Source: Eledone cirrhosa
Taxonomy: Eukaryota
Reading direction: 5' to 3'
DNA: 64,000 nucleotides
Assembly: GCA_964016885.1 (NCBI GenBank)
Contig: OZ024740.1
Coordinates: 189,658,001-189,722,000 of the forward strand
Made by a program: the position numbers and the translations under genes. Below, in pieces: positions 1 through 64,000 of this stretch (its first letter is position 1; every line of letters starts with the position of its first letter). The notes beneath the pieces were generated by a model. The model was not told where the DNA came from. It saw nothing but the letters and a program-made list of their open reading frames with translations, and made no database searches.

Positions 1-539
1 ATTTATACATACATAATACAAATATATATACATATATACATACCTGTATGCTTATATAGTATATTACTCCGCCGGTTGCCATGATGTATGTTCTAGTTAT
101 TCAAGCAACGGAAGAGCCTGTATATTCGTGTATGTACCTGTGCATACCACAGACACGTGGACCCTTAAACTAATTCTCAGGGAGCTTCACTAGGACACTG
201 TATTACAAGGCTTGCCTTTTGCATTGCAGGTATGGTACATCCGGTAGGTTTCCAAACAGTTTACATCACACAGTTTCCCTCACGATGAATGATATGACTT
301 AAAACTATGGTAACTGACATTGACCAAATATGCAACTTAGTGGGAGGGATCGAAGATAGAAACTAATATTTACGAAGCAAACATCTTAGGGATTCAGGTA
401 TGCTGTGTCCATCTGTCCATCCATACATATATACATCCATACATACATACATACATACATTCACAAATAGTTGGACACAACGGCATCAACGACACTGAAT
501 CGTTGTAAAACAACGAGAAAGGTAAAAATAATATTTTTA

Positions 540-1425
540 TTTCTAATTAGAGAAGCAACCGAAACTATAAATCGCATTTTACTTGGAGCTACAAACGCAA
601 TAACGACCTATTCAATTATTATAAAATGGCAAAAGGATTCCTCTGTTGACTCTATGAACAAAATGAAACTATACTGGGACCAACTTCACCCGGAGCTAAA
701 TTATTTCACAGCCAAACAACTACGCCAACGAACAACATTTTTCGAAAGTAAAAATAACATACACATCATATAAATCAATAATTGTTTCTACTTTAGGCAC
801 AAGGCCAGCAATTAATCGGTACCGGAAATTTTTACATCAACAGTAACATAGATCGCCTCTACATAAGTCGTAAACAGGAAGGCATACGTTTAATATAAGT
901 TAGAATAACATTTGACTGTCGCTTTATATCCCACCGACAGCCTTTACGAACCACCAAACGTAGAAGCCAATCTATAGAATATGCCTGTCTACACGAGGAA
1001 AGAGAAATATTCTCTGCATGATAACCAAAACCTAACAACCAGCGACGTTGCGCAGTAATACCGTAATGAAACAATAGACGAAAAGCTACATGTTATCTAC
1101 AACAAATCATGTATGGCTATTTGCCCAGAAGAATTCAAATTGAGAGTAGTATTGATAAGCAATGTAGTGTATCTTGGACCAACAATCAGTATATTAGCTC
1201 TAGCGCTGAAGGATATGCTTCTGCAATCCAGGAACAAGAAATGACAATGACATACCTAATGCACAAAAGAGAAAGGGATGCAGGCAAAACACTTAGATGT
1301 AATAACAAATGAAGATTCTGCGGAATAAAGATTAAAGATTTTACCGCCATCATAAGAAGCTGTCCAAAGAAGACATCAAACTACTATCTAATTAGGAGGC
1401 ATGGTGTATTGGCCAAAACACTATT
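540..1425 (+). mobile_element. Decayed R4/Dong-like (restriction-like endonuclease clade) non-LTR retrotransposon fragment
   Basis: Fragmentary translations MNKMKLYWDQLHPE..FTAKQLRQ, HINSNIDRLYISRKQEG, and SSAEGYASAIQEQE...NK*RFC....AIIRSCPK....Y...RH resemble R4/Dong N-terminal, post-RT and CCHC motifs; contains stops and frameshifts. Confidence 0.6.
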
Positions 1426-1647
1426 TCTGGTCCGTTATATTTGCATTTTATTGGGGTTTTGACTAACATGCAGCCAGTACTCCCGTGTTATGTATGCCCA
1501 TCATGTTCATTATTCTCAGGGCTATCCTTTCTACAGATTGTATAGTATTCTTTCATAACGTAAATATATGTTTACTTTGATATGCTTTTTATACATAAAG
1601 ATGTAGTATCTGACTTCATATACAACTCTATTATTATTAGTATTACA

Positions 1648-4479
1648 GTAACTTCGATAGAGTTCAGCAAAGAACTAGCGTTAGAGAAAAATAGAAAGGA
1701 GGGGGAGCTGGTAGATAAGTTAGACGAGGCTATTTGTAGTGGCATCGCAACTGACGTGCTAGCGGCGAGAATGGCATTAGACCATTTCTTCAATGCCAAA
1801 CACGAAGATTGCATTGTCAGAGCTAAGGCGCGTGCGCTGAGAAACGAGGGAACTAAAGCTGTTCGATGAGCCCGCGTGGCGGAGGCGCAGCGTGGTAATA
1901 AAACCACAATTCTGTCTTTGGCGGACCGAGACGGACACGAGATAAGCGATTACAAGCGGATGTGTAAGGCCTTTCGCCAGCACTTTGCTCGGTTGTTCGG
2001 GGAGAGTGGCGGGTCAGAGAGAGTAGCGGATTTCAGTCCCTACCTTGACGGCTTGCCGCGCATCTCGACGGTCGACGCTGAGCGCTGCGAAAGGCCGATT
2101 ACTTCAGCCGAAATTCAGGACGCCCTTGTCGGCTGCATGAGGCGCAAGTCACCAGGCTTGGATGGCCTGCCCTACGAGCTTTACGTAAATATGCCAGACT
2201 TGTTCTCCGAACTCCTCGAAGCACTCTACTGTAACTGGCAGCAGAATGGGAGTATTCCCAGTTCTGTGAGCAGGGGAGTGGTGACGCTGATAAGGAAAGA
2301 CGAGAACAAGAGGGATACATTATACAACTTCAGGCCCATAACTCTGCTCAACACAGAGTTTAAGATTTTGGCCAAGGTGTTAGCAAAGAGATTGGCGTTT
2401 GTCGTCGAGGATTTGGTTGGGGAGGCGCAAACTTGCGCAATCCCAGCCAGGTCCATACACGACAATCTCCTCCTCATGCGATACATCATAGAGAGGGTTG
2501 GGTGTAAACCTGGCTTCGGTGGGGCACTGATCAATTTAGATCAATCGAAAGCATTCGATAGGGTCGACCATCGGTATCTGGAGTTTGTCCTCAAAGCAGC
2601 TGGCTTCGGCCCTGTCTTTAGAAGCTGGATCGTTGCAATGCACAGCGGTACACACTCGGTGGTCAAAGTTAATGGCCACCTCTCGGAACCATTTCGGCTC
2701 TCCCGATCGGTCCGTCAAGGGTGCCCTCTCTCTTCCCTTCTGTACGTATTGACTCTCGAGCCTTTACTGCGGAAGCTGGAGCTGTTGCAGGGCATCCCGC
2801 TCGAACCGGGACGTGGAAAGGCGGTGTCGGCTTATGCGGACGACATCACCGTGATGGTGTCGAACACCTCAGAAATCGAGGTGGTCGGCACCTTATTGAA
2901 AGAATATGAAAGGTTGACAGGAGCCAAACTTAACCCGGAAAAGTCGGTGGGCTTGAAGCTCGGAACCTGGAGAGGCAAGCCCATGCCGTCCAACAGCATC
3001 GTGGGGCGCTGGACGGACGGACCAGTAAAGTTGCATGGGGTTTGGTTCGGACCAGACCTCCAGGTGGAAAAGAATTGGGACGAGGTAACGAGCAGAGGAG
3101 CCAGTCTCACCAAAAAATGGGCTGGGAGGAAGCTATCACTGAAAGGTCGCACAGAGGTGGCGAATGCTTACATCGCGTCCGTCATCTATTACCGCCTAAC
3201 CGTCGTGCCTTGCCCCCGTCCGCGCCTCGTCAAGTTGGAACGGCTGCTCTTCAAATTCTTGTGGAGGGGACAAGTTCCGTTGGTGAGGCGGTCCATCTGC
3301 TGCCAGCACCCTCTACACGGAGGGCTGGGCATGCCGTGGCTAATGATGCGCAGACATGCGTTAAGGCTGCGACATCTCCAGATATTCTGCCTCAATGGTG
3401 AACAGGTGTGGTCGCCGTTTATCAGACGGGCCTTTCCGCAGCTCATTTCTTTGACTGAGCTGCAGTCCTGGGTCAAGAAGAGACCGAGACTGGGGGACTG
3501 GCACCTGGAATGTTGCCAGGCACTCACTGCCCTCTACCAAGCGGGCAATGCGATCAGTGGAACTTCCACTCTCGAGTTTTATAGAGGATTAGTGGTGGGC
3601 AAGTGCGATGACGCACTCGGAGAAGCTTTGGGCCTCGACGAAGTCGAACTGACCAGTCTGTACCGGAGGGCTTTTGAGCCGGGGATGATGGACAATTTCC
3701 AGAAATCCCTCGCTTGGCAGTGCTACCGGGGGGCACTGCCGGTTCGGGATAAACTCTACAGGCACGGAAGTGCTGTCAGACGGACTTGCCCAAGATGCGC
3801 ACAGAACGACGAAACCGTTCTGCACGCACTTGTCCAATGTCCGTACATTACTGACTTGTGGAGTTATGTCGAACAGCTACTGTCGCGTGTGGAACGAATC
3901 CGGTTATCGCCCGAGTCCATAGTGAAGATCGAGCCGCCACCTTCCTTAGGTCAGGAAGAGCAGGACATTTTCCTCTGTCTGGTGGCAGTTGCGAAAGAGA
4001 TTATATGGTGGACCAGGTTGAAAGGACTAACGACAGACACTTTTCTCTTCGGCCAATCCCTCATCAACTTCTTCAAGTTTCACCTGGAAAGGAGGGTGAG
4101 GGTGGAGAGAGAAGTGCTGCCCCCCAGTACATTTTCTAAAAGGTGGGTGAATGTGGCGAGAATGGCTCGTGTGAATGGGCCTACTCTGACCATGCGCCTA
4201 TAGGCTGGCTAACTTGAGGAGAGGGGTGCTCTCCTGGGTGCCCTAGAAGCGCAGGGTGGTTCAGGATTGGTGGGGTACCCGAATCACCCCAGGGTCGTCC
4301 ACCCCCTATCGGGGAATTTATTTTGTTATATTTTGCATAGTTTATTTTATATTTTATATTTTCATTGTTAAATTAGTCTTGCCATTGTGCACTTTTACTC
4401 GACCTTATTGTAAACCCCCACTGTCCCTGTCTTTGTATTGTCCCCTACATGTCGGCCCTTGTGGCTAATAAATGAAATC
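1648..4479 (+). mobile_element. 5'-truncated Tx1/L1-clade non-LTR retrotransposon
   Basis: Long RT ORF, 3' UTR ending AATAAATGAAATC, and an 18-bp target-site duplication with one mismatch (ATTATTATTAGTATTACA 1630-1647 / ATTACTATTAGTATTACA 4480-4497). Confidence 0.9.
1876..4203 (+). CDS. Reverse transcriptase plus C-terminal zinc knuckle (ORF2 portion) of a Tx1/L1-clade LINE
   Basis: Motifs KSPGLDGLPYE, NFRPITLLNTEFKILAK, LDQSKAFDRVDH, VRQGCPLS, AYADD, CPRC...ETVLHALVQC. The same frame continues upstream through a TGA at 1867-1869, which is W in the paralog near 30265. Confidence 0.92.
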   Translation: MAEAQRGNKTTILSLADRDGHEISDYKRMCKAFRQHFARLFGESGGSERVADFSPYLDGLPRISTVDAERCERPITSAEIQDALVGCMRRKSPGLDGLPYELYVNMPDLFSELLEALYCNWQQNGSIPSSVSRGVVTLIRKDENKRDTLYNFRPITLLNTEFKILAKVLAKRLAFVVEDLVGEAQTCAIPARSIHDNLLLMRYIIERVGCKPGFGGALINLDQSKAFDRVDHRYLEFVLKAAGFGPVFRSWIVAMHSGTHSVVKVNGHLSEPFRLSRSVRQGCPLSSLLYVLTLEPLLRKLELLQGIPLEPGRGKAVSAYADDITVMVSNTSEIEVVGTLLKEYERLTGAKLNPEKSVGLKLGTWRGKPMPSNSIVGRWTDGPVKLHGVWFGPDLQVEKNWDEVTSRGASLTKKWAGRKLSLKGRTEVANAYIASVIYYRLTVVPCPRPRLVKLERLLFKFLWRGQVPLVRRSICCQHPLHGGLGMPWLMMRRHALRLRHLQIFCLNGEQVWSPFIRRAFPQLISLTELQSWVKKRPRLGDWHLECCQALTALYQAGNAISGTSTLEFYRGLVVGKCDDALGEALGLDEVELTSLYRRAFEPGMMDNFQKSLAWQCYRGALPVRDKLYRHGSAVRRTCPRCAQNDETVLHALVQCPYITDLWSYVEQLLSRVERIRLSPESIVKIEPPPSLGQEEQDIFLCLVAVAKEIIWWTRLKGLTTDTFLFGQSLINFFKFHLERRVRVEREVLPPSTFSKRWVNVARMARVNGPTLTMRL

Positions 4480-4502
4480 ATTACTATTAGTATTACACAC
4501 AC

Positions 4503-4692
4503 GGTGAATTGGCAGTATTGGGAGAGAGTCGGACGCCATGCTTTGACGTATAGAGTTACGGCCCTTGCCATTCTGAGTTCAAATCCCGCCGAGGTTGACT
4601 TTGCCTTTCATCCTTACGAGGTCGATAAAATAAAGTACCAGTAATGCACTGGGTAATTGCTGGCCGTGTGTCTAACGTAGAAACAATTATTA
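4503..4692 (+). mobile_element. tRNA-derived SINE with conserved central domain
   Basis: B-box-like GAGTTCAAATCC, central GCCTTTCATCCTTACGAGGTCGATAAAATAAAGTACCAGT and tail TTGCTGGCCGTGTGTCTAACGTAGAAACAATTATT; multiple homologous copies in the window. Confidence 0.8.
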
Positions 4693-4694
4693 TT

Positions 4695-4766
<72 letters not shown>

Positions 4767-6095
4767 CTTTAGTTGTAACCGAATTGATTACAATTTATAT
4801 TGTAAGTAAATATACCTCTCGTGTAGTAGCAAATAGTGAAGTGTGCCTAACTAAATATTTCGTAGTATGTAGTTAAATTAACATAATTATAACTGGTTTG
4901 TCTTTGTCTTTCTGTAATGCAGGCTGGATGTCATGTCTATAGACCACACGTATACATATATGGCCATGTACATCAAATTGTAAAAATAATTATATGAATA
5001 GCTATAAATATACATGCATGTGCGGGTGACCCCACTCTTGTATACCTATAGCAATGGATAACATGTTGGGCTTTTCCCTCCGTCATGTTATATATGCCAT
5101 TTATCTGTATCCTAACTACTTACTCTGTAGATATAATGCGGCTATAACACTGATATCCTCTTCTCATATTATTACTACGCACACTTGGTCACATTTACAG
5201 AAATGTTTGTTAAAGCCATGAACACATTGAGGTGGACTAGTAGACTAATTAAAATAATTAGCTGGTAGACTGACATCAAACTGACATTAAAACATTTATG
5301 ACGGATACATATAGAACGAAAGTCGGCTCAGTTCGAATTTTCTGTTATCATTCTGACTAAATAAGTACGCGTCCGTAATAGAAATTGGGAAAATTTCATT
5401 ATTTAAAAGGTTTTCTATAGTTCAAATGTGGTTATCAAAAAATATTTACCAATATTAATTATAAGGTGGGGGTAGTGTTTTGTCGTGAGAGGGAAGTAGA
5501 AAAATCCGAACGTTTGTATGCTGTTAGGCTCCGTTAGCAAATGTAGAGCTATTAGACCGTGGACTTCAAATTGATTACTCACTCGCCAAACAAGTATTTT
5601 ATATAGATTATTTCTTATATTTTAGAATATTATATGCTTTGTTTAGTAGATACAATTTACACATAAACGCACTCATATATGTTTCTTACACACACATCTA
5701 TATGGTACGCTTTAAGATGTAAAAAGATAAAAGTGCTGAACTCACACTTTTATTAGACACGTGCTTGGTCTTTTGTAAATTACGAATGAACTCTTTCAAC
5801 GCGCTGTTGAGTACAGTCACACAAGAGTGGTTGCACGAAATGTTTTGCTATAGATTTATAATGTAGTTTACTACACACAATCGAGTGCGCACTTTCACTG
5901 TCTCCCACAGACAAATATGTAAAGTAACATTGTTCAATATATTATATATCGATAATTTCTATTGTTTAAATGTAGTTCAGAGGATAATTCTGATAAGTAA
6001 TCGTTATTTATATATACATAACTACACACATACAGTACAGGTACACACACATAACCACACACACGTACACACACATCTCTCTATATATATGATAT

Positions 6096-6151
<56 letters not shown>

Positions 6152-6210
6152 ATATATATATATATGTGTGATATATAGATATATGTGATATATATATATA
6201 TATATATATG

Positions 6211-6470
6211 TGTAATCTGAGTTTCTTGAATATTAATAAGAACACTCGATCCGTTTGCAATTATGCAAACAAGCCTCAATTTTATGGCCATGTCAGTAAA
6301 ATGAACAGTTCATTCTTGCTCTTGGGTTGGCATGCAGTTCTGTTCGCATGTCAACACAAGAACAAGAATGAAGTGTTCATTCTACTGACATTGCTATAAA
6401 ATTGAGGCTTGTTTGCATAATTGCAAACGAATCGAATGTTATTATTAATGTTCGAAAATCTCAGATTACA
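6211..6470. repeat. Imperfect fold-back inverted repeat (~125-bp arms) next to a (TA)n tract
   Basis: TGTAATCTGAG...GGTTGGCATGC, 10-nt loop, GCATGTCAAC...CTCAGATTACA. Confidence 0.85.
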
Positions 6471-7680
6471 TTTATTGTATTCAGCCATGTAGAGCGACAT
6501 TTTCTTTATATATATATGGTATATCATACATTTTACAAAGAAATGTCTTATACATTTGAAATCACAGTGAAAATACTTTCTCCGTGTTTTCAAATGAACG
6601 AAACATTTCTATACAGCGTGTAACTTCTCTACTAATATATTGTGTATGCCTGTATGGTCCCGTAACTCCTGTTAGATTTGTAGGGGCGACGTAATGGGCA
6701 TTTTAAGCCTGGTGGAGCCCATCGCACTCCAGGCCTGAGTACAGCAGATTTCTTCCAGAGAGAGGAAATATCGACCCCAGTAGTACACAAGAGAAGTCGC
6801 TACTAGTTAATTTTGAATTCTTTTCTGGACAATTAGAAATCAGTTTACCTGGATGGAAAAAAAGGTAATAAGGACAGTTGAATGTAATGCATGCAAGATT
6901 TAACAGCCCTAGCATCATTTCTTCATAGATACCCTACGAACCTTTCAGCCCAATCTCGTATTTGCCTCCTTTCTGTATTTGAAACACCAACATACACAGG
7001 TGGTGGCGAACGTATATTATATTATTTTAATTATTTTAAGTGTTAAATCTATATGTTTGTGAGGGCTGGTTAGATTATTCGTGTAGTTTCATTTATGTTT
7101 AATGTAGCTATGTATTAGTTAAGCTTACAATCTCATGTCGTTCCCAGCCTTTTCTAAGTAATAACCGATAGGGAGTGTTGTTTAAAATTTGTTAGGGATT
7201 AATGTCATATTTATTCGGGATTAAGATAACTCATTGCGCTGTTTTGATAAAATCGGTACAGTTTTGTATAGTTAAGCGAATAGTCTGTAGCGAGCTTAGG
7301 TGTCTTTTAAAGGTTTCGAGTGGGCTTAACATAGTCCGTTTTTCTCGTTGTTGTATACGAACGGAGTTAAAACCTTTGGTGATTACTCGGATTCTAGGTG
7401 GCGGCCAAATTAAATTTGTTCTATATAACTGGAGAGTTATATAGTACCAACACAACAGAACAGCTGTATCCTTATAACGTGTGATGTCCCAACACTATTA
7501 ATTGGTCAAAATCTGCCTGTGAATAGGCGATGAATTTGAAATAATTCTCAAGAGCGTGATTCGTTTTCCGTTAAGTTTAGGACAGGTTGAGTTCATGAAT
7601 AGTGTTAGCTTAGAGCCACTTCCTTTACGTTTATGTAAAGGCAATTAACAGTCATGTTTGGTTAGATACATTATTATTAC

Positions 7681-8089
7681 TATGTGGATTGGCAGTATCG
7701 GAAGAGGGTCGGACGCCATGCTTTCCAACATAGTTACGTCCCTTTAGGATCTGAGTTCAAATCCCGCCGAAGTTAACTTTGCCTTTCATCCTTACGGGGT
7801 CGATAAAATAAAGTACCAGTCACGCACTGGGGTCGATTTAATCGACATTCCCCTCCCCCAAAATTGCTGGCCTTGTGCCTATATAAGAAAAAATATTACT
7901 ATGTGGATTGGCAGTATCGGTAGAGGGTCGGACGCCATGCTTTCTAGCATAGTTACGTCCCATTAGGATCTGAGTTCAAATCACGCCGAGGTTGACTTTG
8001 CCTTTCATCCTTACGGGGTCGATAAAATAAAGTACCAGTAATGCACTGTGTAATTGCTGGCCTTGTGCCTAAAGTAGAAACAATTATTA
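7681..8089 (+). mobile_element. Head-to-tail dimer of the same tRNA-derived SINE (7681-7897, 7898-8089)
   Basis: Two consecutive copies, each starting ACTATGTGGATTGGCAGTATCGG and carrying the B box, central domain and TTGCTGGCCTTGTGCC tail. Confidence 0.85.
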
Positions 8090-8109
8090 CTATATATATA
8101 TATACATGT

Positions 8110-8720
8110 TTTAGTCCTGGGTGTCCTTTTACATCATGGATCACAGGCCTCGCGCACCAGGAGCGAACACAGTCTGATTCACCACCTTGGGTCCTATTTC
8201 CCTCTTGGACTCAACTCACCTCCCCAATTTATCTAATACCCCGTCCATTTTCACACCCCTAGATTCCTACCACTTTCTCTTGATCATTAGCGGCTTCTCT
8301 TACAACTAATACATGCCGACTATATATGCTCACTCCACTTTTCCCTTCACTGCTCTGTATACACACATACACACCCTCATATTAACATACTTTTGCTCAT
8401 AGCTTCGCACTTACATGCACACACTCTTTTACTCACATATATATACACATTTCTACTTAGCTTCGTACGGACGTACAATAACACACACAAACACATGCTT
8501 ACGCACGTGCTCAAGTATAGCTCTTTTTACAAAACGTTTTTGTTTTCTATTTCAGGTAGACTCGCTCAATCATCCACTTTTCTAAAACATAGATCATACA
8601 CGAAACGCCAGCACCAACAGTTTTGCAAGAGATGTCAAAATGAATGGACCTGTTACTTCTATCTAAAGACATTTTTTTCCAATTCCATCCCGCCCATCTC
8701 GTACAAGAACCAGTATAGAT
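8110..8720 (+). mobile_element. Possible Penelope-like 3' fragment (GIY-YIG C-terminus plus UTR)
   Basis: 8145-8220 translates as ASRTRSEHSLIHHLGSYFPLGLNS, resembling the R..E..LI..LG...P.GLN end of Penelope endonucleases; starts right after a short (TA)n. Confidence 0.45.
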
Positions 8721-9325
8721 AAATGCATGCATCTTAGTGTGTGTGTGAATACGTGTGTATCAATGTGTATAGACACACATACATACATACGCATATATAT
8801 TTACACTCGCGCGTCTCTCAGTTCGTGTGAATACGTACGAATGAATGTGTACCCCCCCCCCCCTATATATATATGCACACAAACACACACACACACATAT
8901 ATATATGTATATATATATGTTTATATATATACACATACATATGTATATATAAATATATATATAAATGTGTTTTTAGCAGTTATAATAATATGTTTATCGT
9001 AATTAATTCGGGACAAATAGCGAATATTTTATTAAATATCTGTTGAGTGTGTATTGGGTAATCTAATAATATTCTTAAAACTCATACAAAAAAATATTTC
9101 TAGATTAGCAATATCAATGAAATTAAAACATTATTGATTTATCCTACTATGATTTAATAACATTAGCTACATTGGTAAGAATAATAGTAATAACCTTGTC
9201 TTTGTTTGCCAGAAGGGTCAGCAAGTAATATATGAAACGAGTTACAAAACACACACACATGTACCCATACACACACATATACACCACGTGCATCCACCCC
9301 CATATATTCACACACACACACACTC

Positions 9326-9358
<33 letters not shown>

Positions 9359-9365
9359 TGTGTGA

Positions 9366-9405
<40 letters not shown>

Positions 9406-9446
9406 TCACACACGCACACACACATATATATATTTTTTTTTTTTTT

Positions 9447-9477
<31 letters not shown>

Positions 9478-9478
<1 letters not shown>

Positions 9479-9787
9479 CTTCCGTATTCCCAATCTTTGC
9501 TCCCAAATACAGGAAGTCCTCAACCAATTCTAGCAGCTTCCCGCCTACATTAGTAATCCCCACTGGCTTCTCAACATTCTCTACGAGATATTTGGTTTTA
9601 CTCTCATTCATTCTCAGCCCCACACTCATTGACACAGTCTCAACCTCCTGCATCAAATCCTCTGCCTCCTTCACTGTATTTGTCACCAAAACTATGTCGT
9701 CGGCAAATTCAGCATCCGATATCTTTTTCGCCTAAACTCTCCTGCTCTTCATTGCTGCAGTGGAGTCTGTGCTGCTGTACGGGTGAC
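9478..9787 (-). mobile_element. RTE-clade LINE RT fragment with internal inversion
   Basis: Minus strand reads DAEFADDIVL...VGLRMNESKTKY...VEDFLYLGAKI; 9734-9787 switches to the plus strand (LLLFIAAVESVLLYG). Confidence 0.75.
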
Positions 9788-10089
9788 TGAATGAATGTTG
9801 GCAAAGCTTCCTTTTTCTTACAATGTGTATCTCTGAGTAGCTTCATTCCCGGTTCCCTGGGCATCATTGAAACTTCGCCAAACATATCGGGACTACCTTT
9901 CCTAGCTTTTACAAGTTTAAATATTACCCAAAATGTCGCTCATAAGGAGGAAGGTTTCATCTATCAATGCACCAATCAAATACTAGGGAAGACTCTTCTT
10001 TTAGAACTTTAAAAAAATTCAGCAACCAACATGAAGGAAGGGGAACGTAAATCATCCGCCTCATGTTCTGTATTATTTAACAATATCTA

Positions 10090-10515
10090 CTATTATTAAG
10101 GACAAGGAAAGAATTCTGAACGATACGAAATGTTCAGTCAATAAAGAAGTGGTGAGAATCTATCAATGATGTGGCAAAATGCTTTACGCTTTTGGATGAA
10201 AGAAACCACACCAATGTATATGTTAAAAATCCAAGCTATTGCTAGAAGTATCTTTTAAAATTTGAATGATCGAATAAGCGACGGATATGTGGAAAACGTT
10301 CAAGTTAGTTATAGATGGTTAAATTACTTCGAAATTGTCATAACCTGCATAATATTCACATAAGAGCAGCTTCAACGAGCACCGTTGTTGTAGCACGTGA
10401 GATGTCTATTGAAAATTAGGATCATCTTATCAATGGTGAAGGATATTTTGAAGATGTTTATTTGAACATGTACATGCCTGGTTTACACGGGAAAATGATT
10501 CCTGAGCAAAAGGAC
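10090..10515 (+). mobile_element. Highly decayed Tigger/pogo-like transposase remnant
   Basis: Translated pieces QAIARSIF, SYRWLNYF, AASTS and INGEGYFEDVYLNMYMPGLHGKMIP resemble the CENP-B/DDE motifs AS.GW...F and EGGY...QVFN.DETGL.WKKMP. Confidence 0.5.
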
Positions 10516-10984
10516 AAGTAAAAGCTATTTTTGATGTTATAGTGTACGTATGTGTAATGCACATTAACTTCTGGTGGCGTGACTAAAAGTGAAGCGTCAT
10601 CACCGATCAAGGGAATGGAATCATGTTGCCTTATAACCCTATCAATTTAGAAAGCTGCCGATCGGTCATTGGCACAATAAAGAGTGAGGTGGTAAAATTC
10701 AAACTAGGAGCTAACTTCGCTGAAACAACACATTTATATAAGGAAAAAGTAAAAGTAAATGTATAAGAAACAAAAGCATATGGGAATAGAATTACAACAT
10801 ATACTGAAAATGATACGGAGAGGAAAAACAACTCCATAGCCTATACTGCCAATTGTTAGAACAATAGTAATAACCATATAATTGTTTGCCACAAGGGTCA
10901 GCATATAATATAAAAAAAGGAGTTACGAAACACTCACACATGCAGACACACACGTATGCACCCTCTCCTCATATATATATATTC

Positions 10985-11370
10985 CTTCAGAAGAACGGAC
11001 AAATCAAACCAGACAACACTCACCTCCTATATTTGGGACCTCAGCAGGAACTCCACCCCCTTCACGCTTAAATGGAAAATACTCCAGAGAGGGCGCTCAT
11101 GCAACGGAGGACACAAGTGCTGCGACCTTTTTATCTCAGAGAGCTACGAAATTTTATTCGCCAAGGGCCCGCTACTGAACAAACTCTCTGAACACTGCCC
11201 CATCTGTATGCACAAACTCTTTGCAACTTTCAAATACCTTAAGCCCGATGGCTACCCACCCACCCCGCACTTTTTTTTTAAAGCGGTAGCAGACAAAATA
11301 GCCGTCTACATCCTTCCCACCTCACCCCTGCCCCTCCTCAACCTGAAACACGGCACTATGGTTATGTAAG
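10985..11370 (+). mobile_element. Penelope-like (Hydra-type) GIY-YIG C-terminal fragment
   Basis: QTTLTSYIWDL....FTLKWKIL......CDL..SE...I......LLNK.SE....CMH, homologous to the EN ends of the other PLEs in the window. Confidence 0.75.
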
Positions 11371-11538
11371 TACCTTTTACCTATCTGAATTTTCTGCTTG
11401 TAGAGCTGTTTTTATGTGCCTGTGTATATGTGTATATTTATGAGTACATGTTTGTATGTATTTGTATGAGTGGCCGTTCGTTTGTATGCATATCGCTGTG
11501 TGTACATGCGTACACATGTACCTGCAAATGGGCATGTT

Positions 11539-11539
<1 letters not shown>

Positions 11540-11583
<44 letters not shown>

Positions 11584-11634
11584 ATATGTATGTGTATGTA
11601 TATGTATGTATATGTATATATATATATATATGTG

Positions 11635-11679
<45 letters not shown>

Positions 11680-11690
11680 GTATATGTATG

Positions 11691-11722
<32 letters not shown>

Positions 11723-11807
11723 AATATATGTGTGTGTGTATACATGTGTGTTTGTGTGTGTGTATGTGGACCCCACAACTTACCGTGGATAACTCTGTGT
11801 GTATATA

Positions 11808-11860
<53 letters not shown>

Positions 11861-11990
11861 GTATATATGTATATATATATATGTATGTATATATGTGTAT
11901 ATGTGTATATGTATATATATATATATGTGTGTGTGTGTATATATATATATGTGTGTGTGTATATATATATACATATACACGTATACACAT

Positions 11991-12029
<39 letters not shown>

Positions 12030-12213
12030 TACATATATTTACTTATATATATATATACATATATATATATACATATATATATATGTATATATATATATAT
12101 GTATATATATACATATATGTATGTATATATGTATATATATATATATATGTATATATGTGTATATGTGTATAAATATATATATGTATATGTATGTGTGTAT
12201 ATATATATGTACA

Positions 12214-12278
<65 letters not shown>

Positions 12279-12357
12279 ATATATATGTGTGTGTGTGTAT
12301 GTGTGTATATGTGTATATATATAAGTGTGTGTATGTATATATATATATATATATATA
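11540..12357. repeat. Long compound (TA)n/(TG)n microsatellite
   Basis: Directly visible; it generates many spurious YI-rich ORFs. Confidence 0.95.
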
Positions 12358-13484
12358 TTGTTATACTTGGGGAGGGTCATATTTGTGTAATATTGTCAGA
12401 ATTAATAACAGTACACACTCACTGTTTGGTTGGTTTTCGTTTCTGTGTCTTTTATATCGGTAATCTAATATACTCGGTCCTCAATGTTGCCACTGACTGA
12501 CCGACGGTCAAAAATATAACATAGATACACTAGGAAATGTATCATATAGAAGGTAAACCCCCGGATAAACTGTAAAACTAGAAACGTAGTCTATAGCATA
12601 AGTTGTACAGAGGGTACCTGCAGAAACATGACAACAACATACATAGGTGAGACAGCTCGTAGCATAGGTGACAGGATAGACCAACACTGGGGGAACTAAA
12701 AGTACGAAAAAACGGCTCACTACTATACGAACATGCCAGACAACAACATGACGGTTACATAGACAACATAGAGATTAGAATAATATCTAAACATAGAAAT
12801 GACCCACTAGATAGGCAAATCAGAGAGGCCAGTGAAATAGAACTTAGAAGACCAAGACTAATCAGGAAGAATGAATGGAATAACAACAACACCCAAACAA
12901 ACAACACTGACCTAAGAGAAGTATAAATAAGTAAATAAAATAAAATAAAATAAATAAATAATTAAATAAATAAATACATACACAAGCACAATAACAACAA
13001 ACACATAAACACACATTAGTCACCCAATCACGAACACACATCACACATCAAACAAAACACTATACACATATGCAAACACATGCTCAAAGAAGACAAAATA
13101 AAATAAACAAACAAGCAAATAAATAAATAAATATATAGACAGACTGAATAAAAATGGCGTAGCCATAGAATTCAACCGGAGGAAACAACAATAGCACCAC
13201 TGACGATGTTGCAGATGTGCAAAGAAAGATTTATGATAAACTATATATATGTGTTTGTGTCTATATTGTATCTGTGTTATATTTTTGACCGTCGGTCAGT
13301 CAATGGCAACATTGAGGACCGAGTATATTAGATTACCGATATAAAAGACACAGAAGCGAAAACCAAACAAACAGTGAGTGTGTACTGTTATTAATGCTGG
13401 CAATATTAGACAAATATGACCCTCCCCAAGTATAACAATATTTGTTTCGACACACGATTTTATATAAAAAAACTCGCAAAACTA

Positions 13485-13487
<3 letters not shown>
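12357..13487. mobile_element. Non-coding element in (TA)n with ~170-bp inverted repeats (12357-12529 / 13268-13439)
   Basis: ATTGTTATACTTGGGGAGGGTCATATTTG... mirrored by ...CAAATATGACCCTCCCCAAGTATAACAAT; related pieces at 24429-24580 and 60430-60626. Confidence 0.75.
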
Positions 13488-13532
<45 letters not shown>

Positions 13533-13589
13533 GTATGTATATATATATATGTATGTGTTTGTATATGTATCTGCATGTGTATATATACA

Positions 13590-16500
13590 CATGGGACTTG
13601 TTGATGGACATAGCAAAGGCAGCACGAAGGGGAAATTGGGTTCTTTTAAAAGAATAGGGTGCATCCACTCCTGATGAAGTAAGAGTTACTGTAGGTAGTA
13701 AAACATCTTCTCATTTTCCATACTCCGACATAATCGTAGCATAAATAATGTGCTGTGATATCCTATTGAAAACAAGGCGTGTACCATTGCAAAGCTTGGG
13801 AGGGGTTATATTCCTGAGAAGCATAACAGGACATCCTTCCTTGAAAGACAAAATATGTTGAGGTAGATGGGAATATCCAATGAATTGAGCAATTCACTAG
13901 GATAATTGACCGCATCATGTGGTTCAACCTTGGTATCAATAAACTTAAAAGTCGTATCATTTCCATGGAAGACTTTCAAGCATTTGGCGATTAAAGCGGA
14001 GACAGGGACATTTGTAGGAGCTAATATAGCCCTCTCACATAACCATGTATGATTACGGTAATTATCTGCCAAGTTGGGAAAGACTGCTGCCTTGAGATCT
14101 TCGACAGCGTTAAACAGACAGCATATATTGTCGAGTGCAATGTCTCCATGCACATCTGAAGGTACTTTGCCGTCGCCAAGAATGAGAAGGTCTTCAGCAA
14201 ATTTTTCAGACACAGTATCGCCATGTAGTTGAACACACATGTTAGTGGTCAGACGAAGTGTTGTTACCTGTTGCCACAATGGAGAATACTTCAGGCAGGC
14301 CCGAACTTGATCCGCTCTGGTCCCCTTTGGAATAACCGGCAAAGTTTGTCGAAAGTCCCCTGAAAGCAAAAGAGTTATACCCCAATGGTCTCCTGACGGT
14401 CTCTAATGTCTTTCAGTGTTCTATCTAAGGCTTCAACAGCTCCTTTGTGAGCCATGGTGCATTCATTCCACACAATCAGTTGGCACCGTTGTAGCAGTTC
14501 TGCTCTTGGACTATCCTTGGTGATGTCACAGATCAGTGTTTCAGCTAATACCAAGTTAAGCGGAAGCTTAAAGGTAGAGTGTGCTGTTTTGCCGCTAGGA
14601 AGTAGTGTTGCTGCAATACCGGATGATGCAACGGCTATTGCGATAAATTCATTCTGTCTAACCTTGGCAAGAAGAAGTTTAGTAACAAAGGTTTTTTCAG
14701 TGCCTCCAGGGGCATCTATAAAGAAGATACCACCCCATCGATGAAATACATAGTCGGTGATAGTTTTGTATGCAAATTGCTGATCAGGAAGTAGTTTTGG
14801 TTCCATTTCAAACACATATCTATCTAGAGTGTTGACATCACAAGATGTTTCTTGGATGATGAGAGTTGGAATTTTATTAGAATCAGTGCGGTGGGTTTGA
14901 GGCAGACCGTATGCTGGCAAGGCATTCCCACCCATAAGGAAAATCTCGTCCTCTATGTCTATAAGCCCTTTATTGTATAAATAATCACTGAAATCTATTT
15001 CTATGTCAGGAAGTCGTAGTTGAGCCTGGTGTAGCAAGTCCTCAGACAGTTGGTTCCGAAACTTCAACCATAATGTGTAGGGATCACACATGTAACATAA
15101 CTGAAGAAGCTTTGCAAAGAGCTCTCTTAGGCTTCCAGCTGAGTGTGATGAAGCGATCTCCACCAAGGTTGCATCCCATCGTGAGTCAACTTTAAGCATT
15201 CCACGAGCCAAACAGGCATCTCTGTATGTAGACCAAACACGATTAGCGTAAGTTCTAAGGTCCTGAAAGCTAGTCGGTCCTTTGACCTCATGCAGTAGCA
15301 TTCGAAGCTAGAAGCACTCGTGTTGATTTGGAGCAATCGTATACACTCGCCCCAAGCAATTAGGGAATTTGATCCCGGGAACTCCAATAACTGGTTGGCC
15401 AGTCTTTCTGCAAATCCATGTTTTTTTTATTCCATGTGTAGTATGATGGCACCTGAGGATACAGCAATGATTTTGCGAAGTCGTCGTATTCGCACAGTTC
15501 GAAAAATCAAGTTGAAGTTGTCTACCTTGGGGTCTGCGCTAATTCAGCGACATTTTTGATGGTATAGTACATCCGTTGACCGTGTTCTAGGTGTACATCT
15601 AATTTTACAATTGAAGGGTGCCTATCATGTATTGGAAAACCAAAGATTCGCCAAAAGGCCTCGCTACTACTTATGTAGCGCCCTACTTGGAATTGCGTTA
15701 CTTCGTCTCTATTGTTTTCGTTGAGTATACCGAACAAAGCAGCGTCAGAACCCTTATTAACATACTTACATATGTATTTGATGCACTTGACGGAGCTGCA
15801 GAATTCAACATTAATGTGTGCTTTGAAAGTACTGAGCAGGAATGGGCAATAGGGAATGATCCATCGGTTGTCAACCTCGCCATTCTCAACCCTTGCCGTA
15901 AAACCTCCCTCTTCACGTAGCCATCATTGCCAGTCTGAGTATCGCGAATAAATTGACGGGGAAATTGTTTAGTACATCTTTTATTGCCTATAACGCATGG
16001 TAAATCAGTTCTTAAACCAGGCCCACGTGGACCATGCACCATATGTGCCCTAACTTTCATGTACATGTCCTTGTCAGTGGAAGGATCGGGTAATTCTGCA
16101 GAGATGATCCTGTCAATGTCGTTAGGACTAACTTTTGCTGTCAACCAAATAAGAATATGAGCATGGGAGAGGCCCCTTTTTTGCCATTCGATTGTGTACA
16201 TATCACATTGAACTGGTCCGAAAACTTCACCTGATTTGATAAGATCCATAAGCTTAAGTAACTTAAGACGGAATACTCTAGCCGCGAGATCATGTCGGCA
16301 TGTGGCGTTCTGACCAGGAAGGAGTTCGCCCTCAATCTCCTTCCAATGGGGTTAAAATTAAACGTTATAAAAAAGTCTGGCCTGCCGTAATGTCGTACAA
16401 TTGTCATGGCTCCCCGTGAAGGTAGATGGCAGAATACATACTTATCCAATACACTCAGGATCTGCATCATTGTTCATTCCATCATGAAGGTGTATGTAAC

Positions 16501-17100
16501 TGTCAGAACGAAACATTTTTTGATTGAGTTTGATAAAACACAATATCTCAGATTCTATTTTTGCACACAGTTGCATACTTGTTGAAAAGGTCTTTTGAGC
16601 GATGGAGGTGACTAAAACAGTCCTCTGTAGTTTTGGTAGAATGAACCTCTGAATTGCTAGATGTACATTGTGGAATGCCAAAATGGTATACGTCCTCTCC
16701 ATATACAAAAAGCAACGAACATTGGAGTGCGTCGTATGATCTGTGTGTTTCACTGATCCGGTAAAGTCCGAGGCCGCGATGCTTGATAACAATGTCACCT
16801 TTGTCGTGCTGATCACCAGTGAGATGTATTGCAACCTCATTGAAAGAAGGTGAATTATAGCGGCCTGCATGTTCTCCAGATGGCCGCTTGTTAGCATCAA
16901 TGACGACAGAGTAATTGTCCACAGGAGCTGTTTCTAACGCGTATTTGAAGCTATGAACGTAGCTGTTATGAAGCATGTCCTGAAGTTCAAAAAGGTGCTT
17001 CAGTCTAGTGTCAGAAACAATTGAGTATTTCCTTGTTGCTTGTGGACAGTCAATTGAGTTTTGTGCTTTTTTCTTTTGGGAAGGCAAATGTATTTCGCCG
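13590..17100 (-). mobile_element. Decayed Helitron RepHel (HUH Rep plus PIF1-like helicase) pseudogene
   Basis: Rep motifs YGRPDFFITF, IEWQKRGLSHAHILIW, DIDRIISAELPD, HMVHGP; helicase motifs FFIDAPGGTEKTF, AVASSGIAATLL..GKTAHSTFKLPL, SGDFRQTLPVI, RAILAPTN, QFPLRAAFAMSINKS; many frameshifts. Confidence 0.93.
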
Positions 17101-17294
17101 TGTAACTTGTTCAAGACAGTTGAGCATGTTTTAACATTCGAGTTATGATTATGTTTTCTTAACTTCACAAGGCATACTGTTGGTTGAGGGAATATTAATC
17201 AAAAGTACCACATGAAAGTATACACTGTAGACTCTACAGTTTTTAAGCCAAGAAAGGAACTTAACATTGTAACTTTAACACAGCTACTGAGCAG

Positions 17295-17324
17295 CCCCAA
17301 GCAACACCAGGCTTTACTGCTAGT
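17295..17324 (+). mobile_element. Possible decayed Helitron 3' terminus (hairpin remnant plus CTAG-T)
   Basis: CCCCAAGCAACACCAGGCTTTACTGCTAGT resembles typical CCCGGGCAACGCCGGG...CTAG|T Helitron ends; opposite orientation to the RepHel ORF. Confidence 0.35.
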
Positions 17325-19837
17325 ATCCTTATATATGCATGTATACATGCTATATTATCATACTGTATATATTATTAGATAGTTAGCCAATGTTGCATGT
17401 ATAAGACGCAGATGTGAACAATCTATATATGATAACTTTCGGGACAGATAAAGGAAGATCACATAGAGTTTAAACATTTTGTGTCGTAACAATATAGGCG
17501 GTTAAATGTCCTCTTAAATGTCAACTTACTACAGATACACTGCTTATAATGTGATGAAAAGCAGGGAGAGCTTTCGTATATGATGTAGGCGCACAAGATG
17601 TTAAATGTTGCTGAAAGGAAAACATTGTGCTGGTTATTGAAAGTGTAGAAATAATTGACAATGTGCATATTATTAACGATTGTTCATATTACGTCCGTGG
17701 TTATGTATCTGAACACGGTATATTGTAAGTTGAGACTATCACAATTAATCCCCTCCTGGGAAATTGAGACAATTACCTTGTTTATATATATATATATATT
17801 TTACGTAGTTTTCTGTCGGGATCTAACTTTTTGTGTAACAATAGAGGCACTACCAGCGTGGGAAGCCTTGTTGCCTCCAGTGAACGAAGGTATACTCACA
17901 CATTACAACCGTACGTTCACAGTAACGGGGTAAATAGTTTTGAACAGAATTTTGGGAGGTATTTTTCGTTGGCACTATGGAGTCTTGAGTATTGATTAAT
18001 ATTTAATTAGTTTGTCAAACTAGGAAAGACCATGCATATGGCGTCTAATCTTCTTAAATTGGTTTATGCTTCTACAGGCCGACAAATAAGATTTACAAAG
18101 GGAAAAACGTGTTTGAGGACGCATACACCCTTGCTTTCTATGTGGCATCTATACACGCATGCATGTGTGTGTGTGTGTGTGAGTGTGTTTCTGTTTGTAT
18201 GTTTGCGTGTATGCCAAAACAATACAAATCAAGAGGATCAAAGAACGCACCGATCAAAACACAAAGTAAAATTTTGAAGCATGAACATTTATGTTAGTCC
18301 TTCATAATTCCGAAGTTTACATAACACCTACTTAAATAAATGTAAACCTCACTACAGTGCTTTGCATTTGTTCACATATTATGCTTTATTAAAAGAAGAA
18401 AATCAAATGAATAAAATACCCTAATTCACTTGTGCATGATAAAATACGTTAGCATCAAGTAAAACAGTAATAAATTTTGGGTTTAGATGAATCCTACAGT
18501 AATTTGTGTTGGTTACATTGACACAAACCTCTTACATCATATGCAGTAATGATGAGATTACGCATTCGGTTATGCAAAAAAATAATAAATCACTTGTACA
18601 AATTCGTTTATTCATTTCCATCATTGTTTATCTTAAAAATGCTGTATTTAGTCTTTTTATTTCTTCTATTTTGTATTATGAATTTTGCAATTCAATATTG
18701 ACTCTTTAAATTGCTTCACATTAGCGGCATACTGACTGCCAACCCTATATTTTTCATTCATTATTCGACAAATTTCGTAGCAAGTAACAAAAGAAGTAAA
18801 TAATGTTCGTTATAAGAAGAAAAAAAACAAACAGAAAAAGTAAACGATATTTCAAATGTAATGAAAAACCATCAAATGTTCAACTTCAATAGAAATAACC
18901 GAATTAAGATTAAATGCGAGAACAATTTTTGAAGTAAAAGAGTAAAATACTTCATTATCAATTAGTTGGTTATTTATTCTATTATATCTTTCATTTCTGG
19001 CTTTTCCTCCCATTTTATTCATTTTTATGCGGAATTTCGTATGAGGGAAAAATCTACTTGATTGCACTTCCTTGTATTCGACATAGATCATAAGATCTCA
19101 ACCATATAGGGAATTTGCATAGCAGTTACACAATATATTATCAGATACAAGTATGCATTCTAAGATTATGTTTTCCCTGTTATTAACCGGAATTATCATA
19201 TCAATTTGGAGTTAGAACTGAATCTATGTAAATCAGATAAAATTTCAAACTCCACTGGATATTTAAATAGTAATATTCTTGTTTATCACACGGCATTTTA
19301 AAGGAAGGGGATAAAGTAATGTTCATCGTCACGTAGAGATCTTCGCCGCAAAAATAGTATGTTTTTCAAACACGTATTGAAAACTCGTTTCAGTCACCTT
19401 TTAAACGCAATGTACTCTTACTCTCACTGATATTCTGCTTCATAATTTAGTAATACTGATTTTTTTGACAAGGCACGGGAGTAACATATTTATACGATTG
19501 GCTATAATTACCCACGATATTCAATACATAGCCTATAGCCAATTTAATTGATATCAGGAAATTATGTATATCAATATTTTTCTTATTCCGTCATGTTTTT
19601 GGGTGTTAGAGCTTAACAGCTTTAACTATGGAAACGATGATATATATAAATATATAAAATATATCATCGTCTAGAATTTGCTGTCGAAACTGCAAGAGCA
19701 CAACCATTGGGCCCCAATGCCCTATTATATTTACATTCAAATATCCCATGTGTCAAGTACTCTGCTGAATAAAGGCCATACTATTTAAAACTCGTAAAAT
19801 CCTGACCTATTTATATATATATGTATATATATATATA

Positions 19838-22095
19838 GGAAAATGTTTAACCCCGACAGCAGAGCTCAAGCCGTTTCGACGGCTATTTCTGGACTAAATT
19901 AGAATTTTTAGCGTGGTAATAAATAGCCGAACTTTTCAAGGGGTAATTCCTTATATGGAAAGATAGTAGTTGTCAAAAGGATTGGTCAAAATTTCTTGTA
20001 AATACAATTAAATCTTTCATGGCAGTGGGTGGGAGTGGGGTGGCTGAACTTGACTGTAGAACAATAAGAAAGTGGGTGGAGCCGGTCAAGCGTAGAAAGT
20101 GAATTCTATTCAGCAAATTCTAAGGAGTGTGTATAAAATTAGGCTAGTTAGGAAGCAGGCGAAAAAGGATTCTGCAGGAAATTTAGAGTGGGACGTTATA
20201 GAATTAAAAGGTTAATAAATTGAAATTAAAAAATAATAAATAAAAAAAGGAAAAATAATAAAATTAATTAGTAAAATGTAATGAAAAATTCCCTAGGGTC
20301 TAAAGCAGTTCCTATATTTTTAGTTGGTATTGCGTTTTTGGCCAATGCTATATATAATTTACTGAACTGGGGCTACTGAGGCTACAAAAGCCCGATGGGC
20401 TGCCTCGGGGTAGGCGAGAGAGGAAAAAGGAAAAAGAAGAGGAGAGGGAGTGGAAGGAAGTGATAAGAATAGATAAAGGGGAAAAAGAAAAGAAAAAAAA
20501 AGAAAAGAAGTATATCTACCTATGTAAGCTGGGATTTCACCTATCTTGTTCGGCAATTGGGGAAAAGAAGGATGTGCAGCCATTGTCTACCCACCCGGGT
20601 CATGAGAGGCTTTGGGGGCGAGGTATGTCCTACGCAATAGGTGTTTACATGCAGTTACACGTTCGTCTTTTTCATGTAAGGGTTGGTCCTTCGTAAACAG
20701 CAGTTGTAATGTCCTCCGATCATAAGTTACATGGACGCCGTCCTCCCGTGTATGAGTTAGCTTTGGACAGTGAACTGCAGGTAATATCGTATGTTAAGTT
20801 ATTATCTTAGAGGTCCCAGATGAGGCCCGAAAGTGTAGTAGCATGACGCCGGGCGGGGTTTCGGAATGTATGTCGGTGTTGGTAGAGCCGGGACTTAAAG
20901 TCACAAGCGGTAATTCCTATAGAGGATTTGTTTGAGGTTTCCGTCCTCGCGTTGCATTGGTAGATCACGTTACGTTCCCGGCATCTGTTGTTGAGGGGGA
21001 ACATAGATCAGTCAGGGCAGTTACACATCCTGGTCGGCTCTCCACTAATGTCTAGTTTGTTTCTTCCATAGGGGTTGAGTTTCTTGTTGTTTGAGGAGGC
21101 GATGTTTTGTGCGAAGCTGGGTGTGGTGCTGTAGAAGAGTTTGATAGTGTTTTTGTTGATTATGTTGTGGTAAGGGTGTTGTGGTTGGAAGTGTTTTTTC
21201 GCGGAGCCTAAAGAAGATTTTCCCGATTGGTGTTGCCACCTCGGCCTTGTGGGGAGGGTTGAACCACGTTATGTACCGTGAGCGGCGGCGTCGCCTGCTG
21301 GTTCCGCTAAAGGAAGCTGGATAAAAGAAGATTTCCTCCCGAAAGCCGCTTCGTTTGAGGGCCTGGTTGTAATGAGGCGCATGTTCATCGAATATCTGTT
21401 CATTAGCGGACAAACGAGATATGCGGAGGGAGATGTTTTTAACCAGGTTATTGGTGATGTTTCTAGGATGGTTAGATCGGTGGTGGATGTAGTGAAGTTT
21501 GTCATTTGGTTTCCTGTATGGGTAGTATAGATCATTTTCGAGGTTGAGGGTGACGTCCAGGAAATTGACTCGGGTTAGGGACGTTTGTAGGGTGATTTTA
21601 AATCCTCAGTCCCGGAAGAACTTAGTTGTTGACGGACCAGGTCTATACTACTGGGGTTGTACCCTTTGAGGGTAAGGAGCCCATCGTCTCGTTACAATCC
21701 ACAGCCGAATGCAGGAAACATTTCGGTTAGTTTATATAGTAGGAATAATCCTATAAGATCAGTCAACTCGGCCGAATCGGTCGCGCCCATACTGACGTCG
21801 AAGAGGGAGTCGGGAGCTCTATTTATCCATATGGAATAGTCGAAAAGGAGGAGTATCTTCCTGACGTGGAGAATGATGTTTCTTTCCTGGTCAGTGATGG
21901 TTGTGAGTGTTTTGGCAAAGTCCAAAGCGGCCGTAAGGAGCGGTAAGGTAATAGAGGCCTAATAGCTCTCTATGTCGAATTGGATACATTTGGTGTCCTC
22001 TTTGTCCTCAATAATCCTGAACCATGAGATGATTCCTGGGTGCTGACCCAAAGGTTAAGCCTCGCGTTTTGCTTAAATTTTGGTATAACGCGTTG
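19838..22095 (-). mobile_element. 5'-truncated Penelope-like element (RT plus GIY-YIG, pseudo-LTR with HHR), Hydra-type
   Basis: Minus-strand MGATDSAELTDLIG, RDDGLL, ITWFNPPH, CNCPD...PLNNRC, IGITACDFKSRLYQH; the 3' end abuts (TA)n at ~19812-19837. Confidence 0.88.
19850..19944 (-). ncRNA. Type I hammerhead ribozyme, U3-A8 core variant
   Basis: Minus strand: ACCCC-TTGAAAA-G..CGGCTATTT(loop)AAATAGCCGTC-GAAA-CGGC(ttgagctct)GCTG-TC-GGGGT. Confidence 0.72.
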
Positions 22096-22499
22096 GGACC
22101 CTATTTGCTCATATACGGTGAGATGGGGAGGGCGAGAGAGATGGAGGTGATGACAGTGGGAGATCGGCTGTTCTTTCTTACTCAGGTTACTATTTCCTCT
22201 AAATGTATTTGTGAGTGAATAATGATAAAAAGAACTTTGTAACGCAAACTGGTGCGAAATTTATTATACATATTCACGTGACAGTCATCAACCAACCAAA
22301 TTAGTTTTCTAAAAAACCTAGCATTTCGAGCCACTTTTTTCCACATGAAACAGAAGTAACATTCGAACACCAAAAAGATGCGAGAAAAACCACAAACCCT
22401 CCATCTCAATTCTACTTTTGAAAAAACATAATAACTGTGAAACCGGTAAAGTAAACAAATACATATTCTTAAATGTATATGGTTAAATTCCTTCATAGC

Positions 22500-23822
22500 G
22501 GCGGGGTGCTGGTGCTGAACTGGCCTGTAGAACAAAGGGGAGGGAGTAAGATGACTGTTTGAGCTGTGGGTGCCAAGCCGGTTAGGCGTTAAGAGAGAAA
22601 TCTTGACAACAATCTTTAATAGGGGTAAGACATTAATTTCAGCATTTAAGAATCAAGGAAGGTTGTTATAGTGTAAGTAAATATGCCAAGTCTAACACTT
22701 AGCTAAAGAGCAAAGCATATAGATAGTAATACTAATTAAATCCATAAAAAAGAAATTTAGTTATCAGTAACTCTAATGCACGGGAAGGGCACCTCAATAC
22801 AGTAATTTACTAGTATTTTCTTTTATAAGGATGCAATAAAAAAACATGACTATGTGTTCGGCCGGTTCTATGTATATTTAACAAGAGTGAACATATTCCG
22901 GGTCCACCTAAGGAATAATAAGAACTGATTATAATAATGTAGATATGCAAAGGTCCTCCTAAGTGTAATTAGAGTGTGTAACTAACGAAGAAAAGACACT
23001 ATTTCTAACTAAGTATGCTTGGGGTTTCCTCTATATTAGTTTGTAATTAGGAGGGAGATACAGCCGAGTTCTACCCTCCTCGGTCATGAGGGGGTTCGAA
23101 GTTAAGATACGTGCTATGTATTCTGTGTTTACACGAGGTAACGAGTTCATCTTTTTTGTTTAACAGTTGGTCCTTTGCGAACAGCATTTGGATCGTTTTC
23201 TCAAAGCATAAATTGCACGGATGGCGTCCTCTCGGGCAAGATTGTGCTTTGGAAAGTATGGTCCATCTTAGATGGTAGGTAATATTGTTGTCTTTGAGGT
23301 ACCAAATGTGGACAGAAAGTGCTGTCGTGTGTCGCCGGGCCGGGTTTATAAATGTTTCTTTGTGTTGGTAATACCGGGTCTTAAAATCGCAGGCAGTTAT
23401 TCCGATGCAGGCCTTGTTGGTACTGGTAGACCACGTTTCTTTCTCGGCCTCTATTTTTGAGGGGGCATGATGATCTAACCCGAGAGTTACACCTTCTAAG
23501 GAGAAGTGGTAAAGTGATGGAGGAGTAGTAATTATTGATGTCGTATTGGATAAAACGGCAATGTTCCTTGTTGCATATGCCGTTGACCAATCAATCACCA
23601 CGAAAGAATTGTTCCACAGTGCAAGAGGGGCCAAACTTCTAATTTCAGGTATAATTCTATCAACAATCCTTGTACTAAGTCTACCTAAATCAAACTTCGT
23701 GGGGTTAATAAGCCGAATAAAGGGGTTGTTCGGAAAATTGGATTTGTGATCCTTCAGGGTAAAGTGGGGAGAAATAGCGTTCAGAGGTTCGGTCCGGTCC
23801 AGGATGTTAAGATCAGAGGTGA
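22500..23822 (-). mobile_element. Internally deleted Penelope-like element (RT N-part fused to EN, plus 3' UTR)
   Basis: LINPTKFDLGRLS..IVDRIIP followed by CIGITACDFKTRYYQH...YHLRWTILS...CNLCFE...LLNKKDELVTSCKH; the UTR near 22500-22590 resembles 20020-20100. Confidence 0.8.
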
Positions 23823-23847
23823 TTATATATATATTATATATATATAA

Positions 23848-24410
23848 TCAAGGGAGTACCATTGAACCACACTGGCATATGGTCGGACTATACTTGTATC
23901 CCTGTGTGTATTAATTACATGTAGGAACACATACTTTTATTATTATTCTCCCCAATGGTAGAGACACTTTTGGTCGTTTGAAAGGCTGCTACATTTAGCA
24001 GTACAGGATTGACCTGTCCATCTTGCTTTTTCCTTTGCACACGGTACTAGACAAAATTGCTTTATCATTCATTTGCTCTCATTCTGAGGCAGTTTGGAAT
24101 GGAGCCAGTTTGTAATTTTAACTCGGGATTTTATATTCTGACGATGATCTCTTTCTCAATGGAAATCCGCCAGGATTAACTATTTGTTTGGGATCTGAAA
24201 CCGCGGTAAGGGCACATATAGTACGTACAGTGAATTTTTTGGAATTTAATTATTATGTTTTAAGATATTTTCTGTATTTACACGCCCTTGATTTTATATG
24301 TTCTGTCTTGTTAATTTATTAACTTGCCATTGAACCACACTGGCATATGGTCTGACTATACTTATGTCCCTATGTGTATTAAATACATGTAGGATAACAT
24401 GCTTTTATTT
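23848..24410 (+). mobile_element. TA-flanked non-coding element, ~1.2 copies of a 468-bp unit, containing a degenerate HHR
   Basis: Direct repeat CCATTGAACCACACTGGCATATGGTC at 23859 and 24327; HHR-like core at 24138-24208. Confidence 0.65.
24131..24216 (+). ncRNA. Degenerate minimal type I hammerhead ribozyme
   Basis: CTGACGA-T-GATCTC...GGGATC-T-GAAA-CCGCGG-TA; palindromic stem III ACCGCGGT; stem I poorly paired. Confidence 0.5.
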
Positions 24411-24576
24411 ATATAAATATATATATATGGTGAGGTTCATATTTGTGTAATAATATTGCCAGAATTAATAACAGAACACACTCACTGTTTGATTGGGTTT
24501 CGCTACTGTGTCTTTTATATCGGTTAATTTAATTTATTCGGTCCTCACACACGATTTCATATCAAGAACCTCGCAA

Positions 24577-24640
<64 letters not shown>

Positions 24641-24643
<3 letters not shown>

Positions 24644-25475
24644 AAATTAAATTAAGGGTTGTCATGTCAGGGAGACATGCGCCATATCCACTGCAGAATT
24701 AGCTCAAAGATTCCAATGAATAGATCCGGACATTTCATATCAACTAGAAATAGATTGACATATATATATATATAAAATAAACATATGGAACAATCACAGG
24801 GAATAATTTGTAAAGTATGTAAGCACATATAGCTAGGTAGGTAACCAATTAAAGTTTAACTAGAACTTCAAATATAGATACCTTTTAAAATGATTAATCT
24901 CCTTTGTATATATTTCTTTAAATAAAAATTATATTTTAACCAATTAATCAGTAATTCACAGTAGTCAAATCCTGTGGGTCACCAAAGGAGAAGAAATAAC
25001 TAACTGCGTTTACAATGCGAATGCAAATCTGTGAATGACTCGAACCACGTGCTGCATTTTTTAAAATACACACATCGCACAGCGTGATCCCAGTGCCGTG
25101 AATAGGATCATCGACAGCTAGAAATAACAGCCGAGTCCATTCAACTGAGTTAGCTCTACAATTAAGGGGCCGTATATATATACAAAATTAATTTAAGGGT
25201 TCTCATGTCTGAGATACATGCGCCATATCCTTTGGTGACCATCCAGGATTTGACTACTGTGATTTACCGAATAATTGGTGAAATATATTTTTTATTTAAA
25301 GAAATATATACAAAGGAGATTAATCATTTTAAATGTATCTATACTTTAAGTTCTAGTTTAACTTTAATTGGTTACCTACCTAGCTATGTGTGCTTACATA
25401 CTTTACAAATTATTCTCTGTGATTGTTCCATATGTTTATTTTATATATAAATATGTCAATCTATTTCTAGTTGAT
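24641..25475. mobile_element. TA-flanked non-coding element with a 541-bp-spaced direct repeat and ~245-bp inverted duplication
   Basis: 24641-24689 recurs at 25182-25230; 24740-24989 is inverted at 25229-25475. Confidence 0.75.
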
Positions 25476-25589
25476 ATATATATATATATAAATGAAGTAA
25501 TTCCGACGGAAAGGTCCAGGAAAAAAGAGTTCACTATGTAGGTTACAGAACTTATTAGTTATGTAATAAACAACATGGGATAATTATTA

Positions 25590-25644
25590 CATTTACCAGT
25601 GGTTTCTTGAAAACAAACAAAATTTGCTTTCAGTCATGAGAATG
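25590..25644 (-). ncRNA. Hammerhead ribozyme remnant with G5->C core mutation
   Basis: Minus strand: CATT-CTCATGA-C-TGAAAGCAAA(ttttg)TTTGTTTTCA-A-GAAA-CCACTGG-TA-AATG. Confidence 0.55.
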
Positions 25645-26133
25645 AAAACATCCTGGTGTGTTTATTGACAGTGGATTTTAAAAACAAAAATATAATATAT
25701 ATGAAAGTGAGGCTGGAGAAGGAAGAAGGAAAGGAAAAAGAATAAATATAATAATAAATATGTATGTGTGTATGTACATATGTGTGTGCGTGTGTGTGTG
25801 TTTATCTACTTTTATATTTATTCTTTTGTATATATATATATATATACACACATACATACATATATATATATATATCCATACATACACATACACATAAATA
25901 CACGCACACACACGCACACACACACATATATATATACACACATACATACACACACATACATACACACATATATACAGCATACATACGTACATACACAATT
26001 AATTATAAGAAAAAATAAAAAAAACATGAACAACCATATAATGCAATAGGCTGTCATATACAAATAAAAAAATATCTAAAAAAAACTAAAAAAAATAGAC
26101 TTAAGAAAATAAAAATTATTATTAAGTTGACAG

Positions 26134-26238
<105 letters not shown>

Positions 26239-27860
26239 TATACATATATACCGAAATAAAAATACAAATGTTATGAAATGAGAAATTTCCAAAGATTTCA
26301 AATCAGTTATATTAAAGCTGAAACCATTCTTAAAGTTTAGTACAGAACGCATAGATTGAGTATACTAAATAAGATAGGATAAAATTGAAGGGAAATTTCG
26401 CGGACAGTCCTACGAATGCCAATTGACTACGCAGACGTTTCCTTAACTGCTTGCATTTTGGATAAGAGGCTGCATCCATATGTTAGCCCTATTAGTTCTC
26501 AGCTGGGATTACACACGTACAATTAAATAATGTGAAAGCATTAATTTTGGCATTCATATATTTTTTGTAAACCTGACAAGCCTTTCTAAGGATAGTCTAT
26601 CCTTGGTCATACCTATATGAAATAGGTGGGAAAACGCTTTCAAATTACAGGAAAGGGTTTAACTGGTTTTCTTGCATTTGAGAAAAACGACTAAGGTATC
26701 GTGGTTAGATGGCTTTTCATCTAGGCTAATGGTGGGTTAAACAACAATACAAACAACACAAATCCCAATATAAAAGTAATAGAAACAACGATAACAGTAA
26801 ATGTAAATTTCGGATATTGTTACGCGGTCTCATGAACACAAGGCCATATATATTTTGAGGGTGTAGTGGAAGAAATGAACCACACCGTACATATCTGCTG
26901 CCCCATTTTTCATCGACTACTGAAAGAGGAAGTTTAAAGTCAACAACGTTAGGATTCGACATAAGAACATAACGCTTAAATTATTTAGTCCGGTGCTCCT
27001 GCCACCACCGCCAACAACATAAACAACAGCACTCTTCATTAGTTTCTAAAATTGATACAATGTCACAGTTATCTTTTGGAGGTGCTTGGATATCAGCCAT
27101 CAATTATATCGACCAGTACTTGCCTGTTACTTATGTTATCAATCCTAAAAGGATTAAAGGAGAATTTGACCCCGTCGGCACAATTTGAACTCAGTATGTA
27201 AAGAAACGCAAAATTATATATATCGCAAAGCAGTTTGACCGGCGCTTTTGCTGATTATGCCATCGACCAAACGTACATAGTTAATATTGATTTCTTACAT
27301 TGACATAAAGCCATACGTTTGTAACGGAGGTAGGGGGCTATAATCGATTTAATCGACGCCATTACATGACTTTATCGACCGCAAAGGGATGAAAGGCAAA
27401 ATCGTCCGTCCGTAATAGTCAAATGATAATGTATATGGTAGTATCTTAAAACTAAATTAAATCACACACTAACATCTACATTACTGACTACAACACGCCA
27501 GAATGAATGCACATACAAGAAAACATCTCACTAACGTACACTCTATACAAATAGGCACACATCCATACATATATGCATACATACATAATACATACATACG
27601 CGTATACAAGTATATTTAGCAATGTGCTTTCGTAAGTCAGCATTTAACACGGTATTAATGTTTAAAAGCTGCATTACCGATGAAATATATACATATCTAT
27701 ATACATACATCTTATATCTATCTACCTAAATATCTAATAAAGAAATATATCTATCTAAATATCTACCTAATTACCTATATATATACACCCAGCTACCTAA
27801 ATATGTATGTATGTCTGTATATATGCATGCTTGCATGTATGTATGTATATATGATGTATG

Positions 27861-28467
27861 TCATGTCACCAGTTGGTGCTACTGGTAACATGTATCCCAG
27901 TACAACCTGTCTCGTTGTCGGGTCGATGGCGACTAAACTGGCAATCCCACCAAGGTTTCTTTGTGAGGAGGGTGACTTTGGACATCCTGCAGGACTAAAA
28001 ACAAAACCTGTCAAAGGGCAAAGGGGCTCTTAAGAGTCAATGGGCATCTAAAATCACCGGAAGAGATAACCCCTTAGCCTTTGTCAAGGCAGAATTCTAG
28101 GAGAAGGAAAACTCTGATATAACACCTGCAACTCTGATGGTATCCAATGATGTTGACTTGTTCTTCTTTTTGGTAAATATCATCTTGTTTAAAGAGTGGG
28201 ACTGGCTTTGTGCAGTGCCTTTGCTCACTATAAAAGCTTCACGGCACTGGCATTGCTTTATATCTGGATTTCTCTCTGCACTTGTCGTCACATGGTACCA
28301 TCGGCCCAGCACTATCTGTCAATAATTGTTCACAAGTGTAGTGTTTGTACCAGAGTTTTCAAGTCGCTGGCTGGACTAAAATATCACACTCGTTCAGCGC
28401 ATCGGTTGGGGTTCTCCTTCATGGATATAAAGAAGTGGCCGTACTCGAAAACGAGTTGGCAGCCACC
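27861..28467 (+). mobile_element. Short non-autonomous RTE-like derivative (5' UTR-like head fused to 3' end with C2H2 finger)
   Basis: 14-bp duplication ATATATGATGTATG (27847-27860 / 28468-28481); 3' part encodes HKCSVCTRVFKSLAGLKYHTRSAH; the 3' half recurs at 40588-40835 (-). Confidence 0.7.
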
Positions 28468-28554
28468 ATATATGATGTATGATGTATGTATGTGTCTATC
28501 TATATATCCATCTATGAATCTATATATCTAACTATCTATCTATCTATTCATCTA

Positions 28555-28771
28555 AAGGTGAAAGTGCAAAGAGCAGCCCCTCTCTGTGCTCCTAAGGAAA
28601 AGGGTTGCATACTTTTTCGGGGTTGTGTGTAACCCCCAAAACGCCTCCTCCCTAAGGGGACTGTATTTTTAATTTTATATTTGTTTTTGTTTTTTACTCG
28701 TTCCTTTATGTAAACTCCTCCCTTGTATTTGTCCCCTTCTTTTGTTCCCTCGTGGCAAATAAATAGAAACT
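28555..28771 (+). mobile_element. 3'-terminal fragment of a Tx1-like LINE in an (ATCT)n tract
   Basis: Homologous to the 3' UTR at 32505-32731 (TTTTTCGGGGT..TGTAACC, TTGTATTTGTCCCC, GTGGC.AATAAAT); flanked by ATCT repeats. Confidence 0.7.
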
Positions 28772-28789
28772 TATCTATCTATCTATCTA

Positions 28790-31700
28790 TTAAAAACCCT
28801 TCGGTGGGGACCGAAGGGAAAACTTTAACACACTCTGCGGAGAATCCTAATCTTAAAATGATTAGAATCTCCATGGACACACATAAACAGTTAAAAGAAA
28901 AATTTCATAACGACGTAGGCAACCCCTGTGTCAAACCCTATATCCGCATTCCTTTTGAAATGTTCCCCCCCCCCACACACACACATTCCCACCCCAGACA
29001 ACCCCCACCCCGCCTGACATCCCCTCCCCACCAACCATCTCCGTCCCCACCCCACCAGAGACCACCACCCGACCAAACAACCCCTCCAACACCCCTATGG
29101 AAATTGTGCAGCCTGGTCCCCAGGAGACGAAGAGGTGAGCGATTTCTTTTCCTCTTCTTTTAACTTTTCAGCACCAACTAGGCCAATATAAGAGTGGATT
29201 TGTGAATGTACGCGGCCTGGGGATGCCCTGGAAATAGGGTAAACTCTTAAACGAGCTCAGGTCGCACAGTATGGATGTAGTAGCCATTTGCGTGTCCAGG
29301 ATCCAAAGCGAGCGACAACTGGCCCCCATCTTCGAAGATTTTGAGATCTACGCATCTCTCTGTCAACCGGGAGGTGGGGTGGAATTGCCGTTTTGCTGCG
29401 GAAACACCTGGACCTCGTAACACAGACGGTACATCTGGACCCGGAGGGTCGACTGGTGGTCCTAGACGTTGACGGTAGTGAAGGTGGAGCCTTCACGCTG
29501 GTGGCCGCATATGCCCCATTCGGCACACCGCGGCCAGATTTCTTCAAACGTCTAGAGACTTTTCTGGGAACTTTCCGCTCCCTACTGTTAGTGGGGGACT
29601 GGAATGGAATCCTAGATGCACGTTGGGACTATGTGGGAGCATGTCCAGATAGAGTGTGTGTGTGTGTGTGGGGGGGGGGGGGGGGTGTTAACAGCCTCAA
29701 ACAGTTAATCGGCCGATTTGACCTGGCCGATAGATATCGACTAGATTTTCCGACTGCGCCACTGTGGACGTGGACAAAAAATCAGCGGAACATCTAGATC
29801 GTACCTAGATAGGGTTCTAATTAGCTGTCCACAAATGTTCATGGTTGCCTATTCAGATCACAAATTAGTGACATGCTTAGTCAACCTTGACAAAACCCAT
29901 AGTCAGGACCCGGCTACTGGAAGCTGAACTTGTCGTTACCGACATGCATAGCCTAGAGTAGACGGATTAGCACTTTAGTTAAGCAGCACTTGACGGGGTC
30001 CATTGTCAACAACAGATGGTGGTACTCACTCAAGACGGCAGTTAGATTAGACTCGATAGGTTTTAGTAAAGAATTAGTGTTAGATAGAAATAAGATCGAA
30101 AAGGAACTGATAGATAAAATAGAAGAGGCACTTAGGAGTGGGAATGTAGCCAGCGTGCTAGCGACGAGAACGGCCTTGGACCCGTTCTTCGACGCAAAGC
30201 ATGAAGGCTGCGTTGTCAGAAGCAAAATACGTGCTCTGGGAAACGAGGGAAAAAGCTGTTAGCTGGGCCCGAATGACGGAGGCGAAAAGTGGCAACAAGT
30301 GCACGATTTGGTCTTTAAAGGAGCAAGACGGACGCGTGATATGTGAGCCGAAGCAAATGAGCGCGGCCTTTCAGCGGCACTTTGTTCAACTGTTCGGGCA
30401 GGGCGGCGCGCCAGGTGGGGCTATGGATTTCGGTTTGTACCTCGACGGCCTACCGCGACTCTCGGACAGCGAGGCGAAGTTCTGCGAAAGGCCGATTTCG
30501 GCCGTAGAGATAGGGGACGCGCTGAGCCAATGCGGCAAACGCAAATATCCAGGTCTCGACGGTCTACCCTACGGATTTTACGTAGCAATTCCGGACTTGT
30601 TTTCCGGTCTCCTGGAAGCGGTCTACTGCAACTGGCAACAGAACGGGAGAATTTCCCAATTCTGTGACCAATGACATAATCACGTTAGTCAGGAAGGACG
30701 AGAACAAGGGGCATGACATAGGCAACTTGCGGCCCATAACTCTGCTCAACACAGAATTACAGATTTTGGCCAAGATGTTGGCAAAGAGGCTGGCGCTTGT
30801 CATCGAAAACCTGGTGAGAGAAGTGCAGACAGCGCAATCCCGACCAGGTCCATACACGATAACCTCCACCTCATGCGATACATCATAGAGAGTACAGGGT
30901 GTAAACCCGGCTTCGGTGGGGCCCTGATAAACTTGGATCATTCTAAGGCTTTCGATAGGGTTGACCATCGTTACCTGGATGCGGTGGTCGAGGCGGTAGG
31001 CTTCGTTCCGTATTCAGGGGCTGGATTGCTGCAATGCACAACAGTAACATCTGCTCAAGGGTCAAGGTAAACGGCTACCTCTCGGAGCCGTTCTATATCA
31101 CGCTATCCATCCGACAGAGATGCCTTCTCTCCTGCCTTCTGTACGTACTGACTCTCGAGCCAGTACTGCGGAAGTTTGAGCTATTGCAAGGTATCCCTTT
31201 GGAACTGGGACTGCGAAAAATCGGCGTCAGCCTACGCCGACAACGTGACAGTAATGGTGTCGAACCCCTTGCAAATCGGAGAGGTCGGCGCCTTACTGAA
31301 GGAATACGAAATGTTCACAGGAGCGAAGCTGACCCGGGACAAATCCGTCAGTTTGCAACTCGGAACGTGGAGAGGCAAACCGATGCCTTCCGATAGCGTC
31401 GTCGGACGCTGTATGGAAGGACTGGTAAAGCTGCTCGGGGTCTGGTTTGGTCCGGACATCCAGGTGGAGAAGAACTGGAACGAGGTGACGGCCCAGGTGC
31501 TTGCCCTCATCCAGAAGTGGGCCGAGTGCAAACTATCCTTGAAAGGCTGAGTGGAGGTAGCGAAACTTTTATAGCGTCCGTCATCTACTACCGCTTGATC
31601 GTCGTGCCTTGTCCAGCCAAAACGCTCACCAAAATGGAGAGCGCGCTCTTCCATTTCCTTTAGAAGAAACGCGCATCTTTGATGAGAAGATCCATCTGCT

Positions 31701-32731
31701 ACCAACACCCTTCAAACGGAGGGATGGGGATGCCGTGGCTGACGATGCGCAAACACGCGCTCAGGCTGTGGCACCTCCACGTATTCCTCACCGGACAACC
31801 GGTGTGGGCCCCGTTCGTGGGGCGTGCCTTCCTACGACTCGTCTCGCTGACCGAGCTGCAATCCTGGGTCAAAAAAAGACCGAGGAAAATGGGCGACTGG
31901 CACAACTAATGTGCTCAGGCGCTCACAGTCCTCTGGCAAAAGGACCCGGCGATCAGTGGAGACTCCACTTCGACATTCTATAGAGGGTTGCTCTGCAGCA
32001 GGTGCGACAACGGGCTCGGAGAAACTCTAGGCGGAGAGGAGGAGGAACGGCCAGTCTGTTCGGCAGGACGTTCCGCCCGGGACCAATGGACCACTTCAAA
32101 AAGTCCCTGGCCTGGCAGTGCTACCGGGGAGCTCTACCAGTTCGAGACAAGCTCTACAGACACGCCGCCCTGGTAGGGACCCTTCGAAAAAGATTTGTTC
32201 GAGATGCGTGCGCGACGAAGAAACCGCCGCGGACGCATTTGTACACTGCCCGGGCGTTACCGAGGGAGAGGCGGTTTTCCTATGTGTTATGGCTATGGTG
32301 AAAGAGGTTATATGGTGGACGAGGTGAAAAGGGCTGAGATCAGACACCTTTCTCTTCGGCGAGCAACTGATTCGTTTTTTCAAATATCATTTTGGAAGAA
32401 GAGTCAGGATAGAGAGAGAGGTGCTGTACCCCAGCAAATTTTATGTGGGTGAATGTGGCAAAGATGGCCCGAATGGTTGGGCCTTCTCTCTATATAAGCC
32501 TCTAGGTTGAGGAAAAAGAGGAAGAGAGGAAGGGAGTACTCACACTTGGTGCTCCATGAGGGTTGTACATTTTTTCGGGGTGTGTACAACCTCTGTGTAA
32601 CGCCTCCCCCCTATTGGAGAGTTCAATTGTTATATGTTATTTTATTAATAGTTTTATTTTCATATACCGGAATGTAAACTCCCGATTTGTATTTGTCCCC
32701 TTATTTTGTGCCCTTGTGGCTAATAAATAAA
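28790..32731 (+). mobile_element. Decayed Tx1/L1-clade LINE (APE endonuclease, RT, zinc knuckle)
   Basis: GFVNVRGLG (~29196), LDPEGRLVVLDV...AAYAP, LVGDWN, YSDHKLV, PGYWKLN, KYPGLDGLPY, KAFDRVDH, AYADN; frameshifts and stops; (ATCT)n on both sides. Confidence 0.9.
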
Positions 32732-32732
32732 T

Positions 32733-32794
<62 letters not shown>

Positions 32795-33229
32795 GCTTGT
32801 CTATCTATCTGTATATTCTGTGTCTCTCACTCTCAGCATATGGTCAAATGGGTATGAAGTTCGCTTCGAAATAATGATGTTTTGGGATCGACCCCTTTAT
32901 GTCTCAGCTTTGACAAATACGTGATTTATACCATAACCTTGCAACACAACTCATCTAAAAGGACGAAGAGCGTGGAATGCTCAGCCATGAAAGTAGACGG
33001 GTAAATTGGGAACGATTCATGTTGAACTCTCTTTACCTCAATCTGTCTCTCTCAATTTTAAATTTGCTGAGAAAGCGATACCTTCCTTAATTTTCTGTAG
33101 CAAACAAGGTCCATTAAAATGGTTGAAAATACCATCCTGGGAGTGCTGGGAACGCAGAAAGAAAGAAATAAGAGAAAGTTTGGAGTGATTGAGAGCAATT
33201 AACGGGTGGGAGAGATGCATCAGTGCGAC

Positions 33230-33340
<111 letters not shown>

Positions 33341-33459
33341 TCTAGAATCCCGAAGCGGCGCCAATTATGTATAATTTTATATAAATAAAGCTACATGTTC
33401 CTAACACGATTAAAGATGGCGAGTGTGGTTTTTAAATTCACCTCACTTCTTCTGATTTA

Positions 33460-33578
33460 GGAATGTTGGAGTAGGCGCAATTCCTCCAATTCTTGCATTT
33501 ATTTCAGGCTCCTGCCTTCCATCACTCGTAAACACGGACCTGAGAAACCTGAACTTCTTCACCTGCTTCAGAAAACGT
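33460..33578 (-). mobile_element. Small RTE-like LINE fragment
   Basis: Minus strand LKQVKKFRFLRSVFTSDGRQEPEINARIG. Confidence 0.55.
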
Positions 33579-34214
33579 TAAAAAACCTATATTTCAATCG
33601 TCTGCACCGTACGGCTTCGTTCCCACCAAAAAATACTGATTACAAATTATTAATCAGTATTTAGGTCTTACGAGATCTCCTCACCAAGCTAGTCTTGTCT
33701 TAAGAAGAAACGAGCGAAAGTTCAATTCATCTACAGAGAAATATAAAGCCCACAATTTCCATGCTACCGCATTTTGTTAGTGTAGCAACCAGATGTGAGA
33801 TACCATATAATTAAAGTGCTGTCATGTCGAGAGCATGACGGACTAAGCAGTGAGGGTGAATTGGCAGAAGGATGCTAAAAAATAGTACAACGTACATCGT
33901 CAATCACAATATTTAACGAACCATTCAAATCAAATTACCTATATATATATATATAAACGGAAAAAATGAAACGAAATTTCATTTCTCACTCCTAGTACGG
34001 CTGTTACTTAAATATAAGTATGTATACGTACATACATATATGCTATACAGACGTACAATAGTATGTATACATATATGCACACATATATATATCTACGTAT
34101 GGATTCACCGAACATTTATTATAATGCTCGGAGTGTTTGTTAACAAACATCCCGAATTAAGCCGTACAGTGTCTAGCAACCATCGTTGCTCATTTGTTCA
34201 ACACTGACAAAGGA

Positions 34215-34257
34215 ACGCTGTACTAGTTTCAAACTTATTAGCTATCGTCAGCAACGT
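34215..34257 (-). ncRNA. Minimal type I hammerhead ribozyme
   Basis: ACGTTG-CTGACGA-T-AGCT(aata)AGTT-T-GAAA-CTAG-TA-CAGCGT. Confidence 0.8.
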
Positions 34258-34329
34258 ATACCATCCTGCCAGATGATTGAACGTCTGAAAGTATATACTT
34301 TCCTTATGCATATACGCACAGGAAGGTAT

Positions 34330-34372
34330 ACGTTGCTGACGATAGCCAATAGGCTTGAAACTAGTACAGCGT
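34330..34372 (+). ncRNA. Minimal type I hammerhead ribozyme
   Basis: ACGTTG-CTGACGA-T-AGCC(aata)GGCT-T-GAAA-CTAG-TA-CAGCGT; predicted GUA cleavage after 34366. Confidence 0.85.
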
Positions 34373-34759
34373 TCCTTTGTCAGTGTTGAACAAATGAGCA
34401 ACGATGGTTGCTAGACACTGTACGGCTTAATTCGGGATGTTTGTTTACAAACACACCGAGCATTATAATAAATGTTCGGTAAAAACGATACGTACATATA
34501 TATATGTGTGCATGTATGTATATATATATACATACTACCGTACGTCTGTATACATATATGTATGTACGTATACATTCTTATATTTAAGTAACAGCCGTAC
34601 TAAGAGTGAGAAATGAAATTTAGTTTCATTATTTCCGTTTATCGTTTTCGGTACCCGGGCCCATTAACTCTCTCGATATGCATATTAGGCTGCTCAGCCG
34701 TTATCATGCATAAGGAAAGTATATACTTTCAGACGTTCAATCATCTGGCAGGAAGGTGT

Positions 34760-34802
34760 ACGTTGCTGACGATAGCTAATAAGCTTGAAACTAGTACACC
34801 GT
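34760..34802 (+). ncRNA. Minimal type I hammerhead ribozyme
   Basis: ACGTTG-CTGACGA-T-AGCT(aata)AGCT-T-GAAA-CTAG-TA-CACCGT. Confidence 0.8.
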
Positions 34803-35005
34803 TCCTTTGTTAGTGTTGAACAAATGAGCAACGATGGTTGCTAGACACTGTACGGCTTAATTCGGGATGTTTGTTTACAAACACTCCGAGCATTATAATA
34901 AATGTTCGGTGAATCCATACGTACATATATATATGTGTGCATGTATGTATATATATATACATACTACTGTACGTCTGTATACATATATGTATGTACGTAT
35001 ACATA

Positions 35006-35047
<42 letters not shown>

Positions 35048-35267
35048 CATGCACACATGTATGTATCTCTATGAATATAAACACACACAGACACATTATA
35101 ATTATATATATATATATATATATATATAACCAAAGATTAATATGGTTCGTTGATTATTGAATGAATACAAATTTACAATAGATTAAAAGCACTCAACAAC
35201 TAAGTGTTCCTGGAGTTTTTAATATTAATTAAAATATTAACAAATGAAACATATTGACATAATCAAA

Positions 35268-35340
35268 ATATATGCTTTAATATATATATTTCAAATGTAG
35301 TGTGTTTTTTTTTCAGTACGTCCTCATCAGATAACATATA
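35268..35340 (-). ncRNA. Degenerate HHR related to the 55014/57446 family
   Basis: Minus strand TATATGTTAT-CTGATGA-GGACGTACT...ACTACATTT-GAAA-TATATA-TA-TTAAAGCATATA; the flank AAAGCACTCAACAA is shared with 54352 and 60340. Confidence 0.5.
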
Positions 35341-35414
35341 TGATTTGATAATGACATACCGCTACGGTCTTGATTATACAATTCCAGTATTGTATTGATA
35401 TTATATATATATAT

Positions 35415-35505
35415 TAAATAAAGTAATTGTGGTAAGCAACCTGATGGACCATAACGCACCAGAGTACTCAATACTTAAGGTAGTAGAGTGGGAAATAGGA
35501 AAAAA
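35415..35505 (-). mobile_element. ~90-bp terminal fragment of the PLE pseudo-LTR between (TA)n tracts
   Basis: Reverse complement matches 46323-46400 (CCCACTCTACTACC.TAAGTATTGAGTACT.TGGTGCGTTATGGTCCA). Confidence 0.75.
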
Positions 35506-35527
35506 GTATGTCGGGGTCATACTTTTT

Positions 35528-35596
<69 letters not shown>

Positions 35597-35598
35597 GT

Positions 35599-35747
35599 AT
35601 TCTGGCGAAGAATATAGTCACTAGAAGTAAGCGTGACTTAATAGTTAATACTTATATATATATTTGTGTGTGTATTAGTATGCGTATATATAAGTACTAA
35701 TTATTAAGTTACGCTTACTTCTAGTCACTATATTCTTCGCCAGAATA
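35599..35747. repeat. Fold-back inverted repeat next to (TA)n
   Basis: TATTCTGGCGAAGAATATAGT..CTAGAAGTAAGCGT mirrored by ACGCTTACTTCTAG..ACTATATTCTTCGCCAGAATA. Confidence 0.85.
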
Positions 35748-38158
35748 TAATTTGATAGTTGCTTTCAAAGCTTACAACCTTCATATTATCGCAAGACGGG
35801 TGATTTTCAGATATTATTGTTCTCTGATAAAATAGTTAATCGATTGAATCTATTAAACACTTATACCTCGCAGATAATATGATAATAGCAAGACTTGAGA
35901 TATGCAACATCGATGTAGTTTGAAACGGATGGAAGCATTTGAAACTAGAAGCGTGATAGCTTTGTTGTTTAGATAAAGGATAAAAGAACTATTGCAAAAT
36001 GATATAGAGATTACGGCATTTGAGAACACACGTAAGAAAGCAGACCTTACATTGTTTACACACAGCATGGTACATTACATTCGTGTAGAGGAGTACTATT
36101 AGTGAAAGTTACTTTAATCCACATTCTCAAAGGTTTCTGCAAATATGTATTCCATTGAACGTGTTGTTAGTTGAGAAATAATGTTACTTTCTTTGAATAT
36201 ACAAATAAGTAATCTATGCTTTCCTTTATAACATTTCGTGGATATAATTAGCTTTCGATTTATTCGTTTATGCTATCAAGGAAGATCCGTGTGTATTTAT
36301 TTGTATGTGTATATCTGAAAGAAGCCTAGCTATTCATAACATTTTGTGTTATATTATTTGGCGTGAAGGAGTCAGTGTCTATTGCTTAGTTGGTCCTCTG
36401 AGACAGGTTAAATTGCTGCTTTAATTATTTTGTTTCGAAGACTGCATGGAGTACATTTCAGACTGCTTACCGTTTAGATACTGTTATTGTCTTGTGGATG
36501 TTGAATTTGGACGTTTAGAATAGTTCAATCGTGTTTGGAGTGTTTATATTGGTCAGGAAATTTTGTATAATGATTTGGAGAATTGGAGACTATAAACAGA
36601 CAGCCGTATATGAGTGTTATGACAAAGAGGAATTCTAAATACTGAAGTAAACATGGACAATGGATTTGGAGATGGGTTAAGTGATATATATATATGTTTG
36701 TGTGAGTGTGTGTGTCTGTCTGTGCCTGTGTCTGTGTGTGTATAAATGGAGCTGTCTGTGGTTAGGGAGCTCAGAGATCTTTAGACGAAGTAGTAATAGG
36801 ACTAAGAAAGAGGGTCTCTGAGCTAGGGTAAATATCCGACTAAGTTGCTGATATCTAGGGATTTGCCGGGCGTATACGGATAATCAGACGCCATCATGTA
36901 AAGTGTATTATCTGCAGAGCAGAAGTATACTTTAGATGAGGGTTCAAATATTTGTGTCAGAGAGGAATAACACATAAATTTGTTTATTAGTAATTTGAGT
37001 GGAACGGAATTCAAGGATATTAGGGGAAAAGACGAAGAATTAAACAGCCGATTTAATTTTAGGTTTCATCTTGGGAATGTGGAAAGCATGACCGGCCCGT
37101 TTAGAGGTTGCGGAAACCAGCAGTGGGGAGCTTGATATAAATGCTTGCAATATAACGAATGTATGAACCTACTACGAATAACGAGACTACATTTGAAACA
37201 TCACACATTCTTATTGTTCAGTTGCTTTAACAGAGTGTTTTACAAACTTGCTGTTCTATACTCGTCGTGGATGTGCGTGTGCAAGAACCCTTGCTAGTGG
37301 ACATGGAAAACTAGACTAGACTTGAATCCAACCCTGACAATCTAGTCACCCCGTTACTTACGATACATAGACTTACCAACAGGTACATCGAGCGGTCAAA
37401 TTATTGAAATGATTTTAAAAAATTTATTTATGGCTACTTTATTATTCGGTAACTAAATACATTTCCTGCAGAACATCCGCCGGTGTTTCGTTGGTCATGT
37501 GGAATTGTAAACACGTTACGGAATTTAGTTAACAGTTTGAATCTCTGGTTGAGGTTTAACACAACATAAATATACATACACAAAACATAACACCGAAACT
37601 ATGTTTATTGCAATTAAGTAAAAATGTAAAACTCATAGGATTCTATAGATAGTGTTTCGATACTTGCTAGAACTTACGAAATAAATTTCAAAATTTAAAT
37701 TAAGTCGAATATTATATGTAATTATTCTTATAGGGAAAATAAAATTAGTCACAGAGAGATATCGTTACTTAAACTATGTACCATATCCACTTTTTCAAAC
37801 TAACACGGACCCATCATGCCTGACGCTAGGAAACGATGGTCGATTGTTCAATGCCTGAAAATGTATTGGATTATTTCTAAATGCCTCTTATATTCTAGGT
37901 TCGTTTCATGGCAGAAAACGTTATACTACATTAATGTAGTTAACCTGACATTTGAGAATGGTGATGAGATGATTTAGTAGTCTCTGATAGTAGACAGATT
38001 CCCTCAGTCGTTTCAGTACATTTTATGGGATTGGATTGCTTATTATTCTCACAGTATCCATCACCAGTTTAGAAAATGTTCTCAGATCTGTTAGATATTT
38101 AAATATGCCAGTCGATATGCATTCATTGTCTGCTAGTAAAAAGTTGTTAAATGTTATA

Positions 38159-38350
38159 ATAATTGTTTCTACGTTTGGCACAAGGCCAGCAATTATTCAA
38201 TGCATTACTGGTACTTTATTTTATCGACCCCGTAAGGATGAAAGGCAAAGTTAACCTCGGCGGGATTTGAACTCAGAATGGCAAGGGCCGTAACTCTATG
38301 CGTCAAAGCATGGCGTCCGACCCTCTACCGATACTGCCAATCTACCGCCC
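38159..38350 (-). mobile_element. tRNA-derived SINE
   Basis: Reverse-complement copy of the 4503/7681 family. Confidence 0.85.
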
Positions 38351-38454
38351 TTAAATGTTATAATAATGTTATTATTATTTAGTTTCAACTTCCGTATCTT
38401 GATACCAGAATCAACATTTCCGCTTGAATAGAAGGATCACATTAAGGAATGTGG

Positions 38455-38504
<50 letters not shown>

Positions 38505-38523
38505 ACAAGCATACATACACACA

Positions 38524-38621
<98 letters not shown>

Positions 38622-40007
38622 TATTTTATACATATATATATACACAACGCTTACTTCGGTGGGATTTGAAATCAGATTGTAAAGGGCCGTAACTATATGC
38701 TACAAAGTATGTTGCCCGATCCTCTAACGCCTCAGCAAATCCTCCACCCCGAGGTGCTAAATAATAATAAGAACTGCAATGACAAAATTTGGGTCGAAGT
38801 ACGAATTCCGTAGGGCATCATTTTGAGCACTGATGATTGGCCGATGAGAAAGGTACAGCTGGTGGGTGCATCAGATAGTCTTGGAATACATGATGTTAAG
38901 TTTAATTATTTATTTATGAAGATTATAAGTTTCTGTATAAGAAGTATAATTTGGAGGGAGCGGGAAAGAGAGTAGCGACATTTAACCCGGAATTATATCG
39001 TTTGTTGGTGAATACTATTTTTCGGTTAAGCAGGTATCTTATTCTTCAGGAAGTTTAGGAAAATTATGTTTAATAGCCCTCATTGTTGGATAATAATCCA
39101 CTATTTATTGTATTGTTTGTATAACATGTGATAAGGGTTGAGATGCAAGTAGAGTTATCCGCGTGAAACACTATTTGAAGTGACAAACAAAACATTGGGG
39201 TTAATGTAAGAATGTGGTGTTATTATATATTTGTGCTGTTGAAACGCATGAGATTCTCACACATTTTATTTGGCGGTAATTAGCAAGTCTCTGGTTAGGT
39301 AAAATCTAAAAGTCTAAGTAGCTGGTTTGCAGATATTTAAGGGTGTGTCGAAATTTGTTATTATCTGCGAGGATATTATGTAGACGAGAAACAAAAAAGA
39401 TACTCGAGCGAAGTAATCGTCTATAAATACTTCCATATCTCCAAATACATTGTAAAATATTGCATTAGAAGCAACAATGCTTCTCTAAAAATGGGCACAT
39501 TCTCTAAAAATGCGTCAGCAATTCGATTGAAAGGCGCCTGTTATCGATGGAAATTTCGTTTACCAATCTTTTATAAACATTTTTGCTCATGTAAAATTAT
39601 AAAATGTATGAACATTAAAATCAATATATCATCTGTTTTCCACAAATGCTCACATTACTACATAGATTTACCCGATCTAATAGAGGTGTTTATTCGGGAA
39701 TGTGTGCATGTATATATGTATATCTGTATTTGTGTAGGCATAGGTGATTAAAAATGAATCATACACATAAGTAACTTTGAAAAAGATGAATTTTAGATAA
39801 GCAAAGCATGCGTGAATACTTTATCAATAAATATTACTTTAGTATGTTGTATATGTTAAGAGAAACGATTGAGCATTTGATTTCAAGTTTCTATGCATAT
39901 ATTATATAAATATATATTATATAATTCTACCACAGCATATATGTTTAATGTATATGCTTGTATAGAATGTCTTATGAATGTATGCATGTATGCATATATA
40001 AATATAT

Positions 40008-40140
40008 AATTGTGTCTACTTTTGGCACGAGGCCAGCAATTGTCCCAGTTCATTGCTGGTAGTTTATTTTACCGACCCCGTATGGATGAAAGGCACAGTT
40101 AACATTGGTGGGATTTGAACTCAGACCGTAAAAAGGCGTT
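40008..40140 (-). mobile_element. tRNA-derived SINE, partial
   Basis: Tail, central domain and B box of the same family, diverged. Confidence 0.7.
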
Positions 40141-40587
40141 AAATATACAATGAGTAGGAAAAAGGTGCGAAATTAATATCATAAAATTTATTCAGGTGTG
40201 ACGCGTGTTTCGCGATTCATCAGATCAATGTACGAACCATATCGACCACGCCCGACTGAGGAATCAACAAGTCCAAGTTTACTGATTGAGACTACGAGTC
40301 TGCCGAGCTATTGATTCCAGAGTCAGGCCCGACTTGAGCTGAATAATCGCGAAACGCGTGTCACACCTGAATAAATTTAATGATGATATTTTGATACCAC
40401 GTTCCTACTCGATATTATTATTAACACTATGCTTTTGAAGAAATCCGATTATAGTATCATAGCAAATGTACAATACCACATATTATAGTAAATTGGAGCT
40501 CAATTTGCTGAACAAATAGTAACGTAATGTTATAAATCATTAATATATGCGCACACAAACACACACACACATATATATATATGTATA

Positions 40588-40835
40588 TGGTGGCTGCCAA
40601 CTCGTTTTCGAGTACGGCCACTACTTTATATCCATGTAGGAGAACCCCTACCGATGCGCTGAACGAGTGTGACATTTTAGTCCAGATAACGACTTGAAAA
40701 CTCTGGTACAAACACTACACTTGTGACAATTATTGACACATAGTGCTGGGCCCATGGTACCATGTGATGAACAGTGCAGAGAGATCTGCAGATACAAAGT
40801 AATGCCTGTGCCGTGAAGCGTTTATAGTAAGCAAA
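40588..40835 (-). mobile_element. 3' fragment of the RTE-like family seen at 27861-28467
   Basis: Reverse complement of ...GTGGCCGTACTCGAAAACGAGTTGGCAGCCACCAT and of the zinc-finger segment. Confidence 0.75.
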
Positions 40836-41048
40836 TAAGGCTACTCAGCCGATGTGTATCTGAGAAAAAAACTATGTTTTCAACCGTTTAACGACCGAGA
40901 AACAAGTTGATTGTTCCTCTAAGCCAATGTTGAACAAAGAGGTGACGATTGGCGACTGGCACGGCACAACTTCAAATCGGGCTCTTCGTTTATAAACGAA
41001 TCGAACATTGTTATTAATGTTTGATATAACCTATACGTACATATATGA

Positions 41049-41118
<70 letters not shown>

Positions 41119-43364
41119 CACTATAGCTAACATCCAAACTTCTACACAGCATAGTAACCGGCAGACTAGCACCCAGAGTAATTGTAACTGTAGATCAAGT
41201 AGAACCTGCCCTTTAGATAAAAAATGCTTAACCAAGGATATCATATACTCATGTACAGTCACAACTAACAACTCTTCTGAAACCTATATAGGCTCTACTT
41301 CTAACTGCTTCAAAACTAGATACAATTCGCCCCTCCACTCTTTCAAAAAACACAGTCTAGCCAACTCCACTTCACTATCTAGCTACATACACTATCTAAA
41401 AACTAAAAATAAAATATATACACTTAAATGGGAAGTGGTAGGTAGTGCAACATCGTACAAACCACCTAATAAATTTTGTAACCTCTGTCTACTAGAGACC
41501 CATACTATCATCTTCTCTAAACATAATCTCCTTAATAAAAAATCAGAAGTGTTCGCAACTTACCAACACCGCTTCCGACACTCGTTCCAAAACTTTAAAC
41601 CCTATATATAATAATGTCAGACTGGAACCGGCACCACCCCTAGCAATTAACATCAGTAGCTCACCTTACACCTCACATCCACACCCATTTATATACTCTA
41701 AAGATAATACTGACAGCATTTTAGTACCACCTACCCTGGGAATACCCCCTTGTACCTCTAATCCTGATATCTCGACCGTGGACTACTTAAACTGCATTGC
41801 ACAGATATAAGATTAGTATAAACCGCGGACACGGTACTGGTTGCGATAACATAGTCCTGTGCATGGATTGCCACCAAGAGATAGATTGATGATTAGATAG
41901 ATAATCGTATTGTTATGTGAATATATACTGTAAACGATCAGTTCAATGAATTATGCACAGGTGATGCATGAGTTAGGAGCCTCTGTGTTGCCTGGTGACC
42001 TGACCGGCATCTTTTGACGAGAGAACCGGCCACTGGACCACCCTGGTGAATTTACCGGGGATGCAGTCATACTACGACCTGAATCTCGCCGGGAGTCATG
42101 TATCATAATAAGACCATTACTCATGTAATTAATTATGTAGTCTGACTCTTCTTATGGATTGGCCAGGTGTGGCACCCCATGTTGGACTGTAGTCATCATG
42201 ATATGAACTCCTTTAGTACTTGTTACTGGACTCCACTCTAACTTGTGGATGGGATACCTGATCTATATGTGGGATGCGAGTTTATGTATTGCTTGGTGGC
42301 CAGACAGGTGTCCTGGTATGAGAGATTTAATCTCCAGATTGTAATCATCATGATATGAACTCCTTTAGTACCTATTAATAGACTCCACTCTAACTTGTAG
42401 ATGTGATACCTAATTGATTTATATATGAGATGGGGGTTGTCTATTGCTTGATGACCAGACTAGTGCCTTTATATGAAAACTTAGATCTCCGGACCATCCG
42501 GAAGGTATTCAGATTTACCGGAGATTCAGACATACAATGACCCGGAGCCTACCGGGGGGCATATATAATAGTGGGACCATACCAGGTCCTACTGTTATAT
42601 TACATTTGCATGGAACAGTGATTTGAGAGTCTGACTCCTCTTATAGAATTTTCAGATATGACACCCCTTAATGGATGGTAATCATCCTAATATATACACC
42701 CTGTACTTCTTAATGGACAACTCTCTAACCTATAAATGGGAAACATACTCTAGAAATTAGTTATAACTTCATATGATAGGCACGTATTTGAATCACCATT
42801 AATGTAGTTTAGGATAATAATTTAACTAAGATAACGAGCTAGTTACCTCCCCATACGCTTTAATTCCCCTTAGTCATTCAGACACTTCCGGAATCTAAAC
42901 AGCATGATCTATTAATTAAGAACCGACTAGATACGGTTTATAACTTGATTATATGCTGAACCATCGTGAATTATACGATAGACACGTGTTCTATATATTG
43001 CGTCTCATGGATTATGTGAGTGGTGGTGTGAGCGAAGACAGTGGTACGGCTTTGCCTACGATACAATAAGGTTTATAGTATGTTGAAAGTTTTTGATATG
43101 TTGGTGCTTCCCTGCATCCGAGACTGTATATCATACAGATGTATGCGAATAAATGACTTAATAATTCAGCCCACATAATAGGATCGATTGCCTGCTTCAA
43201 CTGCCTGACCCTGCAAATATCATTCTGACGCACTCTAATCATGTATAAATAAGACACGCGTGCATGCTACACGTGAGATTGTTTCATACACTGACTACTC
43301 TAAACTTTCCTCTTGCTTTATCTTCATAGACTGCCAACGCTTCATGTTTATCTTTATTTTCATT

Positions 43365-43512
43365 TTTGTTTTTATTTTTATTTTTATTTTTATTTTTATT
43401 TTTATTTTTATTTTTATTTTTATTTTTATTTTTATTTTTATTTTTATTTTTATTTTTATTTTTATTTTTATTTTTATTTTTATTTTTATTTTTATTTTTA
43501 TTTTTATTTTTA
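43365..43512. repeat. (TTTTTA)n hexanucleotide microsatellite
   Basis: Directly visible. Confidence 0.95.
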
Positions 43513-43649
43513 TCCTGTAACCTTTATATGTAAATTGCCATGCTATATCATTTGATGAATGTCACCCCACTGTTGATCAATATGCGCATATGTTTTATAT
43601 GTCCCTTGGGTTGAAAAGGAGGTCGAGTATGTTATAGATCAGAAAATAG

Positions 43650-43698
43650 TTGCTCCGAAGAATCCAAACCTCGGTTTGGAGGAAACAATTGTAAGCAA
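43650..43698 (+). ncRNA. Minimal type I hammerhead ribozyme with U4->C core change
   Basis: TTGCT-CCGAAGA-A-TCCAAACC(tc)GGTTTGGA-G-GAAA-CAATTG-TA-AGCAA; palindromic stem III. Confidence 0.7.
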
Positions 43699-43752
43699 AT
43701 AAATGACTTAAACTGAACTTTGATTATTGTAATCTCTCTCTCTCTCTCTCTA

Positions 43753-43840
<88 letters not shown>

Positions 43841-43848
43841 CCAATAAG

Positions 43849-43942
43849 ACCCCGACGGCTGAGCTCAAGCCGTTTCGACGGCTAATTCTGGACTAAATGA
43901 AAATTTATCCTGGTATTTAAATAGCCGAGCTTCTCAAGGGGT
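43849..43942 (-). ncRNA. Type I hammerhead ribozyme, U3-A8 variant (inverted pLTR copy)
   Basis: Reverse complement of 46221-46314. Confidence 0.75.
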
Positions 43943-46220
43943 AATTCAATATATGGTCAAAGTGATTGTCACAAGGATTGTCACAAGTTAGTAGTAATTC
44001 TGTGATGGCAAATTAGTGGGGGAAGGGGTAGCTAAACCTGCCAGTAGGAGAAAAGGGGGAGGGGTTGGAGTAGACCCATTCATGCGTTAGTGGTGCCGGC
44101 TACAGCTAGGCGTGAGGTCAAAGAAGATACTAGGAAGGGGGAGGGAGAGGAAGACGAAACGGTAAGTGGAACAATGAAGGGTAAAAATATACTGAGAGTG
44201 AAGCGAATAAATGTAAAGAAAAAAAAAGCAATGTCTACGACCTAAGTCTCTCGCTATTGCTAGGCTAAATAAATAAATAAATAAATAAATAAATGAATAA
44301 ATAGATAAAGAAATAAAAAAATTATAAATAAATAAACTAGGTGGGTCGGAATAGGTAAGGACCCTTTTAAGAGGTATAAGTACGTATATCATACAGTGAC
44401 GGGTCAACAAAGGGGGGTCAAAATACTAAAGAAACTACCACGAAATAATTAATAAAGGTTTCTACCCCGGGCACAAGGCCAGCAACCACCCAGTGCAGAA
44501 AAGTAAACTAGTACGAAATAATAATTCAGAGTCCCGAAAAAAATATACTAATGCTAACTCTAAGGGTACCGCCACGCTACACAAGTTCTTATACAAGCTA
44601 CATGAAAGTTCGTACGAAGTAAAAGTAGAATACGGAAAATTAATTCAGAATCCACCCCGCCCAAAAGAAAAGTGAAGAAAGAAAAACTGAATAAACGAGA
44701 AATAAAGCAGAGATGCCAGCAAAAAATATAGAAGGACACCTCCAACAAAGCTTATATAGGATTAACCGCATGTGACTTCAAGACACGGCTATACCATTAC
44801 AGACATACCTTCCGAAACCCGGTCCGGCGTCACGCCACTACACTTTCGGGCTACATATGGGACCTCAAGGACAACCACATCACCTATGATCTCACTTGGA
44901 GATTACTGTCCAGAGCCAACTCTTACACGAGAGGACGCCGTCCGTGCAATTTATACTCGGAGGAAACATTACAAATGGTGTTTTCAACGGACCAACTCCT
45001 AAACAAGAAAGATGAACTGGTTACTGCATGTAAACACAGATTGTGTAGGACTTACCTCGCCCTCAAACCCCATAATGACCCAGGGAGGGGGGGGGGTAGA
45101 CTAGGGCTATAACACCCCACTTGCCGATTTTGTATTGGGTAACCCCTACTTGCCAAGGGAGACGTAAGATCTTCTTTTATATTCTTTTATCGCTTCCTCT
45201 ATATTTCATTCTTCCCCCATCCCTCCCTAGTCCTTCTACCCCAGTTCTTTTTCTTTGTCGGCGTCTTTTTCTCGCCCACCCGAAGTAGCGCCTCGGCCCC
45301 TTGTAGCCTCAGTACCCCCACCCTTCCCTAGTCTATGTTAGATTTGGCGGACTCCGCTTTCTATAGCAGTTGTGTTAGACCTCGGATACTTGCCCCCTTA
45401 TCCGACACTCTCCCTTTTTTCCGTGCCTTCTATATTTCTTAGTGGCATCTCTGCTTTATTTCTCGTTTATTCAGTTTTTCTTTCTTCTCTTTTCTTTGGG
45501 GCGGGGTGGATTCTGAATTAATTTTCCGTATTCTACTTTTACTTCGTGCGAACTTTCATGTAGCTTGTATAAGAACGTTTGTAGAGTGGCGGTACCCTTA
45601 GAGTTAGCATTAGTATATTTTTTAGGGACTCTGAATTAATATTTCGTACTAGTTTACTTTTCTAAACTGGGTGGTTGCTGGCCTTGTGCCCGGGGTAGAA
45701 ACCTTTATTAATTATTTCGTGGTAGTTTCTTTAGTATTTTGGCCCCCCTTTGTTGACCCGTCACTGTATGATATACGTACTTATACCTCTTAAAAGGGTC
45801 CTTTCCTATTCCGTCATACCTAGTTTATTTATTTATAATTTTTTTATTTCTTTATATTTTTATTCATTTATTTATTTATTTATTTAATTATTTATTTAGC
45901 CTAGCAATAGCGATAGACTTAGGTCGTAGAAATTGCTTTTTTTTCTTTACATTTATTCGCTTCACTCTCAGTATATTTTTACCCTGCATTGTTCTACTTA
46001 CCGTTTCAACTTCCTCCCCCTCCCCCTTCCTAGTATCTTCTTTGACCTCACACCCAGCTGTAGCCGGCACCACTAACGCATGAATGGGTCTACTCCACCC
46101 CCTCCCCTTTTTCTCCTACTGGCAGGTTTAGCTACCCCTTCCCCCACTAATTTGCCATCACAGAATTACTACTAACTTGTGACAATCCTTGTGAAAATCA
46201 CTTTGACCATATATGGAATT

Positions 46221-46314
46221 ACCCCTTGAGAAGCTCGGCTATTTAAATACCAGGATAAATTTTCATTTAGTCCAGAATTAGCCGTCGAAACGGCTTGAGC
46301 TCAGCCGTCGGGGT
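46221..46314 (+). ncRNA. Type I hammerhead ribozyme, U3-A8 variant, upstream pLTR
   Basis: ACCCC-TTGAGAA-GCT-CGGCTA(37-nt loop)TAGCCG-TC-GAAA-CGGCT(tgagctc)AGCCG-TC-GGGGT; predicted GUC cleavage after 46309. Confidence 0.78.
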
Positions 46315-46499
46315 CTTACTGGTTCCTATTACCCACTCTACTACCCTAAGTATTGAGTACTTTGGTGCGTTATGGTCCACCTGGTTCCTTACCACATTTC
46401 CTTCATTATCTAGCTCCTATTCCCGTAGTAGAGCACTTTCCGACTCTACCACGCCGTATCCAGACTTTTCCGCTAAGCTCAATTTCTTTCACCCGCGCC

Positions 46500-48639
46500 A
46501 TGCGAAAACACAACATCGACTTCTCTACCAAGAACATCCCAATCCCACCGAAAAAACTTTACCTTCGGATGCTCACGCAAAAAATCGATCTATTTGCAAA
46601 AAGACTTAGATGGAGAACTTTCTTCAACAACATATATTGCGACAATCAGGACTTCGGCACCAAGGAGAGATTCGGATTTATTACCTACAAATCTCCCCCC
46701 CCCCCCTCTGACCCTTCGAGAATGACCTCTACCAACTGGTCAAGAACATCAATTTCAAACCCAGACACAACCGATTCCTACAAAAACTCCGTAGCAACTT
46801 AACAAAGTATGATAACACCAATGACATGGTGCATTCGGATAAAACTGGGAACCTATACTTTGTCAACCCTGACAGATACCACACACTGATCAGGAGCAGC
46901 CTAAACTCCACCTATAAAAAGGCCAACCACTCATGCATCGAGGACATAAATCGAGATGGGCAACAAATTACCTCCAGCCTCGGGGTCGCCGACCGCACGG
47001 AACCCCTAGACCCACGGACACCCTACTTCACACTGACGGACCACAAATCCGATTTCGACCGTAAACCCTCTATCAGGCTTATTAACCCAACGAAGTCTGA
47101 CATAGGGAGAATCAGCAAAAAAATCCTAGACCGCGTGATACCAAAAGTCAAGCAACACGCCCGACTTAGCCTATGGATCAACACCCAGGAAGTAATCTCA
47201 TGGTTCAGCAATATGGAGGATAAACAAGACACTAAATTCATCCAGTTTGACATATAGAGCTACTATGCTTCAATCACCTTACCGCTACTTACTGCTGCCT
47301 TGGACTTCGCCGAAGCACTTGTGCCCGTCACCGACCAGGAAAGAAAAATCATCCTCCACGCCAGGAAGACAGTCTTACTCTTTGACAACTCCAAATGGAT
47401 AAAAAGTGCTCCCGACTCACCCTTCGACGTCAGCATGGGCGCTACGGATTCGGCGGAGGTCACAGATTTTATATGATTATTCCTAATAGCCAAACTCACC
47501 GATACGTTTCCTGCATTCGGTGGTGGATTGTACCGTGATGATGGGCTCCTTACCCTTAAAGGCTACAACCCCAGTAGTTCAGATCGGGTCCGGAAACAAT
47601 TAATCAGCTTCTTCCGCGACTGGGGATTTAAAATAACCCTACAAACGTCCCTGACCCGAGTAAACTTCCTGGACGTTACCCTCGACCTCGAAAACGACCT
47701 GTATTACCCATACAGAAAACCTAATGACAACCTGCACTACATCCAACGCCGTTCAAACCATCCTAGGAACATCACCAACAACCTGGTCAAACACATCTCC
47801 CTCCGCATATCCCGTTTGTCAACTAATGAGCAGATATTCGATGAACATGCGCCTTATTACAACCAGGCTTTAAGCGGAGTGGTTTCCGGGAGGAAATATC
47901 CTACTGTCCAGCTCCCATTAGCGGAACAAGCAGGCGACACCGCCGGTCACGCAATGTAACATGGTTCAATCCTCCCCACAACGCAGAGGTGACAACTCCC
48001 ATCGGGAAAATATTCTTTAGGCTCATTGAAAAACACTTCCCACTACAACACCGCTACCACAACATAATTAACAAACATACCATCAAATTCCCTTACAGCA
48101 CTACACCAAACTTCGCACAAAACATCGTCTCCTCCAACAACAACAAACTCAACCCAGATGGAAGAAATAACCTAAATAGCAGTGGAGAGCCGACCAGGAG
48201 GTGCAACTGTCCTGATAGATCCATTTTCCCCCTCGACAACAGATGCAGAGATTAATGTGTTCTACCAGTGCAACGTGAGGACGGACACCTCCAACAAAGC
48301 TTATATAGGATTAACCGCATGTGACTTCAAGACCCGGCTATACCAACACAGACATACCTTCCGAAACCCGCCCGGCGTCACGCCACTACACTTTCAGACC
48401 ACATATGGGACCTCAAGGACAACAACATCACCTATGATCTCACTTGGAGATTACTGTCCAGAGCCAACTCTTACACGGGAGGACGTCGTCCGTGCAATTT
48501 ATGCTCGGAGGAAACTTTACAAATGCTGTTTTCAACGGACCAACTCCTAAACAAGAAAGATGAACTGGTTACTGCATGTAAACGCAGATTGCGTAGGACT
48601 TACCTCGCCCTCAAACCCCATAATGACCCCGGGGGGTAG
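46500..48639 (+). pseudogene. PLE RT plus GIY-YIG endonuclease ORF with a few frameshifts and stops
   Basis: MRKHNIDFSTKNIPIP, SDKTGNLY, RLINPTKSDIGRISK, FIQFDI, MGATDSAEVTD, YRDDGL, VNFLDVTLDL, SNHP, TWFNPP, CNCPD..FPLDNRC, YIGLTACDFKTRLYQH, CNLCSEE, LLNKKDELV. Confidence 0.92.
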
Positions 48640-49409
48640 ACTAGGGCTATAACACCCCACTTGCCGATTTTGTAATGGGTAACCCCTGCTTGCCAAGGGA
48701 GACGTAAGATCTTCTTTTATATTCTTTTATCGCTTCCTATATATTTCCTTCTTCCCCCATCCCTCCCTAGTCATTCTACCCCAGTTATTTTTCTTTGTCG
48801 GCGTCTTTTTCTCGCGCACCCGAGGCAGCCCCTCGGCCCCTTGTAGCCTCAGTACCCCCACCCTTCCCTAGTCTATGTTAGATTAGGCGGACTCCGCTTT
48901 CTATAGCAGTTGTGTTAGATCTCGGATACTTGCCCCCTTATCCGACCGCTTCCCCTTTTTTCCGTGCATTCTATATTTCTTCTTGGCATCTCTGCTTTAT
49001 TTCTCGTTCATTCAGTTTTTCTTTCTTCTCTTTTCTTTGGGGCGGGGTGGAATCTGAATTAATTTTCCGTATTCTACTTTTACTTCGTACGAACTTTCAT
49101 GTAGCTTGTATAAGAACTTTTGTAGCGTGGCGGTACCCTTAGAGTTAGCATTAGTATATTATTTTCGGGACTCTGAATTATTATTTCGTACTAGTTTACT
49201 TTTCTGCACTGGGTGGTTGCTGGCCTTGTGCCCGGGGTAGAAACCTTTATTAATTATTTCGTGGTAGTTTCTTTAGTATTTTGGCCCCCCTTTGTTGACC
49301 CGTCACTGTATGATATACGTACTTATACCTCTTAAAAGGGTCCTTTCCTATTCCGTCCCACCTAGTTTATTTATTTATTATTTTTTTAATTCTTTATCTA
49401 TTTATTCAT

Positions 49410-49448
<39 letters not shown>

Positions 49449-49772
49449 GCCTAGCAATAGCGAGAGACTTAGGTCGTAGAAATTGCTTTTTTTTCTTTAC
49501 ATTTATTCGCTTCACTCTCAGTATATTTTTACCCTTCAATGTTCTACCTACCGTTTCGACTTCCTCCCCCTCCCCCTTCCTAGTATCTTCTTTGACCTCA
49601 CGCCTAGCTGTAGCCAGCACCACCAACGCATGACTGGGTCTACTCCACACCCCTCCTATTTTTCTCCTACTGGCAGGTTTAGCTACCCCTTCCCCCACTA
49701 ATTTGCCATCACATAATTACTACCAACTTGTGACCAATCCTTGTGACAATCATTTTGACCGTATATGGAATT

Positions 49773-49866
49773 ACCCCTTGAGAAGCTCGGCTATTTAAAT
49801 ACCAGGATACATTTTCATTTAGTCCAGAATTAGCCGTCGAAACGCCTTGAGCTCAGCCGTCGGGGT
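49773..49866 (+). ncRNA. Type I hammerhead ribozyme, U3-A8 variant, downstream pLTR
   Basis: Same as 46221-46314 with one stem III mismatch (CGCCT). Confidence 0.72.
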
Positions 49867-49949
49867 CTTACTGGTTCCTGTTACCCACTCTAAGTATTGA
49901 GTACTTTGGTGCGTTATGGTCCACCTGGTTCCTTACCACATTTCCTTCG

Positions 49950-49992
<43 letters not shown>

Positions 49993-50384
49993 TAAACAGG
50001 AAAAATAAAGCAAACACAGTACACTGAATAAATATATATATATATATAAATACTTGATGGCCACACATAGAAAGCAATATTTGAAAAATGCATATAAGGA
50101 CTCAGAACGCCCGCTCCCAATTGCTTCCTCAGTCAAAGAACCTTGAGAATTATGCCACACTTGTCATATGGAATTTATCGAATGGAGCATCAAAACTTTG
50201 TTTACCAAAGAGAATTTTCTCATCAATAGATTAAGAGAAATACAACTTACGGTCTGAGTTGCATGATGTCAATTGAGTATTAGGATTACACTCGCAGTAG
50301 ACCACCTCTCCTCGTTAAAATATACACTTCATTGGCTTTTTTCTGTTGGTCCTAATGTCGAAATACCATGAAGTACGACTACCT

Positions 50385-51265
50385 TGGCGCTAAAATCCGC
50401 CAGTTATAGACTGCGCATCAATACGAGATATTTTTCTCCACAAAAGTCGATTACCAACAGCAGAGTTCAAAGAGCATAGATCAAGTCCATTCAATAAGCT
50501 GACATTATCAAGCCATTGTTTTCGCTGCCGGCCTCTGTTTCTCTTACCAGCCAACCTTCCTTGAAGGCATAATCTACTCACACCACGAGTTGATCTTTTT
50601 ATATTCCCGTATAGTTTGAGTACTGTTCACTTGACAATTGATGTAATTGGTTTGGTAATGTTGAGCAGCTTGCAGATACAGATACGGTCGCGGATCCACT
50701 TGCCAGTTATATGTCTGATAATTGTTTCTATTTTAGGCACAAGGCCAGCAAATTACCCAGTACATTACTGGTACTTTATTTTATCGACTCCGTAAGGAGG
50801 AAAGGCAAAGTTATTCTCGGCGGGATTTGAATTCAGATCATAAAGTGTCCGACTCTCTACCGATACTGCCGTGAATCTGGAATGTAGAGAGCTTCTGAAG
50901 TAGACTTGTCCAATTAACACAGTCAAGACAACATAACACAAATGGTAGGATGCAAGTATCGAAGATCTTAGTCTCCAAATGATAGGAAACTCGTTTTGAT
51001 GTATTTCCTTGTTCTTGTTGTAAGCTGCCCAACCAAGAGCGAAGCGTTGCTGCGCAGCAATCATTCCATTGTTGTTAGATGATAATTTGTAACCGACATA
51101 TACGAACTCCGTAACTTGAGCAATTTGCTCGTTGTAGATTGCGTGTTGGAGATTTGTGTTGTTTTTATCAGTTGTCATACACTTTGTTTTGGAGATTTTG
51201 ATGCGCAAGCCAGTGAATGTTTGCTCAGTACATTTAGAAAGTCTTGCAGATCAGTTCTAGAGTAA
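50385..51265 (-). mobile_element. Decayed RTE-like LINE 3' part interrupted by a SINE
   Basis: GLRIKISKTKCM...QVTEFVYVG, then LCLQGRLAGKRNRGRQRKQWLDNV...NRLLWRKI. Confidence 0.75.
50719..50875 (-). mobile_element. tRNA-derived SINE nested in the RTE fragment
   Basis: Same family motifs as 4503/7681. Confidence 0.8.
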
Positions 51266-51615
51266 GTCATGCATTACGAAGCAAGTAGGATGATTGGAAT
51301 TTCAAATCATGTGATTTTATGCATGTATCACAACGCCCACATTGTAACTAAAAATGACATTATTTGAAAATACATCGGGGATGTAATATTCGAGGCAAAA
51401 ACAAGTTTGCATAATTGCCCGTGAGGACAGTCTCTCACATCTTCCGCATGTCTAAAGGTTACATGCCACTTATGCCAATTTTGAAGCTGGGATTGAAAAA
51501 ACGAAGCACTATGGATGAGACTTGTAATATTGTGATATGAACGTAACTTTAGCTTTTATGAAAAGTATCACAAACAACAAAGCAGTTGAGGTGGAATATA
51601 GGGCATAATCGGCTT

Positions 51616-51669
<54 letters not shown>

Positions 51670-51671
<2 letters not shown>

Positions 51672-54072
51672 GGAGGTGAGTTTTATTGTAGCACAATAAA
51701 GTAATGCAAATATCGGATAAGTAGCACTCCACAGTTTATAGGACTGGAGTATAAATAATATAAGATTAGTTAATCTTAATATTATTAAGAATAATATACT
51801 TGATCTATTTGAGCACCATAATCTAAAAATTGAATTTGAAAACAACGTCAAACTAGCTGACTTCCTGGATATAACCCTTAATCTTGACACCGGCCTATAT
51901 TACCCTTAGCATAAAGGCAATGAGAATCTAAATTATGTTAATTTTAAATCTAACCACCCCATTAACGTTAAAAATGCTATAGTCAGTAATGTTGAAAAAA
52001 AAATCTCAAATCTATCATCTAATAAAGCTATCTTCGACGCTAATGCCAATTATTATAATAATGTGCTTTCAAAGCCTTTCATCCTGATAAAATTAAATTC
52101 AGTAAAGAAACCAATCATCGAAGGACTTATAGTAAAATAGTTAGTTATGAACATTCCAACAACTTAAATAAAAGACCTAGATACAAAAATATGATTTGGT
52201 ACAACGCTCCTTTTTCTCTATCTATTTCTAGTAATATTCCTAAACTAATTTTTAGGGCCTTAGATAAATGCTTCCCTCCCTCGCATATATATATTAAGAT
52301 CTTTAACAAACACAATCAAATTCTCTAAATTCCATCACTTCCAACATCTCTAGCATTATCTGTAAACATAATAATAAAATATTAAATAATAAATTATATC
52401 CATCCAACACTGACCGTCATAATAATAGCAATAGTAAACCCGACGTCAATGTTAACTCTAAGCTAGATTCAGTAAATTTAAATACGACGTCAAACGTAAC
52501 TTTGTCGAATGTTCATAACACCAATCTAAATCAGGAACAATAGTACCTATCGTATATAATTTCTCCAATCCAATTCCTTCTATAAATAATACTAGGTCGC
52601 GTGTTAATAACTTTGGTAATTTCTCTAATCGTAATTGTAATTGCCCTGTTAGAACTAAATGTCCTCTTAATAACCAATGTCTTGATAACAATTTAATGTA
52701 TGAATGTCAGGTTATAACTGGTACTAATTATTTTACCTATTTTGGTTCCATTTCCACTTCCTTTAAAGCAAGATTTTATAATCACAATTAGTTTTTTAAA
52801 TACCAACTCAAAAGAACTAACACGGCACTCTCAGAACCCATATGGTCCTTGGATCTCTTGGAGGAAAGTTTGCAACGCCTCTCCTTACCAGAATTCCTCC
52901 CTATCCAGAACATGTAATCTCTGCCAAGCCGAGAAAGTTACGATTATCTCTAATTTTAATTCTATAATAAATAGACGTACGGATGTATTTTCGCTCTACT
53001 AGCATAAATCCCATAGAACTTTCCATAAAGTATAAGGCTAATATCTCAATACCTAATTAGTTTAAAATCTTTTTCTCAAACGCTTTTATATCTTTACAAA
53101 TATACCCATCTTTCTACCTTATTTCAGTATATTATATTATACAATTTACTCATTCTATGTCGTTAGCGGTCCCCTATTTTTCTTCTTTTTAAATTTCTTC
53201 CTTTTCTCTTTTTTAATTTCTAATCTTTAATCTGTAACTCTTACTTCTCAATTACTTCTTAATTCATATTATTACTCATATAGCATGTTTCTTATATTCT
53301 TGGCCATACAGGCTATATTCTTAATATATACTAATATTACCATTAGTAAATTTTGTAAACATATATATATTTTTTTGACGTTATATATTTTCTTCCTTAA
53401 ATTTTCTTCATTCTTCTCTCCTTCCGTGCTCGTATTAAACCTATTATTTACTTTTTCATGTTACAATGCAAAAAACAAACTTAAACCCTAACTAATTCCT
53501 CTAAGTTCATAATTCATTTAATTTCTTCTTCTTCATTCACCTTAAATCCTTAATATTTGAATTTTAATAATACATATTAATAAATTCCTTTTCGCACATA
53601 TTATTAAACCCTTCAATATATAAACGTTAAATAAATACTATTCTTAATTCCTTTTTCTTTAATCATAAACATCAACATTCATAAACCTCATTAACTTGTA
53701 ATTTCAACATTTTTAGATTTTTTATTATCTCACAACGGTTTTTAAAATTTTCTCTGTGAGACAGTGTTTCTCAGTATTAAAGACTATCTCTCTCTCTCAC
53801 TCATTTCTGATCCTCTCTCACCCTTCCTTCTTATTTTCCTCTCCCGTCATCCTTTTTTTCTTTCTTAACTTTTCCTTACTCCTTCTCCTTTTTTCTCAAT
53901 CTCATATATGCATCTTACTTTATTTTTCATATGTTGATTTAACACGTCACTGCTCGCAAGAGTTATTAAAGCTTCATATCATGTCTCCCTATTTTATCTG
54001 ATGAGAACGCAAATGTCATCCCATGATGATATTTCTTTTTGAAATGCGCATAATAAAATACATGGAACTCTT
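51670..54072 (+). mobile_element. Decayed AT-rich Penelope-like element (RT C-part, EN, ~1-kb 3' UTR, HHR) between (TA)n tracts
   Basis: ADFLDITLNLDTGLYYP, YVNFKSNHP, MIWYNAPFS, NCNCPVRTKCPLNNQC...TYFGS..SFKARFYNH, CNLCQAEK. Confidence 0.85.
53990..54060 (+). ncRNA. Type I hammerhead ribozyme at a PLE 3' end
   Basis: TATTTTAT-CTGATGA-GAACGC-AAATGTCATC(ccat)GATGATATTT-CTTTTT-GAAA-TGCGCA-TA-ATAAAATA; perfect 8-bp stem I, palindromic stem III. Confidence 0.85.
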
Positions 54073-54143
54073 TTAACCATCTTTTGATCTTATATTATAT
54101 ATATATATATACATACATACCGGCATATATATATGTATATGTA

Positions 54144-54243
<100 letters not shown>

Positions 54244-54376
54244 CAGGCATATATATATGTATATGTATATATATATATAAATATATATATACATGGAAAG
54301 TTATATTTAAATTGTTGGGTTAACAACGAGTAAATATTTATAACTGATATAAAAGCACTCAACAAGTATTTGGAGT

Positions 54377-54564
54377 ATATTTATGATATTAAATAAATGG
54401 AAACTATATTTATAAAACCATATTTATTTCGTTATATATATTTCAGGGATATCATATTAACAATATGTTAAGAAGGCATAACATATTGTTAATATGATAT
54501 CCCTGAAATATATATAACGAAATAAATATGGTTTTATAAATATAGTTTCCATTTATTTAATATC

Positions 54565-54572
<8 letters not shown>
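54377..54572. repeat. Near-perfect fold-back (~95-bp arms) containing the 3' half of an HHR
   Basis: Arms meet around the AGAAGGCA loop (~54471-54478); right arm has ATCCCT-GAAA-TATATA-TA-ACGAAATAA. Confidence 0.85.
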
Positions 54573-54637
<65 letters not shown>

Positions 54638-54683
54638 TATGTTTTTGAAACAGTGAGCAGGTTTGAAATTAGAAATAGAATAA

Positions 54684-54861
54684 CTTTCACCGTACTTTTT
54701 TACTAAAGAAATTTTAGTCTGCTAATGGGGTTTAGAACCCTCAGATAAATGGAAAAAATGAGTATTGATGTAATCAATACTCATCTTTTTCCATTCATCT
54801 GAGGGTTCTAAACCCCATTATCAGACTAACATTTCTTTAGTAAAAAAAATACGGTGAAAGC
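54684..54861. repeat. Fold-back inverted repeat; related fragment at 57630-57730
   Basis: CTTTCACCGTA...GAGTATTGAT / ATCAATACTC...TACGGTGAAAG. Confidence 0.85.
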
Positions 54862-55013
54862 TATATATATATATATATATATATACAAAAGTCTATTTAA
54901 GTTGTTGGGATACAACAACCAAATATTTTTATAACTGATATGAAGCATTCGACAAGTATTTGGAGTAAATAGACGATATTAACAAATGGAAACTATATTT
55001 ATAAAACAATATC

Positions 55014-55078
55014 TATTTTATTATACATATTTCAAGTATACCATGTTAAATTATGGTATGCTTTCATCAGATAAAATA
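55014..55078 (-). ncRNA. Type I hammerhead ribozyme
   Basis: TATTTTAT-CTGATGA-AAGCATACCAT(aatttaac)ATGGTATACTT-GAAA-TATGTA-TA-ATAAAATA. Confidence 0.8.
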
Positions 55079-57445
55079 CAATATATACCAGTTTTATAAA
55101 TAAATATTGACATACCCTTTCAAAATGCAACCGTTACTTTTGGAAGACATCAGGGATAGTGGATTTGTTTATCTTAGTAAGACGTTGTGTTAAAGAGAAG
55201 GAAAAAGACGGTGAGAGAGAACATAACCGAGAGAGAGAAAAGTGGAGAAAGAAAAGGGAGAGATTAAGAAAGAAAAAGAAAAAAGAAAAAAATAAGAGAG
55301 AGATATCAAAACACCAGACCGAGAGAAAAAATCAAGAGAGAGAAATATAGAGATAAAGAGAGGGGGAGAGAACGAAAACCTTAAGTCATGTCATATTAAG
55401 TTAAGTTAACAATTGAGATGAAATGAATAAATAAAATTAGAAATATTAATATTCATGAATGGAATATACATATATAATATAAGAAATTAATCATTGTTTA
55501 ACTATGATTATATATTTAGTTTAAAAATTGAGATCAATATATTAAAAATTGGAATTTAAACATTAAGAAATATATATATTGTTAGAGAAATTACCTATCA
55601 TATAACGCGTACATACACGCAAAAATACACATAAATATATATATATACACACTAAGGAAATACACATTATATATACATACAAAGCATAAATGATTTTTTT
55701 TATTAATTTTATACATCCCTTGTGTTATTAAATAAACATTTTTAATATATATATATAAATATATAAGATTTGATTTCATGCTGTTAAATTATGTATATCT
55801 GCAATCAAATTGTATGGGTACACATGTACATATACACACACAATTCTTACATATACATATATAAACATTTGTGTGCATCCTCACCCAATTGGTATAAAAT
55901 TCCCTAAATTTAAGGAACAATTTATTCAGTTGCTGCAGACATAGATTGAACTCAACGTTTAAATATAAATATAAATTTAAAATGTAGTATAATTAAGTAA
56001 TTTGGTTAATATATGAAACCTGTCGATAAATCATTAGATTCCTTCACCTTTTTCATTTTCTTTGGTTAAGTACTCAAGTATAAATACTTGTTCTTCCTAA
56101 ATATAAATATAAACATAATAAACTATTCTAGAGAAATATATTGAGAGCTCTTGAAAGGAGAAAATATTTCCTATTTCTTATATTTTTTATATTTTTCATA
56201 TTTTATATTTTTTATATTTTTTTATATTTTTTTATATTTTATTTATTTTTTATTAGGTTTGTTTTTATTCTGATAGCTTCTGATAATTTTCGAAAGTTTA
56301 TCCTTTCCATATCTTGAGTAAAATATACGTAAGATAAATTTCTATACTAAATCTATTAAGCATAATATTTTAACTTAAAATATTCTATAAGATTTTAAAA
56401 TATTTTAATATTTTAATATTTTAGAATTCTTTTGTTTTTAAGTTATATTGATATAATTATATTTCCAAAATATAATCCTTTTGTATTTTATGTACTCAAT
56501 TATACTATGTAATATATTAATGTATACTTAGCTCTATACGAGTATGTATGTATATGTGTGTATTAGCATACATATACATGTGTTATATGCATTTTTATGA
56601 ATATATGTCTGTCTGTATATATGCATTAGTGATGCGTGTCTACCAATTGGGTGAGGATGCACACAAATGTTTATATATGTATATGTAAGAATTGTGTGTG
56701 TATATGTACATGTGTACCTATACAATTTGATTGCAAATAGACATAATTTAACAGCCATAAATGCATGAAAGCTAATCTTATATATTTATATATATATATT
56801 AAAAATGTTTAATAACACAAGGGATGTATAACATTAATAAAAGAAATCATTTATGCTTTGTATGTATATATAATGTGTATTTTTTAAGTGTGTATATATA
56901 TATATTTATGTGTATTTTTGCGTGTGTGTACGTGTTATATGATAGGTAATTTCTCTAGCAATATATATATTTCTTAATGTTTAAATTCCAATTTTTAATA
57001 TATTGATCTCAATTTTTAAACTAAATATATAATCATAGTTAAACAATAATTAATTTATCATATTATATATGGATATTCCATTCATGAATATTAAAATTTC
57101 TAATTTTCTTTATTCATTTCATCTCAATTGTTAACTCAACTTAATATGACATGACTTAAGGTTTTCGTTCTCTACACCTCTCTCTATCTCTATATTTCTC
57201 TCTCTTGATTTTTTCTCTCTCTCTGTTTTTTTGATATCTCTCTCTTATGTTTATCTTCTTTCTTTTTCTTTCTTTATCTTTCCCTTTACTTTCTCCCCTT
57301 TTCTCTCTCTCTCTCTGTCTTTTTCCTTCTCCTTAACACAACGACTCATTAAGATAAACAAATCCACTATCCCTGATGTCTTCCAAAAGTAACGGTTGCA
57401 TTTTGAAAGGGTATGTCAATATTTATTTATAAAACTGGTATATAC

Positions 57446-57513
57446 TGTTATTTGTCTGATGAAAGCATGCCATAATTTAACATGGTATACTTGAAATATG
57501 TATAATAAAACAG
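57446..57513 (+). ncRNA. Type I hammerhead ribozyme
   Basis: CTGTTATTTGT-CTGATGA-AAGCATGCCAT(aatttaac)ATGGTATACTT-GAAA-TATGTA-TA-ATAAAACAG. Confidence 0.78.
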
Positions 57514-57551
57514 ATATGGTTTTATAACTATAGTTTCCATTTGTTAATATC

Positions 57552-57628
<77 letters not shown>

Positions 57629-57737
57629 GTCAACAAATACGGTGAAAGCTATATATATATATATATATAGCTTTCATTGTATTTTTTGACTAAAGACATT
57701 TTAGTCTGATAATGGGGTTTAGAACCCTCATATATAT

Positions 57738-57800
<63 letters not shown>

Positions 57801-57802
57801 TA

Positions 57803-60265
57803 TGAATATAGACATAGAATATTCGAAAATATTCTGTATGTTTATAATAAACATTTTGAAGACCTAATCGCTATAGAATAGAATACGTCACGTATTACAA
57901 TTAGATTCTCGATAAAAGCAAGGGAAGTAATCTACGCGTTTCATTCTCGTTAGAAATCATCAGGACTACATATCCAGTGCTTTTATCGAGAATGACACAG
58001 CTAGAGACTTATAGAATACTTAGCTGTGTACAGGAACTGGTTTGAAAGAGCGGTTGCCGGTCCGGCAGAAATTAGAAATTGGAATAAATGCTCTGAAATA
58101 GCGATATATATGTGAATATAGACATAGAATATTCGAAAATATTCTGTATGTTTATAATAAACATTTTGAAGACCTAATCGCTATAGAATAGAATACGTCA
58201 CGTATTACAATTAGATTCTCGATAAAAGCAAGGGAAGTAATCTACGCGTTTCATTCTCGTTAGAAATCATCAGGACTACATATCCAGTGCTTTTATCGAG
58301 AATGACACAGCTAGAGACTTATAGAATACTTAGCTGTGTACAGGAACTGGTTTGAAAGAGCGGTTGCCGGTCCGGCAGAAATTAGAAATTGGAATAAATG
58401 CTCTGAAATAGCGATATATATGTGAATATAGACATAGAATATTCGAAAATATTCTGTATGTTTATAATAAACATTTTGAAGACCTAATCGCTATAGAATA
58501 GAATACGTCACGTATTACAATTAGATTCTCGATAAAAGCAAGGGAAGTAATCTACGCGTTTCATTCTCGTTAGAAATCATCAGGACTACATATCCAGTGC
58601 TTTTATCGAGAATGACACAGCTAGAGACTTATAGAATACTTAGCTGTGTACAGGAACTGGTTTGAAAGAGCGGTTGCCGGTCCGGCAGAAATTAGAAATT
58701 GGAATAAATGCTCTGAAATAGCGATATATATGTGAATATAGACATAGAATATTCGAAAATATTCTGTATGTTTATAATAAACATTTTGAAGACCTAATCG
58801 CTATAGAATAGAATACGTCACGTATTACAATTAGATTCTCGATAAAAGCAAGGGAAGTAATCTACGCGTTTCATTCTCGTTAGAAATCATCAGGACTACA
58901 TATCCAGTGCTTTTATCGAGAATGACACAGCTAGAGACTTATAGAATACTTAGCTGTGTACAGGAACTGGTTTGAAAGAGCGGTTGCCGGTCCGGCAGAA
59001 ATTAGAAATTGGAATAAATGCTCTGAAATAGCGATATATATGTGAATATAGACATAGAATATTCGAAAATATTCTGTATGTTTATAATAAACATTTTGAA
59101 GACCTAATCGCTATAGAATAGAATACGTCACGTATTACAATTAGATTCTCGATAAAAGCAAGGGAAGTAATCTACGCGTTTCATTCTCGTTAGAAATCAT
59201 CAGGACTACATATCCAGTGCTTTTATCGAGAATGACACAGCTAGAGACTTATAGAATACTTAGCTGTGTACAGGAACTGGTTTGAAAGAGCGGTTGCCGG
59301 TCCGGCAGAAATTAGAAATTGGAATAAATGCTCTGAAATAGCGATATATATGTGAATATAGACATAGAATATTCGAAAATATTCTGTATGTTTATAATAA
59401 ACATTTTGAAGACCTAATCGCTATAGAATAGAATACGTCACGTATTACAATTAGATTCTCGATAAAAGCAAGGGAAGTAATCTACGCGTTTCATTCTCGT
59501 TAGAAATCATCAGGACTACATATCCAGTGCTTTTATCGAGAATGACACAGCTAGAGACTTATAGAATACTTAGCTGTGTACAGGAACTGGTTTGAAAGAG
59601 CGGTTGCCGGTCCGGCAGAAATTAGAAATTGGAATAAATGCTCTGAAATAGCGATATATATGTGAATATAGACATAGAATATTCGAAAATATTCTGTATG
59701 TTTATAATAAACATTTTGAAGACCTAATCGCTATAGAATAGAATACGTCACGTATTACAATTAGATTCTCGATAAAAGCAAGGGAAGTAATCTACGCGTT
59801 TCATTCTCGTTAGAAATCATCAGGACTACATATCCAGTGCTTTTATCGAGAATGACACAGCTAGAGACTTATAGAATACTTAGCTGTGTACAGGAACTGG
59901 TTTGAAAGAGCGGTTGCCGGTCCGGCAGAAATTAGAAATTGGAATAAATGCTCTGAAATAGCGATATATATGTGAATATAGACATAGAATATTCGAAAAT
60001 ATTCTGTATGTTTATAATAAACATTTTGAAGACCTAATCGCTATAGAATAGAATACGTCACGTATTACAATTAGATTCTCGATAAAAGCAAGGGAAGTAA
60101 TCTACGCGTTTCATTCTCGTTAGAAATCATCAGGACTACATATCCAGTGCTTTTATCGAGAATGACACAGCTAGAGACTTATAGAATACTTAGCTGTGTA
60201 CAGGAACTGGTTTGAAAGAGCGGTTGCCGGTCCGGCAGAAATTAGAAATTGGAATAAATGCTCTG
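57803..60265 (-). mobile_element. Tandem array of ~8 apparently identical 310-bp units, each with a hammerhead ribozyme (candidate non-LTR retrozyme)
   Basis: TGAATATAGACATAG recurs at 57803, 58113 and every 310 bp thereafter; flanked by (TA)n; non-coding. Confidence 0.9.
57927..57969 (-). ncRNA. Minimal type I hammerhead ribozyme (first of 8; others start at 58237, 58547, 58857, 59167, 59477, 59787, 60097)
   Basis: Minus strand GTAGTC-CTGATGA-T-TTCT(aacg)AGAA-T-GAAA-CGCG-TA-GATTAC, enclosed by a perfect 16-bp helix (57905-57920 / 57978-57993). Confidence 0.88.
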
Positions 60266-60347
60266 GTATATATATATATATGTAAAAGTTCTATTTATAT
60301 TGTTGGGATAAAACAAGCAAATATTTTTATAACTGATATAAAGCACT

Positions 60348-60408
<61 letters not shown>

Positions 60409-60480
60409 GTGTATATATATATTTCGTTTCTGAATTTGTTTAGCAAGATTCTTTATCTGAAAACGTGTATTGAAACCAAT

Positions 60481-60624
60481 ATTGTTATACTTTGGGAGGG
60501 TCATGTTGCCAATAAGAAACACACGCACAAATAGCTTTCAGTTCAATTGATTATAGTAAATTGAAGTGAAAGTCTCTGGTGCGTGTGTTTCTTTTTGGCA
60601 ACATGACCCTCCCGAAGTATAACA

Positions 60625-60626
<2 letters not shown>
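60481..60626. repeat. Fold-back hairpin sharing termini with the 12357-13439 element
   Basis: ATTGTTATACTTTGGGAGGGTCATGTTGCCAA..AGAAACACACGCAC / GTGCGTGTGTTTCT..TTGGCAACATGACCCTCCCGAAGTATAACAAT. Confidence 0.85.
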
Positions 60627-60656
<30 letters not shown>

Positions 60657-60780
60657 GAGGGCGTCTGGCTCAGTGGTTTGAGAATTGGATTCACAATCTT
60701 GAGGTTGTGAGTTCGATTCCTAGACGGGGAGATGCGTTATGTTCTTGAGCAAGACACTTTATTTCACGTTGCTCCTTCTA
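60657..60780 (+). mobile_element. tRNA-headed SINE (second family, CORE-like body)
   Basis: A box TGGCTCAGTGG, B box GAGTTCGATTCC, then TGTTCTTGAGCAAGACACTTTATTTCAC. Confidence 0.75.
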
Positions 60781-60959
60781 CCTGGAGTTGCGACCGATAG
60801 ATAGTACTGGCAACTGTAAAGACTGACGAAAACATTGAATAGTCTGTCCGATTTGACGAAAGTCGATCGATATCGCACATACACGTACACACACTTACTC
60901 AAATACGCACACACTGACATACACCACATACGCACACATATATTTACATACATAGATAC

Positions 60960-61005
<46 letters not shown>

Positions 61006-61488
61006 ATGTGTGTGTATGTGTGTGTGTGTATGTGTTTAAAGTGTGTTAGAGAATAATAGTGATAAAATAACACCAGGTATGTTAAACAGAAATCAATAGT
61101 CGGTATGTGATTCATTAGCATACACTCGCCTGCCTATCATATAAGGAGGGTGTCATGCAGGAGATTGTTAAGTGTGTGACAGTAATGATGGCTCAGCTCG
61201 AGATTTATTTCCATTAAGAGATCTATGTCCTCCTCATATATGAAATATATTTAAACGTTTGTGAAATCGGTCACGAAAATTGGCTCGTTATGAAAGAACT
61301 ATCAGACAATGTCACAATAGTTCAGAAGCCTAAAAACGAATTTTCGATCTTCACTTATAACAAGAATGAATGCTGAGAAACTTGGGCAGAATGTTAGGTT
61401 ATAATGAAAGCGACCTAAGTGATCATAAATATATAAATATACAAAAAATATATAAATATACAAACACGCGCACTCCGCCATACATATG

Positions 61489-61532
<44 letters not shown>

Positions 61533-61564
61533 AGCGAGAGACGTACATACATATGCATGTGGGA

Positions 61565-61600
<36 letters not shown>

Positions 61601-62039
61601 GTGTGTGTATGTGATTGTGTGAAGGTGTGTGTGTGTGTGTCTAATGGCGAGAATAACGATAAAGGGAGCTTATTTTATATTGCTTTACTTGGTAGTCATT
61701 CAAACGTAAACTAACTTTCTTAATTGTTTCTATATATAGAAAATATATATTGTAGCATCATGTAACATGTTCAAGGAAACTCTTCGTTTGCTATTTAGAC
61801 AGAAAAAGTCTTATACGCACATAAACACAATCTGAGTCATATGAATATACATATGAATATACAAATAGCATTAAATATATATGTATATCTATATATTTAT
61901 TTATTTATTGACACATACACAGATCTCCAAAAGTTACAAGTCGGTAAACGTGGAAGGGCCGAACTCCGACCGTCATCGCCTCCATCCCTCTCGTCCTCCT
62001 CATCTCTCTGTATGGTGAGCAAATGGCATCCCACGTGCT

Positions 62040-62245
62040 GGACTCCCTACAGCCCCAGCGAATACAATGGATAAGGCGTTTCCCCAGAGGATGGCACGGG
62101 AGATGTGCGGGAAGAGAAATTCCGTCTCACGAGGCTTACACCTGGTGATGAGTAGAGAGGTAGCCCTAGGACCAACAATACCAGAAGTCTCCACTCCCAA
62201 GGGAACGACCGCAAACCTGTCGGAGAGCGACCGGTACTTGGAGAC
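62040..62245 (-). mobile_element. CRE-like non-LTR retrotransposon restriction-like endonuclease C-terminal fragment
   Basis: Minus strand KYRSLSDRFAVVPLGVETSGIVGP...RETEFLFPHISRAILWGNALSI resembles the KY....F.P..VET.G..G / RE..FL.QR.S.A..RGNA motifs. Confidence 0.65.
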
Positions 62246-63183
62246 AAACTGGTTCGAAGATCATACTTTTGGTATTATAGGATCCTTATATCATTTGGTT
62301 TGTTTGCAAGTGTTTGTCTATTTATATCTGCTAGATGTAACGTTAGGATGACATGTTCTGAGCAGTGACATGTGTATAATATTGTGTGTGCGGGTTTGCG
62401 AATTCCCGTCAAGTATTATGAACTTTTTTTTATGTAAATTAATGTCGAATTGTAACCGTTTGAAAATGTTAGGTATTCTGGATTATGTTATGTGTTTGGG
62501 CTGCGTGATGTGCGGGTTTATGTCAATTTTGTTGTGTATAGTTGTATTTCTCTGTTTGAGTTGGCTCTTATACGTGTGTGCTGTACTATCTCAAAAAGTA
62601 CGTGTGCGACTTTTCATCATGCATTGGGGGCTAAGTTTAAAAATGTGGTTGACTTGAGGTTACACTTAGCCGTTAATATTTCTTCTTTGATTCTATGTTC
62701 AAACCTCCGGCTTCAATAGTAACATTCAGGTCTTCGAATTGTTTTTGCTTTTGTCTAAGTGTTTCTAATTGTAGTTATACTCTGAAGAGAACAGGGATTT
62801 CGTCACACTCGTGTATTACAAATACTAGAATCCATCAAGTAACACTCTCAATATCACACGAAGCACTATCACTAGATGGATACAGCCACAGGAATCATGC
62901 AATAATGCAAACCTGTAAATAGTCGGGTGGGTTACAATAGTGGGCTGTTAGAACTCAAGATGGAGAAAAATGAAACATGTTAACAAGACAGATGAGCACA
63001 GCAGGAGGTCAACAACTGGTCATACACACAGACACAAGCAGGGATACTCACAGACACATACACTAGTACAAGCACAGATACACACATATGCCCCCCCCCC
63101 ATATATATACACACACACGCGCACACGCGCGGACACACACACACACACACACATATGTATATTATTATATATATATATATAGG

Positions 63184-63337
63184 TTGTAATAAAATGAAAA
63201 CGAAATTTCATTTCTCACTCTTAGTACGGCACTTACTTAATAAATTCAGGCTGTTCAGTTTGTTTGCAAACGAACAAAGCGGGCGTTATAATAAGCGTCC
63301 GCTAAACTGATACGTACATATACGTATGTGTACCTGA

Positions 63338-63388
<51 letters not shown>

Positions 63389-63821
63389 TGCTACTGTACG
63401 TCTGTATACATATATGTATGTACGTATACATACATACTTACATTTAAGTAAGTGCCGTCCTAAGAGTGAGAAATGAAATTTCGTTTTCATTTTATTATAA
63501 CTTATCGTTCTCGGTACGCCTGGCCGAACTCACTCGATATGCAAATTAGGCTGCTCAGCCGTTAATTTTCATAAGGAAAGTATATACTTTCGAACGTTCA
63601 ACCATCTGGCAGAAGGCTATACGGTGCTGATGATAGATAACAAGCTTGAAACTAGTACATCGTTCCTGTGTCAGTGTTGAATAAAAAGGTGACGTGGTTG
63701 CCTTAACAACGTACGGCATAAATTCAGGCTGTTCAGTTTGTTTACAGATGGAAAAAATTGGGCGTTATAATAAGCGTCCGCTAAACTGATACGTACATAT
63801 ATGTCTGCGTACCTGTATGTA

Positions 63822-63916
<95 letters not shown>

Positions 63917-64000
63917 ATGCTACTGTACGTCTGTATACATATATGTATGTACGTATACATACATACTTACATTTAAGTAAGTGCCGTACTAAGAGTGAGA
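63184..64000 (+). mobile_element. Diverged relative of the 33953-35008 HHR repeat: short inverted piece plus tandem ~480-bp units running off the window
   Basis: AAATTCAGGCTGTTCAGTTTGTTT at 63242 and 63721; 63184-63240 is the inverse of ~63445-63501. Confidence 0.85.
63621..63663 (+). ncRNA. Minimal type I hammerhead ribozyme
   Basis: ACGGTG-CTGATGA-T-AGAT(aaca)AGCT-T-GAAA-CTAG-TA-CATCGT. Confidence 0.75.

Follow-up and report, generated by a model that had tools for sequence, protein, structure and literature searches.

A high-copy non-coding retrozyme family in Eledone cirrhosa whose insertions carry the tail signature of Penelope-like elements

The window analysed here, a stretch of 64,000 nucleotides of the Eledone cirrhosa genome, contains at 33953-35008 an island composed of a 359-bp inverted arm and a direct arm of 690 bp (1.6 times the 430-bp unit), flanked by (TA)n tracts (Table 1). 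The first-pass annotation had described this island as an inverted copy joined to about 1.6 tandem 430-bp units within (TA)n, with hammerhead ribozymes at 34215 on the reverse strand and at 34330 and 34760 on the forward strand, a diverged relative at 63621 and no ORF. The motifs lie where claimed and the unit coordinates agree; the hammerhead copies are spaced 430 apart, and the longest ATG-initiated ORF is 66 aa in the island and 60-84 aa over the island and three arrays. The left end of the island is the far and the right end the near of two fixed 3' ends that recur throughout the family (see below). The three copies in the island are 3-4% divergent from one another and their changes are private, which marks an old, decaying insertion. 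Any target-site duplication around insertions of this type would be masked by (TA)n, as is described also for Penelope-like elements (PLEs) that insert into such tracts (PMC8557442).

Table 1. Features of the island and of related elements in the window (cleavage sites in the island predicted from hammerhead topology)
Feature	Position	Strand	Basis
Left (TA)n target tract	33940..33955	.	sequence
Inverted arm, 0.83 unit, 5'-truncated; 3' end at the far site (unit position ~275, ~56-nt tail) at (TA)n	33953..34311	-	
Tail between both fixed 3' ends, with a small hairpin; within the island on the inverted arm only	33953..34009	-	
Type I hammerhead copy 1; one G.U wobble in stem II; predicted cleavage between 34221 and 34220	34215..34257	-	
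7-nt head-to-head junction joining two 5'-truncated arms, without (TA)n	34312..34318	.	
Direct arm, 1.6 units; 3' end at the near site (unit position ~216-220), tail-less, at (TA)n	34319..35008	+	
Type I hammerhead copy 2; predicted cleavage after 34366 (GUA)	34330..34372	+	
Full 430-bp unit, predicted cleavage site to cleavage site; 36.7% GC	34367..34796	+	
TA-rich long inverted repeat inside the unit, lying just upstream of the near 3' site	34488..34571	+	
Type I hammerhead copy 3, in which helix I has a U.C mismatch; cleavage predicted after 34796	34760..34802	+	
Right (TA)n target tract	35009..35045	.	sequence
Broken Hydra-type PLE between (TA)n tracts; tail (~75 nt) on the direct arm, none on the inverted arm	43838..49948	+	
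Lineage E array, eight near-identical 310-bp units; type I hammerhead, palindrome ACGCGT	57796..60283		
Lineage B insertion with hammerhead at 63621-63663 (+); runs past the window, with three more hammerheads there	63193..64000	+	

The hammerhead of the island's lineage (lineage A) consists of a 6-bp helix I, the core CUGACGA/GAAA and a 4-bp helix II above a U.U pair, while helix III is the palindrome ACUAGU, which cannot close in a monomer and forms a duplex of -6.8 kcal/mol. It has the features of type I hammerheads (core CUGANGA, GAAA and UH, helix I of ~6 bp, helix II of ~4 bp, short palindromic helix III), and one such motif is present in each unit, in at least two consecutive units, as is characteristic of retrozymes. 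Self-cleavage is predicted from the motif and would require pairing of two hammerheads; PLE hammerheads that depend on dimers are described in PMC4209133. The base of helix II, usually G10.1-C11.1, is G-C in lineages C and D and U.U in lineages A and B, the latter a trait shared with the cleaving axolotl variant HHR_Amex2 among non-LTR retrozymes (PMC7229834). Searches with the Rfam hammerhead models gave no match at the gathering threshold or at E up to 10, just TA-rich miRNA noise. The 430-bp unit folded as linear RNA is predicted to be branched (z -7.3), and the units of lineages A-D folded as circles yield a similar branched structure (z -7.9 to -11.9, 25 shuffles each), with the hairpin of the long inverted repeat at 34488-34571 kept across all four lineages. 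Further hammerhead-like motifs, with a long helix II and TGCGCA or TATGTA as helix III, are seen in the window at 53998, 55070 and 57456; other PLE families (L234-L261, L116-L129) have similar motifs at their 3' ends.

A 31-letter hammerhead pattern has 27,156 exact matches (13,989 + 13,167) in the 3.0-Gb genome, which is far above chance: the reversed-pattern control gave 0 + 0. A second, looser pattern added 19,408 matches, the first 100 listed being of lineages D and E, which brings the two patterns to ~46,000. Arrays range from 1 to 25+ units. Lineage A has units of 420-435 bp; lineage B (~500 bp) shares the 31-letter pattern and is 77-85% identical to A. Lineage C (470 bp) was reached through yet another looser hammerhead pattern, and both C and D (467 bp) are 68% identical to A across ~220 bp. 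Lineage E (310 bp) resembles A-D in the hammerhead only; its array in the window is very young, has two ends of its own (unit positions 140 and 166) and carries a hammerhead like that of an intact PLE described below. The island is, therefore, one insertion of a genome-wide, high-copy non-coding family.

This family is a non-LTR retrozyme, that is, an abundant but otherwise ordinary new member of a class already described in animals (Cervera & de la Pena 2020, PMC7229834) and proposed to consist of non-autonomous PLE derivatives (Li, Clavereau & Pollet 2026, bioRxiv 10.64898/2026.07.22.740005). As in the described elements, for which unit sizes of 150-450 bp (51-972 bp in the 2026 survey) and a GC content under 50% are given, the units are short, low in GC and tandem, each with one type I hammerhead and no ORF; PLEs co-occur, the predicted circle is highly self-paired and the weak palindromic helix III needs dimers. 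The Eledone elements differ in that tails and inverted arms are the rule and the target is (TA)n. In word searches, the main texts of PMC7229834 and bioRxiv 10.64898/2026.07.22.740005 yielded neither tails nor inverted arms for retrozymes; their supplements may bear on the point.

We examined the covariation that the first-pass annotation had seen among the window copies. The putatively compensatory stem II change AGCC/GGCT exists genome-wide in just one copy, one of those in the window, compared with 54 copies that have the 5' change alone and 74 that have the 3' change alone; the number of double changes expected by chance is 54x74/27,156 = 0.15. We rejected stem II covariation inside lineage A on this count. 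The second stem II variant, AGCT/AGTT, is a wobble with one side changed, and the annotation had omitted a U.C mismatch in stem I at 34760 and an A.G mismatch in stem II at 63621, so that two of the four window hammerheads contain a pair-breaking mismatch. Its stem I change from U.G to G.U is a genuine lineage difference (U.G at 60 loci, G.U at 45 and A-U at 9 among 308 copies). Between lineages the picture is different: 11 of 14 hammerhead pairs show two-sided change, a number reached in 0/500 shuffles and compared with at most 3 in slid controls, in an alignment of 16 non-independent rows from about five lineages; across the whole unit, 22/84 consensus pairs change on both sides. Together with the branched fold shared by lineages A-D, this covariation points to RNA-structure selection acting on the source lineages. 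The proposed selection for ribozyme structure thus holds between lineages, whereas the variants originally cited for it are private decay in an old insertion. We set aside a comparison suggesting selection on single copies (1.3% variation in the core, 2.2% in stems and other sites, 308 copies), because many of the loci had been chosen by an exact core pattern.

The arrays end at two fixed sites downstream of the predicted cleavage site, both into (TA)n. The near and far sites lie at unit positions ~216-220 and ~275 in lineage A, ~295 and 354 in B, ~226-231 and 300 in C, ~234 and 303 in D, and 140 and 166 in E. Both outward ends were recognisable in 59 of 155 elements; 57 of these combined a near with a far end, two were near/near and none was far/far, a count that includes one segmental-duplicate pair and lineage C loci whose selection query was biased towards the near end. 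An initial pass, before we refined the end motifs, had given 33 versus 2. The rest of the 155 elements displayed the near end alone (39), the far end alone (37) or neither (20). In the subset chosen solely by the hammerhead pattern, pairing was mixed in 28/28 cases (one a segmental duplicate). Among 20 loci of lineages D and E, both ends were found in 14 and were mixed in all 14, three of the loci having been glimpsed beforehand and one end (L308) being imprecise. The 5' junctions, by contrast with these fixed ends, are scattered over the unit; arms run through the predicted cleavage site, and no pile-up of 5' junctions was seen there when we looked for one.

Partial tandem copies with an inverted 5'-truncated arm, a tail at one end and two internal 3' ends downstream of the hammerhead, in an AT-rich target, are what is described for PLE insertions (PMC3846280, PMC8557442, PMC11167929), the single-end tail of tandem/inverted insertions being a trait noted in PMC8557442 and PMC3846280. 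For a purified PLE, reverse transcription is reported to start at two internal sites bounding the tail, with both target strands extended (PMC11167929). The retrozymes differ from PLE insertions in lacking coding capacity, in the length of the tail (56-70 nt in A-D and 26 in E, versus 30-40 in PLEs according to these sources) and in that their ends are 220-300 nt past the predicted cleavage site. Moreover, the one-of-each pairing is near strict in the retrozymes, whereas the in vitro PLE reactions revealed no difference in start site between the strands (PMC11167929). Two fixed ends, one of each per two-armed insertion, amount to the PLE tail signature and give direct evidence, at the level of sequence, for PLE-type insertion. 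The PLE tail was reportedly defined in a paper of 2006. No end-pairing counts were found in the literature searched, on which supplements and that paper may bear; what is new here is the end-pairing rule and an intact candidate helper PLE.

The same ends bear on whether the family could be a satellite or MITE-like element whose spread occurs as DNA, by unequal crossover or fold-back, the hammerhead being a relic. In favour of this, the inverted arms and the TA target are MITE-like; the periodic shared variants of old long arrays are typical of later tandem duplication, and single genomic copies decay, stems included. The arms, however, are unequal, their 5' truncation is scattered, they stop at two different fixed sites and the RNA helices covary between lineages. 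We consider this account scarcely credible.

The first-pass annotation had likened the island to an autonomous PLE at 43838-49948. The likeness in layout stands, but the PLE is not autonomous: it is frameshifted, matches an intact PLE protein across three reading frames and has a longest open stretch of 181 aa. It has no sequence homology with the retrozyme unit, and Pfam did not recognise the PLE pieces of the window. Its terminal repeat, at 46215-46310 and 49770-49866, has a fold resembling a hammerhead, in which helix III is full, the helix II region very long and the core deviant. Elsewhere in the window, at 13806-16351 and at 1870-4203 and 30053-32164, are Helitron helicase/Rep pieces and non-LTR RT copies (Pfam PIF1, Helitron_like_N, RVT_1).

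An intact young Hydra-type PLE family is present in the genome, with a 713-aa ORF and many stop-free copies (L312-L353, e.g. L329 805-2946), so that the autonomous PLEs expected to co-occur with retrozymes are found. The protein has RWR, DKT, a CxCx5C linker, and GIY-YIG at its C terminus, and the element has hammerheads and a (TA)n target; these motifs, by which we place it, fit the Hydra clade as described in PMC8557442. With the ORF as query, Pfam returned only a sub-threshold GIY-YIG match and a PDB search nothing useful, while Atlas placed it in animal clusters with GIY-YIG/RVT_1 members. The element has two ends ~70 nt apart on (TA)n, and these were mixed in 4/4 full-length copies with both outer ends visible (12 fetched). 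Its hammerhead agrees with that of lineage E at 25/28 positions, ~11 of which are universal core, and is unlike that of lineage A. The family also has a 2-kb 3' UTR built from (TA)/(TG) simple repeats, and many fields of apparent microsatellites may be due to it. The Hydra-type PLEs of this genome (clade described by Craig et al. 2021) share the (TA)n target and the end rule with the retrozyme, and are likely its helpers rather than the element itself. Like the Eledone family, non-autonomous Chlamys elements such as MRC1 are described as non-coding, with multicopy head-to-tail insertions attributed to PLE machinery; they differ in having 3' sequence in common with autonomous partners and in mostly lacking canonical hammerheads (Craig et al. 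2021).

Could the unit merely be the pLTR of some autonomous PLE, with arrays that are its 5'-truncated stumps? Layout and tail are PLE-like, PLE coding pieces lie within 13/78 pattern-picked loci, and retrozymes are derived from pLTRs in the account of bioRxiv 10.64898/2026.07.22.740005. Yet arrays of up to 25+ units show the unit closing on itself, and what follows the far end is the next unit or (TA)n; at its fixed ends the unit never runs into a PLE ORF. The neighbouring PLE pieces that we inspected were mostly separate insertions with hammerheads and ends of their own and (TA)n in between, three direct joins being the exceptions. PLE families adjoining retrozymes (L170/L162 type, L113-L131, L232-L261) had their own termini and no homology to the unit, and the common (TA)n target accounts for their position beside retrozymes. 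In the sampled PLE loci, which represent few families, we found no pLTR homology to lineages A-D and weak homology to E; against the terminal repeats of these PLEs, lineage A has no homology beyond whole inserted copies. This differs from Xenopus, where 24 of 57 retrozyme families are reported to match a known repeat (21 of 22 matched elements being PLEs; the 2026 survey). The pLTR reading is largely refuted and, in our judgement, very improbable.

The three direct PLE-retrozyme joins without (TA)n (L077 5580-9375, L127 and L154 5583-7050) are at non-fixed positions and could represent template-switch chimeras; deletions are possible too. L077 has a direct internal join and natural outer ends, one of the PLE and one of the retrozyme, which would suit a single chimeric event and also a deletion; the PLE side of the L154 join is not a natural end. 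Tiny PLE end fragments (a hammerhead end plus tail) are also seen alone in (TA)n, often adjoining retrozyme copies (window 35417-35501, L077 9380-9600, L083 1080-1250).

The identity of units within arrays bears on the template. Full units of both arms of young D and E arrays have 0 substitutions (18, 12 and 9 units), and loci differ from one another (median of 4 substitutions in E), which fits copying round one circular monomer. In lineage C, 8 substitutions can separate the arms, and old lineage A arrays contain higher-order duplication that arose later; a monomer circle would therefore not be the sole template or route of growth. In L157, a lineage A array, two unit types alternate (ABAB). 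This array, L064 and L066 have shared variants with period-2, -5 or -3 patterns, attributable to dimer templates or to later higher-order duplication.

Given the scattered 5' junctions without pile-up at the predicted cleavage site, the template would be either a circle or an uncut multimer. PLE mobilisation might thus use uncleaved linear multimer transcripts, with the ribozyme kept for another step or for a parasitic RNA life. The arms spanning the predicted cleavage site would suit this, as would the differing units of lineage C arms and the ABAB array, and hammerhead mutants are reported to be without effect on PLE insertion in vitro (PMC11167929). A one-unit bottleneck is suggested instead by D and E loci in which every unit of the two arms carries variants that other sampled loci lack (4 such variants in L295+L296, compared with only two other units, and 2 in L301); the same pattern could result from assembly polishing or from a source array that was homogeneous. 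We regard multimer templates as unlikely, though worth serious weight.

The earlier idea of a non-autonomous, PLE-mobilised retrozyme is well supported: the arrays are dispersed and lack ORFs, their 3' ends are fixed and lie on (TA)n, and layout and tail are of PLE type. Most probably, judging from these signatures, the family is copied into (TA)n microsatellites by the RT and endonuclease of Hydra-type PLEs. Tandem copies would be transcribed, two hammerheads would pair by means of the ACUAGU palindrome and release unit-length RNA by cleavage, and this RNA would be circularised. The PLE protein, probably as a dimer, would nick both strands of a (TA)n tract and prime cDNA from each nicked strand, one at the near and the other at the far internal site; both cDNAs would extend for variable lengths and then be joined head to head. 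Counting against this explanation are the lack of an Rfam match, the U.U at the helix II base in A/B and the absent terminal homology between lineage A and PLEs, as well as reports that only 1/9 retrozyme dimers tested cleaved (bioRxiv 10.64898/2026.07.22.740005) and that hammerhead cleavage is dispensable for PLE insertion in vitro (PMC11167929). More tentatively, and with slightly more doubt than confidence, we suggest that the one-of-each end rule, found in five retrozyme lineages and the intact PLE, reflects a general PLE mechanism in which one dimer uses one RNA (in retrozymes a circle) at two fixed sites, one per nicked strand, and builds both arms in one event.

The case for PLE mobilisation of retrozymes has so far relied on the hammerheads that both have, on co-occurrence and on pLTR phylogeny. 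In Eledone, the PLE tail signature is borne by the insertions themselves, many of them, and the genome also contains an intact candidate helper whose target and end rule are the same. Both the movement of retrozymes and the building of inverted arms by PLEs become testable in vitro with a small RNA. If the general mechanism holds true, the young structured RNAs of 310-470 nt would be minimal substrates for reconstituting retrozyme mobilisation.
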